Made by a program: the position numbers and the translations under genes. 64,000 bases of DNA from Octopus vulgaris (Eukaryota): positions 6,510,001 to 6,574,000 of the forward strand of contig OX597831.1 of NCBI GenBank assembly GCA_951406725.2. The letters run 5' to 3'. The notes under the pieces are model-generated. The model had not been told where the DNA came from and made no database searches. It saw only the letters and a program-made list of their open reading frames with translations. This document shows, in pieces, positions 1 to 64,000 of the stretch (position 1 is its first letter; each line of letters opens with the position of its first letter).

Positions 1-281
1 CCTCTCACCATGGATCCACTGCATATAACAGATTCAATTCCACTAAAAACATCAAAGGATCAGAAGGTGTTGGTGGTGCTGGACATTGGATAAATTCTAT
101 CAGCTCAAAACAGGAGCAGTTCCTCTGATAGACTTGTACAGCTTTCATCCCCCAAATTTCAATCTGTGGAAGTATTGAGACTGTGACAGAAGACACTTAC
201 TCAAGGTACCAGGTAGCAAGATTGAACCAGAAACAATATGGGTTTGAAGCAAACCTAATCACACAACCATACCAAGTGTGA

Positions 282-639
282 TCTCTATATATATAAACAG
301 CAACATGTCTGTCTGTATGTGTGTCCTTTATACAAATCCACAATTTTTCAGATAGAGGGCTCGCACTTTCTACGGTCATTCAAAACCGTCCAAGGGTGGT
401 CGGGCACATCTTTACATTTCCCCAGTCACCATGCAAAGCCATTAAAAATTCAATAGAAGTGACTTTTTTGTGAATTTTCTATCCAAAACCCAATCAAAAT
501 GCCTGAAACTTGATACACCAATTGAATGCCAGCTAGCTGTATGTGATTGGTCGGAGATTTGGACAGTACTCGTGCATGCACGCAGCTGTATAGGCATGCA
601 CTAGCACTATGACCCAGCGTTGCTGGGTCATAGTGCTAG
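282..639 (+). mobile_element. Non-autonomous Helitron-like element (family H1, copy 1)
   Basis: Starts TC after host A, ends CTAG before host T. Terminal hairpin actagcactatgacccagc-gtt-gctgggtcatagtgctagt (600-640). No TSD. Second copy at 52208-52587. Confidence 0.8.
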
Positions 640-999
640 TAAACTATAAAATATAATCTCAGAAACTACTTTTTTCTTTATTAGGAATCTTCTTCCCTAC
701 TTTCAATGATAATAGAGTTAATTACCATAATTGTATTCAACAAAGAAACTTCCCTCAGATTCGCTTGAGCTGCTAGAAATGGCACCCAATTCTCACACAA
801 GTCACATCCTACCATCTTAAATGAAGGAGACATTAGACAATATAACCCTTGGAGTAGTAATGATAATGATAATGTTGGACTCTGCCACCAAAAACGACAT
901 GTGAGCATCCCGCATTTGCCAAACGACGGCACAAATGATTCGTTTATAGCTCATTCCATCAAGTTGACATTGCCTGAACAGTATACCACGCATCAGGTG

Positions 1000-1132
1000 T
1001 TGGGGCTGATCACAGAGCAATGTGAGATGAAGAGTCTTGCTCAAGAACACAGTGTACCACCCAGTCTAGGAATGGAAATCACAAATGCTAAATTGTGAGT
1101 GCAACACTCTAACCACTAAGCCATGTGCCCTC
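1000..1132 (-). mobile_element. Old tRNA-headed SINE remnant
   Basis: Minus strand reads ggcacatggcttagtggttagagtg (A-box-like), then a B-box-like segment and gtgttcttgagcaagactcttcatctcac. Confidence 0.5.
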
Positions 1133-1147
1133 ACAATAATAATAATA

Positions 1148-1381
1148 ATCATCATCATCATCATCGTTGAACATCCGCTTTCCATGCTAGCATGGGTTGG
1201 ATGATTTTGACTGAGGGCTGGCAAACCAGATGGCTGCACCAGGCCCCAATCTTGATCTGGCGGAGTTTCTACAGCCGGATGCCCTTCCTAATGCCAACCA
1301 CTCTGAGAGTATAGTAAGTGCTTTTTACATGCCACCGGCACGGGGCCAGTCAGGCGGTACTGGCAATGACCTCGCTCGAAT
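1148..1381 (-). mobile_element. (GAT)n-tailed RTE-related repeat, 5'-truncated
   Basis: (cat)n followed by ccgctttccatgctagcatgggttgg...ggatgcccttcctaa; about 15 copies in the window. Confidence 0.8.
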
Positions 1382-1875
1382 CAAAATTCAGATAAGTAAC
1401 TATTGCCTTACTTACCCGATGAGGCTATTAGGATAGTAATTACAGTGCTTATGCAGTGAGTAAGAAGCAGAATAATAATAAATAACCAGGATGGCTGCTG
1501 AAATATCTTTAATAATAAACCAGTTGAATCAGGGTTCAAGTAGGACAATGTAGGTCATAGGTCGGTATTTGTCAGCCAATGTCTTTTGTGTTTCAAGATG
1601 CTTTCATTGACTTCACTCTTCTATAAATCAACAGGGCATATTTAATTGACCCTATCCTCTTTTAGTGTTACAGTTCTTCAACTTCCTGTTCCTGTATTTT
1701 ACTGCTCACAATATCATTTCTAACACCTACCTTATACAGATGGTGGAGAGAGAGAGGAGCAGTTGTGCCAGCCATTATGCTTTTAGGAAATCCACTTCCA
1801 GCACAAATTAGAAGCCTCTATAAAGTTAGTTGGTCCACTAGACACAGCAACCAAATCTATCTTAATTCATATCTA

Positions 1876-2125
1876 ATCATCATCATCATCATCGTTTAAC
1901 GTCCGCTTTCCATGGTAGCATGGGTTGGACGATTTTAACTGAGGGCTGGCAAACCAGATGGCTGCACCAGGCTCCAGTCTTGATCTGGTGGAGTTTCTAC
2001 AGCTGGATGCCCTCCCTAACACCAACCACTCTGAGAGTGTAGTGGGTGCTTTTACGTGCCACCTGCACGGGGGCCAGTCAGGTGGTTCTGGCAATGACCT
2101 CGCTCGAATCTTTTTACACGTGCCA
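1876..2125 (-). mobile_element. (GAT)n-tailed RTE-related repeat
   Basis: Same family consensus and tail. Confidence 0.8.
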
Positions 2126-2619
2126 GTGAAGTGACGGTAAAAGTATGTATTGGTTAATGTAACCGAAATTGCTACCTTAAAATAAAAAGAAGCACATTTT
2201 GTATTCCTTGATATTTACTTTTGACTTTTACACTCAAGCCTACATTTTCAATTTTCTGTACTAACACAAGCATTTTAAAGACATTCTCTCAGCCAAAGTA
2301 GGAGTTAGCACTGAAAGCTTCAGAGTTTTTGTTATCTAAAGGGTTAAGAATTGTCTCTCTGTTATATATTTTAACCCTTTTGTTACCATATTTCTGTTGA
2401 GATGTTCTGTGTTTCTTGTTTCATGATTGCATCATCTATTCCATTTTCTCAACAACATTTCCTTTTCTCAATTCAACATCACAGAAAAATTTCCATTATG
2501 TCTGTTTTTCATGATTGCAACAACAGCACAAATCTCAACAACATTTCATCTCCTGTCACTCACAACAGCACAGAAAATTGCCAACTTCTGTGGCTGCTAT
2601 TATTCTTTATTCATTTGTT

Positions 2620-2855
2620 CTTTTACTCGTTTCAGTCATTTGACTGCAGCCTTGAAGGGTTTTTAGTCAAACAAATCAACTCCAGCTCTTATTTTTTAAA
2701 ACCTAGTACTTATTCTATATACAATGGGCTTCTTTCAGTTTCCTTCTACCAAATCCACTCACAAGGCTTTGGTTGGCCCAAGGCTATAGTAGAAGACACT
2801 TGTCCAAGGTATCATACAGCGGGACTGAAACTGGAACTATGTGGTTCGAAAGCTT
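2620..2855 (-). mobile_element. tRNA-headed SINE family A, partial
   Basis: gggcttctttcagtttcc...aaatccactcacaaggctttgg...gtagaagacacttg matches the copies at 32353-33016. Confidence 0.7.
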
Positions 2856-2869
2856 GGTTTATATATATA

Positions 2870-3241
2870 TCTTTATATATAAAAGTGAAGTTGTGTGTCT
2901 GTCTCCTACGATTTAGATTCCTAACTCCTCCCACATTTTTCGGTGCAGTTTAACCAAAACCGGGTATCTTATAGTCGTGATTCATATCGAGCCCTTCTGG
3001 GTATTAGCATGAGTCTACGATTTAAAAAAAAATTTACCATCATTTTTTCACATTTTTTTGCTATTATATAAGGGAAGTAACTCTCTAAAAATGTATTATT
3101 AAATCTCAGAACCTAAAAAGCTACAGTAACACCCCCCCTTGTGGTTAGCCATATTGAGATGGCTATTATACTTTACATCTCTAAAAATGCTTATATAGTT
3201 ATTTCCCTTACAAACCCGAGCAACGCCGAGCGATACTGCTA
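2870..3241 (+). mobile_element. Non-autonomous Helitron-like element (family H2)
   Basis: Starts tctttatatataaaagtgaag after A. Ends with GC-rich acccgagcaacgccgagcgatactgcta, where a (cat)n tail abuts the expected CTAG. Confidence 0.6.
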
Positions 3242-4186
3242 TCATCATCATCATCATCATCATCGTTTAACGTCCGTTCTCCATGCTAGCATGGGTTGGA
3301 CGGTTCGACCGGGGATCTGGGAAGCCAGAAGGCTGCACCAGGCTCCAGTCTTATCTGGCAATGTTTCTACAGCTGGATGCCCTTCCTAACGCCAACCACT
3401 CCGTGAGTGTAGTGGGTGCTTTTTACGTGCCACCTGCACAGATGCCAGGCGAGGCTGGCAACGGCCACGGTCGGATTGGTGTATTTTATGTGCCACCGGC
3501 ACGGAAGCCAGTCGAGGCGGTGCTGGCATCGGCCACGAGTCAGATAGTGCTTTTTACGTACCACCAGACCAGGGATCCTGGCTGGTTCAATTCGATTTCA
3601 ATTTCGCTTGCCCCAAGATGTCTTCGCAAGCAAAGGGGGTTGGCATGGGTGCCTATCGTACGGTCGGATTGGTGTATTTTACGTGCCACCGGCACGGAAG
3701 CTAGTGGAGGCGGCGCTGGCATCGGCCACGAGTCGGATAGTGCTTTTTACGTACCACCAGTCCAGGGATCCTGGCTGGTTCAATTCGATTTCGATTTCGC
3801 TTGCCCCAAGATGTCTTCGCAAGCAAAGGGGGTTGGCATGGGTGCCTATCGTACGGTCGGATTGGTGTATTTTACGTGCCACCGGCACGGAAGCTAGTGG
3901 AGGCGGCGCTGGCATCGGCCACGAGTCGGATAGTGCTTTTTACGTACCACCAGTCCAGGGATCCTGGCTGGTTCAATTCGATTTCGATTTCGCTTGCCCC
4001 AACATGTCTTCGCAAGCAAAGGGGTTGGCATGGGTGCCTGTCGTACGGTCGGATTTGTGTATTTTACGTGCCACTGGCACGGAAGCCAGTGGACGCGGCG
4101 CTGGCATCGGCCACGAGTCGGATAGTGCTTTTTACGTACCACCAGACCAGGGATCCTGGCTGGTTCAATTCGATTTCGATTTCGCT
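3241..4186 (-). mobile_element. (GAT)n-tailed RTE-related repeat with internal tandem amplification
   Basis: Family 3' end at 3241-3440, followed by repeated internal modules. Confidence 0.8.
3467..4186. repeat. 193-bp tandem repeat, about 3.7 copies
   Basis: ccccaa(g/c)atgtcttcgc recurs at 3611, 3804 and 3997 (period 193). Confidence 0.9.
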
Positions 4187-4240
4187 TTGAACCAGCCAGG
4201 ATCCCTGGTCTGGTGGTACGTAAAAAGCACTATCCGACTA

Positions 4241-4472
4241 GTATATATATATATCACCTTGACTGACCAGTCCATCGGGCATCCATTTGACACCGCTGGT
4301 CACAGCACGCTGTCCACTCCTCTCTGGATTGCGCCTTTCTCATCCACATGATCCCAATCGTCCTCTTGAAATCGTCACTCCACCGTCGTGGAGGCCTTCT
4401 GAATGGTCGTTTCCGCTCGCGCGGGTACCACTCGACAACTGCACGTGACCACCGATTATCGGTGAGCCGGGT
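4241..4472 (-). mobile_element. RTE-clade LINE 3' fragment with (TA)n tail
   Basis: Translates to RLTDNRWSRAVVEWYPRERKRPFRRPPRRWSDDF..., the typical RTE ORF C-terminus. Second copy at 35888-36112. Confidence 0.8.
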
Positions 4473-5612
4473 AAGAGCAGGAAGAGGTGCTAACCACAAA
4501 GTAGTAGGAGCAGATATGCCCCCTTTCCAAAGAAAGTTTTGAAAACAAATGCACAGATTAAAAAAAAAACTTGATGGTAATTAAACCAGCAGATTCAGTC
4601 AAATCGTCCAACCCATTCTAGCATGGAAAGTGGACGTTAAACGATGATGATGATATATATTAATCTGGAGTATAGTTTTAACAAATGGATGCTCTTTCTA
4701 TTACCAACTAAGTGGCAGCACAGATTCATTTTCCCTGCTTCCTTCTTCTCTCACTTTCTATAAGACAATCCATAATTTCAGGCCTCTCTAATTTATCTCT
4801 TTAATAAATCTCCTTTTATCATTATTTCAGCTAATGAGTCTCTTATTTATTATTAAGGATATCATGTCCCTACTTGATCTGATTAAAAAAACAACAACAA
4901 CAACAGCGACAATGTTTTGCAAGATTAATCCATCCTGAATTTTAAATATTTCAGCAACAATTCTTCTTGAAAGACCAACAGCCATTACCTGTCTTTGTGT
5001 CTTTGTTTTAGCCATCCCTCCTCCCACCTCTCTCTCTTTATCCCTCCCTGTCTTTCCCTCTTTCTCTCCCTCTCCCACCACTAATCCTTCCAATTAAACT
5101 CAGTTCACTTCGTTGTGACACCCTCTCCCTCTCACTTTCTCTCTCTCTCACACACTCTCTCTTTCTTACAGTCTCTCTCTCTCTCTCTCTCTCTTCCTCA
5201 CTCTCACCCCACTGGACATTTATATTTTTTTTCAACAAATTATTACACTAATTCTTTTTTTTACAAAATCCAAGCATTTTTAATGAGAAACAATATGAAC
5301 ATAAAAGCAACAGGGATAACATGGGACCAAAACATCACAACCAGACATTTTATACTTCCTAAAGCACTGACCCTGACCCCAACCTACAAACTTCACGGAA
5401 CTAACCACAAACATTCCACACAAGGTCTTTCCTCAGACATTTTTTTATTATGTTTGTAAACATTGCTTCCTTGAAATTTAATACGGCTTCCTTTGGGAGA
5501 GCAGGAAGAGGTGCTAACCACAAAGTAGTAGCAGCAGATATGTCCCCTTTCCAAAGAAAGTTTTGAAAACAAATGCACAGATTTAAAAAACAAACAAACA
5601 GGAAAAAAAAAA

Positions 5613-5740
5613 ACAATTTCAGCGTGGAAGGTGTTATAAGCCAGTTAAGAAACACACAAAAACCGTTAGAGTTGCTTCAACATTTAAATTTAATTTGTCA
5701 AAATATTTTCGTTGCTTTGAGACTGCGACCTGTTCACTAT
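5613..5740 (-). mobile_element. Truncated copy of the ~204-bp hammerhead-bearing element
   Basis: Inverted partner of 5741-5862; matches 12570-12773. Confidence 0.75.
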
Positions 5741-6382
5741 GCATCACAAAGTTTTGTCAGTGAACAGATCGCGGTCTCAAAGTGACAGAAATATTTTGAC
5801 AAATTAAATTTAAATGTTGAAGTGAATCTAACGGTTTTGTGTGTTTCTTAAATGGCTTATAACTCCGACGTCTGGCAGCTGACTTGGCAGACACCCATAA
5901 AATTATCAACCATCTTACAAACAATAACTCTGAGCACCTTTTCAAACTCCACCCGTCTAACACCCGTGGACATATTTACAAAGTCAGAAAACAACACAGC
6001 TCCCATGACTTCAGGAAACATTTTTTCACGCTGAGAGTTGCTGAAGCATGGAACAAACTGCCAGCATCAGTTGTTAGTTGTCGGAGCACTGCATCCTTCA
6101 AAACTTCCATGCTTCCTGAGATTCGCCAACACTACAACTGATTTTCTCCCCTCCATACACACACAAGCATGTATCTGACTCATACATTGTTCGCTTTCCA
6201 GACATTTGTACATTACTGCATATGCTTTATATGCACTTTCTGACAAGTTGTGGTGCACCTGAACACTGTATACAATAATTTCATTATTATTATTATTATA
6301 AACACCTTCCATGCTGCAATTGTTTTCGTTCCAGCACACGATCTCAGATCAAGTCACTCGCTATGCAAGTACATCTCCGTAA
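5741..6382 (+). mobile_element. ~204-bp hammerhead-bearing element interrupted by a CR1 fragment
   Basis: 5741-5862 plus 6296-6382 reconstitute the 50876-51079 copy. Confidence 0.8.
5863..6295 (+). mobile_element. CR1-like LINE 3' fragment with (TTA)n tail
   Basis: Encodes NTRGHIYKVRKQ...RKHFFTLRVAEAWNKLPASVV..S...FK, the CR1-type ORF2 C-terminus. TSD ttataa. Confidence 0.85.
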
Positions 6383-6599
6383 AGGAAAAAAAAACTTGAT
6401 GGTAATTAAACCAGCAGATTCAACTATAGACATTTTAGCAAATACAAATGAATAAATTACTTTGATAATAAAAGCAATGACAACAACTTAATAAACTTGA
6501 CAAGCCATACAAAAATGCTGGACATGAGGAAAATATGTGGAAGTCGTATGTCAAACAAACGATGCTTCTTTGCATGAGGAATCTGTTGAAGAATCTGCA

Positions 6600-7290
6600 A
6601 GAAAGACAGGCAGGTCCTCTCAAGAATCTCATACTGCCAGACGTTTAAGTCCATTGTCATCTCTTCCATCAGACCCTACATCTTGAGATTAGCCTTCACT
6701 ATTTCATCTCATGTCTTCCTAGATCTCCCTCTTCTACAGATGCCATCTATTTTAAGTGATCATTGCCTTTTTATACAGTTGTCTTCATTCATACACATCA
6801 CATAGTGAAGGCACATAGCCTAGTGGTTAGAGCAGCGAACTCGCGGTCGAGGGATCGCTGTTTTGAATCTCAGACCGGACGATGTGTGTGCTTATGAGCG
6901 AAACACCTAAGCTCCACATGGCTCCGGCAGAAGGTAATGGTGAAACTTCTGCTGACTCTTTCGCCACAACTTTCTCTCACTCTTTCCTCCTGCATCTTGC
7001 AGCTCACCTGCGATGGACCGGCGTCCCGTCCAGGTGTGGAACCTATATGCCAAGAAACCAGGAAACTGGCCCTTATGAGCCATGCATGGCTCGAGAAAGA
7101 ACAAACAACATACACATCACAGAGCCAAATCAATGTAGTCTTCTCTCTTGCATGCTGCATTTGATTCCTCTTATGCCCAACTCTTCTCTCATCACATTTG
7201 CACTTTGTCTTACATGCACACTGATGTTGCACATCCATCAGGGCATACGAGCTTCATTCCTCTCCAGTCTATACATTGCCTGCGTTCAGT
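6600..7290 (-). mobile_element. Decayed RTE-clade LINE ORF C-terminal fragment (second RTE family)
   Basis: Translates with stops to RLERNEARM..WMCNISV...LGIRGI...ERRL..FG....RRGRSRKT..; split by a SINE. Confidence 0.7.
6803..7108 (+). mobile_element. tRNA-headed SINE with V-domain-like 3' part
   Basis: tRNA-like head; cctgcgatggaccggcgtcccgtccagg; 13-bp TSD catacacatcaca (6790-6802 and 7109-7121). Confidence 0.8.
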
Positions 7291-7638
7291 GTCTACATCT
7301 CTCTCGCCATAGAGCATAGCCATTCATACACAAACATCATGCAATCTGCCTTTCACTCTGCGAGAGACGGGCTTTTCATGACTCACATGAACTTTCTCCA
7401 TCCTGTTCCTATTCTAGCAAAAACAATTTCAGAACATCCTCCACCATTGCTAATTTGGTTACCTAGGTAACAGAAGCTATCTATAATCTCAAGGAAGCAT
7501 CCTGGACATTTGAAAGAGTCTAATTCCTGTGTGTCCTTGGTGTTTATTGTTCCTGTACAACTTCCACGTACAATGAGGACTGTCTCTGTTAACCTGCACT
7601 TCCTAACATTCCTATGTTGTTGCTGTTGTTATCATTAT

Positions 7639-7990
7639 TCATCATCATCATCATCGTTTAACATCCACTTTCCTTGCTAGCATGGGTTGGACGATTTTGA
7701 CTGAGGGCTGGCGAACCAGTCTTGATCTGGCAGAGTTTCTACAGCTGGATGCCCTTCCTAACGCCAACCACTCCAAGAGTGTAGTGGATGCTTTTTACGT
7801 GCCACCGGCACAGGGGCCAGTCAGGTGGTACTGGCAACGACCTCGCTCGAATCCTTTTACACATGCCACCAGCACAGGTGCCAGTAAGGCGACGTTGGTA
7901 ACGATCACGCTCGAATGGTGCCCTTTTACATGCCACTGGCACGGAAGCCAATTGGTTGCTCTGGCAATGATCACGCTCGGATGGTGCTCA
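7639..7990 (-). mobile_element. (GAT)n-tailed RTE-related repeat
   Basis: Family consensus with three internal modules. Confidence 0.8.
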
Positions 7991-8002
7991 TTATTATTAT
8001 TA

Positions 8003-8054
<52 letters not shown>

Positions 8055-8490
8055 CATTGACAGAGTCATTAGCACTGCCAGACAAAATGCTTAACAGTGT
8101 TTTCTCCATCTTGACTTTTCATGGTTGACTCTGCCTTTCATTCTTTCAGGATGCATGAATTAAGAACTGGTGTGTTGATATAATCAAAAATCCCTACTGC
8201 TTCTCCCAAATTTCAGGCTTTGTACCTGTAGTAGAAAGAATCGTCGTAATTATTGGCAGAATTATTAGCAGAGTGGATGAAATGCTTAGTGGCATTTTGT
8301 TCGTCTTTACATTCTGAGTTCAAATTCTGCTGAGATCAACTATGCCTTTCAGGGTCAAAAAATAAATACCAGTTATACATTGTGGTTGATGTAATTGACT
8401 TAGCCACCTTCTTCAAGATTTCAGGCCTTGTAGAAAGGGTTGCTACTGTTGTTGTTGTTCTTATTGTCAGATATAATATAATCATCATAA

Positions 8491-8530
<40 letters not shown>

Positions 8531-9085
8531 GAGTGAGAGAGCAGGGCATGCCATCAAAGTGACACTGGGGTAAAATATACGAAGCCCAGTATACCCATCA
8601 TGACTACCCGTCCGATAAGGGTACACTAGGCACATGTATCACAACCATATGTGCGCGACATGGTGATCTCATATCAAGATAAACAGTTCATGACCTTGCA
8701 GGTGGGGCCCAGTTAGAATTTTCTTCTCGTTGAGTAACCCATACCGCTCAAAAGGTCCCTGAATAAGGGTTGTTTAAGGATGTTGAACGAAACACCCATG
8801 TTTCCAGAGGTGAATTATTCAAACCCCAAAGAATCCCTCTCAACACATGGCTATGATGCTCCCCGACTACTTCTGCTCATGACCAGAGATGCACATATCG
8901 TCAGCCACTAAGGGACATGCTCAACTGGTTATGGTCAAACAACTGACAAGCAAATCTGTGGTATTGAACCGAATATTTGCTGTAGCCCATCTTTTATACC
9001 AAGACAAAACAATGTACATGATAACACTTCCAATCAGTTAAGATCAGAAGCCACGTGAGCCACTGCCTGGTACTGCATCAGGGCA

Positions 9086-9086
<1 letters not shown>
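8531..9086. mobile_element. ~556-bp non-coding element embedded in a (TTA)n microsatellite
   Basis: Complex sequence with sharp ends, flanked by (TTA)n tracts at 8492-8530 and 9087-9131. Confidence 0.55.
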
Positions 9087-9131
<45 letters not shown>

Positions 9132-9949
9132 GTGTATTTTCATCCTACAACCAAATGCAGCATCATGTGTCTTGGGTGTCATGTTTTGTTCTGCTTTTGT
9201 GTTCTCTTAAAGTATCGAGAGAACTTTACATATGTAAAACAGCCAGAAGTGCAACGTTCTGAATGTTGTGTGCGTGTGTACATATGTATGTGTGTGTGCA
9301 TGTGTGCATGTGTATGTGTGTGTATATATGTGTGTGTGTGTGTGAGATAGGGTTTTCTATCTTCTCTGTTTGTCTCCATTTCTTTCTTACCGTTCCCTTG
9401 GTACCTGTTATTATGGAGATTGTTTCTCTTTTCACTTTTCACAATTGGAATGTTTCTATTTGCAAGTCTTTGCATTTGAATTGTTTCTCAATTGTTTTCA
9501 GAAATAATTGATACATTGGAACATTTCTTTTGCTTGTGGTCTTTGACAATAATATATCTGAAGAATTTGTTTGTATAAATCTGAATATACTAGACTATCA
9601 TCACTCTGCTATTAAGATCTTAGTTAGAGTGTAATAGCATCATCTCTTTTCTCTGTGTTTCACAATAGCTGTATAGTTTCCAGCATGAATCTATTTCCAT
9701 ATGAAGCTTTCAAATTTGTCTTATTTGTTAATACATATTTGGTTTTGGCTTCGATGAGTTCAAAGTCATTTTAGCAGTAAATTAATTACTTTACTCTTTG
9801 CTTAACCCTTTTTGCTCCCTAATCAGCCATTGACCACTTTTATCCCCTATTCTTGACTCTGGGCTGTTTTTTTCCCTCTCCCATATCTCGCTGGGTTTAA
9901 ACTGTCATCAATGCTTCTATAAATTTGCCCTTTTTTTCTATGTAGGTGT

Positions 9950-10120
9950 GTTGACCCTATGCAAACCCATTTTTACCTCTAGGAAGAAGTGGTCCATATT
10001 AGTCCAGCTTCTATACTTTGACCTGTCCAGCATGGGGTGAGGGGCCTTACCAAGAACTTGCACTCCACTGGCATAGTTTTCAGGATTACTGAGACAAATA
10101 AGACACCAGACCACAACAAG
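9950..10120 (-). mobile_element. RTE-like 5' region remnant
   Basis: ccctatgcaaacc is the reverse complement of ggtttgcataggg at about 43812; gacctgtccagcatggg...ggcatagttttcagg resembles RTE 5' UTRs. Confidence 0.4.
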
Positions 10121-10449
10121 AACTGGACCTTGTGGTGCAGTGGGTAGATTGCCCCTTGATATTTTAATTCTCTGTTCTCTGAGAACAAATCTGATCAAGG
10201 ACGACTTTGCTTGTCATCCTTTCAGGGTCAATGAAATAGTTTATCAATTCTGGTCGATAGAGCGTCAGAGAGGATGCCTTCTGGCATCTGTTCTTGTACC
10301 TTGTGTTCTAATGATAATGCTGAGATGACTCTGGTGCCAAGTTGTATTGGCCTAAGGCTGTAACTTTTCCTTAGAGGAACCACATGGTTGCAAAGTGAGC
10401 TTCTTAACCGCCTAACCATGCTTTTTGTGGTTTGCAGATATTTCTGTTT

Positions 10450-10885
10450 GTCTCTTTATATTGTGTCCTTATATTGTCTCCTTATATTTATCGCCTTATA
10501 TTTGTCCCCTTATATTGTGTCCTTTTATTGTCTCCTTATATTGCCTCCTCATATTGTCTCCTTATATTTATCTCATATTATCTCTTTATATTGTGTCCTT
10601 ATGTTGTCTCATTAGATTTGTCGCCTTATGTTGTCTCCTTATATTATCTCCTTATATATATCTCCTTAGATTTGTCTCCTCATATTGTCTCCTTTTATTG
10701 TCTCCTGATATTGTCTCCTTATATTATCTCCTTATATATATCTCCTTAGATTTGTCTCCTCATATTGTCTCCTTTTATTGTCTCCTTTTATTGTCTCCGG
10801 ATATTGTCTCCTTATATTATCTCCTTATATATATCTCCTTAGATTTGTCTCCTCATATTGTCTCCTTTTATTGTCTCCTTATATT
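10450..10885. repeat. Degenerate pyrimidine-rich minisatellite (core ccttatattgtct)
   Basis: Dozens of 13-17 bp variants; a shorter copy lies at 11165-11365. Confidence 0.85.
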
Positions 10886-10962
10886 TTCCATAACACTTAA
10901 CATTAACAAGAATGGCCTTGGACTAAAATTTGAAATCATTATTATTATTATTCATTGTTTAA

Positions 10963-11839
10963 GGCAGTGAGCTGGCAGAAACATTAGCATGCCGGGCAAA
11001 ATGCTTCGTGGTATTTTGTCTGCCGCTACATTCTGAGTTCAAATTCCGCCGAGGTCGACTTTGCCTTTCATCCTTGCAGTGGGACTGAACCCAAAACCAT
11101 ATGGTTGCAAAGTGAGCTTCTTAACCGCCTAATCATGCCTTTTTGTGGTTTGCAGATATTTCTGTTTGTCTCCTTATATTGTGCCCTTATATTGTGCCCT
11201 TCCTTTTATTGTCTCCTCATATTGTCTCATATTTATCTCCTCATATTGTGTCCTTTTATTGTCCCCTGATATTGTCTCCTTATATTTGTCTCATATTATC
11301 TCTTTATATTGTGTCCTTATGTTGTCTCCTTAGATTTGTCTCCTTTTATTGTCTCCTTATATTTTCCATAACACTTAACATTAACAAGAATGGCCTTGGA
11401 CTAAAATTTGAAATCATTATTATTATTGTTTGAGAATCAACATGAAAAGCGTCCTTTTTACTTTTTCTTCCTTTTTTTAAACAAGTTTTGGTTAAATACG
11501 TGTTAGAGAGCATGCGTAAGTTGAAGGTTAACAAAGATGTTTATGGTTAGCATTAACAAGAATCGATTAAATAAGTACCAGTTACGCACTGGGATCGATA
11601 TAATCGACTTAATCCGTTTGTCTGTCCTTGTTTGTCCTCTCTGTGTTTAGCCCCTTGTGGGTAGTAAAGAAATAGGTATTTTGTCTGTCTTTATATTCTG
11701 AGTTCAAATTCCGCCGAGGTCAACTTTGCCTTTCATCTTTTCGGTGTTGATGAATTTAGTACCAGTTGCATACTGGGGTCAATCTAATCGACTGGCCCCT
11801 TCCCCAAAATTTCGGGCCTTGTGCCTAGAATAGAAAAGA
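10963..11839 (+). mobile_element. SINE family B (dimeric form), interrupted at 11076-11562
   Basis: Head ggcagtgagctggcagaa. The body resumes at tcgattaaataagtacc. TSD-like attattcattgttt on both sides. Confidence 0.8.
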
Positions 11840-12043
11840 ACATTATTCATTGTTTGAGAATCAACATGAAAAGCGTCCTTTTTACTTTTCTTTTTTTAAA
11901 CAAGTTTTGGTTAAATACGTGTTAGAGAGCATGCGTAAGTTGAAGGTTAACAAAGATGTTTATGGTTAGCATTAACAAGAATCTTCAATGGAAAACATCT
12001 ATACAAGTATTCAAAGTTAATGAGTTTATTCTTCCAGATTAAC

Positions 12044-12310
12044 GACACCTGCGCTGGTGGCGTGTGTAAAAGGATTCGAGCGAGGTCGTTGCCAGTACCA
12101 CCTGACTGGCCCCCGGCCGGTGGCACATAAAAGCACCCACTACACTCTCAGAGTGGTTGGCATTAGGAAGGGCATCTAGCTGTAGAAACTCTGCCAGATC
12201 AAGATTGGAGCCTGGTGCAGCCCTCTGGTTCGCCAGCCCTCAGTCAAAATCGTCCAACCCATGCTAGCATGGAAAGTGGATGTTAAACGATGATGATGAT
12301 GATGATGATG
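12044..12310 (+). mobile_element. (GAT)n-tailed RTE-related repeat
   Basis: Family consensus ending aaacgatgatgat. Confidence 0.8.
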
Positions 12311-12569
12311 TTTAAGGTTAACAAATGTTGAATGAGAACGATGTAGCAACATTTAGAGGCTTTCGTTTGGCTGTTTTGCAAAGAATCCCTTTTCCTAAGA
12401 GCAAATTTGTCAATGTCTTTATTGATATTGTGTATCATCCTAATTGTGACAACCACAAATTGACCGATAGACCCACATTCCTTAACTGCCATCTTCATTT
12501 TACTTCAACAGCTTGGCTGATGCAATATCTCCCATGTCCAGGTCTTTTCTACACAACACTCTAGTTATT

Positions 12570-12773
12570 ACGGAGATGTACTTGCATAGCAAGTGACCTG
12601 GTCTGAGATCGTGTGCTGGAACGAAAACAATTGCAGCGTGGAAGGTGTTTATAAGCCATTTAAGAAACACACAAAAACCGTTAGATTCACTTCAACATTT
12701 AAATTTAATTTGCCAAAATATTTTCGTCGCTTTGAGACTGCGACCAGATCACTGACAAAACTTTGTGCTGCCT
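12570..12773 (-). mobile_element. ~204-bp hammerhead-bearing element, full length
   Basis: Matches 50876-51079 in reverse; 11-bp TSD ctctagttatt (12559-12569 and 12774-12784). Confidence 0.8.
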
Positions 12774-13108
12774 CTCTAGTTATTTAGTATTGTTATGTCA
12801 ATGATTAATGTGTTATTGTCACTTTTGTCTCGGAGAATGTCACACTTACTCTGTGCTGTCTTGTTGTCCATCTATAACGCTAAACTTCCATAACATTTTC
12901 ACATTGTCATTTTCTAAGACAGAAGGAGGTTCATTTGAGTACTGGACAGCATTATACTTGCTGTGGTTGATATTTGGGGGTTAGACAAATACAGAGCAAA
13001 TAAAGACTGACATAATAAGCTACAGGGATGTAAACAAACCAATACCAGTTGTCAAGTATTGGAATGGAAGCAAACACACATATGCATATGGCCAGCTTCT
13101 ACATAGTT

Positions 13109-13291
13109 TCATCATCATCATCATCGTTTAATGTCCGCTTTCCATGCTAGCATGGGTTGGATGGTTCGACCAGGGATCTGGGAAGCCAGGTGGCTGCACC
13201 AGGCTCCAGTCTGGTCTGGCAGTGTTTCTACAGGTGGATGCCCTTCCTAACACCAACCACTCCATGAGTGTAGTGGGTGCTTTTTACGTGC
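13109..13291 (-). mobile_element. (GAT)n-tailed repeat nested in a decayed SINE A
   Basis: Family consensus; SINE A remnants at about 13000-13108 and 13292-13420. Confidence 0.7.
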
Positions 13292-14815
13292 CCACTACTC
13301 CTAAGATATTGGTCTGTCTGGGCCATAGTAGAAGACTCTAGCCCATGGTGACATGCAGTGGGTCTGCACCCAAAGCTACCTGGTCGCAAAGCAAGCTTCT
13401 TAACTACACAGCCATGCCTGTGGCTAAAAAATATGATTTTCTCTTACAATATATATTTTCACCTTCAGTTTAGTTTATCAATTGTTGTTCAAGGATTAAG
13501 GATATAAAAACATTCTGTTGTTCTGTTTACTTGGTGACATTCCTATTTTTAACCCCCACCCCAACCCATCCCCTCCACACACACACACACACACACACAC
13601 ACCACATTCCATGGGAAGAATTTCAGCAACCTCTTTTCTTTCCTCCTTGTAAGGTGTTGCATTAGTTTAAATGTGTCAAAATTAAGTGTAGACTTCCTTT
13701 TAGGGAAATGGTTCTAATATCAGAAAATTTCATACACACAAACTGAGATAGCAACACAAACTGAGATAGCAACACAAATCGAGATAGCAACACAAATATA
13801 TACATCTGTAAATGCCATATATTTTAAATTTATCGAGTCTGACAAAAGGGTTTTGAAATTTTTACTCGAGTATTTTGAAAAATTGTTACTTTTGACAAGT
13901 TTTGATTTTCAAATCTGATCCTAAACATTTCAAGTTTTATTTTTTTCAGTAAAATAGTCTGCAGGGAATGATTAAGAATAAAGTGAGCCTGTTTAACAAA
14001 AGTCTGGGACAGACATATAAGAATGGTTATGCTTGTATTTTAATCAACATGTATTGTAATAGGATACAACACTAGAAATACCAAAGCACACATTTCCTTC
14101 TTTTTAAAAAAAATTTGCTCTTTTTTTGCTTGAATGTACTTTATTCTGGATGGACTTATTCTGAATTTGTTTACAAAAACTGGTAAACAATAAATTCTTC
14201 TGCCATTTCGAGAAAAAATATTTTTATGGCTGATAAATTCTCAATATTCAAAATAAATCTTTCAACAAGGCATGGCATCAGTTTTGTATGAAGAGTGTGG
14301 AAAACATTATTTGGATTGAGTTGTTAAGAAATGAGTGTCAACCTTTGGAAGTACAGTAACAATTTGAGGTATGTTTCAACATTATTAAACCTCATCAGTA
14401 AAACACAGTCAAACCATTCCTAAGAAATTAATTCTTCATATATTGTTTAATGAATGATAAGTGTATTAATTAACTGTTGTGTATTGACTATAATTATTAA
14501 TTACTGTGAATTCTAATAATGATCCTCACTCTGGTGTTAATGAATGGGCAGCAATTAGTGGAATTATGTTAAATGGTAAGTTTAGAGATATGTGTACACA
14601 TACTTTATTATATGTCAGAACTTTCAAGAGTTTGTATTTAGCTAACTGAAAGAGAAAGCAAACGACTGCTGAAACCTGAAGACAAAGCTGATGTGAATAT
14701 ATTGTTTTTAAATAATAATTAGTTAAATAATGGCAAAAAAAAAAAAAATTAGTCACCCAAATCAAGTACTAGTAGCTTTGGTCTGAAATGTACTGAAATC
14801 TTGCTGTTTTGGATT

Positions 14816-15275
14816 TCATCATCATCATCGTTTAACGTCCGCTTTCCATGCTAACATGGGTTGGACGGTTCGACTGGGGTCTGGGAAGCCAGGAGGCTGC
14901 ACCAGGCCCAGTCTGATCTGGTAGTGTTTCTACAGCTGGATGCCCTTCCTAACGCCAACCACTCTGTGAGTGTAGTGGGTGCTTTTTACGTGCCAGGCGA
15001 GGCTGGCAATGACCACGATCGGTTGGTGCTTTTTACGTGCCACCGGCACAGAGGCCAGTCGGGGTGGCGCTGGCAACGGCCACATTCGGATGGTGCTTTT
15101 ACGTGCCACCGGCACTGGTATCACAACTACAAATTCCATTGATTTTTGAGCGATTTCGAATCCGATTTCACTTGCCTTTCAACAGGTCTTCGCAAGTACA
15201 GTTTTATGTCCCAAGAAGGAAAGGTATGCATAAGTGGGCTGGCTACATCCCAGGTAGAGGCCACTGGTTATGGCC
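14816..15275 (-). mobile_element. (GAT)n-tailed RTE-related repeat, longest 5' extent
   Basis: Extends upstream to cttgcgaagacctg, similar to the RTE ORF end cttgagaggacctg at about 6612-6625. Confidence 0.75.
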
Positions 15276-16040
15276 TAGTTCTTTTAAAAAGTCACCAATC
15301 CTGATTTTTATACTAATAAGCATTTTGTTGCCCATTTTCCACAAACTATAAGCACACAAAGTCAGTCACTATGTGATTGCTCAAATTGCTTGAAATAACA
15401 GCTAAATCTCTCTAAAGAATCATCTTGTTGTCTTAAGAAATAAAAAGGAAATATTTGATAATATGGTTGTAGATATTTATCAAAAAATACCTTGCTGGTC
15501 ATGGTTTGGATGCCTTTCATCATAATTCTGTTCCATCAATGTTTACCTCAGAGCTAAACAATAACAACTGAAACATCCACGGCAACAACTACTTATTTGT
15601 GGAAAATATAAAATTAAGCATTCCTACTGCATGGAGTTTAAATCAAAAAACAGGTTTTATAAATCAATGGACTCATTGTATTAATCCCAGAGATAATCTT
15701 TGAATTTAATCTTTAATCTAATGAATCCCATCTGTCCTTCTTCATAACCATCAAATTTATTAAATGTGAAAGGTACATTTTATTAATATTTTACAATAAA
15801 TTAAACATTTTGATTTTATTAGAAACATTATTATTGAGATCCAGGTTTGGTCTAAACTTTATGTGTCAGGTAGAGTTATTATTATGCAAATTAGCTGCCT
15901 TATTGTATTATGCAAATTAGTTGAAATGCAATGTAAATAAACTAGCTTGTTGTGTATTAATGCTTATGTGTGAATTTGTGTATTAGCACCGGGAATTAAT
16001 ATAGTGTTGTAATTTAACGTTATTATACAATTGATTAATA

Positions 16041-17046
16041 ATGGGAAAGCAATGTAGCCTCAGTCCAGTTACGAGAGCAAAAATCGTATTACTCCACCAG
16101 CAAAAAGTTTCCTTTTCGAACCTCAGCAAGCAACTAAAGTGCAGGAAAACGGCTTGCGTGCAAGCGTGGAAGTTATACTCGGAGGCTGGTCAATATAAAG
16201 ATCAGCAAAGGACTGGCACCCCAAGAAAAACGACGGTGCAGTTGGACCGTCGAATCCACCAACTTTCAGAAGGCAACCGAATGCTGACAGCCATTGACAT
16301 TTGTAAACAATTGTCCAACGAGAATAGTGTTATTTTTACACCACAAACCGTCCGCAACTGTTTGCGAGATTTTGGACTACATGGACGAATCACTGGGAAA
16401 AAGCCAATAATATCCAAGAAATCGACTCAAACACCTTAATTCTGCAAAAAGCCATGCTCAATGGACTGTCAAAGATTAGTGCAGGGTCCTTTGGAGTGAC
16501 GAGTCACGCTTCTGTATATTTGGATCAGATAATAAAACATACGTCAGACGTCACCCAACCAAGGAATTCCATTCGAAATGCGTGAAAAAGACGACACAAG
16601 CGGGGGTGGGGGGTATTTAGTAGCTTTGGTGTTGGCCTTCTAGTTAAAGTTGACGGAAAGCTAAATAGTGTAGGTTTTATGAATCTACTAAAGGATAATG
16701 TTGTGCCATATTTGACTCACCAAATGCCTCCAGGGGCTATTTATCAGCAGGACAATAGTCCTGTGCTCAAAGCCAAAAAGGTTATGGAATTTTTTGATCA
16801 ACATAATATTGACATAATCGAATGGCCTCCCCAGATCCCGGGCCGGAATCCGATCGAGAACTTGTGGAATTGTGTTTCCAAAAAAGTCCATGCTAAAAAA
16901 ACCCATCTAATCTAAAACAATTATTCGATTATATCAATGAAATATGGCAAAACATTCCCATAGAATTTTGTAATCATTCAGCGAATTCAATGCTGAGGCA
17001 TTGTTCACTAGTTATTAAGAATGAAGACTACAACACAAAGTACTAA
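16041..17046 (+). pseudogene. Tc1-family DD34E transposase, disrupted
   Basis: N-terminal HTH with a GRPR-like motif (GTPRKTT), then WSDES, QQDN..34 aa..NPIENLW and a TKY* end. Contains frameshifts and stops. Confidence 0.9.
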
Positions 17047-17114
17047 TATGTATTTAATTCTTGTTGCTCATTTTTGCCACAATCTTAAGCTTTAAATAAA
17101 ATTATAATGATACA

Positions 17115-17334
17115 GTCTTAAACTAATTTTGCCGGTAAATTTGAAACGTTTATATTAATTTAGCATTAGAATTCTTCAAGTTGTATAAAAATAGTCATTG
17201 TCTGCATCATTTGAAAGACAAATAAATTCTGCATAAAGTGTAAAAGGTAGGAATAATTTGTATGGTGTTAGTAACAAAATATTTTGTAAGAAATAGAACT
17301 TTTATCATCGGTCTTAAATTTATTCTTGCCAGTG
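17115..17334 (+). mobile_element. Right terminal repeat of the Tc1 element (IR/DR type)
   Basis: Ends ...gccagtg then TA; internal direct repeats gtcttaaa..a.t.ttgcc.gt at 17115 and 17311. Confidence 0.55.
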
Positions 17335-18819
17335 TAGCAGATTGAGCCACCATGCAGAGGTTTTTCTGCTGCTTGTGTATCATAGTATATATATGCTTTA
17401 TGGTAGAGTGGTGTGACGTAGTGTTGATATCTTATTGTTTAGCCCTAGGCAGGATCATCATCGGGGGTTCCATGTTCCAAGCTAGCTCTACAATATGTGC
17501 CACCTTTTCCCAGTCCTGCAATATGCACCACCAACTTTCAATTCTACAATGAGAGCCTCCTTCTCCAGCATCTTCCCACATCTTCCAGTCATCCATCACC
17601 CTCATTACATTAATTGGAAAATTCAGTCAAATCATTTTAGTTCTTCCCAAACAAAAGATCTGGTTTCAAGACCACACATCATCACTGAATAAATTTGTTT
17701 CTGAGCCAAAGTTGCAATGTTTCATGACCAAGCCCTTACACCATACAGGCTGCTCATCATCTACCTATGTCCCCTATCTTTCATACTTCCTCACCTGTTC
17801 TCTTAATTACTATGTCCTTGTGTTTTTAATTTTATTGTGTCTCCTTGAATTCAATGTTCCAGGGGCTTGTTTGTTTGTGCACTATTGGCCCTGGCCCTAG
17901 CTCAATTCTGACAGAGCAGATCTCTGTTAAAAACAAGGTAGCCATGAGCATCCCATCTTACTTAAATTGTGAATCAAGGACATTACTTTCCAATGTATCC
18001 ATTTTATAATATTTTGGGGTGAGATTTGAGGGATTTAGATGAGATTTCGTTTGTTTACATCCCCACATCTCAGTGATTTGGCTAAAGAGGCCAGTAAAAT
18101 TAGTTACTGAGGTCAATTTGTTTGACTAACTTTACAACGCTGTGCTCCAGCATGGCCACAGTCAATGACTGAAACCAGTGAAAAAGTAACCCCTTCACCC
18201 TATCGACACCATTTATCTGGATGAAGAAATTCTTCTGTTTATTGTTGTTATCGTTGTTGTAGTAGGCTGTAGCCGCATCAATATTATCGGTTTGACTACA
18301 GCTGTTTGGTGCCAATAGCATGGCTACTGCAGTTAAAAATTCAGCAAAGCCTAAACAGCATTACTAGTGACAGGAGTTCTAGAACGTTCCAGCAGAAGCA
18401 AACAACTCTTTCATTGATTTCCATTTCCAGAAATTTCTAGAAATGTTTGATTTCCCAAAAGGCAAAAAAAAAAAAAAAAAAAAAAAGTCGGCCATCGCTT
18501 TATGGAGAAGAACTGAATTTGCTGTGTGGATTTCTCTAGTTCTATGTGGTTGTTGCTGTTTTTGCCGTTCATGAATTTGCGTGTGTGTGTGTGCACGTAC
18601 ACACACACACATAAATATTTTTATGTTGCGTTAGAATAGAAAGGATTTTACATTAAGCCTGAAGAATGACCCAATACTTTTTGTAGAGAAGATATTTATC
18701 ATTTTTTAAGAAGAATTGCACTGACAGTGACTTCGCAGTTTTAGCCTGCTTAGTCTTCATCAGAAAACCAATGCTCTTCTTATTAAAGAATGATACACAC
18801 ATATATATAGATATACATA

Positions 18820-19236
18820 CATGCCAGTGGCACATAAAAGGGCACCATTCAAGTGTGATCGCTACCAGCGTCGCCTTACTGGCTCTTGTGTCCATGCCAA
18901 TAGGGTGCCAAGAGCAGTCAACTGGCTCCGTGCTGGTGGCACGTAAAAGAGCACCATTCAAGCGTGATTGTTACCAACGTCGCCTTAATGGCACCTGTGC
19001 CGGTGGCATGCGTAAAAAGATTCGAGTGAGGTTGTTGCCAGTACCGCCTGACTGGCCCCGTGCTGGTGGCATGTAAAAGCACCCACTACACTCTCGGAGT
19101 GGTTGGTGTTAGGAAGGTCATCCAACTGTAGAAACTCTGCGAGATCAGATTGGAGTCTTGTTCACCAGCCCTCAGTCAAAATCGTCCAACCCATGCTAGC
19201 ATGGAAAGCGGACATTAAGCAATGATGATGATGATG
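18820..19236 (+). mobile_element. (GAT)n-tailed RTE-related repeat with four modules
   Basis: Family consensus. Confidence 0.8.
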
Positions 19237-19362
19237 ACATGCATACACACACACATACACAAAAACACACACACATACATTCATACATATGTGTATATGT
19301 GTGTGTATTTTGTGTGTGTGTGTACACATACACAGTTTGAGAAAGAAAGAAAGAGAGAAATA

Positions 19363-19394
<32 letters not shown>

Positions 19395-21083
19395 AAGCCC
19401 AATAAATTGATAAATTACAGTATAACACTGAACAAATATGGAAGTGAGGAGGTGATGGTGCAGTCAACTGCTTTGATCTTTGCAATCTAATCAGCCATAA
19501 AAATTCACCATTCATCTAAAACTGAGACATTTGTTTGTTTTTTTCTTTTGACTGTTAATATTTGAACCCTGAATAAGGCAGCAAGCTGGTTGAATTGTTA
19601 CCTTGCTTGACAAAATATTCAGCAGAATTTCTTTCCATTTTATGTTCAGAGTTCAAATTTTGCCAGGGTCAACTTTGTCTTTCATATCTTTGGAGTTGAT
19701 AAAGTACAAAAAAAAAAATTTTCATTTATTTCACTCTCACCACCCCAGTCCAAAATGATTTTGACCATTTTTCTTTCACTACACACTTAAAACCCAAGAG
19801 AGAAACATTTTCAGTTTAAAAAAGAATTGTTAATAATTTCAGAGGAGAGTGTGTGATTTAAGAGAGACCTAGCTGTTGTTTCACTCCTTGTTTCTTTCTC
19901 ACTCACACATCTATTGATATTTTTCAATATTTTTCATTGCAGGTGCCTCAATTTGAAAAGGCTACCAGCAGCACGGCACTGGATGTAACTGCTTTCTTCA
20001 TCATTAGGGACTTCAGTGGCTTGAGGACATAATTGGTAATTTAATCAAACAACTCTAATCTAGCAAAAACTGGGTTTATTCTAATAAAAGTTTCTGCTCA
20101 TATTCTGTGTAAGCTTTCTTATAAGATCGTTCTATGAATCTACTTTTAGCTTTGATGACTACACACACATGCATGCACACACATGCATGTATGCATGCAC
20201 ACACATGTATACACACACACACACACACGTTTAACGTTCATGGGTTGGATGGTTTGACAGGAGCTGGCAAACCAGAGGACTGCACCAAACTCTACTGAGA
20301 GATTCGACATGGTATCTACTGCAGGATGCCCTTCCTAATGCCAACCACATTACAGAGTGTACTGGGTGCTGTTTTATATGTGGCGCCAACACCAACGGGG
20401 TCGCCAAGTAAATGGCAAGACAAAAAATCCTCAACTGGGAGTGGGGAGTAGTATTGAAGGGGGAGGGGTGACTCTGTGCCAATTGATGAGGGGTTAAACT
20501 ATGAAAGAGGGAGAGTTGTCTTGCTGTAGAGAAGATACAGGGTTACCCCAGCAGAAGAGAGAGAGAAAGAGAGGAGATATTGATGAAGATGTGCCAGGGT
20601 ATAAACTCAATGTAAGGAGAATAGTAGAGAGGATTGGAGAGGGTGGGTGAGCAGGGAGTTCAAAAGGATGCGGAGGGAGAGAGGAGAAGGGGAAGGCAGG
20701 TGAGTGGTGGACACAGGTTTATAGAGGAGCAGAAGAAGAGCAATAGAAGAGTTTGAGTTTAGTAGGGGGTGAGGATAGGAGGGAGAGTGAGAGATGACGA
20801 GGTGGTATTGGCCTGCAGGAGCTGGGATGGGGAGAGATAAGTGTAGTGCTGGAAGAAGAGATGTAATTTGGTTCATTGGTGTGTGTTTGTGTGTGTGTGT
20901 GTGTCCCCTACCAGTGTGTGTTACAACTTAGCAGCTCAGCAAAAGAGACTGATCCAATAAGTACTAAGCTTAAGAAAAATTAGTGCTAGGGTAGATTTGT
21001 TCAACTAAAACTCTTCAAGGTGGTGCTCCAGCATGGCCACAGTCTAATGACTGAAACAAGTAAAAGATAAAAGAAAATACATG

Positions 21084-21186
<103 letters not shown>

Positions 21187-21451
21187 TTATCACCACCTAA
21201 ACAAGGGTGTTCTATAAAAACAGGTGATACTGCTATTTTAACCCCAGGAGGACACTTCCTACAGCTGGTTATTTAGTGTATGTCACACTTGATATATGTT
21301 CCAATTGAGGAGAAAACTCCCTGTTATCCTAGCTTGTGTGTGTGTGTGTCTGTGTCTGTGTGCACATGTGTGTATGTGCATGTGTATGTGTGTAGGTGTT
21401 GGGTACGTATGTATGTATGTATATATATGTATATATATATATGTATGTATA

Positions 21452-21496
<45 letters not shown>

Positions 21497-22000
21497 ATGT
21501 ATGTATGTATGTATATATATATATATATATATGTATAAATATATATATATATATACATACATACACATATACATGTGTGTGTGTGCATAGACACATACAC
21601 AGCCACAATCACCCACCCACATATATTCACACATACACATACTTACTTGTAGGCATTTATACAATAAGAAAAAAAAATCTCCATTCCTTTTCTAATAGAA
21701 AGACCAGGTGTTGTTTTTCCATTTCAAACAACAAATGCATTTTTCTTGTGCAAAGTCTCCTGTAGAACTCTCAAAAGAAATGCAATGCTTATCTGCCAGA
21801 AGCAAGTGAAATGAAATTCATAAGAGACAAGACTCTGACCTTTCAGATAAGATATATTGTTTTAATTGTATTGCTGGATATCTTGATCCGATTCAGATTT
21901 CTAGTGTTTGAAGGGAAAGAGAAGCACTTTCCTGCCTTCAATTTATTGTTCTTAAACTGTTCTGTAATTCTTGAACTGGACATATATATATATACATATA

Positions 22001-22045
<45 letters not shown>

Positions 22046-22061
22046 GAGATATATATATATA

Positions 22062-22283
22062 GGGAGAGTTTATGAAAAAAACAAAAGACGAAGACAGATG
22101 GTGTACAAAACAAACAGATGTATTAGTATAACGCTCAGGAATAGAAAAAGTGTTTTACGTTTCGAGCCTACGCTCTTCTACAGAAAGATACACAAAAAAA
22201 AACAAGGAGAGAAACTAGGAGAGAAAAAAAAATGTGTGTAGTGGCTAATGATTTATCATGGTCACTACATACATCTACAAGGC

Positions 22284-22347
<64 letters not shown>

Positions 22348-22500
22348 TCAAAAAAACAAAGGAAAAGGACAAGGAAAAACAACAATGCAACGGCATAGTA
22401 CATGCAAAGTATCAATAACACGCTGAGGGAAGGAAAGAAAGGGTGTTTTACATTTTGAGCAAAGCTCTTCTTCAGAAACAGGAGATAGAGGAAAGTCCAA
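22062..22500 (-). mobile_element. Two Penelope-type terminal-repeat fragments with hammerhead-like motifs
   Basis: Minus strand ctgtagaagagcgtaggctcgaaacgta (22151-22188) and tgtttctgaagaagagctttgctcaaaatgtaaaaca (22444-22480). Confidence 0.55.
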
Positions 22501-22546
22501 AAGAAAAGGCAGAGAGAGAAAAAAAATATATACATATATATATATA

Positions 22547-22756
22547 CACGAGGGGTGCTGAAAAATTTCCTGGCTTTGGGTAAAAGGAAATACAGGAGAA
22601 TCAGTTAATTATGATTTTATTCAACATATTCCCTTCTTTAGATTCACACACATATTGCAGGCGTTCAGTTTTACTAAGCCCTGTAAAGGAACTCAGAAAG
22701 TCCAACCAGGCCTTTCATCAAACTCTTAAAGCCAGGAACTTTTTAGCATCCTTTCA
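22547..22756. mobile_element. mariner-derived MITE
   Basis: Imperfect TIRs cgaggggtgctgaaaaatttcctggcttt / aaagccaggaactttttagcatcctttca; TA-rich flanks. Confidence 0.7.
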
Positions 22757-24689
22757 TATATATACCTTATACGAGTGCCATGTAAAAAGCACTTGTGTCA
22801 TGTACTGGTGCCACATAAAAACACCCATGCCGGTGCCACATAAAAGCATCCAACACACTGTAATGGTGTTAGGAAGGGCATCCAACCATGGAAACCGTGC
22901 AAAATTAAACTGGAGCCTGGTGCAGCTCCCTTGCTTGCCAGTTCTGGTCAAACTGTCCAACCCATGCCAGCATGGAAAATGGATGTTAAATGATGATAAT
23001 GATGATGATAGTTCTACGGTTAAGAAGGTTTGGTTTGGGGCTCAGTGTGTGTGTGTCTTTGTGTTTGTCCCTCACCCCTTGACATCTGGTGTTAGTTTGT
23101 TTAAACCAATAGAATAAATACCAGATTTAAAAGTACATACTGGGGTCAATTTGTTTGGCTAAAACCTCTCAGTGTAGTGCTCCAGCATGGTTGCAGTCCG
23201 ACAACTGAAACAAGTAAAAGAGGCAAACGATATACTGGGCATCCAAAAGTTAGAATTAATTGACCCTGGATCTCCACATCTAAGTGCAGGCCTGGGTAAA
23301 ATTTTTGGAGGAAGACTGGTAGTTGGCCATGCATGAATGTCTCTCCTTCACCATACCACTGATGTTTGTGCAAAGGAAAGGTTTCAGACTTAAACCAATA
23401 CATCTTGGCACCTCTTGATGTTTTTTGCAAACAACTTGCACATGCAAATGCTACCAGTCAAAAACTCCACATACCGGAAGCTAGCAAGTGTATGGGGTCA
23501 TCAGGAGAGAATGCACGCTGTTTCGGGGCCTACCTCTTGACGACATCACTGATATGAGGCCTCACCTGCTAGATCAGCTGGTTATCAAATAAAGCTCAAT
23601 ATTCTTCTAGCCATCGCTCATCGTCTCTTTTTAACCAAATCCAATGGCTAGCCTTCTCCACTGTAGTTTGGATGTAGGTCATGGTGGTATTCACTTTATC
23701 ACAGGTTCATTACAGGTGTCACCATCAAAATGCCAAGAATCAAAGCAGACGCGATCTCACTTGATCCTTTAACAGTTCTGCTAATCCATTAACCCTGGAT
23801 TTGAACTCAGAGTCCAGAAAACTGGGACAAATATACCAGACATTCCATTCAATGTTCTCATGACTGAAAATTCGTTTCCTTCCAAATGAAGTACAAAATG
23901 GAGAAGTTGAAAGTCCGGATCTTAGAAAGTTGTAATTAGACAAGGGTTATATTAAACAATAAGAGTTTCTTTATTGATAACAATAATTAATTTTAAAAAT
24001 TAATACATTCATCTAATTCGTCTCATTAAAATGTATGTCATTGTAACAAATAATTATTATAATTAGGAGACATTGTTACATTACGGACAAGCTAATTACT
24101 AAACAACGAAGAAGCCTTTACTAGGTTGGTTGATTTGCCAGAAACAGTTGTCAAATCTCTTTCAAATCACAACTTACTGGTTTTGTTTTTGTTTTTGTTT
24201 TTTCTTCTGTTCTAAGCTCAGAATAGATTTATAGAGTCCAAAGTACACAATAACTGGAAGAAAAAAAACAAAAAAACAAAAACAAATGCATCCGGGATGG
24301 TCACTGCTGATGTGTCTTTAATGATAAGTCTGATTGATCAGGACTGACTTGATTTACTAAAGGATAATTACAAAAGAAACAGTCTTTATTCATTTGTTTA
24401 ATAAATATTGGCAGAAAATAGGAAACAACAGACTCTGCTTTTCACACACACGCATGCACGCACACACACATGCACACACACACACATTCTCTCTCATCAA
24501 TAAAGGTTGAAGCTTTTGTTTCAATGTTTCTTTTGTTGAAAGAAATTGCTTTGCTTTACTCAATTCTTCAAAAACCATGAAGATTTTAGTGAGAATGAAT
24601 TTGCCATTTTTAAGTTGGCTTTTGAAAAATAAATTAAAATGAAATCTTAACAGAAAGTTTTAACGAACATAAATTGGTGTCATGAAAGC

Positions 24690-24948
24690 AGGGTTACAGT
24701 CAATCCCATGATATTAAAAAGGGTTACAGTCAATCCCATGATATTAAAAAGGGTTACAGTCAATCCCATGATATTAAAAAGGGTTACATTCAATCCCATG
24801 ATATTAAAAAGGGTTACAGTCAATCCCATGATATTAAAAAGGGTTACAGTCAATCCCATGATATTAAAAAGGGTTACAGTCAATCCCATGATATTAAAAA
24901 GGGTTACATTCAATCCCATGATATTAAAAAGGGTTACAGTCAATCCCA
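24690..24948. repeat. 30-bp minisatellite, about 8.6 copies
   Basis: Unit gggttacagtcaatcccatgatattaaaaa. Confidence 0.95.
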
Positions 24949-25324
24949 GGAAATAAATTTTTAATTTTCACTTGCAATCCCAGTTATATCTGAGAGTAGA
25001 AACATTTCTTTTGACAGAATCAGTGTGTCAAGTATGAACTATTTCAATTAACTAATTAACACTGATAGGCAATGGAATGACTTTATCGCTTCAATTAGGG
25101 TGAAAGTTTAAGACAATATTTGTACTTTGAACAGTGAAACTTTAAATTGTTTATCTGTTTCACTGATTTATCACTTCACCAACACTTTACTATTATAATC
25201 ATTATTATTATTAATATGACTAATATTATTAGTATTGTTATTATTGTTGTTGTTAGTGTAATTGTCAAAAATAATTTTTATAGAGCATATTTTTTGAAAA
25301 GCAAAGTTTATTTTGGCCAAGTTC

Positions 25325-25364
<40 letters not shown>

Positions 25365-25814
25365 CTAATTAATGCTATCCTGTTTGAATTATATAAAATC
25401 ACTCCACAGCCATATTTTCTATCGATGATGCCTGCCATTTTGCCATTTCAAGCGTTGTTTCACTTCTTACTCCCACCTTCCTCTCCATTCTCTCAATCTC
25501 CTGCATTCTCTTTTTCTTTGCTTCTCCAACCAAACAACAAAGAAAAAAAAAGAAGACTCCACCCCCTCCTCCTACTCTCCTTCCACTTTCATTTTATTTC
25601 TTTTTTTTGTCTCTTTTCAGTGATTTATAAAAGTTGAATGTTTTTAAAACAAAATAAATGACTGATGTTAATTACCCAGAGACGCCATCTGCACAAGAAA
25701 CAATAGTTAAGTCTGTGCAGAATCGTTAAGCACGCCGGGCGAAATGCTTGCCAGTTTTTCATCTGCCGTTACGTTCTGAGTTCAAATTGCGCCGAGGTCG
25801 TCTTTGCCTTTGTT

Positions 25815-26343
25815 GAGTCCTTTTGCAATGGACTCAACAAGTTGGCATAGTCTTCTCCATCGATGGTGTGGTCCTTTCGAAGACAGTCAATGAACACAAG
25901 GTCTTTTGCATCCCCCAAAACTGATACCCTCACTTTCCCTGCGGATAAAATGACCTTGGCCTTCTTTAGAGCAGATGAGGAGTGTTTTCCCTGCATGGAT
26001 TGTCTTTTTTGTCTCTGGCCCAAATTGATGAGCCCAGCACTCATCCTGGTTTATGAAATGTTCCCCTTAATGTAGCAACTATGTCAGCTTGAATGACCTT
26101 GGAGGTTAAACCTTTTTTCTGAAGGTACTTGATCATACCACAATGCCAAATTTTGTTCATTTTTAAAGAGAAGTCTCACCTGGATACTTTCAAACTCTTT
26201 TTTCAAGAGTCAGATGTCAGTTTACCTGAAAAGAAACAATGCAGTTATTAATAGGAAGAAATTAAATTAATGCATGCAAGATTTCACAGCTCAAACATTA
26301 CTACTTTATGGTGAGCCTATGAACTTTTCAACCCACACTCGTG
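25815..26343 (-). mobile_element. mariner transposon remnant
   Basis: Encodes KKAKVILSAGKVRVSVLGDAKDLVFIDCL...TIDGEDYANLL; TIR-like cacgagtgtgggttgaaaagttcataggc at 26315-26343. Confidence 0.75.
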
Positions 26344-26375
26344 TGTGTGTGTATGTGTGTGTGTTGTTTTGACAT

Positions 26376-26780
26376 TCATCATCATCATCATCGTTTAACA
26401 TCTGTTTTCCATGCTAGCATGGGTTGGATGGTTTGACCGGGATCTGGGAAGCCAGGAGGCTGCACCGGGCTCCAGTCTGATCTGGCAGTGTTTTTACAGC
26501 TGGATGCCCTTCCCAACACCAACCACTCCATGAGTGTAGTGGGTGATTTTTACGTGCCACCGGCACAGGTGCCAGGGGAGGCTGGCAACAGCCACGATCA
26601 GTTGGTGCTTTTTACGTACCACTGGCTCGGAAGCCAATCGAGGCGGTGCTAGCATCAGCCACGTACGGATGGTGCCTTTTTTAGGTGCTAGGGTAGGCTG
26701 GCAATGGCCACAATTGGTTGGTGCTTTTTATGTGCCACTGGTATGGAAGCCAGTCAAGGCGTGGCTGGCATTGGCCATGA
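26376..26780 (-). mobile_element. (GAT)n-tailed RTE-related repeat
   Basis: Family consensus. Confidence 0.8.
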
Positions 26781-27255
26781 CATTGTGTGATATTTATAAA
26801 TGTGGGTCACCTACATACAAATAATGTCATTCATTTCCAACATTCTGCCAAAATATGTCCTCTGGTCATGGCGGGTTGGGTTGGGGGTGGGAATATTATC
26901 TTGCCTGGAAACAGATGAAGGTTGGTGACAGGAAGGGCATCCAGCTATATAAAATTTCCCTCAATGAACACCATTTGACTCATGTCAAACATGGAACAGA
27001 AAAGTTAGAAAAGATGATGATGATGATGACTTTTAATCAGCAGCAGTGATGACGATGGGGACCAGTGATGACGATGGGGACCAGTGATGACGATGGGGAC
27101 CAGTGATGACAGGGATCAGTAATTCACAGAAACGTCACTGATTTCTCTGTTTTAATTCCATCCTATATTTGTGTTTAACAACATCCAAGCATTCCGTGAT
27201 AACATCAGGCAATTCCTGTTGTTAAAGCCATAAAGCAATGAAATGCTTTAAACAG

Positions 27256-27712
27256 GAGTGTATATACAAGTGTGTGCATGTGTGTGTGTGTATAAGTGTA
27301 TGTATGTGTGTGTATAAGTGTATGTGTGTGTGTGTATATATACGTGTGTGTGTGTGTGTATAAAAGTATGTGTGTGTATATACGTGTGTGTGTGTGTGTA
27401 TAAAAGTGTGTGTGTATATACGTGTGTGTGTGTGTCTGTGTATAATTGTGTGTGTGTATATAAGTGTGTGTGTGTATAAAAGTGTGTGTATATAAGTATG
27501 TGTGTATATAAGTGTGTGTGTGTATAAAAGTGTGTGTGTATATAAGTGTGTGTGTGTATAAAAGTGTGTGTATATAAGTGTGTGTGTATATTAGTGTGTG
27601 TATATAAGTGTGTGTGTGTGTGTGTATAAAAGTGTGTGTGTATATAGGTATGTGTGTGCATGTGTGTGTGTGTATAAAAGTGTGTGTGTATATAAGTATG
27701 TGTGTATATATA
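27256..27712. repeat. Compound (TG)n/tataa satellite
   Basis: Repeated (tg)n-tataa(aa)g units. Confidence 0.9.
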
Positions 27713-28185
27713 AGCTGTTAGTCGTTTATTTGTTGTTGTTGTTGTTGTTGTTTTTGTTGTTGCTGCTGTTGTTTAGCTCTAGGCCGACCTTAAATGTTAC
27801 AACTGGAAACTAGAACACATAGTTTAGAAGATTGCAGCATCCATTGTTCTCTTCCTTTTTTTCTTTCTTTTAAAAATAAAAAAGGATTACAGGGTGTGAT
27901 TCGAAGGAAACTCAGTTGCTATTTCCAGCAGGTCCAGTAAGCACATAAAGGCTCTTTGTTAGGTGTGCTGGCATGTGTGTGTGTGTGTGTAAATAAATAC
28001 AAACATAGCTTGGACATAGCTTATAAGCTTCCATCACTCATAAATCTTCCATCACTCACAAATCTTCCATCACTCATAAATCTTCAAAGTTTCTTTTGAA
28101 CATAAACTTGATCAAAAACAACAGCATCAATGGCTTACATTATACATATATGTATGTGTATATATACATACACATATATATATAT

Positions 28186-28415
28186 ATTTCTTTATTGCCC
28201 ACAAGGGGCTGAACATAGAGGGGACAAACAAACACAGACAAATGGATTAAGTGGATTACATCAACCCCAGTGCGAAACTGGTACTTAATTTATCGACCCC
28301 GAAAGGATGAAAGTCAAAGTCGACCTCGGCGGAATTTGAACTCAGAACGTAACGACAGACGAAATACTGCTAAGCATTTCGCCCGGCGCGCTAATGTGTC
28401 TGCCAGCTCGTCGCC
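28186..28415 (-). mobile_element. SINE family B, full monomer
   Basis: Reverse complement of 55812-56044. Confidence 0.85.
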
Positions 28416-28499
28416 TCAGTTGGGGCTGCACACACACACACACACATACACATATATATATATATATATGCATGTGTGTGTGTGTGTGTGTGTGTGCAG

Positions 28500-28870
28500 C
28501 CCCAACTGAGGGACCAGCTATCCAAATCGACGGTAGCTTGGTAGATAAAGCAATTAAGGATATGAAGGCAGAGGAAGCGGCCCCTTCCACCACCCCACCC
28601 CAGCCCATCAGGAATCACCACTGAGATGCTTAAAATCTCTGCCAGAGTGGGATGTGGCCAAGTCACCCACATTAGTCTATCAGGTTGTCCACAGGGATGG
28701 AATCCCAACGACTGGTATAGCAGAACTGCTATAATGGTAAAAGAGTGATGCCTTAGACAGAAATAATTACAGAGGCATCAAATTGCCGGACCAGTCTAGA
28801 TGAGATGCAGTTTGGTTTTGTGCCAGGAAGAGGCACAACTGATGCTATATTCCTGATGCTATATTCCTAT
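28500..28870 (+). mobile_element. RTE-clade reverse transcriptase fragment, decayed
   Basis: Encodes NNYRGIKL and LDEMQFGFVPGRGTTDAIF motifs. Confidence 0.8.
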
Positions 28871-29675
28871 ATATACACAGGTGTGTATGATTGTGTATAG
28901 AAAAATATATTACTCAAAGAAATTCCAACTTTGTCTGATTTTCACATTTTATTTACAATCTTATAATAATCTAATATAATCTTATAATAATACAATACAA
29001 TATAATCTTATAATACAATCTTATAATAATATAAAATAATGAAATGCTAGAATATTAAATGTCTGTTCTGATTGAACTAGTACTTTCATGCATTAAACTA
29101 TGCAATCTTCAGGTTCATGTAGTAGCGGTGACAGTTACGTTTTACAATTTACAACTGTGGCAATATGGCTAATATAAGAAAGAAAAAAAAAAATTCACAA
29201 ATGCAAATATGAATTGCAAAAGCAGAAATTGAATTTATTGCATCAAGTGCCCAAATTGTGAAGAACTATAAGTAGGTCAGACTGGAAATGCACTATCAGA
29301 CATTCACGTGTGTGCTGACTGCAAATTAGAGACCCAGATGTCTGTCAGATACCTTTGAGTAACTATTTAGCAATGTGCAGTCAGAAAATATTTATAAAAG
29401 TTCCATTCTACAAACAACGCAGTACAAGTAAAATTGGAAGAAAAATCAGAGAAAAGAACTTTATTAATAAATTCCAACTGAAGCTAAATACACAATAATA
29501 CTAATACTTAGAGGTACTATTTCTACTGCTACGACTACTAACACTAACAACAACAAGAATACTGAAGGTGCTCATGATGATGATGATAAGCAGGAAAATT
29601 CTAGTTAAGTCAAGAGAAAAGCCAGTAAAAATTATCTTATTTTTGGGTTTAAAGTTCTATTAACACAGCTACTCC

Positions 29676-29892
<217 letters not shown>

Positions 29893-30757
29893 GAAATGTA
29901 AAAATCCCTGGGAAATGTTGTTTACAACATTTCTAAAAATAGCTTAACAATTACTGCTTTGGCCAGGATCAAAATACAGGTCACTTGAAATGTTCAACAA
30001 ACCGTGACGCCTAAACCAAACACCAATCAACTTAAGTAATTTAGTAAAATCACACACTGATTGGTCAGAATACAGTTTGCAAGAATTAACATTCTTCAGT
30101 CTATAAAAATGTATTTGAGGCACACAGTTTAGCCAACTCACTACAGTCGTAGATTGTAAAACACAACTGTCACCACTTCTACATGAACCAGAAGATTGCA
30201 TTGTTTAATGCATGAAAGTCCTAGTTCAATCAGAATGGACATTTGATATTCTATCATTTCATTGTATTGTATTATTATTATAAGATTGTAAATAAAACAT
30301 GAAAATCAGACAAAGTTGGAATTTCTTTATATATATATATGTTGTCATATTTCGTATTTCATGTTGTTTGTGTTCTGTGATGTCCTGTGCCCATATATGT
30401 ATATATATGTATATCGTTACACATATATTTGTAAGTATGTACATATATGTTTGTCCATACTTACACTCATTCACCACATCCTCACCAAACACCTCATTGA
30501 TGTTTCAAGCTGTCTGGGATGCATTGGTTCCACGACAGAATTCATATTCATAAACAACACAAACTTTTGATCTATCCATCAGTTCACAAAAATTGATTTA
30601 CAAGAAAAAGCTCACAATATAATCAGACACCATGAATTGCATTTCAAAAAGTGATGATGAATTAACTCTTCAATATTGTAAAAGAAAGAATTGTCAGGAT
30701 AAAACATTAGAGTTAACGATTGTCAAACTTGGTGCATAAGAAAATCAGACATTACAT

Positions 30758-30802
<45 letters not shown>

Positions 30803-31706
30803 AGAACACAAGTGGGTTTGAATGTTAACTACAGCTGTTTCAGACACATTCTTCATTGATGAATAAGATGGCTAACAACAAGGGCTGTTCTACTCCAAGT
30901 TAAATTTTGATCACCTGAAGAAAATGTCTTTTTCCATCATGTAATTATTGTAATTGAACTCTTCCTCAATAAAGAAGGCATCCTGAAACAGACGTAGGGA
31001 ACCTTTGAACCCATTTGTGTTCTTTTATACAAACACCAGACCAGGAACCTTCACTGTGGTGGATTAAGAACTTACATTGAATTGTGAACCAACATGCATG
31101 GATGTATAAGTATATATAGAGATTTTGTATATGAGACATTATCCTGGTTATTTACATCCCTTTAAACAAGGTCCATTAATTATATTAATTGAGTGGTTAA
31201 CACTGAAGTGTCATTGTCTCTCAATGAAAGCCACTTGGCTCTAATCATTTCCACTCAATGTCGTCTGCAACAATAAAACACAACAAAAACGACCCAAGGC
31301 CAGCCTCTCCAGATGTCCTACTTTTCTAGCATTTGTCCCACTTTTTAAACTAAAATCCCTGTGACCCTTCAAGAATAATCGTGAATGGTGGTGGTGGGGG
31401 GTATTTTTCTTAAAATTTTATTTTAATTGCAGAATAATTTTTCATGTTTTCCAGATAGAATTTATGATATTAAATGTTTTAATTCCTATAAATCTTTCAG
31501 CTTTTAGAAAATATGGATTTGTTTTCAAATTTGTTTATTTAGTTATGGTTAAAATAGGAATATTTAATGTCAGTGATTAATCATATTTTTGTTTGTTTTT
31601 ATTCTTTATCCATCTTAATTATTTTAATTTGGTTTGTTTTTCCAATAAATAATTAACAAGGTACATTGTCAATAATTCAGATTCATCCTAAAAGTTGTAT
31701 GATAGA

Positions 31707-32322
31707 AATGTGTGTGTGTGTGTGTGTGTGTGTTGTGTGTGTGTGTGTGTGTGTGGATGTGTGTGTGTGTGTGTGCATGTGTGTGGATGTGTGCATGTGT
31801 GTGGATGTGTGCGTGTGTGTGTGGATGTGTGTGTGTGTGTGGATGTGTGTGTGTGTGCATGTGTGTGTGTGCATGTGTGTGTGTGTGTGTGTACATGTGT
31901 GTGTGTGTGCATGTGTGTGTGTGGATGTGTGTGTGTGTGTGTGTGTACATGTGTGTGTGTGTGTGCATGTGTGTGTGTGTGGATGTGTGTGTGTGTGTGT
32001 ACATGTGTGTGTGTGTGCGTGTGTGTGTGTGTGCATGTGTGTGTGTGTGTGTGTACATGTGTGTGTGTGTGCATGTGTGTGTGTGTGGATGTGTGTGTAC
32101 ATGTGTGTGTGTGTGCATGTGTGTGTGTGTGTGTGTACATGTGTGTGTGTGTGCATGTATGTGTGTGTGGATGTGTGTGTGTGTGTGCATGTGTGTGTGT
32201 GTGGATGTGTGTGTACATGTGTGTGTGTGTGCATGTGTGTGTGTGTGTGTGTGTGTACATGTGTGTGTGTGTGCATGTGTGTGTGTGCATGTGTGTGTGT
32301 GTGGATGTGTGTGTGTGTGTGT
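31707..32322. repeat. (TG)n-derived satellite punctuated by gga/gca/taca
   Basis: Seen directly; source of the long C/V and H/T ORFs. Confidence 0.95.
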
Positions 32323-32352
32323 CCAATGTATGCAGCTGAAACAGTATTCTTT

Positions 32353-32756
32353 TATTCTTTTATTCATTTCAGTCATTTGACTGCGGCCATGCTGGAGCAC
32401 CGCCTTTAGTTGAGCAAATCAACCCCAGGATTTATTCTTTGTGAGCCTAGTACTTATTCTATCGGACTCTTTTTGCTGAACCGCTAAGTTACGGGGACGT
32501 AAACACACCAGCATCAGTTGTCAAGCATTGTTGGGGGGGACAAACACAGACACAAACACACACACACACACACACACATACATATATATACGATGGGCTT
32601 CTTTCAGTTTCCGTCTACCAAATCCACTCACAAGACTTTGGCACCTTGTGCAAGTGTCTTCTACTATGGCCTCGGGCCGACCAAAGCCTTGTGAGTGGAT
32701 TTGGTAGATGGAAACTGAAAGAAGCCCATCGTATATATGTATACACACACACACAC

Positions 32757-32808
<52 letters not shown>

Positions 32809-33016
32809 ATATGTTTTTGTGTCTGTGTTTGTCCCCCCAACATCGCTTGACAACCGATGCTGGTGTGTTTACGTCCCCGTAACTGAGCGGTTCGACGAAA
32901 GAGACCGATAGAATAAGTACTAGGCTTGAAAAGAATAAGTCCTGGGGTCGATTTGCTCGACTAAAGGCGGTGCTCCAGCATGGCCTCAGTCAAATGACTG
33001 AAACAAATAAAAGAAT
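32353..33016. mobile_element. Inverted pair of headless SINE A copies
   Basis: 32353-32641 (minus) is joined to 32641-33016 (plus). Confidence 0.85.
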
Positions 33017-33150
33017 GTGTGTATGCATGTGAAATATTTCAAGGGAGATAACTTCAGCTTGAATAATAGTTATCTCCCCTGAAATATCTTTTTTCTTTTT
33101 TTTTCTAGTTTCGGTTAATTTTTTAAAACTTTTAACTGAACCGTCAACGG

Positions 33151-33768
33151 CAGAGGTTCTCGACCGTCTTTATTTATTGACTCCTCTGTCTACTATCTTG
33201 TTCTGGTGGACCCCCATAGCCATTCGATGTTTAAAAACCTCTTTTATAGACCTCTTCTTTTGTGTTTCACACGTTAACTTCTGTAGATTCAAATTGTGTA
33301 AAATGTTAGAGAAAGAAACCTAAGCCTCTTTCTTGCAATACATTTAAAGCTGCATTTTTTTCAGGGGTCCTTAATATACGGATCTTTTCGCTTTGACCGG
33401 CAGATTTTTAAAATAATTTCTATGTAACTAAAAAATTTTAAACTTCGTTTACTGGTAGAATGTGTTTTTAAAACATCTTTTTCTCTTGGCTAAAAGCAGC
33501 CAGAAAATGTTACGGCAGAAATTGTGTTCACCTCAATGGACGTCATTGATTGGTTGAAATTGCCGAAATGCAAGAAATTAAACAACAAATATGTTACAAA
33601 CTACAGAATTTTCTCAAGAAAGCCAAGAGAAAAAGATGATCTATAAACACATTCTACCAGTATACGAAGTTAAAAATTTTTTAGTTGCATAGAAATTATT
33701 TTAAAAATCTGCCAGCCAAAGTGAAAAGTTCCTGAAATACTCATATGGACCCTGGTTGAGAACCACTG
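33151..33768. mobile_element. hAT-like MITE containing a nested long-TIR MITE (33380-33732)
   Basis: Outer TIRs cagaggttctcgacc / ggttgagaaccactg; inner ~110-bp imperfect inverted arms. Confidence 0.65.
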
Positions 33769-33789
33769 GTCTATAGAAATATCAGAAAT

Positions 33790-34700
33790 GGAAGGCAGCA
33801 CCAGATTTGCCGATTTGGGAAGACGTACGATATTTGGAAGGCTACTCTTAATATCAATCCACTGAGCATGGGAGGATGTACAAGAACAAATATAATGGAT
33901 GACGTCTGGGAGAAAGTGTTATCACCAATTTGTGAACAATTTCAAAGACTTTGACATAACTGAATGCAATCAAACATGGGCATGGACACATTGAAACTCC
34001 GACGTCTGGCAGCTGACTTGGCAGATACCTATAAGATTATTAACCATCTTACAAACAATAACTCTGAGCACCTTTTCAAACTCCACCTGTCTAACACCCG
34101 TGGACATATTTACAAAGTCAGAAAACAGCACAGCTCCCATGACTTTCGGAAACATTTTTTCACGCTAAGAGTTGCTGAAACATAGAACAGATTGCCGGCA
34201 TCAGTTGTTAGTTGTCGGAGCACAGCATCCTTCAAAACTTCCATGCTTCCTGAGATTCGCCAACACTACACCTGATTTTCTCCCCTCCATACACACGCAA
34301 GCATGTATCTGACTCATACACTGTTCGCTTCCCAGACATTTGTACATTACTGCATATGCTTTATATGCACTTTTGACAAGTTGTGGTGCACCTGAGCACT
34401 GTATACAATAATTTCATTATTATTATTATTATTATTATCAAAAGAACTGAACATGTTTTTGTAGCAGGAAGATTCTTATACATTAATTGATGCTAGCAAG
34501 CAACCACTGGCAAATGAACAGTTGATGCAGCTTCATAAACAGCAAGCGGAGGTGCACCAACTGGAACAAGAACCAAGACATTTCATCAACAAAATGCAGC
34601 TTCAAGGAGATGGATTCCAAATTCTGAGTCATTTACTAAAATTATGGGGGCTGTATCACAACACTTACGCTTCATATACCTTGCATGACAAGAAGAGTAA
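33790..34700 (+). pseudogene. pogo/Tigger-like transposase C-terminal remnant, split by CR1
   Basis: Frameshifted pieces KTYDIWKATLNI, AWEDV, DDVWEKV, FVNNFKDF and PLANEQLMQL resemble Tigger C-termini. Confidence 0.5.
33974..34438 (+). mobile_element. CR1-like LINE 3' fragment
   Basis: Highly similar to 5863-6295; (TTA)n tail. Confidence 0.85.
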
Positions 34701-35887
34701 AACCCGTCAAGGTGTTGTAGATAAGTTGTTGCTGCACATCAAAAGTCTAAATTGGAAATGTCTAATGATTAACTGATCGATTCCTTCCACTTTAATGCCA
34801 ATACTGTATTCCACACTTCTCTACTTCTGGTCAATCAAGAGCACCAACCTCACCAATAAGATTTTAAAAAATTTTTAATATTTTATTTCAAGTTATGTCC
34901 TTATTGGAGCTAAATCACATCTCTTAGAACCAGCCACATAGCCAGCCGATTGCAACTGGGGGTGCTATCTTGATGGCTAGGGGTGCTGAACAAGGGTTTG
35001 GAAAAAAGCCCCTACTTAAAGTGTGAAAGTGCTTATATTCTTTTTTTTTTCACATTTCTTGATGCCTAGTCTGCTCAAAACTTCTCATATATTTCGGTTT
35101 TTTTTCATTTTACTTGTTGCAATCATCAAACTGAGGCCATGCTGGGGCATCACCTCGAAAAACTTTTAGTCGAATGTATCGACTCCAATATTTTTTTTTA
35201 TGATTTTCAACAAGCACATAGTTAAACCTAAAAGGTCTTTCCACATGCTAGAGATAACAGCTTAATCTTTAAACATTATTTTTATATAATTTCAAATAAA
35301 CAAAAACAAACTGTGGTTGTAAAAAAAAAATCACTTTCATACTTTAACTATGGGGGATTTGTTTGAGGGGCTTTTGTCTTAGGGAGCTTTTCTTCCTTTT
35401 TTACTCCTGCCCCATCATTGATATCCTCTTTTAATAGCCAGAACAATCTCATTTATTTATTCCTTTTCCCCATTCTATCTCTAAGGCTTATATCAGCAAC
35501 ATCTTTCTGTTTAAAACAGTAGGTGCCTATTTGAAGGAAACTTGGCTGTTGTTTATAGCAGTGTTAGTTCTCATCTTAAGAATTCTTCACTGACTTGTCA
35601 CAAACTGTAAATTATCCATTAAGGTACACATACATACACACACACAGATACACACATATACACATACATACATACACACACATATACACATATATACACA
35701 CACTTTTAAGGTCTAAACCGAAATATTAGTAAACTTTTTTTGCTTTTTTTTTCATACTTCAGTGTGTCAAAAATCAAAATTAAAATGAACTCATTGAAAT
35801 GTTTAAATAACCTTTCACCTTCCTGCTTTTCTGTGAATTTATTAACTCTAAGTATCAAATATATTTATATCATCTATCTATCTATCA

Positions 35888-36112
35888 ATATATATATATA
35901 TCACCTTGACCGACCAGTCCGTCAGACGTCCATTTGACACCACTGGTCACAGCACGCTGTACACTCCTCTCTGGATCGCGCCTTTCTCATCCACATGATC
36001 CCAATCGTCCTCCTGAAATCGTAACTCCACCGTCGTAAAGGCCTTTTGGGTGGTCGTTTCCGCTCGCGCGGGTACCACTCGACAACTGCGCGGGTCCACC
36101 GATTAGAGCCGG
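35888..36112 (-). mobile_element. RTE-clade LINE 3' fragment
   Basis: Encodes NRWTRAVVEWYPRERKRPPKRPLRRW; same family as 4241-4472. Confidence 0.8.
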
Positions 36113-36518
36113 GCGACGTGTCCAGCCCATCTAAACTTGCTGCGTGTATACTCTGCAATTGACATCCCTCATGACTTTTTTGTGATGATCTCGCATGCTG
36201 CCTTTTTATATCACACAGAGTTTAATATCAAATTTACACAACAAAGATGGAATGGCAGTTTATAAACATCTCCCCATCACCACCATCACCACTTGCTTTC
36301 ATTAAAAAAATATTTTGAACAGGGGTTTATTATTCAAATTAACAAATGCAACATGACCACCACCCATCCCCTTTTAGACATTTGCATGGACTAATGGAGC
36401 CTGCATTGAAGACAAAGTCAATGTTGGCAGCATTTGAACTGAAAAGAACCAGAAAGAAAACAATGCCATTCAGCATTTTGTCCAATGCAAGAATGATTCC
36501 GCCAACTGACCATTTTAA

Positions 36519-36739
36519 CCCTTTTGTTATCAACCTGGCTGAAACTGGCTCTGGCTCTGTAGTACAAATGTCTTGTTTTCATAAGTTTTTAATTAAAATC
36601 TTCCACCAAACCTTAGTCACAATTTATGTTCCTAACACTAGCTGAATGATAACTAAGTTATTTTACTAAATTCTTTGTTATATTTAAAGTAATTGAAAGA
36701 AACACAGAGCATCTCAAAATAAATACAGTAACGAAAGGG
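36519..36739 (+). mobile_element. piggyBac-like MITE
   Basis: TTAA|cccttttgtta ... taacgaaaggg|ttag; inverted copy at 62627-62848. Confidence 0.75.
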
Positions 36740-37077
36740 TTAGACATAAAGAATGGAATCACATGGGATCTGGGCATCACATCAATTCTGTTTCACTTCA
36801 ATGAGGATAATACCATATCCTAGTTAAAATTTCTTTTCTTTTTTTTTGAAAAGGTGTTTGAAATATAAATATTGTATAAATAATGGTTTAAATATTTGGC
36901 AGAATGAGTGACTATGTAAGAGCTCCATTGGTGGTGTTGAATTCTGCAGACGGTAGTTAATTAGTGTTAACATATCTGTAAGACTGGGTAAAAAGATTCA
37001 CTCTTGTGACATTCCTAGTAATTGTTACTTTTATGTTATACTTGGGGATGGTCATATTTTTTTGCCAATTAACCACA

Positions 37078-37557
37078 CAACACCATTCGAGCATGATTGT
37101 TACCTGTGTCGCCCTACTGGCACTTGTGCTGGTGGCACGTGAAAAAAACATTTGAGCGAGGTCGTTGTCGTTGCCAGTGCCACTGGACTGACTCCTCTGC
37201 AGGTGGCACATAAAAAACACCAACTGATCGTGGCCGTTGCCACCCTCATCTGCCAGTACCGTCTGACTGGCCCTCGTGCTGGTGGCACGTAAAAGAATCC
37301 ACTACACTCTTGGAGTGGTTGGCATTAGGAAGGGATCCAGCAGTAGAAACTCTGCCAGATCAGATTGGAGCTTGTGGCACGTAAAAGCACCCACTACACT
37401 CTTGGAGTAGTTGGCGTTAGGAAGGGCATCCAGCTGTAGAAACACTGCCAGATCAGATTGGAGTTTGGTGCAGCCTCCTGGCTTGCCAGCCCTCAGTCAA
37501 ATCTTCCAACTCATGCCAGCATGGAAAGTGGACGTTAAACAATGATGATGATGATGA
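37078..37557 (+). mobile_element. (GAT)n-tailed RTE-related repeat with an internal ~90-bp duplication
   Basis: Family consensus; the ccactacactcttggag...cagattggag segment occurs twice. Confidence 0.8.
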
Positions 37558-38512
37558 TTTCAAAGAAGACCCATGACACTTGTAAATACTCAGAACCCTG
37601 TTCCACTGAACTCCTTTAACATCCCTTGTGAGCTAACAATGCTCTCAAGGAGACAGGTTAAGACCCACTGGTAGAGAGGGTCCTATACAGGCTTTGGACA
37701 AACTGTAAACTGTCCCTTAAGGGACTCATACACACACATACACACACGCACGCACATTCATGAAATTCATTTTCAGAAATGAAAACCAAAACCATTTCAA
37801 AGTTTTGTGAACAAAACTAATATTTTTCAAAAATAGCTTGAGTTGCATAAAAAGCTTTGTGACGAAAAAATAAAACACGAAACCATTTTAAAAGATAAAT
37901 GTTTTAGTTTACTCTGACAATCACAGAAAAAACAAATATCAATACAGCTTGGTGTATGTGTATGTGTGTGTGTGTATGTGTGCAATACTTGGCTAGGTGT
38001 GCATATTGCAATTCTATGGCTATACACAGAAGTGTTGTAGTGGTAGTAGTAGTAGTAGTAGTAGTAGTAGTCTCAACTGAAGAAGGTATAAAGCTAGCTG
38101 CAGAGTGTTTATGATTAACAAGACTGGGAGGGGACGGCACTGTGGGTGCAATATGTACAGCAGTGTGTGTGTGTGTGTATGTGTGTTTGTAAGAGAGAAA
38201 GATTGGCAGACAATTCTACACATTTCAGCAAAAAGTTTTGTACAAATTTTTCAGTTATTTTTGTTTTGCAAATACAGAAAGAAAAAAAATAAATAAATAC
38301 ATAGAAATGTCTTCTTTTTTTCTTTTTTAAAGGTGGGGAAGGAATATTATGTGGTATATGGGGAGGGGGGATCATATGGTAGATGGGGGGTGGGAGCAGG
38401 GCCAACTGAATTAAGATGAAACTTAAAATATCCTTATGAAGGACTTTTATCAAATTATTCTATTTTATTTGCATTAAAAAAATTAAATATGACAAATAAT
38501 AAAATTGAATTA

Positions 38513-38546
<34 letters not shown>

Positions 38547-39013
38547 TGTCAGAATTTCACAACTATTCCACTTCTTGCAGTAATTTCGTGGCCATTTCAT
38601 TTATTCTTCCTTCATAAATTTCGTGATCTCAGAACTTCAGAACAGGCTTGGTTTTTTTTTTTTTTTTACAAATAAGTAAAACATCAAAAGTGATACAAAG
38701 AAAGAGAAAAAAAGAAGTGGGGGACTGGGGTGGGGAGGACTAAGAAAAAATAAGAAAAATGAGAGAAAAACTAAAAACACGAGGACAAGAGAAAGAATTG
38801 AATAAATCCAGTCCAAAGTCCATTTTTTTAGTTTTATCAGTTGTTATTGAGCATTTGTTGGTGTTAACTGATCTATAAGTTGTACTGGTGGTGGTAGTGG
38901 TGGTGGTGGTAATTGTAATAGTGGCCACAATGTCATACAGCAGTGAGGTGCATTCTTAACTGATGCATTGGTCAAGTCTATTTAGTTAATAATAATAATA
39001 ATGATAATAAAAA

Positions 39014-39045
<32 letters not shown>

Positions 39046-39255
39046 CTAATTGTCTAAAATATTCCCATTAGTCAATAGTAAGAATTTGTTTGTGTGTGCA
39101 TCACCATCATCATCATCATCGTCAGTAAGAGAAAGTCAGTTGCAGAAGTTAACTTTTTCAACGGTTGTCATCATCATCATCATCATTATCATCATCAGAA
39201 ACAGTTTAATCCCTCCACGGGGTGTTGTTACTTGACCCTGAAAGGGATTTCGACT

Positions 39256-39405
39256 TTAGCAGTTACTTTCACTTTCACCGCTGTTCACTCGTTGCCTGAT
39301 TGAGCAGATTTCTTCTTCCAGTTGCCGAATCCGTTTGTCCTTCATGGACATTTGTTCCTTTAGGCTTTTGATCTCTTCCACTTGTTGAAAGTAGGCTTTG
39401 CGTAG
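39256..39405 (-). CDS. CORO2B: Type II coronin-like, last coding exon (coiled coil)
   Basis: Acceptor ttttcttcttcag; encodes LRKAYFQQVEEIKSLKEQMSMKDKRIRQLEEEICSIRQRVNSGESESNC*. This resembles the CORO2A/2B C-terminal coiled coil (recalled, not searched). Confidence 0.85.
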   Translation of the reverse strand, partial: LRKAYFQQVEEIKSLKEQMSMKDKRIRQLEEEICSIRQRVNSGESESNC

Positions 39406-40134
39406 CTGAAGAAGAAAATCAGAAAATAAAATTAAAAGAAAGAAAGGAAGGAAGAAGGTTATATGGAATTAAACAATTAGCAAAGTTCAAGAAAATTAAT
39501 CTTGCTTAAATGCCTAAAACTGATTGGCTTAATTCTGAGATAAACTAGGGCAGTACCCCAGCATGGCCGTAGCCTAATGACTGAAACAAGCAAAACGTAA
39601 AAGACAGGATGTTGCAACCCCGCAGCCTATTCATTTATTCTGTTTTATTGTTATTTAAAGAGAATCTCAGAAAATTCCAAACCCAAAAAACAACAATCAA
39701 TTCAGGATTTCTAAAGAAATTTTTTTCTATTTTTGAAACCAATTTTGATACATTTCTTTTCTTCAACAAAATATCAGATTTCAAATTTGTAAGAAATAAC
39801 AATATGACAACAGGTAAGAAGAGGTTATTTCAATAATTAAATTTGTTATAAAATATATGAAAAAAGAACATATTTGCATGTGAATTAAAAGTTCTGCTTT
39901 GGAACAAATAAACGAAGGATTTTCTATTATTGGTTAGTCTAATCTTCCAAGATTAGAGAACAATAATTAAATTGAGTTATTCAAAGACATTTCTATGGGA
40001 TTAACAAATAAACATTTAGGGCTTTCAAAGAATTTCAAAGATAATCTCTTCAATTATCCTTCAAGAATAAATTTTCTTAAATTGATTAAACCTATTTCAT
40101 ATTTTATTTTCCTCCTCTCTTCTTCCTATGTTAC

Positions 40135-40221
40135 CTGCAAGGGTCTGCTGATAACAGATCCAGAATTGCTAGCACCCGTCAACAACATAGAGTTCCTTTC
40201 TGATTGGAATTTGATAAAGAA
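40135..40221 (-). CDS. Candidate coronin cassette exon (87 nt, phase 0-0)
   Basis: Pyrimidine tract plus ccag acceptor, CAG|gtaaca donor; open frame FFIKFQSERNSMLLTGASNSGSVISRPLQ. Confidence 0.4.
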
Positions 40222-40492
40222 CTGGAAATGGCTTAGAGAAGTGGAGAAGAGACAAACACCAAAGATGTTGAAAGCTAATAAAGAAGGAGAATAGAAACAA
40301 ACAACCCCATATCCAAAATGCTTCGATACTCAACAGGAAAATTACTCAAATACTTCTATTTGTTCCTTAGTTTAAGCTTCTTAATGTTGAAAAAGGGAAA
40401 ACACAGACCTTTAGCCCATTCCTATTGAAGATATTGGAGTCACAAAGACACATAACTTTATCATCATCATCACTATCTTTGTTGCCTTAATA

Positions 40493-40722
40493 CCTATTTC
40501 TTTACTACCCACAAGGGGCTAAACACAGAGGGGACAAACAAGGACAGACAAACAGATCAAGTCGATTATATCAACCCCAGTAACTGGTACTTATTTAATC
40601 GACCCCAAAAGGATGAAAGGCAAAGTCGACCTCTGTGAAATTTGAACTCAGAACGTAACGGCAGATGAAATACCACTAAGCATTTCGCCCGGCGTGCTAA
40701 CATTTCTGCCAGCTCGCCGCCT
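40493..40722 (-). mobile_element. SINE family B
   Basis: Full monomer; TSD tttgttgccttaata. Confidence 0.85.
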
Positions 40723-41289
40723 TTTGTTGCCTTAATATCTTTCGCTTTCCAAATATATCTCAACTCGCTGGTGTTTTATCTGCAAGAATCGGACAATTCT
40801 TTCAAGCCTATCTACTTCCCAGATCTTCTTTGGTTTTTTTTTGATCATCTAGACAATTTCCATTTCGCAACAGTTTTAATATAACACTATCCATTCACAA
40901 TCCACGCCCAAACTAGTGGACGAGGGGATGTTCTGCAGGCCCTGGTTCTTCTCTGTGATGTCTAATTCTTTGTCGTAATCTTTATTTCCTACTGAACCAT
41001 CATGTCAGTTGATAGTGTATCACTCACAATCAGTGCACTAATGAGTACAGATGAGACTGTAGGCTATTAATAGATCCATAGTCTTCTGACCACTCACCAA
41101 TCCTTGGTGCCAAGAGAGAAACTTTCAAAGAGAAAACAGAAAATCTCCCTACAAAATCATGTTATAAAAACCTCATCTATACACATTTCCCGAAAACTAA
41201 AAGAAATGACAATGACACACCAATAAGGGCTTAGAAAATGGTTTGCCATTCTGCAACCACAGCATAACTAAATCAACAAGGTAGAAACT

Positions 41290-41448
41290 AATTGGTTAAT
41301 ACTGTCCCATTTTATTAATTGGTCAATACTGTCCCATTTTATTAATTGTTTAATACTGTCCCATTTTATTAATTGGTCAATACTGTCCCATTTTATTCAT
41401 TGTTTAATACTGTCCCATTTTATTAATTGGTTAATACTGTCCCATTTT
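41290..41448. repeat. 27-bp minisatellite, 6 copies
   Basis: Unit taattggttaatactgtcccattttat. Confidence 0.9.
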
Positions 41449-41914
41449 ACTGCAGCTGGCATCTAAATTCCCAATTCTGTTCTCAATTTTTTTCTTTTTT
41501 AATGATTCCACTGTATTTAGCAACGGTGTTTCTTTCCTGCTTTTTGTTGAAAAAGTCTTCAAGAAGGTTCAATTCCAGTGAATAGAAATAAACAAAATGT
41601 CTTTCTCAGGTCTAGTTACTGACAACACTTTCAACATAAACGAATTTTTATCCATTTCAATCCAAGGTTTTTTGCATTTTTCTCTTCACAATAAAATGTC
41701 AATAAATTTGGTTCTTAAAACAAGATTTATTACATCTTTTACACTTAATAAATCAATAATTTGACAGTCACTAATTAACTTGCTAGTTTGTGGGTGTATT
41801 AACGATCCTGTCCGTCAGAATCATGGGATAATTCATCACCAATTATCCAACCATAAAGTGAAATTGCTGTGGAATGAAAACCTGCTGCTAACTTCCTCCG
41901 TGTTAAATTTATCT

Positions 41915-42148
41915 ACTTCTTTATTGCCCACAAGGGGCTAAACACAGAGAGGACAAACAAGGACAGACAAACGGATTAAGTCGATTATATCGAACCCAGT
42001 GCGTAACTGGTACTTAATTTATCGACCCCAAAAGGATGAAAGGCAAAGTCGACCTCGGCGGAATTTGAACACAGAACGTAACGGCAGACGAAATACGGCT
42101 ACGCATTTCGCCCAGCGTGCTAACGTTTCTGCCAGCCAGCTCGCCACC
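41915..42148 (-). mobile_element. SINE family B
   Basis: Full monomer; TSD ttaaatttatct. Confidence 0.85.
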
Positions 42149-42674
42149 TTAAATTTATCTTTAAAGAATTTTATAACACAAAGCAGCAAATAACCTCATC
42201 TTATCTCCAACAAATCAATTAAAACTACTACAAACAATACTTTGAGGTTTAAAACGAAAATTTTAACACGGTGTATTTAATATTAATAATCATGTTATTG
42301 AAATTTAGGGATTTTTACAGAAACTATGAAGTCAACATATTTAGGAATATATTCATACAGGTTTCATTAGTTAAGATATTTAAGAAGAGAACGCAAGAAA
42401 AATGTTAAGTTTAGATTCTTAAAGTAAGTCATTATTAATTTGCAAGTGAAAGTTTTAATCAAATTTAGACTAAACATTTAAGCTAAAATATTTAGATGTT
42501 TGTGCACAAAGAAACCATTTTTTTTTCAATTTATTCGAGATCTGCTAAGTTGCCACTGATGTGAACTACATAATGCCACAACTATACAAGTTAGTTGTTA
42601 ATAAAGGTTAGTGAGTGACAGTAAGAAAGGGGGGGTGTTTTTCCAATGCAAGGAAAGTGCTGTCATTTACTCAC

Positions 42675-42758
42675 CTCAGCATCAAGCTGATTGGTCCCAT
42701 TCTCCAGGCTTGAAGGAGAGATGGGAGTTGGGGACCATACCTTCTTCACATGGATTCT
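42675..42758 (-). CDS. CORO2B: Coronin-like exon (84 nt, phase 0-0)
   Basis: tag acceptor and GAG|gtgagt donor; RIHVKKVWSPTPISPSSLENGTNQLDAE joins in frame to LRKAYF. Confidence 0.8.
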
Positions 42759-43699
42759 CTATAAGCACAGGAGACAGCAATGCAAGATAGAGGTTAGCAA
42801 AGTTGCGGGTGTGTGGCAGAAAAAAAATGGGAGGCTGAGCAGTGCAGTGATTCATGTTGATAGAAATTAATGCACAAGAAATAGAGTGAACATAGAATTA
42901 AGGAGAATATAAAATATGGTAATATTATGAAAGAGGTGCAAAGCTGTTGTGCAGGTAAATGATTAAGTTGCAAAAGAAAAGAGTTTCAAATATATTTTGA
43001 ATTTCTATAGAATATTATTCCATTTATGCAGCTAGGTTGATCTGGAAGCTAAACAAAACAGAACAGACTTGAAATAATGTTTGGATTCCTAGTTAACGAA
43101 TATAATGAACAATATTTAAAATAATTAACAACTTGAGTTTTGTTTCACATAACAGCAAAAAATGCCAAATTGATAATGTAGAGAATGGGTCACATTTAAA
43201 AATTAAAAAATCCTTTTCTACAACAATATTTTCTAATTCTCAAAAGCAAGCAACATTAAAGTAATTAAGAAAAATCTTTGTTAACACACTTTGCCTATTT
43301 TTATTGTAAATATTTGTAAATTTCATTAAATTAAATCTGCCAACAATATTTAAACATCTCCTTCACTCAATAAACACGGGATTATTTTGTGAATAGCTTT
43401 CCCACGAGAACATCCAGTTTAGATGAGAAAAGAACTCAAGGACTTAAAGAAGAAAAGGTTTACAAAGAATTCAAAAAGAATTCAGTTGAGAAATGGAGTT
43501 CATAGATTTGTGAAGAGAGGTGATAATAATGGCAAACAGAGAATTTATACAAAATGGTTCCCAAAACAATATCCTAGAGGAGGAGGCAAGAAGAGATGAA
43601 AATAAGATGCAAGTTAAATAAAGGGGTCCAGTAATCCAAACAAAAATCAGCCCAAATAATGAGGGCCTTGAATGAGATTTCTGCAACAAAGTGCTGTCA

Positions 43700-44090
43700 C
43701 AATGTTAAGGTTTGTGTGACTCAACAATCCAGAAGGCCAACAAAGCACAAAATCTTGATAGGGATTCCTATTTCAAAGGATAAGCGCCAAGCTAATACAG
43801 ACCACTCTTCAGGTTTGCATAGGGCCAATATCTCTACCTAGTGAAAAAAAAGCTACAGAAGCCCATGACAGTACAAAAACAACAAGACCTGGGAAAGGAA
43901 GACCTTCATACACATCAGGCCTTGATCAGGAAAACCTAAAAGGAACCTGCAGTGGGATAATGAGGCAGGGTTGAAAAAGCAGGATTCCAATTGGAGAACA
44001 GCAGAAGAGAGAGCCCAGAGTTAAGAAGAGAAGGGGGGAAAATTCATTATGGCCTAAGTTCTACCTGGAGAGAAAAACTTGAGTAAGATG
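43700..44090 (+). mobile_element. Decayed, internally deleted RTE-like element
   Basis: Shares ggtttgcataggg with 9955-9967; ends ggcctaagttctacctggag...gagtaag like RTE 3' ends. Confidence 0.4.
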
Positions 44091-45431
44091 AAATGACACT
44101 TCACCAAAAAGTTGAGATTGGTAGAAGAAATACTTGAGAGTGAGGTTATAAAGAAGAAAGAGAAGAATGAAAATACAGGAGGAAGAAATGAGAAGACTTT
44201 TGATAGAGAAATACTGAACTATTATTTCTTAAGTATTAATTTTCTTAAATTCAGCAACGACTAAAGAAGAAGTAGAACAGTTTCAGATAAAAATCCTCAC
44301 AGAAACGATGATGATGATGATGATAATGATGACAAACGTTAAGAAATCAAGATACAATGTATGACAGACTCATCCAACCCATGCCAGCATAGAAAAAGGA
44401 AATTTTAAAATGTTCAACTATTTATTAGTTTTAGACAAGTTTAAATAGGATGATTTTGAGGAAAATCTATAGATTTATATATTTTGTGAATGGAATTATT
44501 TTTACAGTTGAATGTAAATAAATTGTCCTTATCAGTAAACCGTTTCTTAGTTTATTGCTTAAAAGATTCATTTTCTTTAGTTTTCATCAAATAAATTGCA
44601 ATCAAATGTGATAATACTTTCGATCAAGTATTCAGCTCTCTGCTACTTTAATCTCAGGTCACATTCTTCGTGTGTGGATTGTAAATATGTTTAAGTTGAG
44701 AGTTTGCAAAATAATGATAAATATTTGTCACTGTTGAATTAGTTTTACAAGGTTTTTGTTTAAGTGAAAGACTAGAGTAGAAAAGGAGTGAAAAACCAGC
44801 ATTTTTAGAGGACTTTTAAGTAAATTGCATGTTTATATTTATATTTATTTCTAGGGGATTATGGAATATAGAAACTTTAATTTTGGCTGAGTTTATTTAC
44901 TTGGAAATATTAAGAATTATTTGACATTATTTGAAAAATCTAAATATACCAAATTACCAGAGCAACAATTGGTTTGGTTTGGGATAAGTTGGGTGTGGTG
45001 TGGGGTTTAAGCACATGATTTAAATTTTGGTAAACATTGAAAATACAATAAATATTAGAAAAGAATAACCTATAATATTCCTTCAAGAACCCATGGATCA
45101 ATTTAAGTTGATGAATGTGTGTGTCCCCGTGAATGAAACACTCAACAGATTGCTGATGTTCAGCTCATAATAATTCATGGCAATTCTCAATGATTCTCAC
45201 AGTAAAAAAAATAAATTTTATAAAAAAATATTTCTAGACATTTATTTCACAGATGTTGTTAATTAAACGAAATAGCTAAATGTTAGTTAAGATGTGAGGA
45301 GGCAGCAACAAGGTGGTGGTGGGGGGAGGGGACATGAAGCAGGTCGCTAAAGTGTCGAAGGTGAGGGATTTGCAGGAGAATTATTTCAAGGATGTTGCAA
45401 CAATTATTTGGGGGAGAATTCCAAAACCTAC

Positions 45432-45452
45432 CTTTTGGCCATTAGACTGTTT
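45432..45452 (-). CDS. Coronin-like 21-nt microexon (KQSNGQK)
   Basis: tgtctccccgtag|AAACAGTCTAATGGCCAAAAG|gtaggt; frame-preserving. Confidence 0.55.
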
Positions 45453-48011
45453 CTACGGGGAGACATTTGCAAAGTATAGCATTTGATTATAAATGGTGTA
45501 TTTTGCAAGGGTTCGAAAAGGATTGGATCAGCAAGAACATATAATATGAAAGAGATTTCAAAGTTTGATGTTTGAGAAACAATGACATTATCAAAATTAG
45601 ATTCGTTTTCGTTTAAAAATCATGCCAACTACAGAATTACCGAATATGGTCTAAACATATTCTTAAAATATATTCTTATGTTTTATGACTAACAGTGAAT
45701 TTCTAAATCTAAAAGTGACACTCGACAAATGACAGTGAAGTTTTACAAGAAAATTTGTGTCAGAGAAAAAGGAATTTAAAAGCAGAAAACATCATATGGA
45801 AAAAATATATATATATATATATTGCATCTGATATCTTTAAATTCTAATTTACATATTTAATTATTTTGGATGATTTTTCTTTTTTTTTTTTTTGGAACAT
45901 AACATGATGGTTTTATGTGATAGGTTTTTATTCACAAATAATTGTTCTACGTTAAAAAGTTGAATTCTATCTCAAGGATTCATGACAGAATTAAATATTG
46001 ATGATTCAACTAAAATATATTTATATGAACAAGAAGACAATAAAATGGTTTGAGAATCGTGAAAAAACATGAAACAACAAAACACATCAAAACAAATTGG
46101 ACAGAGACAAACCACAAAGAATGATGATAGACCATGCAAACTGCAATCAAACATCATTTCTATGAAAATTGTTTTTAGGAATTCCTTAAGATAACCAATT
46201 TTTGCAACCGGCTATCAAAAGATGCTAGACTACAAGCTAAAGACTTCAGAATTTAACAATCTTGTCATTGTGTTATTAGAAATGAAATACTTAACTTTCA
46301 ATGGCTGGGGAGATCCCTTAGCTGTAAAGACACGGGGAAAACTTAAAGAGTGATGATAAGAAATTTTACCAGATTTAATTTCCCTCCATCTGATATGAAA
46401 GTTTAAGTCATCAGTGACAGTCCGTAGATGTCTCTCGAGATTCTCATCAAAATACCCACTTCGACTAACACAATAGTGACAAATATACTTGTCAAAATAA
46501 TAACAAAGAAATATATATAAAAGGACTTTACAGAACTTCTTTAGCAATTAATTTAATTTATAAATAGTCTTAAATTGCAATTAAAAATTTCAATCTCATC
46601 AAAAGGTGACAAGAACGAAAAGATTTTTGGTGATTTCTACAATAATCTTCAACCCATTCCAAGAGGCAATTACATAATGAGAGTACTTTTAATTAGTTAT
46701 ATATGTGTATTGCAAATTATTGTTTCTCCTTAATTAAACCCAGATTAAAAATTATACAAAATATTAAAGTGTGCTTTTTTTTTTTTTAACTATTTGCTCA
46801 ACGATGTCATAAACAGAAGATGACCAAACAACAAGCACAGAATAGAAGAAAAAAAAACAAAAAAGAAATGGTTGAAAACAAAAAAAGAAATGTCTAGAAA
46901 CACTTTTCTAAAGCACAGTGAAAGCATAAAACATCTCAATGTCAATAAAAGATCAATAAAAAACATCAACAACAAAGATTTGGGCTGTTTTCCTAATGTC
47001 GTCACTTTTGACTTGTTTTAGTTCTGAAAATGTAAGTTTTTAATTTAGCAAATTTATTTAATATCTTTCAAATAGTAAATAATTTAGGAGATTTTTGGGG
47101 GGTTTTTTAAAAATTTTTTTCATATTTGAAAGGCTTTCATTTCCTGAATAGGAAAATATCAATAAGTAATTGACACACAAACTGTCTTGTTTTGAAAATA
47201 TAATTGGGCTTTTGATCATTAACACTAATTAAACGATTAAACTATTAAACGAGGATAATATGATTAACATTTAATTATTTAACTTCTAAATCATCTTTAG
47301 GGTTCACTGCAATTCTCTAAAAAAGGAGTTGGTTTTTTTTTTTAAATATTATTAAATAGCTTTAATAAATGCAATTTTGAAAAGTGTTAATTTAAATTTC
47401 TAAAAATCTTTACTTGAGTAAAACAGAAAACTCTGAAATAAATTGATTATATGAGATTATTTCAAAGTGTTTAATTGCTTTCACAAGGAAACCATGCACA
47501 GAGACACAAACACCCACACACACCCACACGCGCGCACGCGCATAGATTATGTAAATGATCTGGAAATAGAAGTCATTTAATGACAGACAAACAATTTACA
47601 ATATAAAATAAAAGAAGGAATTTTAGTTTTAGTCGAATTAAAGAGAAGCATGCATAAACGGAGAAATGACAAAACATGAGAAGAGATTTTAATAAGAAAT
47701 TCCTCAGTTGGTTATTTGCTTAATTAATTGGTAATTACCAGTTTGAAAATACTATCTTGTCTCCTTTCGAGAAAACTCGATAGACTGTATTTCCTCTTTG
47801 TGTACACACAGATCAACAGAAAGGTAGATAGATAGAGAGAAATAGGTTTGGAAATTGTCCAGTTGGAATGGCAAACCTCGTAGACACTCCAGAAAGAAAC
47901 AATGTAAAAAAACGTCACACTCTGGTATCAATAACTAAAATGATGCAACCGATATTGATGGGACATGCAGTCGACACTCGTTCTAATTCAATCAATATGA
48001 ACTACACTTAC

Positions 48012-48032
48012 CTTGGTTTTTGTTATTAATTT
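48012..48032 (-). CDS. Coronin-like 21-nt microexon (KLITKTK)
   Basis: ttgtttattttag|AAATTAATAACAAAAACCAAG|gtaagt; frame-preserving. Confidence 0.5.
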
Positions 48033-48159
48033 CTAAAATAAACAATTTTTCACGATTACATATTAATCTAAATGCTTGCTTAGAAATAAATATCTTGATC
48101 TAAAAGATTCTTTTAATCAAGAATTAAAAAAAATTTTTTTCAAATATAAAGTTTATACA

Positions 48160-48390
48160 ATGATGATGATGATGAATGATGATGAATGATGATGAATGAT
48201 GATGATGAATGATGATAGATGATGATGATGAATGATGATGATGATGATGAATGATGATGATGATAATGATGATGAATGATGATGATGATGATTGATGATG
48301 ATGATGATAGATGATGGATGATAATGGAGGTGATGGTGGTGATGATGGTGATGGTGGTGATGATGATGACGGCGATAATGATGATGACAA
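48160..48390. repeat. (GAT)n/(GAATGAT)n compound repeat
   Basis: Seen directly. Confidence 0.9.
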
Positions 48391-49850
48391 CGACAAACAG
48401 ACAGTTTTGTAATAAGTGAATAGTATGTTTTCTTTCAACAGGAAAATTCTAAGTTTGAACATTGCAAGACAAGTAAATCGGGAAGCTACCAGCAGACTGT
48501 GGCTGATTCTGCCGAGTAGAAGCAAACAACCTGCTACTTCTTATAGAATCAAAAGAAGAAGAACGGCAGAAATTGAAAAATTTAAAGATTGAAATAAAAA
48601 CTGAAGGTTTAAACTAGTAGAAAATAAGTTGTTGTAGAAGAGACTAGTCAGTGAATACAATCAGTTGAGGTTCAATATTTCACTATAAAATTGTCTAAAA
48701 TATCCTTTAAAAGCAAATGGTGTATCCTGTACAGGCAAAACTATTCTAAAATTCAACCGGTTTTTACAGAAAAAAATGGAAAAAGAAAAGTTTCTTAAGG
48801 ACATTGAAAAAAAATTCAGTTGGTTTATTTGTCCTAACCTGAGGGAGGTCTACATTCATTAATTAATAATTAACAGGAAATAAATGAAAGAGGAGGCTGT
48901 CCCCTTAGTAAAACTGGGGCTCTCTATTTTTAGTTTAAAACAAACCATAGATACCCTATGGCTCTGGAAGGGTTAATGAAGCCGTCAGCACAAACCCTAA
49001 CCATAGATACCCTATGACTCTGGAAGGTTTAATGAAGCCGTCAGCACAAACCCTAACCCTCTTGACCAATTCACTATAGTGGGTCTATCTACCTTATGTC
49101 TTCTGCTTCCATGAGAATCTTCATATCCACAAGAATCGGCTGATTACAAGATGAACAGAATCTTACTCGAAGGAAATATTCCTGGAGACCAACAACGTTT
49201 TACTTTCAACCAACATGCAAACAACCTTTCTAGCAATTTAGCTTTTGTATTCTAATGTTAATAATCGCATTGTGAGTTCAAATACTGCCATGATCAACTC
49301 AGCTTCTTATATTTTTAGGTTTATAAAATAAGTACCAGTCAAATACTGGTGTCAATGTGACTTCCGTCCCAACGAAATTACTCACCTTGCACCAAAATTA
49401 GAAAGGGATAGAGCAGAGCTGACATTTTAGTAACGGCAGTCTGGTGCAAGCTTCTGCCTGGCTGGCTCTTGTGAAACTGTCCCAACCTGGCTAGCATGAA
49501 AGGCAGGCGTTAAATGATGATGATGCCATCGTAGTAACGAGAGAAATATGCAAATGCTTTGTGTATTTATAGCTTGATAGAAAGGAGTCAGCCTCTGGAA
49601 TACATTTTCACTCATCACAATAATAAGAAATATCTCATCCAACACATGCCAACATGGAAAAACAGATGGATGATGATGATGATGATGACGACGATGATGA
49701 TGATGGAAATGGCTACAGAGGTATGTTGTTTCACTGGTTGAACTATGAAGCCATTTACATACCATGGCTAACTTCATTTTTAGAATATTAGAGTTAAGAA
49801 TTAGATTTAGAAACAATTCAATGCTATAAAACTTTTGCAAGAGTAGTTCA

Positions 49851-50370
49851 TACTGTGAAAGGGAGGGGTGCGGCACACTTTGTACTGTGAAAGGGAGGGG
49901 TGGGGAACACTTTGTACTGTAAAAGGGAGGTGTGGGGCACACTTTGTACTGTGAAAGGGAGGGGTGCGGCACACTTTGTACTGTAAAAGGGAGGTGTGGG
50001 GCACACTTTGTACTGTGAAAGGGAGGTGTGGGGCACACTTTGTACTGTGAAAGGGAGGTGTGGGGCACACTTTGTACTGTGAAAGGGAGGGGTGGAGGCA
50101 CACTTTGTACTGTGAAAGGGAGGGGCGGGGCACACTTTGTACTGTGAAAGGGGGGTGTGGGGCACACTTTGTACTGTGAAAGGGAGGGGTGGAGGCACAC
50201 TTTGTACTGTGAAAGGGAGGGGCGGGGCACACTTTGTACTGTGAAAGGGAGGGGCGGGGCACACTTTGTACTGTGAAAAGGGAGGGGTGGGGCACACTTT
50301 GTACTGTGAAAAGGAGGGGTGGGGCACACTTTGTACTGTGAAAGGGAAGGGTGGGGCACACTTTGTACTG
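49851..50370. repeat. 31-bp G-rich minisatellite, about 17 copies
   Basis: Unit approximately cacactttgtactgtgaaagggaggggtgggg, with a variable G-rich half. Confidence 0.95.
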
Positions 50371-50875
50371 ACCCTGAAACAGGTACAAGATGGTTTGATG
50401 GCTCAAGTCTCTTCTACGCAATTATGCTATTCATGGAAATATTATTCAGTAAAATGAAATATTAGTAACATGACACAACAATATAGAGATTAACGTTTAT
50501 ACCAGAAGTGTGACCTTTTAAAAATGACTAACAAAAAGTTATAAAAAAAAAACATAAAAATTCAATAAAGAAAATTTACTCAAATTCCAACAACTGAGAT
50601 TTTGGCTGATTATTTCAGAATGTGAATGTAGCAAGTTATTTTGTTGGTTTGGAAACTCAAACTTGTTAAATTTTGTAAAGTGATTAATATAAGAATAAAT
50701 TAATTTAAATTCTAAAAACACAGAATATATTAATAACTTTGGAGTAAATATTAAAATAAACAAAAATGTTAGTATTTGGTGATTTTCTTATCAAATAAAC
50801 CACCTCTAAATTACTCAACTAAAAAATTACATAAGAATGGGGTTGAAAAAAGATATTTTCTCTATTTTTATCTTA

Positions 50876-51079
50876 GCAGCACAAAGTTTTGTCAGTGAAC
50901 AGGTCGTGGTCTCAAAGCGACGAAAATATTTTGACAAATTAAATTTAAATGTTGAAGTGAATCTAACGGTTTTTGTGTGTTTCTTAAATGGCTTATAAAC
51001 ACCTTCCACACTGCAATTGTTTTCGTTCTAGCACACAATCTCAGATCAAGTCACTCGCTATGCAAGTACATCTCCATAA
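50876..51079 (+). mobile_element. ~204-bp hammerhead-bearing element, full length
   Basis: 7-bp TSD tatctta (50869-50875 and 51080-51086); no TIR and no tail. Confidence 0.8.
50888..50938 (+). ncRNA. Predicted minimal type-I hammerhead ribozyme, G3-C8 variant
   Basis: TTTGTCA GTGAACA G GTCGT ggtctcaaa GCGAC GAAA ATAT T T TGACAAA: 7-bp stem I, 5-bp stem II and a palindromic loop 3. Confidence 0.6.
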
Positions 51080-51723
51080 TATCTTATAATTTTTATTTAT
51101 TTATTTTAAAATGAAAAAAAAAATCAGCAGTCAAATGGATTTACCAGTCTAACTATTTATGGTAGAGAAAATAATTCTGTAATAAAAAAAAAAATCCAAT
51201 TTAGTTCTTTCAGGTAAGTATTCTAAAATCTAATAAATCCCTATTTATGAGTGTCATCAGCTCTCCAAGTTCATGTTGGACATGTCAACATAGTTTCAGA
51301 TGCAGAAAAACATAATTACTTTAACAAATAGTTTCATTTGCCTCTCAAAACTAACCAGACAATAAGTACAAAAATTAAGCTAAAAGATAAAAAAGTTAAA
51401 ACTATGTTTTCAAATCAAGGAGAAAAAACAAAAACAGAAAAAAAAATTTCTACTATTCTTAAAACAGTTACTAAATTTAAAAAAAAAAAAGGAAAATAAT
51501 ATTTTTGATATTGAAACGAAGCTAATGAGTATTTCTAAGAACCCTGTATTTCTATCCTTCCCAGCTGTACCAGGACATGTTTCAACCAAAGAAAACTTCT
51601 TCAGTGAAGCATAGTACAACAAATTAACCAACACTTAACTATACTGTTGCTGCTAAATACTTTAAATTCTAGTTTGTTTGGTTTTTTTACAACATTTTTA
51701 GAACTTCTATCAGCATTGAAATG

Positions 51724-52030
51724 CGATCACCGTGACCGACCAGGCTATCAGATGTTGCTACACATCGCTGGTCACAATGCGCTTCGCATTGTTTTAGCCT
51801 TCAAATGATGCCACCCCGCTGGCTAAGCGAGCAGGCCAACAGAAGAAAGAGTGAGAGAAAGTTGTGGTGAAAGAGTACAGAAGGGACCGCCACCACCCGC
51901 TGCCAAAGCCTTGTGGGGCTTTTAGGTGTTTTTGCTCAATAAACACTCACAACGCCCAGTCTAGGAATCGAAACCACGATCTTACGACTGCGAGTCCACT
52001 GCCCTAACCACTGGGCCACTGCGCCTCCAC
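51724..52030 (-). mobile_element. tRNA-headed SINE with RTE-derived 3' end
   Basis: Head ggaggcgcagtggcccagtggttagggc; 10-bp TSD cattgaaatg; tail similar to the RTE end at 4252-4310. Confidence 0.85.
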
Positions 52031-52207
52031 CATTGAAATGTATTTATTCTAAATACTTCAGAATATATTTCACAGCTATTAAACATATCTTATGCTGTAT
52101 TGTTGCCAGCACAAAATTTATGACCAAAGCTTAGAATGTTGTTTTTTCTAATCCATTTCTTTGTATTATTCCCCAAAATTACACTCTGACTATCAAATAT
52201 TTAAACA

Positions 52208-52587
52208 TCTCTCTATATATAAACGGCAAAATGTATGTCTGTGTGTGTGTGTGTGTCTGCATGTCCTTTATATAAATCCACAATTTCTCAGTTAGAGGGC
52301 TTGCACTTTCTATGGTCATTCAAAACCGTCCAAGGGTGGTCGTGCACATATTTACATTTCCCCAGTCACCCCGCAAAACCATTAAAAAATCAATAGAAGT
52401 TACTTTTTCGTGAATTTTCTATCCAAAACCCAATCAAAATGCCCGAAATTTGATACGCCAATTGAATGCCAGCTATGTGATTGGTCAGAGATTTGGACAG
52501 CACTCGCGTGTATGTGCGCACACACACACGCAACTGTATATGCATGTACTAGCACTATGACCCGGCGTTGCCAGGTCACAGTGCTAG
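52208..52587 (+). mobile_element. Non-autonomous Helitron-like element (family H1, copy 2)
   Basis: A|TC ... hairpin CTAG|T; colinear with 282-639. Confidence 0.8.
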
Positions 52588-53045
52588 TTCTACTTAATAT
52601 TTCAGACATTAAGTGAAATTATTGATAAACATTTCCAGTCATGTTTCTCTCCAAATATTAACAACACCATGAAACAGAGTTGGAGGAAATTGTTATTAGA
52701 ATTGAATCTTGTGCAAATGGTTATATTTGCTACTGATATTGGTTACACGAAATGAAATGTTAAAATAGCAGCTATGATATTAAACTCTTGTTAGTATTAC
52801 GTATTATGGTTTGATAAAAACATTGAGAGTTTTTATCCAAAAGCCAGTTAGTCTTCTGATAAAGTTGATATTAGATTAAATTTCAGAATTTATTGTTGGG
52901 ATTAATGCAACAGTTTTAAAAACAGAGAAACAGTCAGTTGAAATATTAATCTTGTAGATACCGAGTCTACTAGATTAAGCAGCAGTATTGCTCGTTAAGT
53001 ATTATTGGGGGGTGGGGGACATAAGCACTAATTGGAAGCACTTAC

Positions 53046-53276
53046 TCGTTCATCACTTTCAACTGATTTAGTTTCAGAATAAAATGTCAAATTAACATTT
53101 GACTTAAAGACAGCAGTTGTAGAATGAATATTTTCTGGTTCCAGACCATTTTTTGTATCAATTTTGGATTCTGCATCGACTATTTCGGTTAAATTTTCAG
53201 AGTGACATGATTGAAGCAAGTCAGCGATTTCTTGACTGCTGCCTTCTATAAGATTTTGGTCAAATGGCAGAGAATT
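53046..53276 (-). CDS. CORO2B: Coronin-like unique-region exon (231 nt, phase 0-0)
   Basis: tttactcttcag acceptor and CGA|gtaagt donor; 77 open codons NSLPFDQNLIEG...VESDER. Confidence 0.7.
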
Positions 53277-53829
53277 CTGAAGAGTAAAGATAATCAGTTG
53301 TGTGAATAAATATAAGAATGGACACTAAATATATTCAGCAATAATTTGTCCCAAAGAAACCTTAAATATTTCAACTAAGATTGTGTACACTAAGCAAAAA
53401 CAAAAGAAAAAAATGGAAAACAATTAAAAACGGAATCCAATAATCTTCATTTAACTTGTACAGGTGTCATGTTTGTGTGTTTCACACTCAAAACACACTG
53501 GATAATCTACAATAATATAAATCCCATGAACCCAAATTCTTTACTTTTCACAGACAAAAGATTAAAGATATTAAACCCTAAGGTGTTTTAAAACAAATGG
53601 GATTAACAGTAGAGATTATGACTGAAACGTGATATGACCAAAAGAGTTAAAACAGACTAGGCTACCAACTGTATTAAAGAAAAATACTGCATTCAATGAA
53701 ATTAACACAATCTGTGTGTGTGTGTTTGTGTATCAAGTAAAGGTAATAAACCTGATTAAGGGATCATAAATCCAATGAAAATACTGGTTAGTTACCAATC
53801 TATAGAAAGTTCAACTATAAGGTAATCAT

Positions 53830-54120
53830 GGAGAGGTAATTAATAAAATTATTTATTAATTATAAAATATAACATCTCTGACAGCTGTTTCAATTCAGAA
53901 ATCTTAAGATAATTAATTTATAAAATTGAAATCATTAGAAGATGAATCTCCTCAGAGGTAGTAAGGATATACAGATTAGAAATACACGTTGAAATAATGG
54001 CTATAAAACTGTTAACTCATCTTATAAAGATTGTCATTTTAAAATTAATTATTTAAAGATTTCTGAATCAAAACAGAAATGTTGTCATATTTTATAATTG
54101 ATTTTATTAATTACCTCTCC
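53830..54120. mobile_element. Inverted-repeat Penelope-type element with a hammerhead-like core
   Basis: ~90-bp imperfect inverted arms; minus strand CTGAGGA...GAAA CAGCTG TC. Confidence 0.5.
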
Positions 54121-54549
54121 ACTTTCTCCTTATTCTTAATAAATATATATAAAACATACTACCACCATGTTCTTAATGATGAAATAAACCTCTCTGTCTA
54201 TATATCTACCCTCTTTGTAATGTTGGCAAATGAAATAAGTATAAGAATGTGCATTGTCCGTTTAATTAAAAAATTCTATATGTGGCTGAAGATTGTTCGA
54301 CATTTTAAAACTGATGTAATACTTAGTGTTTAATAAAATGAAGTAGCATGAAACAATTGTACTCCACTACCTTGGATATCCTTGTTGCTTATTTTGATTA
54401 TAATCACATATATACATAAATATATACATACACATAATAACATACATACATACATATATATACACACACATATATACATGTATATATACACACACATATA
54501 TACATGTATATACACACACACACACATATATATATATATACACATATAC

Positions 54550-54580
<31 letters not shown>

Positions 54581-55811
54581 TACATATGTATATACACACA
54601 TATATATACAATATATAATAGTATGAATGTATTATATTAGATGAGGACATTTTTAACTGCTACATCTACAAGTTAAGCATTCTTCTCCTCATTCAAGAAA
54701 ACATCACAAATTCCAGAGAATACACCACACTTTTTGTCTATTTCTGGAGAACTTTTATCATTTCTTCTTTTCCTTGGAATTTTTGAAAACAATTTAAAAA
54801 CAAAAAATAATTTTGCTGTTGCAAGGATTTCTTTTCAAATCTACAATCACTTAGTGGACACCAGTTTTGAACGGAAGAATATTCTTCTACACACCCCAAC
54901 AATTTATGGCAGAGTATTTTCTCAAAAGTTCCAAAGTTTAGATTTTCCTGTATCAATTAAAAAATTCATACAAACACGTAACATTGTAATTGTAGACAAA
55001 AAACAGTTTTCTTCACCAACACGGCCATTAATCATTCTTGGATGAGCTGATCTCAAGAACGGTCATCTGTTATGGCTGTTTTATGGATAATTAGATCATT
55101 AGTTTAAAGAAAAATAATTGTTGATAAAAGATGCATGGCTGAGAGGTTTGTTTCATAATAGCAGGATTCCAACTTTGATCTTTGGACAAGTAACTTCTTC
55201 CATAGCCTTGCGCTGACCCATATCTTGGTGAAGATCAATGGGCAGTATGGAGGCCATTCACACACACACACTCAACATAAGTTTGTACAATAATATCCAG
55301 CTGTATATAAGTTTGCCTAAGTTATCTCCCCTTATGCAAATCCCGATTTGTCATTTTCTGGTGGAGGGGTGGAGGGTTGTCATTTTTTTTTTTTTTAAAT
55401 GACAAACCATTCACTAAGTCTTGCAGTTCTGGCATTCCTATCAATAAAATCCTCTGAAGGTAGAATTACAGAAAATGGTTGTAATACAAGGGTTGAAACT
55501 AGTAAAAGAATTCTAATATCTAATGTTAACAAAATTGATTGCAAATATTTACTGAACATTAATCTCACTAAATAAACAAAACATAAACCCATTTTATGAA
55601 AACCTTCATTTCTAAATGCATCGATCAGCTTTTCTCACTTTTAATGGCAACTGTTCAATCATGTCAACCACATCATCAACACCTTCAATTCCTTTGCCTT
55701 CTGCTTCGGCCATTCCCAACTCCTTTTCATTGTAAATCTCAAGGCCTTCTTTTTACATATGTATATATAGTCAGGAGGCAGGAGAGGTGAATATATTTAT
55801 TTAACCACTTG

Positions 55812-56044
55812 GAGGCGGCGAGCTGGCAGAATCGTTAGCACGCTGGGCGAAATGCTTAGCGGTATTTCATCTGTCGTTACGTTCTGATTTCAAATCCCGC
55901 CGAGGTCGACTTTGCCTTTCATTCTCTCGGGGTCGATAAATAAAGTACCAGTTTCGCACTGGGTCGATGTAATCGACTTAATCCCTTTGTCTGTCCTTGT
56001 TTGTCCCCTCTATGTTTAGCCCCTTGTGGGTAGTAAAGAAATAT
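55812..56044 (+). mobile_element. SINE family B, full monomer
   Basis: tRNA-like head ggcggcgagctggcagaatcg; 21-bp TSD atatatttatttaaccacttg. Confidence 0.9.
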
Positions 56045-56491
56045 ATATATTTATTTAACCACTTGTTATCCATAGGATTATGGATTGAACAGCTATTATT
56101 ATTATTATTAAATCTTTCTTGCTAATGTCATCTTAAATGCCTAGATTTTTTGCAGTTTAAAACTAAATGCATGAATATATTGACACCCTATAGATTAATC
56201 ACATCACATCCAGTCGGATACTCAGTCAAATTCAATACCGTCCATGCTTATTAGCAAATAGAAATAAATATTTTTAAAAATTGATGCATGCACACACACA
56301 CACACACACACGTGCCTCAAATGAACTGAAGCAAAATATTTCAGTTCAATCCAAAGTCATAAATGCAATGAATGGTTTAGTGAAAAGATAAAAATATCAA
56401 TTCAGGTTGTTTTACTCAAATTCTTCATTTCTAATCGTTTGTATTTAATGAGTGGATCATCAAAGGAATGGAGTTACCCATTCTTACTTAC

Positions 56492-56753
56492 ATCGACAGG
56501 TGACGATGAAACAATCCCATTTGATGTGACATCATCAGCAGAACTAGAATTAGACGACGGAGCCCAAGACTTCCTCATCACTTTTTCAGGGGTTTTGTTA
56601 ACAGATTCCTTGGCTGTTGACACATCACCTTCCCCATGGTTTTCAATAGTACAGGTGTTATTCGCAGGATCACTGGAAAATAAGGTTTCATCTTGTAAAG
56701 AAAATGAAACTATTGAAGAGAAGCAATGGGATGTTCTGTTCGATTTAGACAAA
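56492..56753 (-). CDS. CORO2B: Coronin-like unique-region exon (262 nt, phase 2-0)
   Basis: ttttcactccag acceptor and GAT|gtaagt donor; S/T/D/E-rich open frame whose phase fits both neighbouring exons. Confidence 0.7.
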
Positions 56754-56859
56754 CTGGAGTGAAAATAATGAAAAATGGTCTGAAAGCCACAAAAACAGCT
56801 CTTCTTTCCTAGGTACTCCTTAATTAAGAAAGTTATGGATTTCTCAAAATAAGCAGGCC

Positions 56860-57240
56860 TTCGTGCCAATGGCATGTTTAAGCACACCATTTGAGCATGA
56901 TTGTTACCGCATCGCCTTACTAGCACTTGTGCTGGTGGCATGTGAAATATTCGAGCGAGGTCGTCGCCAGTGCTGCTGTACTGGCTCCTGTGCAGGTGGC
57001 ACGTATAAAGCACCATTTGGGCATGGTCATTGCCAGTACCACCAAACTGGACCTCGTGCCGGTGGCACGTAAAAGCACCCACTACACTATCGGAGTGGTT
57101 GGTGTTAGGAAGGGCATCCAGCTGTAGAAACTCTGCCAGATCAAGATTGGAGCTTGGTGCAGCCATCTGGTTCGCCAGCCTTCAGTCATTCGTCCAACCC
57201 ATGCTAGCATGGAAAGCGGATGTTAAACGATGATGATGAT
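56860..57240 (+). mobile_element. (GAT)n-tailed RTE-related repeat
   Basis: Family consensus. Confidence 0.8.
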
Positions 57241-58167
57241 ACTATAAACATGACTTTAAAATATCAACCATTCAAAAGCTGACCAGCAGTAAACAGCCAT
57301 CCAGGGCCCCATGGCAGATTTCATTAACACGGAATCATCAAAATGCTTTTTTTAGGATAATTGTAGATTAGTAACGGATTACTAATAAACGCATACTTAG
57401 TATTTTATTGACAGATATTAACTGTCTGTGATAAGCCAGTTTATCAGGCCATTCACAATAATTGTTACACTTCCTGGTATTTTGAAACATTTAAAAACAG
57501 GTTTCTTGGAAATGTTGAAATTGTCACTTTTTCAGAAGCGGCAGGATTTCTTGTGAAAAATGTCCAAACATTGACTCACAATCAATTCTGTTGTGAAATA
57601 TGACCAGGAAGTTTTATATAATGTACATAGCATCAAACCTACTTCTTTAATGGCAGTTCTGGATGTCATCTAAAACACTCACATATCCAAGCAGGCCACG
57701 GTGGCATCTAAACCAACAAGTGACATGTGACACTCATGAACAGACAACTTTTCTTGTCTTACCATAAATGGGCAGAGGAGATTTTGTAGAAATTCTATTT
57801 CACCAAGTTCCTCAAGCACAAGAATCCACTGCAAAGCAGTTGGATTAGAAAGTTTATATTCATTTTAAAGAAAGCAAATGAAACTATTTGGCTTTGAGAC
57901 AAGTCTAGCAAAATATTAAAAATGCTTGAATCAAATATTAACAAACATGTTCAAGACATAAGTATTTGAACATTAAAATCTGGTGAAAGTGGATCAACTA
58001 CAATCAAAAGAAAAGCACAATAAAAAGGGGAAAAGATGAACTTTTGATCAATACACATAACATTTTCATTCCATTTTCTTAGAAAAAATTCATGGTTTTT
58101 TTCTTTTCCATTTCAAAATGATTCAAACTCAATTTGAGTTTGGCATTTAAAAATTAAAGTAAGTTAC

Positions 58168-58358
58168 CTTGATAAAGTAACAAATTCATCATTAGAGCTA
58201 AGTCTTTTTATGTTTTTCAGAGATGCCGGTTCCTTATTAATTTCTGTGTTAACACTAGGAGGAACCTGAGCTGTAGGTAATGTAGACGAACGCGCCAATG
58301 GAGGACGGTTGACAGCCTTGAAAGTGGTGATGGTCGGGGTTTGCTTTAAGGCTCCATC
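58168..58358 (-). CDS. CORO2B: Coronin-like exon (191 nt, phase 0-2)
   Basis: cctttctttttag acceptor and AG|gtaact donor; DGALKQTPTITTFKAVNRPP...; a DG start fits the coronin ..SLK-DG motif. Confidence 0.75.
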
Positions 58359-60406
58359 CTAAAAAGAAAGGATTGGGTTTAGTCAAGAAATAATGGCTAG
58401 AAAAATTACAGAAGACAAATGAAAAAATGGCAAATTATCTAAATAATAAATACAATAATTAGATCATAAATGAAATCTCTTTATAATAATTAAATCATTA
58501 AAATATCAACTAGGCAGTAATTAGTAAGTCATTCACTACTTTATTTAGAAACAAAATAACAACTGCATTTCAGGGTCTCAAAACTTCATTGGCAAAAAAA
58601 GGCAAAAACAAATCATAAATGGAGTAAGTAAAATGGTATTTCAATCTGCTGATGGGAGAAATTTACAAAATATTGGATTTAAAGAGGTAAAAGTTCTTAG
58701 GAAAAGGTTGCAAAGCCTTTCCTAAAAAGCAAAGAGTCCATTCCATGGAGCTAGAGAAGATAGGGGCAATAGTGCCAGATGTAGACAATTTGTTGTGAGC
58801 CACACACCAGTTTGGTCACAAATAGTGAAAAAAGTTTGTGTAATCTAAAAAGATTCCAATCTTGGAGATTTATAACTCTCTGACTCTGGATAAACATTGG
58901 TACATACATAGAAATACCAAGTTTGGATAGGTGCTACTTTGAAGGTTAATGTTAGAGGTGACCTATAAGGAATTTTACAATAGGGAGCAAAGATAGTTGA
59001 TGGGGGAGGCTGAAAGGAATTTCAGATTTGATTTCACATTAAAATTCCAACTTGAACCTATTAACAAACATACCAATAACTTGTAAGAGCACCGTGCTAG
59101 ATCATCTCTGGTAAGTTCACCATTTTTTACCTCAATAAAATAGTCTTTAACTATTAATGGTGAGATACCATGGGTATATTTTCTCAGTAAACTTTCCTTG
59201 CAGTGAATTGATGGCAGTAGTCATGCTAGATATGTGAGCAAATTAGAGCAATTTCCCACTAAATTTGAATTAATAAAAACCATAATGAAAGTATGTAAGG
59301 AAGAAGAGACTGAAAGTAACAAAGGTCTGGAGGGGGGGCGGGCTTATGATTATCTGCATCACCTTCAAAATGTTGGAGAAGAAAATGTTCAAAGTTGGCC
59401 ATGTTAGAGTTTGCCATTCTTGTACAACATAATCTATTTCTGTAGATTAGTAAAGAGAAAGATTGAAACTATGTCAAGAACAGCAGCCAGCTCTGGTGTT
59501 TACCATTTGAGAGCAATGGAAGGTTGAAGTCATTGGGAGACCTTGAGAGAGCGAGCAAGAGAGAAAGTATGTGTGTGTGTGTGTGTTTATTAATAAGTGA
59601 AGCCAAAGAGACAAAGTTGGCCGTACAAACACCTATGACACGGATTTCTAATCCTGGTTACTTACAGGTGACTCTATACACTTTGAAATTGAAGGTGTAT
59701 TGAGCACTTTTATGCCTTCTGTACAACAAACAAAATCAATATACATATATGCCGTTGATTAAATACAACCAATAAGCTAATTACACAACAAATCTGCCCA
59801 ATTCAATCAAAACGGTCTCTTGTGAAGATAACAACAAGAAGAAGCATAACAATGTATTTATTTTCCATATTTTAGGAGTGAAATAAATATTCAAATGAGA
59901 AGCACTTCTTAGAGTCAAGCAAAAAAAGCTATCAAATAATCTGATGAACAAAAGAAGCAGGTTAATAGAAGCAGAACAACAAAGAAATGTGACACAGATG
60001 TTAGACAAGAATTAGATTTGGAAACGAAAACAGTAACGGGAATTGGTAGAATATCAACGAAGGCCATGATTAAAATAGTTTGGCAGGAAAATTATAAGAG
60101 GAAAAGAGTTTTATTTGTTTCAGATCAGAAAATTATTAAAACAAGTCAAAATGGTCATGCGACAGAGTTAAAGATTTATAAGGAATTTGGTTATTAGATG
60201 AAATCTCACAAAGGAAATTTATAAAAGCAATATGTTATTATTGTGCATTAGCAGAGAAGATAGATCAGGGATTAGTCAAAAGAGTGGGTGGGGGGTGGGG
60301 GGGTATATATGTATTTTTTTCCCTAGAGACAACATTAATTGAATCTGTTTACCTAAGTAAAATGTTGCTGTAAGTTTATTATAAACAAGAAAAGCTATTT
60401 TTTTTT

Positions 60407-60645
60407 CCACTGGCACATGTAAAAAGATTCGAGTGAGGTCGTTGCCAGTACCGCCTGACTGGCCCCCGTGCCGGTGGCACATAAAAAGCACCCACTACAC
60501 TCACGGAGTGGTTGGCATTAGGAAGGGCATCCAGCTGTAGAAACTCTGCCAGATCAAGATTGGAGCCTGGTGCGGCCGTCTGGTTTGCCAGCCCTCAGTC
60601 AAAATCGTCCAACCCATGCTAGCATGGAAAGCGGACGTTAAACGA
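60407..60645 (+). mobile_element. (GAT)n-family repeat lacking the tail
   Basis: Family consensus up to gttaaacga. Confidence 0.8.
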
Positions 60646-62268
60646 ACAGTAAGCATTGCTTCTGTAGATTAATTTCCAGATGGAGAAAGATTTTTATCTT
60701 TTAACTTCTTAAAGTTTATTAACAAACACCCACAGCTTTGGATTAACTAAATCCAGAAGTATAATAGGAGAAATTTGCTGACTTCCATAATCCAATCAAT
60801 TCATGATTAGGTAATTAGTTTCTTTGAAGAAGTCTTGGAATCTTAAACCAATCAGTTTGTTGGCTGTTTACACCTGAGATCAGTGATTATTCCAATTACA
60901 TTTAGATTAGCATTCAATTGAAACAAGACAAATCGATTGCCTAGGAATAAATCCAGCCCAAGGAAAATGCCGATATGACTCCTGAAGACAATCAGATGAA
61001 GTTAACAGCATCATCAATCTTTATTACTGAAGACAGCTGTCTTGAAACAAAGTCTCTACAACAGATCCATTCTTTCTCTATATTGTGTTTACCATTTTAT
61101 TTGTATTCAAAGGAAATCCCTTGAAACTGAAATTCTGATGATTTCTGCAAGTTGTCATTTTTATTAGACATTTTTGAAACTCATTTTGATTAGGGTTTAT
61201 AGGAATTCAGTGGAAAAACTAAGGGAATCAAATTCCATTTTATGCTATTCTGGTTCATAGTTTTAATATTTTGAAATCCTACTGAAATCAGGTCAGGATT
61301 TCATTTGTTGTAGATTGAGAGTAACAGGACGACATTTTGCAAATGGAGTCAGAATAGTTTCTTTTTTAAATTTTAATTTAACTTTTATTAGTGACTAGCT
61401 TAAAAGTCGCACTCCATGCAGACTTTTAAAGCTAGCTCCAGCAGAGGGCTAATTGGGCCTCAGCCCAAAACCAACAAGACCTAATTAGCATGACTATAAT
61501 ACATGTATAATAACTAAATGCCCCAGTGGTGTTTGTTCAGAGGTTAAGGACCGATGAGAATTAATTCTGTATTGGAATCGTTCTATTGTTCCTGTCCCAA
61601 GTTAATTCCAATTGTTTGCCAACTTGTCCCAAAGTTCTTATACTGACTTGAAATTAATGAACCAAATGTCATTTTTCCCTCCCTTGACCTCTAACATCAT
61701 CTGACAAATGCCAACCAAGATGGCGTGAATCAGCCAAGCTTTACCTGCTAGAAATAGCAACCCAAATGCTTTTAAATCAGATCCCAATACTGGATATTCA
61801 AGAACCAAATGAAGGACAGATTTTCAATTGCAGGATCATCCTGATTCCAAAAAGGTATAATATGTCTATGCAGAGCACAGGTAGACTAAGATACAGAGGT
61901 CTTGGACAAACAGACAGAATTTCGTGTTTATTATTATAGAAATATAATTTCTTTGTTTCGTATATTTTTTTTGTTTTCACAAATATTTTCAAATATACAA
62001 AGAATATTTAAAACCAACAGCTGAACACTAGAAATATTTCATGAAAGCAGATTGGATTTTAAAAGGAACTAAAACCTAACAAAAACAATTATTTTTTAAA
62101 TGTTCAAAAGGAATTCTATAAAACAGAATGAAACAACCAAATAGATTTGATTCTGTAAAACGATGATACAAATATTAAATTATTGAGAAGAGAGAATGTT
62201 ATTGGCGGTATTAAAGAGAATGTTATTAAAAGCAACAAACTATGATACAATGAGAATGGACTATTTAC

Positions 62269-62325
62269 CTGTTTTTGAACAGCTTTGGCAGATGTAATTG
62301 GAGGGCAATTGGTCATTTGACCATC
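62269..62325 (-). CDS. CORO2B: Coronin-like alternative exon (57 nt, phase 0-0)
   Basis: ttttttccccacctaag acceptor (AAG type) and CAG|gtaaat donor; DGQMTNCPPITSAKAVQKQ is paralogous to the start of exon 58168-58358. Confidence 0.6.
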
Positions 62326-62626
62326 CTTAGGTGGGGAAAAAATAAATAAAATAAAATATACTAAATCCAGCTTAACAAATGATATTGAACACAGAAAAAA
62401 AAATATTTTAATGTGGATTTGATTTTCATGAATTCTAGGGAAATATTTACATATAACAACATTCAGATTGTTTTTAATCTTTAAACATTTAGTGTCAAAT
62501 TTCAATTTTTAGTCAACAGAATTCAAATACTGAGGTTTTATCACTTTAATACCTCTCTCTTTCTCAACAATAGTCATGATATTTTTTCCCTTGCAAATGA
62601 ATCCAGTTTGTTTCCCAGCTCCTTAA

Positions 62627-62848
62627 CCCTTTTGTTACCATATTTATTTTGAGATGCTCTGTGTTTCTTTCAATTAATTCTAAATACAACAAAGAATTTA
62701 GTAAAATAACTTCATTATCATTAAGCTAGTGTTAGGAACATAAATTGTGACTAAGGTTTGGTGGAAGATTTTTATTCAAAACTTATGAAAACAAAATATT
62801 TGTACTGCAGAGCCAGAGGTGGTTTCAGCCGGGTTGGTAACAAAAGTG
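62627..62848 (-). mobile_element. piggyBac-like MITE
   Basis: TTAA at both flanks; reverse copy of 36519-36739. Confidence 0.75.
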
Positions 62849-63044
62849 TTAAAAAGTCATCAATGATATCTCAAAGATGTTATTCGAACACCGTTTATAT
62901 GTTCTTCAGTTTTTTTAATCTCTTTTATAGATTCTTTAACCAGAACCTTTGTTGTTTCAAATTCTTTCTACTTACCTTTATTGAAACCAAAACAGACACC
63001 ATTCATATCCATTGCAAACCTTTTTCAACATTCAACCAGGGACA

Positions 63045-63400
63045 CACATAGTTGTGTAGTTAAGAGGTTTGCTTCACAACCAGGTGATTCTAGGTTCAAT
63101 CCCACTACATAGCACCTCGGGCAGCAAAGGGTCGTCTGCCATAGTCTCAGCCGACCAATGTTTTAGGAGTAAAATTTGCCAGACCGACATCATGCAGAAG
63201 CTGGTCGTGTGTGTCGTGTGTGTGGTGTGTGTTGTGTGCGTGTGTTGTGTGTGTGTGTTGGCAATGTGTAGTCAAACAAAAGGATACCTTGTGGTGTTTA
63301 GCCTGAGTTACCAAGGCAGATTGATAAAACACAAAACAAAATCAAGCAAAACTCTTAAAGATAGTGCCCCAGTATGGGCACAAACTGACATCAATAAAAA
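63045..63400 (+). mobile_element. Diverged SINE family A
   Basis: tRNA-like head (gttgtgtagttaagagg...ggttcaatccc) and a decayed body. Confidence 0.55.
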
Positions 63401-64000
63401 CAAAAGAGCAACTCCCTAATGCCAATGTTGTGTGATGCCCTTAATGTAAGAAGAGGTTTTGTTTTTGTTTTTTCCATATTAAAAACAATCTAATTTAAGT
63501 TTCTTCAAAACATAACTGAAAAAAATATTAAACTGGTTTATCAAAAGATAAATCTAAAATCTTTAGATATTTGCTAAAAATCCTTTTTTTCATTTTCCTT
63601 GTTTTCAAAAAATAGTCTAAATTTGAATAAGAGACACAAAACCGTAAGAATTTTATTTCATTGAAATGCTTCAGTTGTAGAAATACTTTAGAACAAGATT
63701 TTCTAACGAATGCTTTTTTTTGTCAATTGTCAGATCCAGGTTTGCTTTTTTTTTTTATTTTCAATTTGTACAATTGCAAACTAAAGACCAGTTGCAATTA
63801 CATAATTAACATAATTATGGGGATGGCTAATTAATGCTAGATCTGACATTCCTGACAATAAAGCAATCAAGTAATTTAGGAATGAAGAGGAAACGTGCCA
63901 AATGTTTCTATCAAAAGAAACCGAATTTGTCAACGAATTAAACTGGAGGTGTCACATGCAATTACTATGGCAACAGGCAAGTACATCTAAGTATAATATA

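What the first reader, a model, noticed from the sequence alone, without database searches (positions are those of the whole stretch)
50876..51079. Dispersed ~204-bp retrozyme-like element with a G3-C8 hammerhead ribozyme
Seen: four copies (5613, 5741, 12570, 50876) with near-fixed ends, no ORF, TIR, tRNA head or tail, and TSDs of different length (11 and 7 bp). Near the 5' end is UUUGUCA-GUGAACA-G-GUCGY(loop)GCGAC-GAAA-AUAU-U-U-UGACAAA. This fits a type-I hammerhead in which the C3-G8 pair is swapped to G3-C8 in all four copies. It also has an extra nucleotide after A9 and a 1-bp helix III with a palindromic AUAU loop. Established: G3-C8 swaps can retain activity, an extra residue after A9 occurs naturally, and such minimal hammerheads typify Penelope-like elements and metazoan retrozymes. 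Inference: a self-cleaving, possibly circRNA-forming mobile family invisible to CUGANGA searches. The 50888 copy has a complete core, antisense to coronin, with predicted cleavage after 50931.
Basis: partly seen in the sequence, partly recalled or inferred. Interest (0 to 1): 0.85.

Follow-up and report, generated by a model that had tools for sequence, protein, structure and literature searches.

The report
Swapped-core hammerhead in a Penelope retrotransposon
This 204-base repeat is the short end piece of a Penelope-type jumping gene, present in thousands of copies in what is likely an octopus genome, and it carries a predicted self-cutting 'hammerhead' RNA whose core base pair is flipped relative to its sister families; cutting is untested.

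Summary
The repeat and its G3-C8 type I hammerhead fold are real (6,689 exact core-motif matches; 95 of the first 100 read G3-C8), but it is not a retrozyme. It is the terminal piece (pLTR end plus first 30 codons) of an autonomous Penelope-like element: it lies about 1.25 kb downstream of 29 of the 30 best RT loci, and in tandem copies it runs into an RT + GIY-YIG ORF starting at window 50988. Copies stop at two fixed 3' ends (the PLE 'tail'), prefer (TA)n targets, and often sit head-to-head; 22 of 24 such units pair one long with one short arm. Sister families here and distant relatives keep C3-G8 in the same fold, so the swap looks like a natural compensatory change. Only 1 of 79 copies starts at the predicted cut, so the copied RNA is likely uncut. 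Cleavage is untested. I found no natural G3-C8 report, but could not read a key paper (Lünse 2017). This scan noted G3-C8 swaps in PLE tails in two other genomes (unchecked).

The parts
50869..50875 (+). left target-site duplication, 7 bp (TATCTTA)
50876..51079 (+). terminal piece of a Penelope-like element (pLTR end plus ORF start); long-end class; lacks the 4 leading bases of the modal 5' end
50888..50938 (+). type I minimal hammerhead fold: stem I 50888-50894/50932-50938; G3-A9 50895-50901 (G3 50895, C8 50900); extra G 50902; stem II 50903-50907/50917-50921; G12-A15.1 50922-50925; palindromic helix III 50925-50930; U17 50931; predicted cut after 50931
   Evidence: cleavage not tested
50988..51079 (+). 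first ~30 codons of the parent PLE ORF, cut off at the long 3' end
   Evidence: in L238/L335, L240, L244 the same sequence continues in frame into the RT-EN ORF; N-terminus 39% identical to the sister family, E 7e-28
51017..51023 (+). position of the short 3' end class (inferred first internal RT start site)
   Evidence: 45 of 140 segments end at element position 141-149
51024..51079 (+). PLE 'tail' between the two 3' end classes; position 204 is the inferred second RT start site
   Evidence: 64 of 140 segments end at 204; PMC11167929 for the tail concept
51080..51086 (+). right target-site duplication (TATCTTA)
12568..12771 (-). second long-class copy, 11-bp TSD, core G3-C8 but A9U
5610..5738 (-). 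inverted short-class arm (element 19-148) of a head-to-head insertion
5739..5863 (+). direct arm, first part (element -1 to 123), hammerhead damaged
6296..6382 (+). direct arm, second part (element 118-204), after a later insertion; the whole unit 5610-6382 has a 12-bp TSD
39259..39468 (-). host gene context: coiled-coil exon read as the coronin C-terminus; coronin PF16300 exon lies 1.3 kb beyond the window end on the same strand
   Evidence: exon identity recalled, not named by Pfam

Best explanation
The 204-bp repeat is the terminal piece of an autonomous Penelope-like retrotransposon (RT plus C-terminal GIY-YIG endonuclease), and it carries a predicted type I hammerhead whose core pair reads G3-C8 where sister families read C3-G8, likely a natural compensatory swap. 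Shown: the element lies downstream of the ORF in the parent and also contains the ORF's first ~30 codons; copies end at element position ~143 or 204, often at (TA)n or other AT-rich DNA; head-to-head units nearly always pair one long and one short arm. Inferred: the parent's RNA likely starts at the modal 5' end (AGATGC), just upstream of the hammerhead. The PLE protein would nick both strands of an AT-rich target about 12 nt apart and start reverse transcription inside the RNA at two sites early in the ORF, as shown for the anole PLE. Copying from those sites back to the RNA 5' end would give exactly these ~146- and ~204-nt stubs; using both nicks would give the long+short head-to-head units; rarer read-through transcripts give the longer and full-length copies. 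The stubs are likely dead ends made from uncut RNA. The hammerhead most likely still cuts, slowly, as a dimer through its AAUAUU palindrome or with help from the PLE protein, in the parent transcript; this step is untested.
For: Parent: element ~1.25 kb downstream of 29 of the 30 best RT loci (one of the 29 is a 39-bp match cut by the locus edge); a pLTR-ORF-pLTR copy with the ORF starting inside the element (L335); GIY-YIG Pfam hit over cut-off; RT motifs visible in the ORF. Copy numbers: 4,072 and 6,689 exact matches to two motifs, reversed controls 0; 554 carry the upstream UTR junction; 35 run on into the ORF. Ends: 64 of 140 segments end at 204 and 45 at 141-149; 35 of 79 unbiased segments start at -3..0 and 1 at the cut site. 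Pairing: 22 of 24 classifiable head-to-head units in the unbiased sample are long+short, binomial P = 2e-5 against one half; 19 of 43 head-to-head units show a 10-14 bp duplication. Swap: 95 of the first 100 matches are G3-C8; an older related family (578 exact matches, control 3) reads GUCA-CUGAAGA-G-GUC and continues into the sister ORF start; a young sister PLE (53% RT identity) reads CCA-CUGAUGC-G-GUCAC..GUGAC-GAAA and ends at the equivalent two codon positions; three metagenome relatives have C3-G8 hammerheads just behind the ORF with the same extra nucleotide, reversed control 0. In a 14-row alignment the 3-8 pair is CG 9, GC 4, unpaired 1, and one stem II pair covaries AU 7 / GC 5. Literature: engineered C3G/G8C partly rescues a PLE hammerhead, uncut RNA is the dominant template, both strands are nicked and extended, the tail lies between two RT start sites (PMC11167929).
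Against: No cleavage, transcript end or expression data. Within the family the core is not significantly more conserved than the rest (3.6% vs 5.7%, P = 0.13) and only 29 of 58 copies covering the fold are intact. The swap is one evolutionary event, so the pair counts are not independent, and the search pattern for the C3-G8 family fixed GTCA, the core and GGTC in advance. Six autonomous or long copies carry an unpaired G3-G8 and the young sister family has A9C, so this lineage tolerates damaged cores. U17 is a weaker cleavage residue (recalled). The modal 5' end also looks like a 3' splice site (branch-like CTAAC, pyrimidine tract, AG), so a transcription start there is not shown. The TSD finder had no null control, and 19 of 43 head-to-head units show under 10 bp.
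Confidence: 0.75

Rival explanations
1. A stand-alone retrozyme: tandem units are transcribed, cut to monomers, circularised and re-inserted with help from a PLE.
For: Size (~200 nt), low GC and type I hammerhead fit non-LTR retrozymes (PMC7229834). One head-to-tail array of 8 units with G3-C8 cores exists (L336).
Against: In the unbiased sample 25 units are single, 28 head-to-head and 1 other, of 54 classified. Ends do not match the cut site. The sequence is collinear with the parent PLE end and ORF start. The array units are spaced by (TA)n of varying length, which fits local duplication.
Confidence: 0.05
2. The short form is a SINE-like non-autonomous PLE derivative: some 204-bp copies are themselves transcribed from an internal promoter and re-copied in trans.
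For: Short copies far outnumber ORF-linked ones. Most dispersed copies have the GGUCUCAAA loop while the youngest autonomous copies have GGAUUUUA. D. virilis Penelope has an internal promoter (PMC2377424 abstract).
Against: Older ORF-linked copies also carry the GUCUCAAA loop (L244, L232). Shared non-CpG variants in the coding part include ones seen in ORF-linked copies, and no shared indel at >=8% falls in the coding part while four do upstream. In the anole PLE the template must extend ~55 nt past the RT start site (PMC11167929), sequence the stubs lack. No shared 3' flanks among long-end segments except one pair with an unrelated repeat.
Confidence: 0.15
3. The origin is as in the best explanation, but the G3-C8 fold no longer cuts; it is a relic or a protein-binding structure.
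For: No insertion peak at the cut site; G3-G8 in some autonomous copies and A9C in the sister family; hammerhead mutants do not impair insertion in vitro (PMC11167929); minimal PLE hammerheads cut poorly (PMC4209133).
Against: Both partners of the 3-8 pair changed while U4, G5, A6, G12-A15.1, U16.1, G10.1-C11.1 and the palindrome stayed, across families whose flanking DNA barely aligns. A double transversion at exactly these two sites is hard to get without selection for the pair.
Confidence: 0.25
4. The fixed 5' end is a splice junction, not a transcription start: short copies come from spliced RNA.
For: The upstream sequence reads like a branch point, pyrimidine tract and AG; in D. virilis the intron ends at helix I (PMC4209133).
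Against: No shared first-exon sequence lies in front of short copies: of 68 upstream flanks, only the 4 collinear ones match the parent UTR beyond TA repeats. Most copies keep the AG.
Confidence: 0.2

Closest known systems
Minimal type I hammerheads of metazoan Penelope-like elements (Cervera & de la Peña 2014, PMC4209133)
   Same: Located in the pLTR; extra nucleotide between 9 and 10.1; G10.1-C11.1; palindromic short helix III; mostly single genomic motifs, some as close opposite-strand pairs.
   Different: Core pair G3-C8; the parts I read report C3-G8 and a U3-A8 variant only.
Poseidon element PAc of Anolis (Frangieh et al. 2024, PMC11167929)
   Same: Hammerhead next to the ORF start; two 3' ends inside the ORF 5' region with a tail between them; AT-rich targets; first RT start ~85-92 nt after the cut site there, ~87-92 nt here.
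   Different: There G3-C8 is an engineered rescue mutant; here it is natural. Tail ~57-60 nt here versus 30-40 nt. Different protein lineage. The long+short pairing of inverted arms is not described in the text I read.
C-terminal EN+ PLE clades Neptune, Nematis, Hydra (Craig et al. 2021, PMC8557442)
   Same: RT followed by GIY-YIG; CX3CxxC linker and CCHH-like residues; (TA)n targeting; inverted 5'-truncated copies; tail.
   Different: RT3-RT4 spacing is 132 aa versus 63 in the co-resident Neptune-type element, an IFD-like insertion that the paper does not report for C-terminal EN+ clades; DKG reads DKS; short Nematis-like linker. Clade not assigned.
Non-LTR retrozymes (PMC7229834; bioRxiv 10.64898/2026.07.22.740005)
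   Same: Size, type I hammerhead, PLE ancestry.
   Different: Not tandem (one array found), ends not set by cleavage, directly part of a coding PLE.

Membership tests
Penelope-like element (EN+) | Single ORF with RT and GIY-YIG endonuclease linked to the repeat | tested here: met
   Pfam RVT_1 does not hit this RT, which is identified by motifs and by homologues named RT-domain proteins
Penelope-like element (EN+) | pLTRs formed by partial tandem; ORF start inside the pLTR | tested here: met
   L335, L240, L244
Penelope-like element (EN+) | Inverted 5'-truncated copy at the 5' end and a tail on one end only | tested here: met
   43 head-to-head units, 34 long+short
Penelope-like element (EN+) | Hammerhead motif in the pLTR | tested here: met
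Neptune / Nematis / Hydra clade | No IFD between RT3 and RT4 | tested here: not met
   spacing 132 aa vs 63; 58 homologues 130-136; PMC8557442 passages
Neptune / Nematis / Hydra clade | Placement in an RT tree with reference elements | not tested
   no reference PLE proteins were available as tool sequences
Hammerhead ribozyme, type I | Three-way junction with U4 G5 A6, A9, G12 A13 A14, A15.1-U16.1, H17 | tested here: met
   50876 copy; majority state in 91 segments
Hammerhead ribozyme, type I | Watson-Crick pair between positions 3 and 8 | tested here: met
   G3-C8 in 95 of 100; C3-G8 in sister families; canonical CUGANGA sequence itself not met
Hammerhead ribozyme, type I | Self-cleavage after position 17 | not testable with these tools
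   no assay; genomic 5' ends show no peak at the site
Non-LTR retrozyme | Head-to-tail tandem repeats, each with a hammerhead | tested here: not met
   0 clear arrays among 54 unbiased units; one 8-unit array found in a targeted fetch
Non-LTR retrozyme | Non-coding unit independent of an ORF | tested here: not met
   contains the parent ORF start
Non-LTR retrozyme | Abundant circular RNA | not testable with these tools
   only contigs were available
tRNA-derived SINE | tRNA-like head | tested here: not met
   (0 genes)

The most novel reading that the evidence does not exclude
A catalytically active natural G3-C8 hammerhead, so far known only as an engineered rescue mutant, is fixed in a high-copy Penelope-like lineage of an undescribed clade (C-terminal endonuclease plus IFD-like RT insertion). 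Its thousands of stubs record a double-priming mechanism in which each of the two target nicks uses a different internal RT start site.
Probability: 0.3. Interest if true: 0.75.

Novelty: new variant of a known kind. Interest (0 to 1): 0.55.

Why it matters
A natural flip of the hammerhead's 3-8 pair, with C3-G8 relatives beside it in the same genome, is direct comparative evidence that the catalytic fold is under selection in PLEs, whose hammerhead function is an open question (PMC8557442, PMC11167929). It also shows that CUGANGA descriptors and Rfam miss thousands of motifs, so statements that a PLE clade 'lacks' hammerheads deserve a re-check with a relaxed 3-8 pair. The long+short pairing of inverted arms gives a genomic test of how a dimeric PLE protein uses its two nicks and two RT start sites. 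It is not a new class of mobile element.

Tried and rejected
Retrozyme and circRNA reading: rejected on layout and ends. Helitron/DINE identity: rejected; but 30 of 86 sampled loci were one insertion carried by a Helitron-like element, and 29 were dropped before counting. Also dropped: 4 overlapping locus duplicates (L068, L070, L073, L077), L079 (same place as L021), L011 (duplicate of L010), L121 and L122 (local duplication). The 781-aa Neptune-type PLE was first tested as parent: it shares no real sequence with the element and has its own U3-A8 hammerhead. Within-family core conservation: not significant. Codon-position test on dispersed copies: 4.0/6.2/4.5% mismatch, no signal. Spliced first exon: none found. 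Sequencing runs: no RNA holder listed. Laying four contig sets showed the element in organisms A, B, E and F and head-to-head joints; no end-to-start joint among 15 shown, 5 not shown; contigs cannot show RNA ends. Dimer energy by structure evaluation failed in one script; duplex energies were -0.2 (6-mer) and -3.8 kcal/mol (10-mer), weak. Recalled coronin motifs found nothing in the window; the Pfam genome search settled the gene. In 36 metagenome loci the relaxed finder gave 6 hits: 4 C3-G8 (one on the opposite strand), 1 U3-A8, 1 G3-G8 upstream of an ORF, no G3-C8. Literature searches for a natural G3-C8; the only G3-C8/C3G-G8C hits were PMC11167929 (engineered), PMC8495972 and PMC3884650 (listings only, not read). 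Lünse, Weinberg & Breaker 2017 is not held and may describe this variant; Repbase and Dfam could not be searched.

Full report
Observation. BLAST of it against the window gives five segments, not four. Two are whole insertions (50876-51079 plus, 12568-12771 minus with an 11-bp TSD). The other three form one head-to-head insertion, 5610-6382, with a 12-bp TSD; its direct arm is split at 5864-6295. G3 and C8 are in all four hammerhead-bearing segments, but only the 50876 copy has a whole core. Rfam lists no hammerhead among 143 matches at E<=10. The plus strand folds into stems I and II (z -2.28, 6 of 200 shuffles as good); the minus strand is weaker (z -1.18). A coronin-family hit on the minus strand 1.3 kb past the window end and a coiled-coil exon at 39259-39468 put the copy antisense inside that gene's span. 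The host is likely an octopus: a 2.8-Gb genome whose nearest named protein hits are Octopus vulgaris.

Family size and shape. Two exact motifs match 4,072 and 6,689 times, reversed controls 0. I took 90 of the first 100 places of the first motif as an unbiased sample (head-to-head pairs merged, one place not fetched). Thirty of 86 loci were one insertion carried inside a Helitron-like element and were collapsed to one. Among 140 segments in 85 loci (unbiased sample, the best BLAST hits and the window), 64 end at position 204 and 45 at 141-149; 31 start at AGATGC and 35 more within three bases. Many 3' flanks are (TA)n or other AT-rich DNA. In the unbiased sample 25 units are single, 28 head-to-head, 1 other. 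Of the 24 head-to-head units with both ends classifiable, 22 pair a long with a short arm (P = 2e-5). Nineteen of all 43 head-to-head units show a 10-14 bp duplication around the whole unit, 5 longer ones lie in microsatellites, 19 show less than 10 bp; the finder had no null control.

Parent. A few copies shared an upstream sequence; 554 copies carry that junction. [quoted passage not shown] The element lies about 1.25 kb downstream of 29 of the 30 best RT loci. In tandem copies it runs on past position 204 into the ORF, whose ATG is at element position 113 (window 50988); 35 copies do so. L335 is a pLTR-ORF-pLTR copy with one stop and one frameshift. So the element is the PLE's terminal piece, and 'no ORF' is wrong. 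Inverted 5'-truncated copies, a tail on one end and (TA)n targeting are described PLE features (PMC8557442).

The swap. Of the first 100 matches with positions 3, 7 and 8 free, 95 are G3-C8, 2 G3-U8, 1 each G3-G8, U3-C8 and C3-C8. A young sister PLE, 53% identical in RT, has CCA-CUGAUGC-G-GUCAC..GUGAC-GAAA-GAAC-UU at the equivalent place, and its copies end at the equivalent two codon positions (N-termini 39% identical). An older related family (578 matches, control 3) has GUCA-CUGAAGA-G-GUC and continues into the sister ORF start; the pattern fixed those letters, so only the downstream GUGAC-GAAA and ORF start are free evidence. Three metagenome relatives have C3-G8 hammerheads just behind the ORF, which makes C3-G8 the likely ancestral state. 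In 14 aligned rows the 3-8 pair is CG 9, GC 4, unpaired 1, and one stem II pair covaries; 88.7% of cells pair against 21-47% for slid controls. These rows are related and the swap is a single event. Against function: within the family the core is not significantly better conserved (25/686 vs 385/6800 mismatches, P = 0.13); 29 of 58 copies are intact; six autonomous or long copies read G3-G8; the sister family has A9C.

Mechanism. Shown: layout, ends, pairing, ORF continuity. From PMC11167929: a PLE protein nicks both strands of AT-rich DNA, starts reverse transcription at two internal sites in the ORF 5' region, uses uncut RNA, is predicted to be a dimer, and its hammerhead cuts only with protein and is partly rescued by C3G/G8C. 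Inferred here: an RNA starting at AGATGC and copied from either internal site yields the two stub lengths; two nicks primed at different sites yield the long+short inverted units; read-through RNA yields longer copies. Only 1 of 79 unbiased segments starts at the predicted cut and 6 start at 61-66, so cut RNA is not the usual template. The 5' end also resembles a splice acceptor, but no first exon is found in front of short copies. I put the PLE origin at about 0.95, the stub model at about 0.65 and retained cleavage at about 0.6.

Comparison. It works like, and is part of, an EN+ PLE. It is not a retrozyme by the tandem and non-coding criteria (PMC7229834; bioRxiv 10.64898/2026.07.22.740005), although one 8-unit head-to-tail array exists. 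Natural 3-8 covariation reported in what I read is U3-A8 (PMC3088659; PMC4209133). The parent RT has 132 aa between RT3 and RT4 against 63 in the co-resident Neptune-type element, shared by 58 homologues; PMC8557442 reports such an insertion for N-terminal EN+ clades and some Coprina, not for C-terminal EN+ clades. I could not place it in a tree.

Papers seen. PMC4209133: parts 1-2 of 4. PMC11167929: parts 1-2 of 4 (whole main text). bioRxiv 10.64898/2026.07.22.740005: part 1 of 5. PMC8557442: passages, a supplement search and supplement part 54 of 59; its hammerhead file S2 was not read and may bear on novelty. PMC3088659: passages and section 8; supplements not read. PMC6765202 and PMC7229834: passages. 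PMC2377424: abstract. Lünse et al. 2017: not held, seen only as a citation. Hammerhead numbering, the weak U17 and the Helitron and coronin C-terminus readings are recalled. Two earlier notes of this scan describe G3-C8 swaps in PLE tails of other genomes; I did not check them and do not count them as support.

Verdict. Real feature, partly misread: a new variant of a known kind. Interest 0.55.

Noticed in passing
L221:2971-6045(-), L225:3442-7377(+); homologues P0001-P0077: The parent and sister PLEs have a ~70-aa IFD-like insertion between RT3 and RT4 together with a C-terminal GIY-YIG and a DKS motif; 58 homologues share the spacing. Possibly an undescribed PLE clade.
   Followed up: partly
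L074, L087, L088 and 27 other sampled loci on C1: One head-to-head insertion of the element is carried inside a ~2-kb non-autonomous Helitron-like element (3' hairpin plus CTAG) and makes up 30 of 86 sampled loci.
   Followed up: partly
L336:5114-6454 (G000:C28): Head-to-tail array of 8 units (element 3-149 plus (TA)n and 10 nt; last unit partial) with G3-C8 cores, beside a piece of the parent ORF; looks like a retrozyme-type array arising from a PLE end.
   Followed up: partly
L185-L187, L037-L060: A young Neptune-type PLE with intact 781-aa RT-EN frames in many copies and an upstream second frame; its 3' hammerhead has a U3-A8 core.
   Followed up: partly
L225:7883-7938, L227, L228, L229: The young sister PLE (1,312-aa frame) has a hammerhead with A9C, and a GTAAGT donor-like site about 30 nt upstream of it.
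   Followed up: no
L197, L198, L244, L255, L256, L157: G3-G8 mismatch state in autonomous or long copies; either an intermediate of the swap or a later loss.
   Followed up: no
window 5864-6295: A later insertion with an (ATT)n tail and a TTATAA duplication splits the direct arm; it looks like a LINE 3' fragment (not tested).
   Followed up: no
window 1140-2109, 3248-3448, 7642-7868, 12110-12314, 13109-13309, 14816-15011, 26375-26575, 37383-37557, 57015-57186, 60411-60645: Another abundant dispersed repeat family of ~200-300 bp that begins at (TCA)n tracts.
   Followed up: no
window 32585-32737: A long near-perfect hairpin between (TA)n tracts, matched by chance to a plant miRNA model; probably a MITE.
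   Followed up: no
window 3467-4237, 24630-24989, 49857-50402: Tandem repeats with periods 193, 30 and 32 bp.
   Followed up: no
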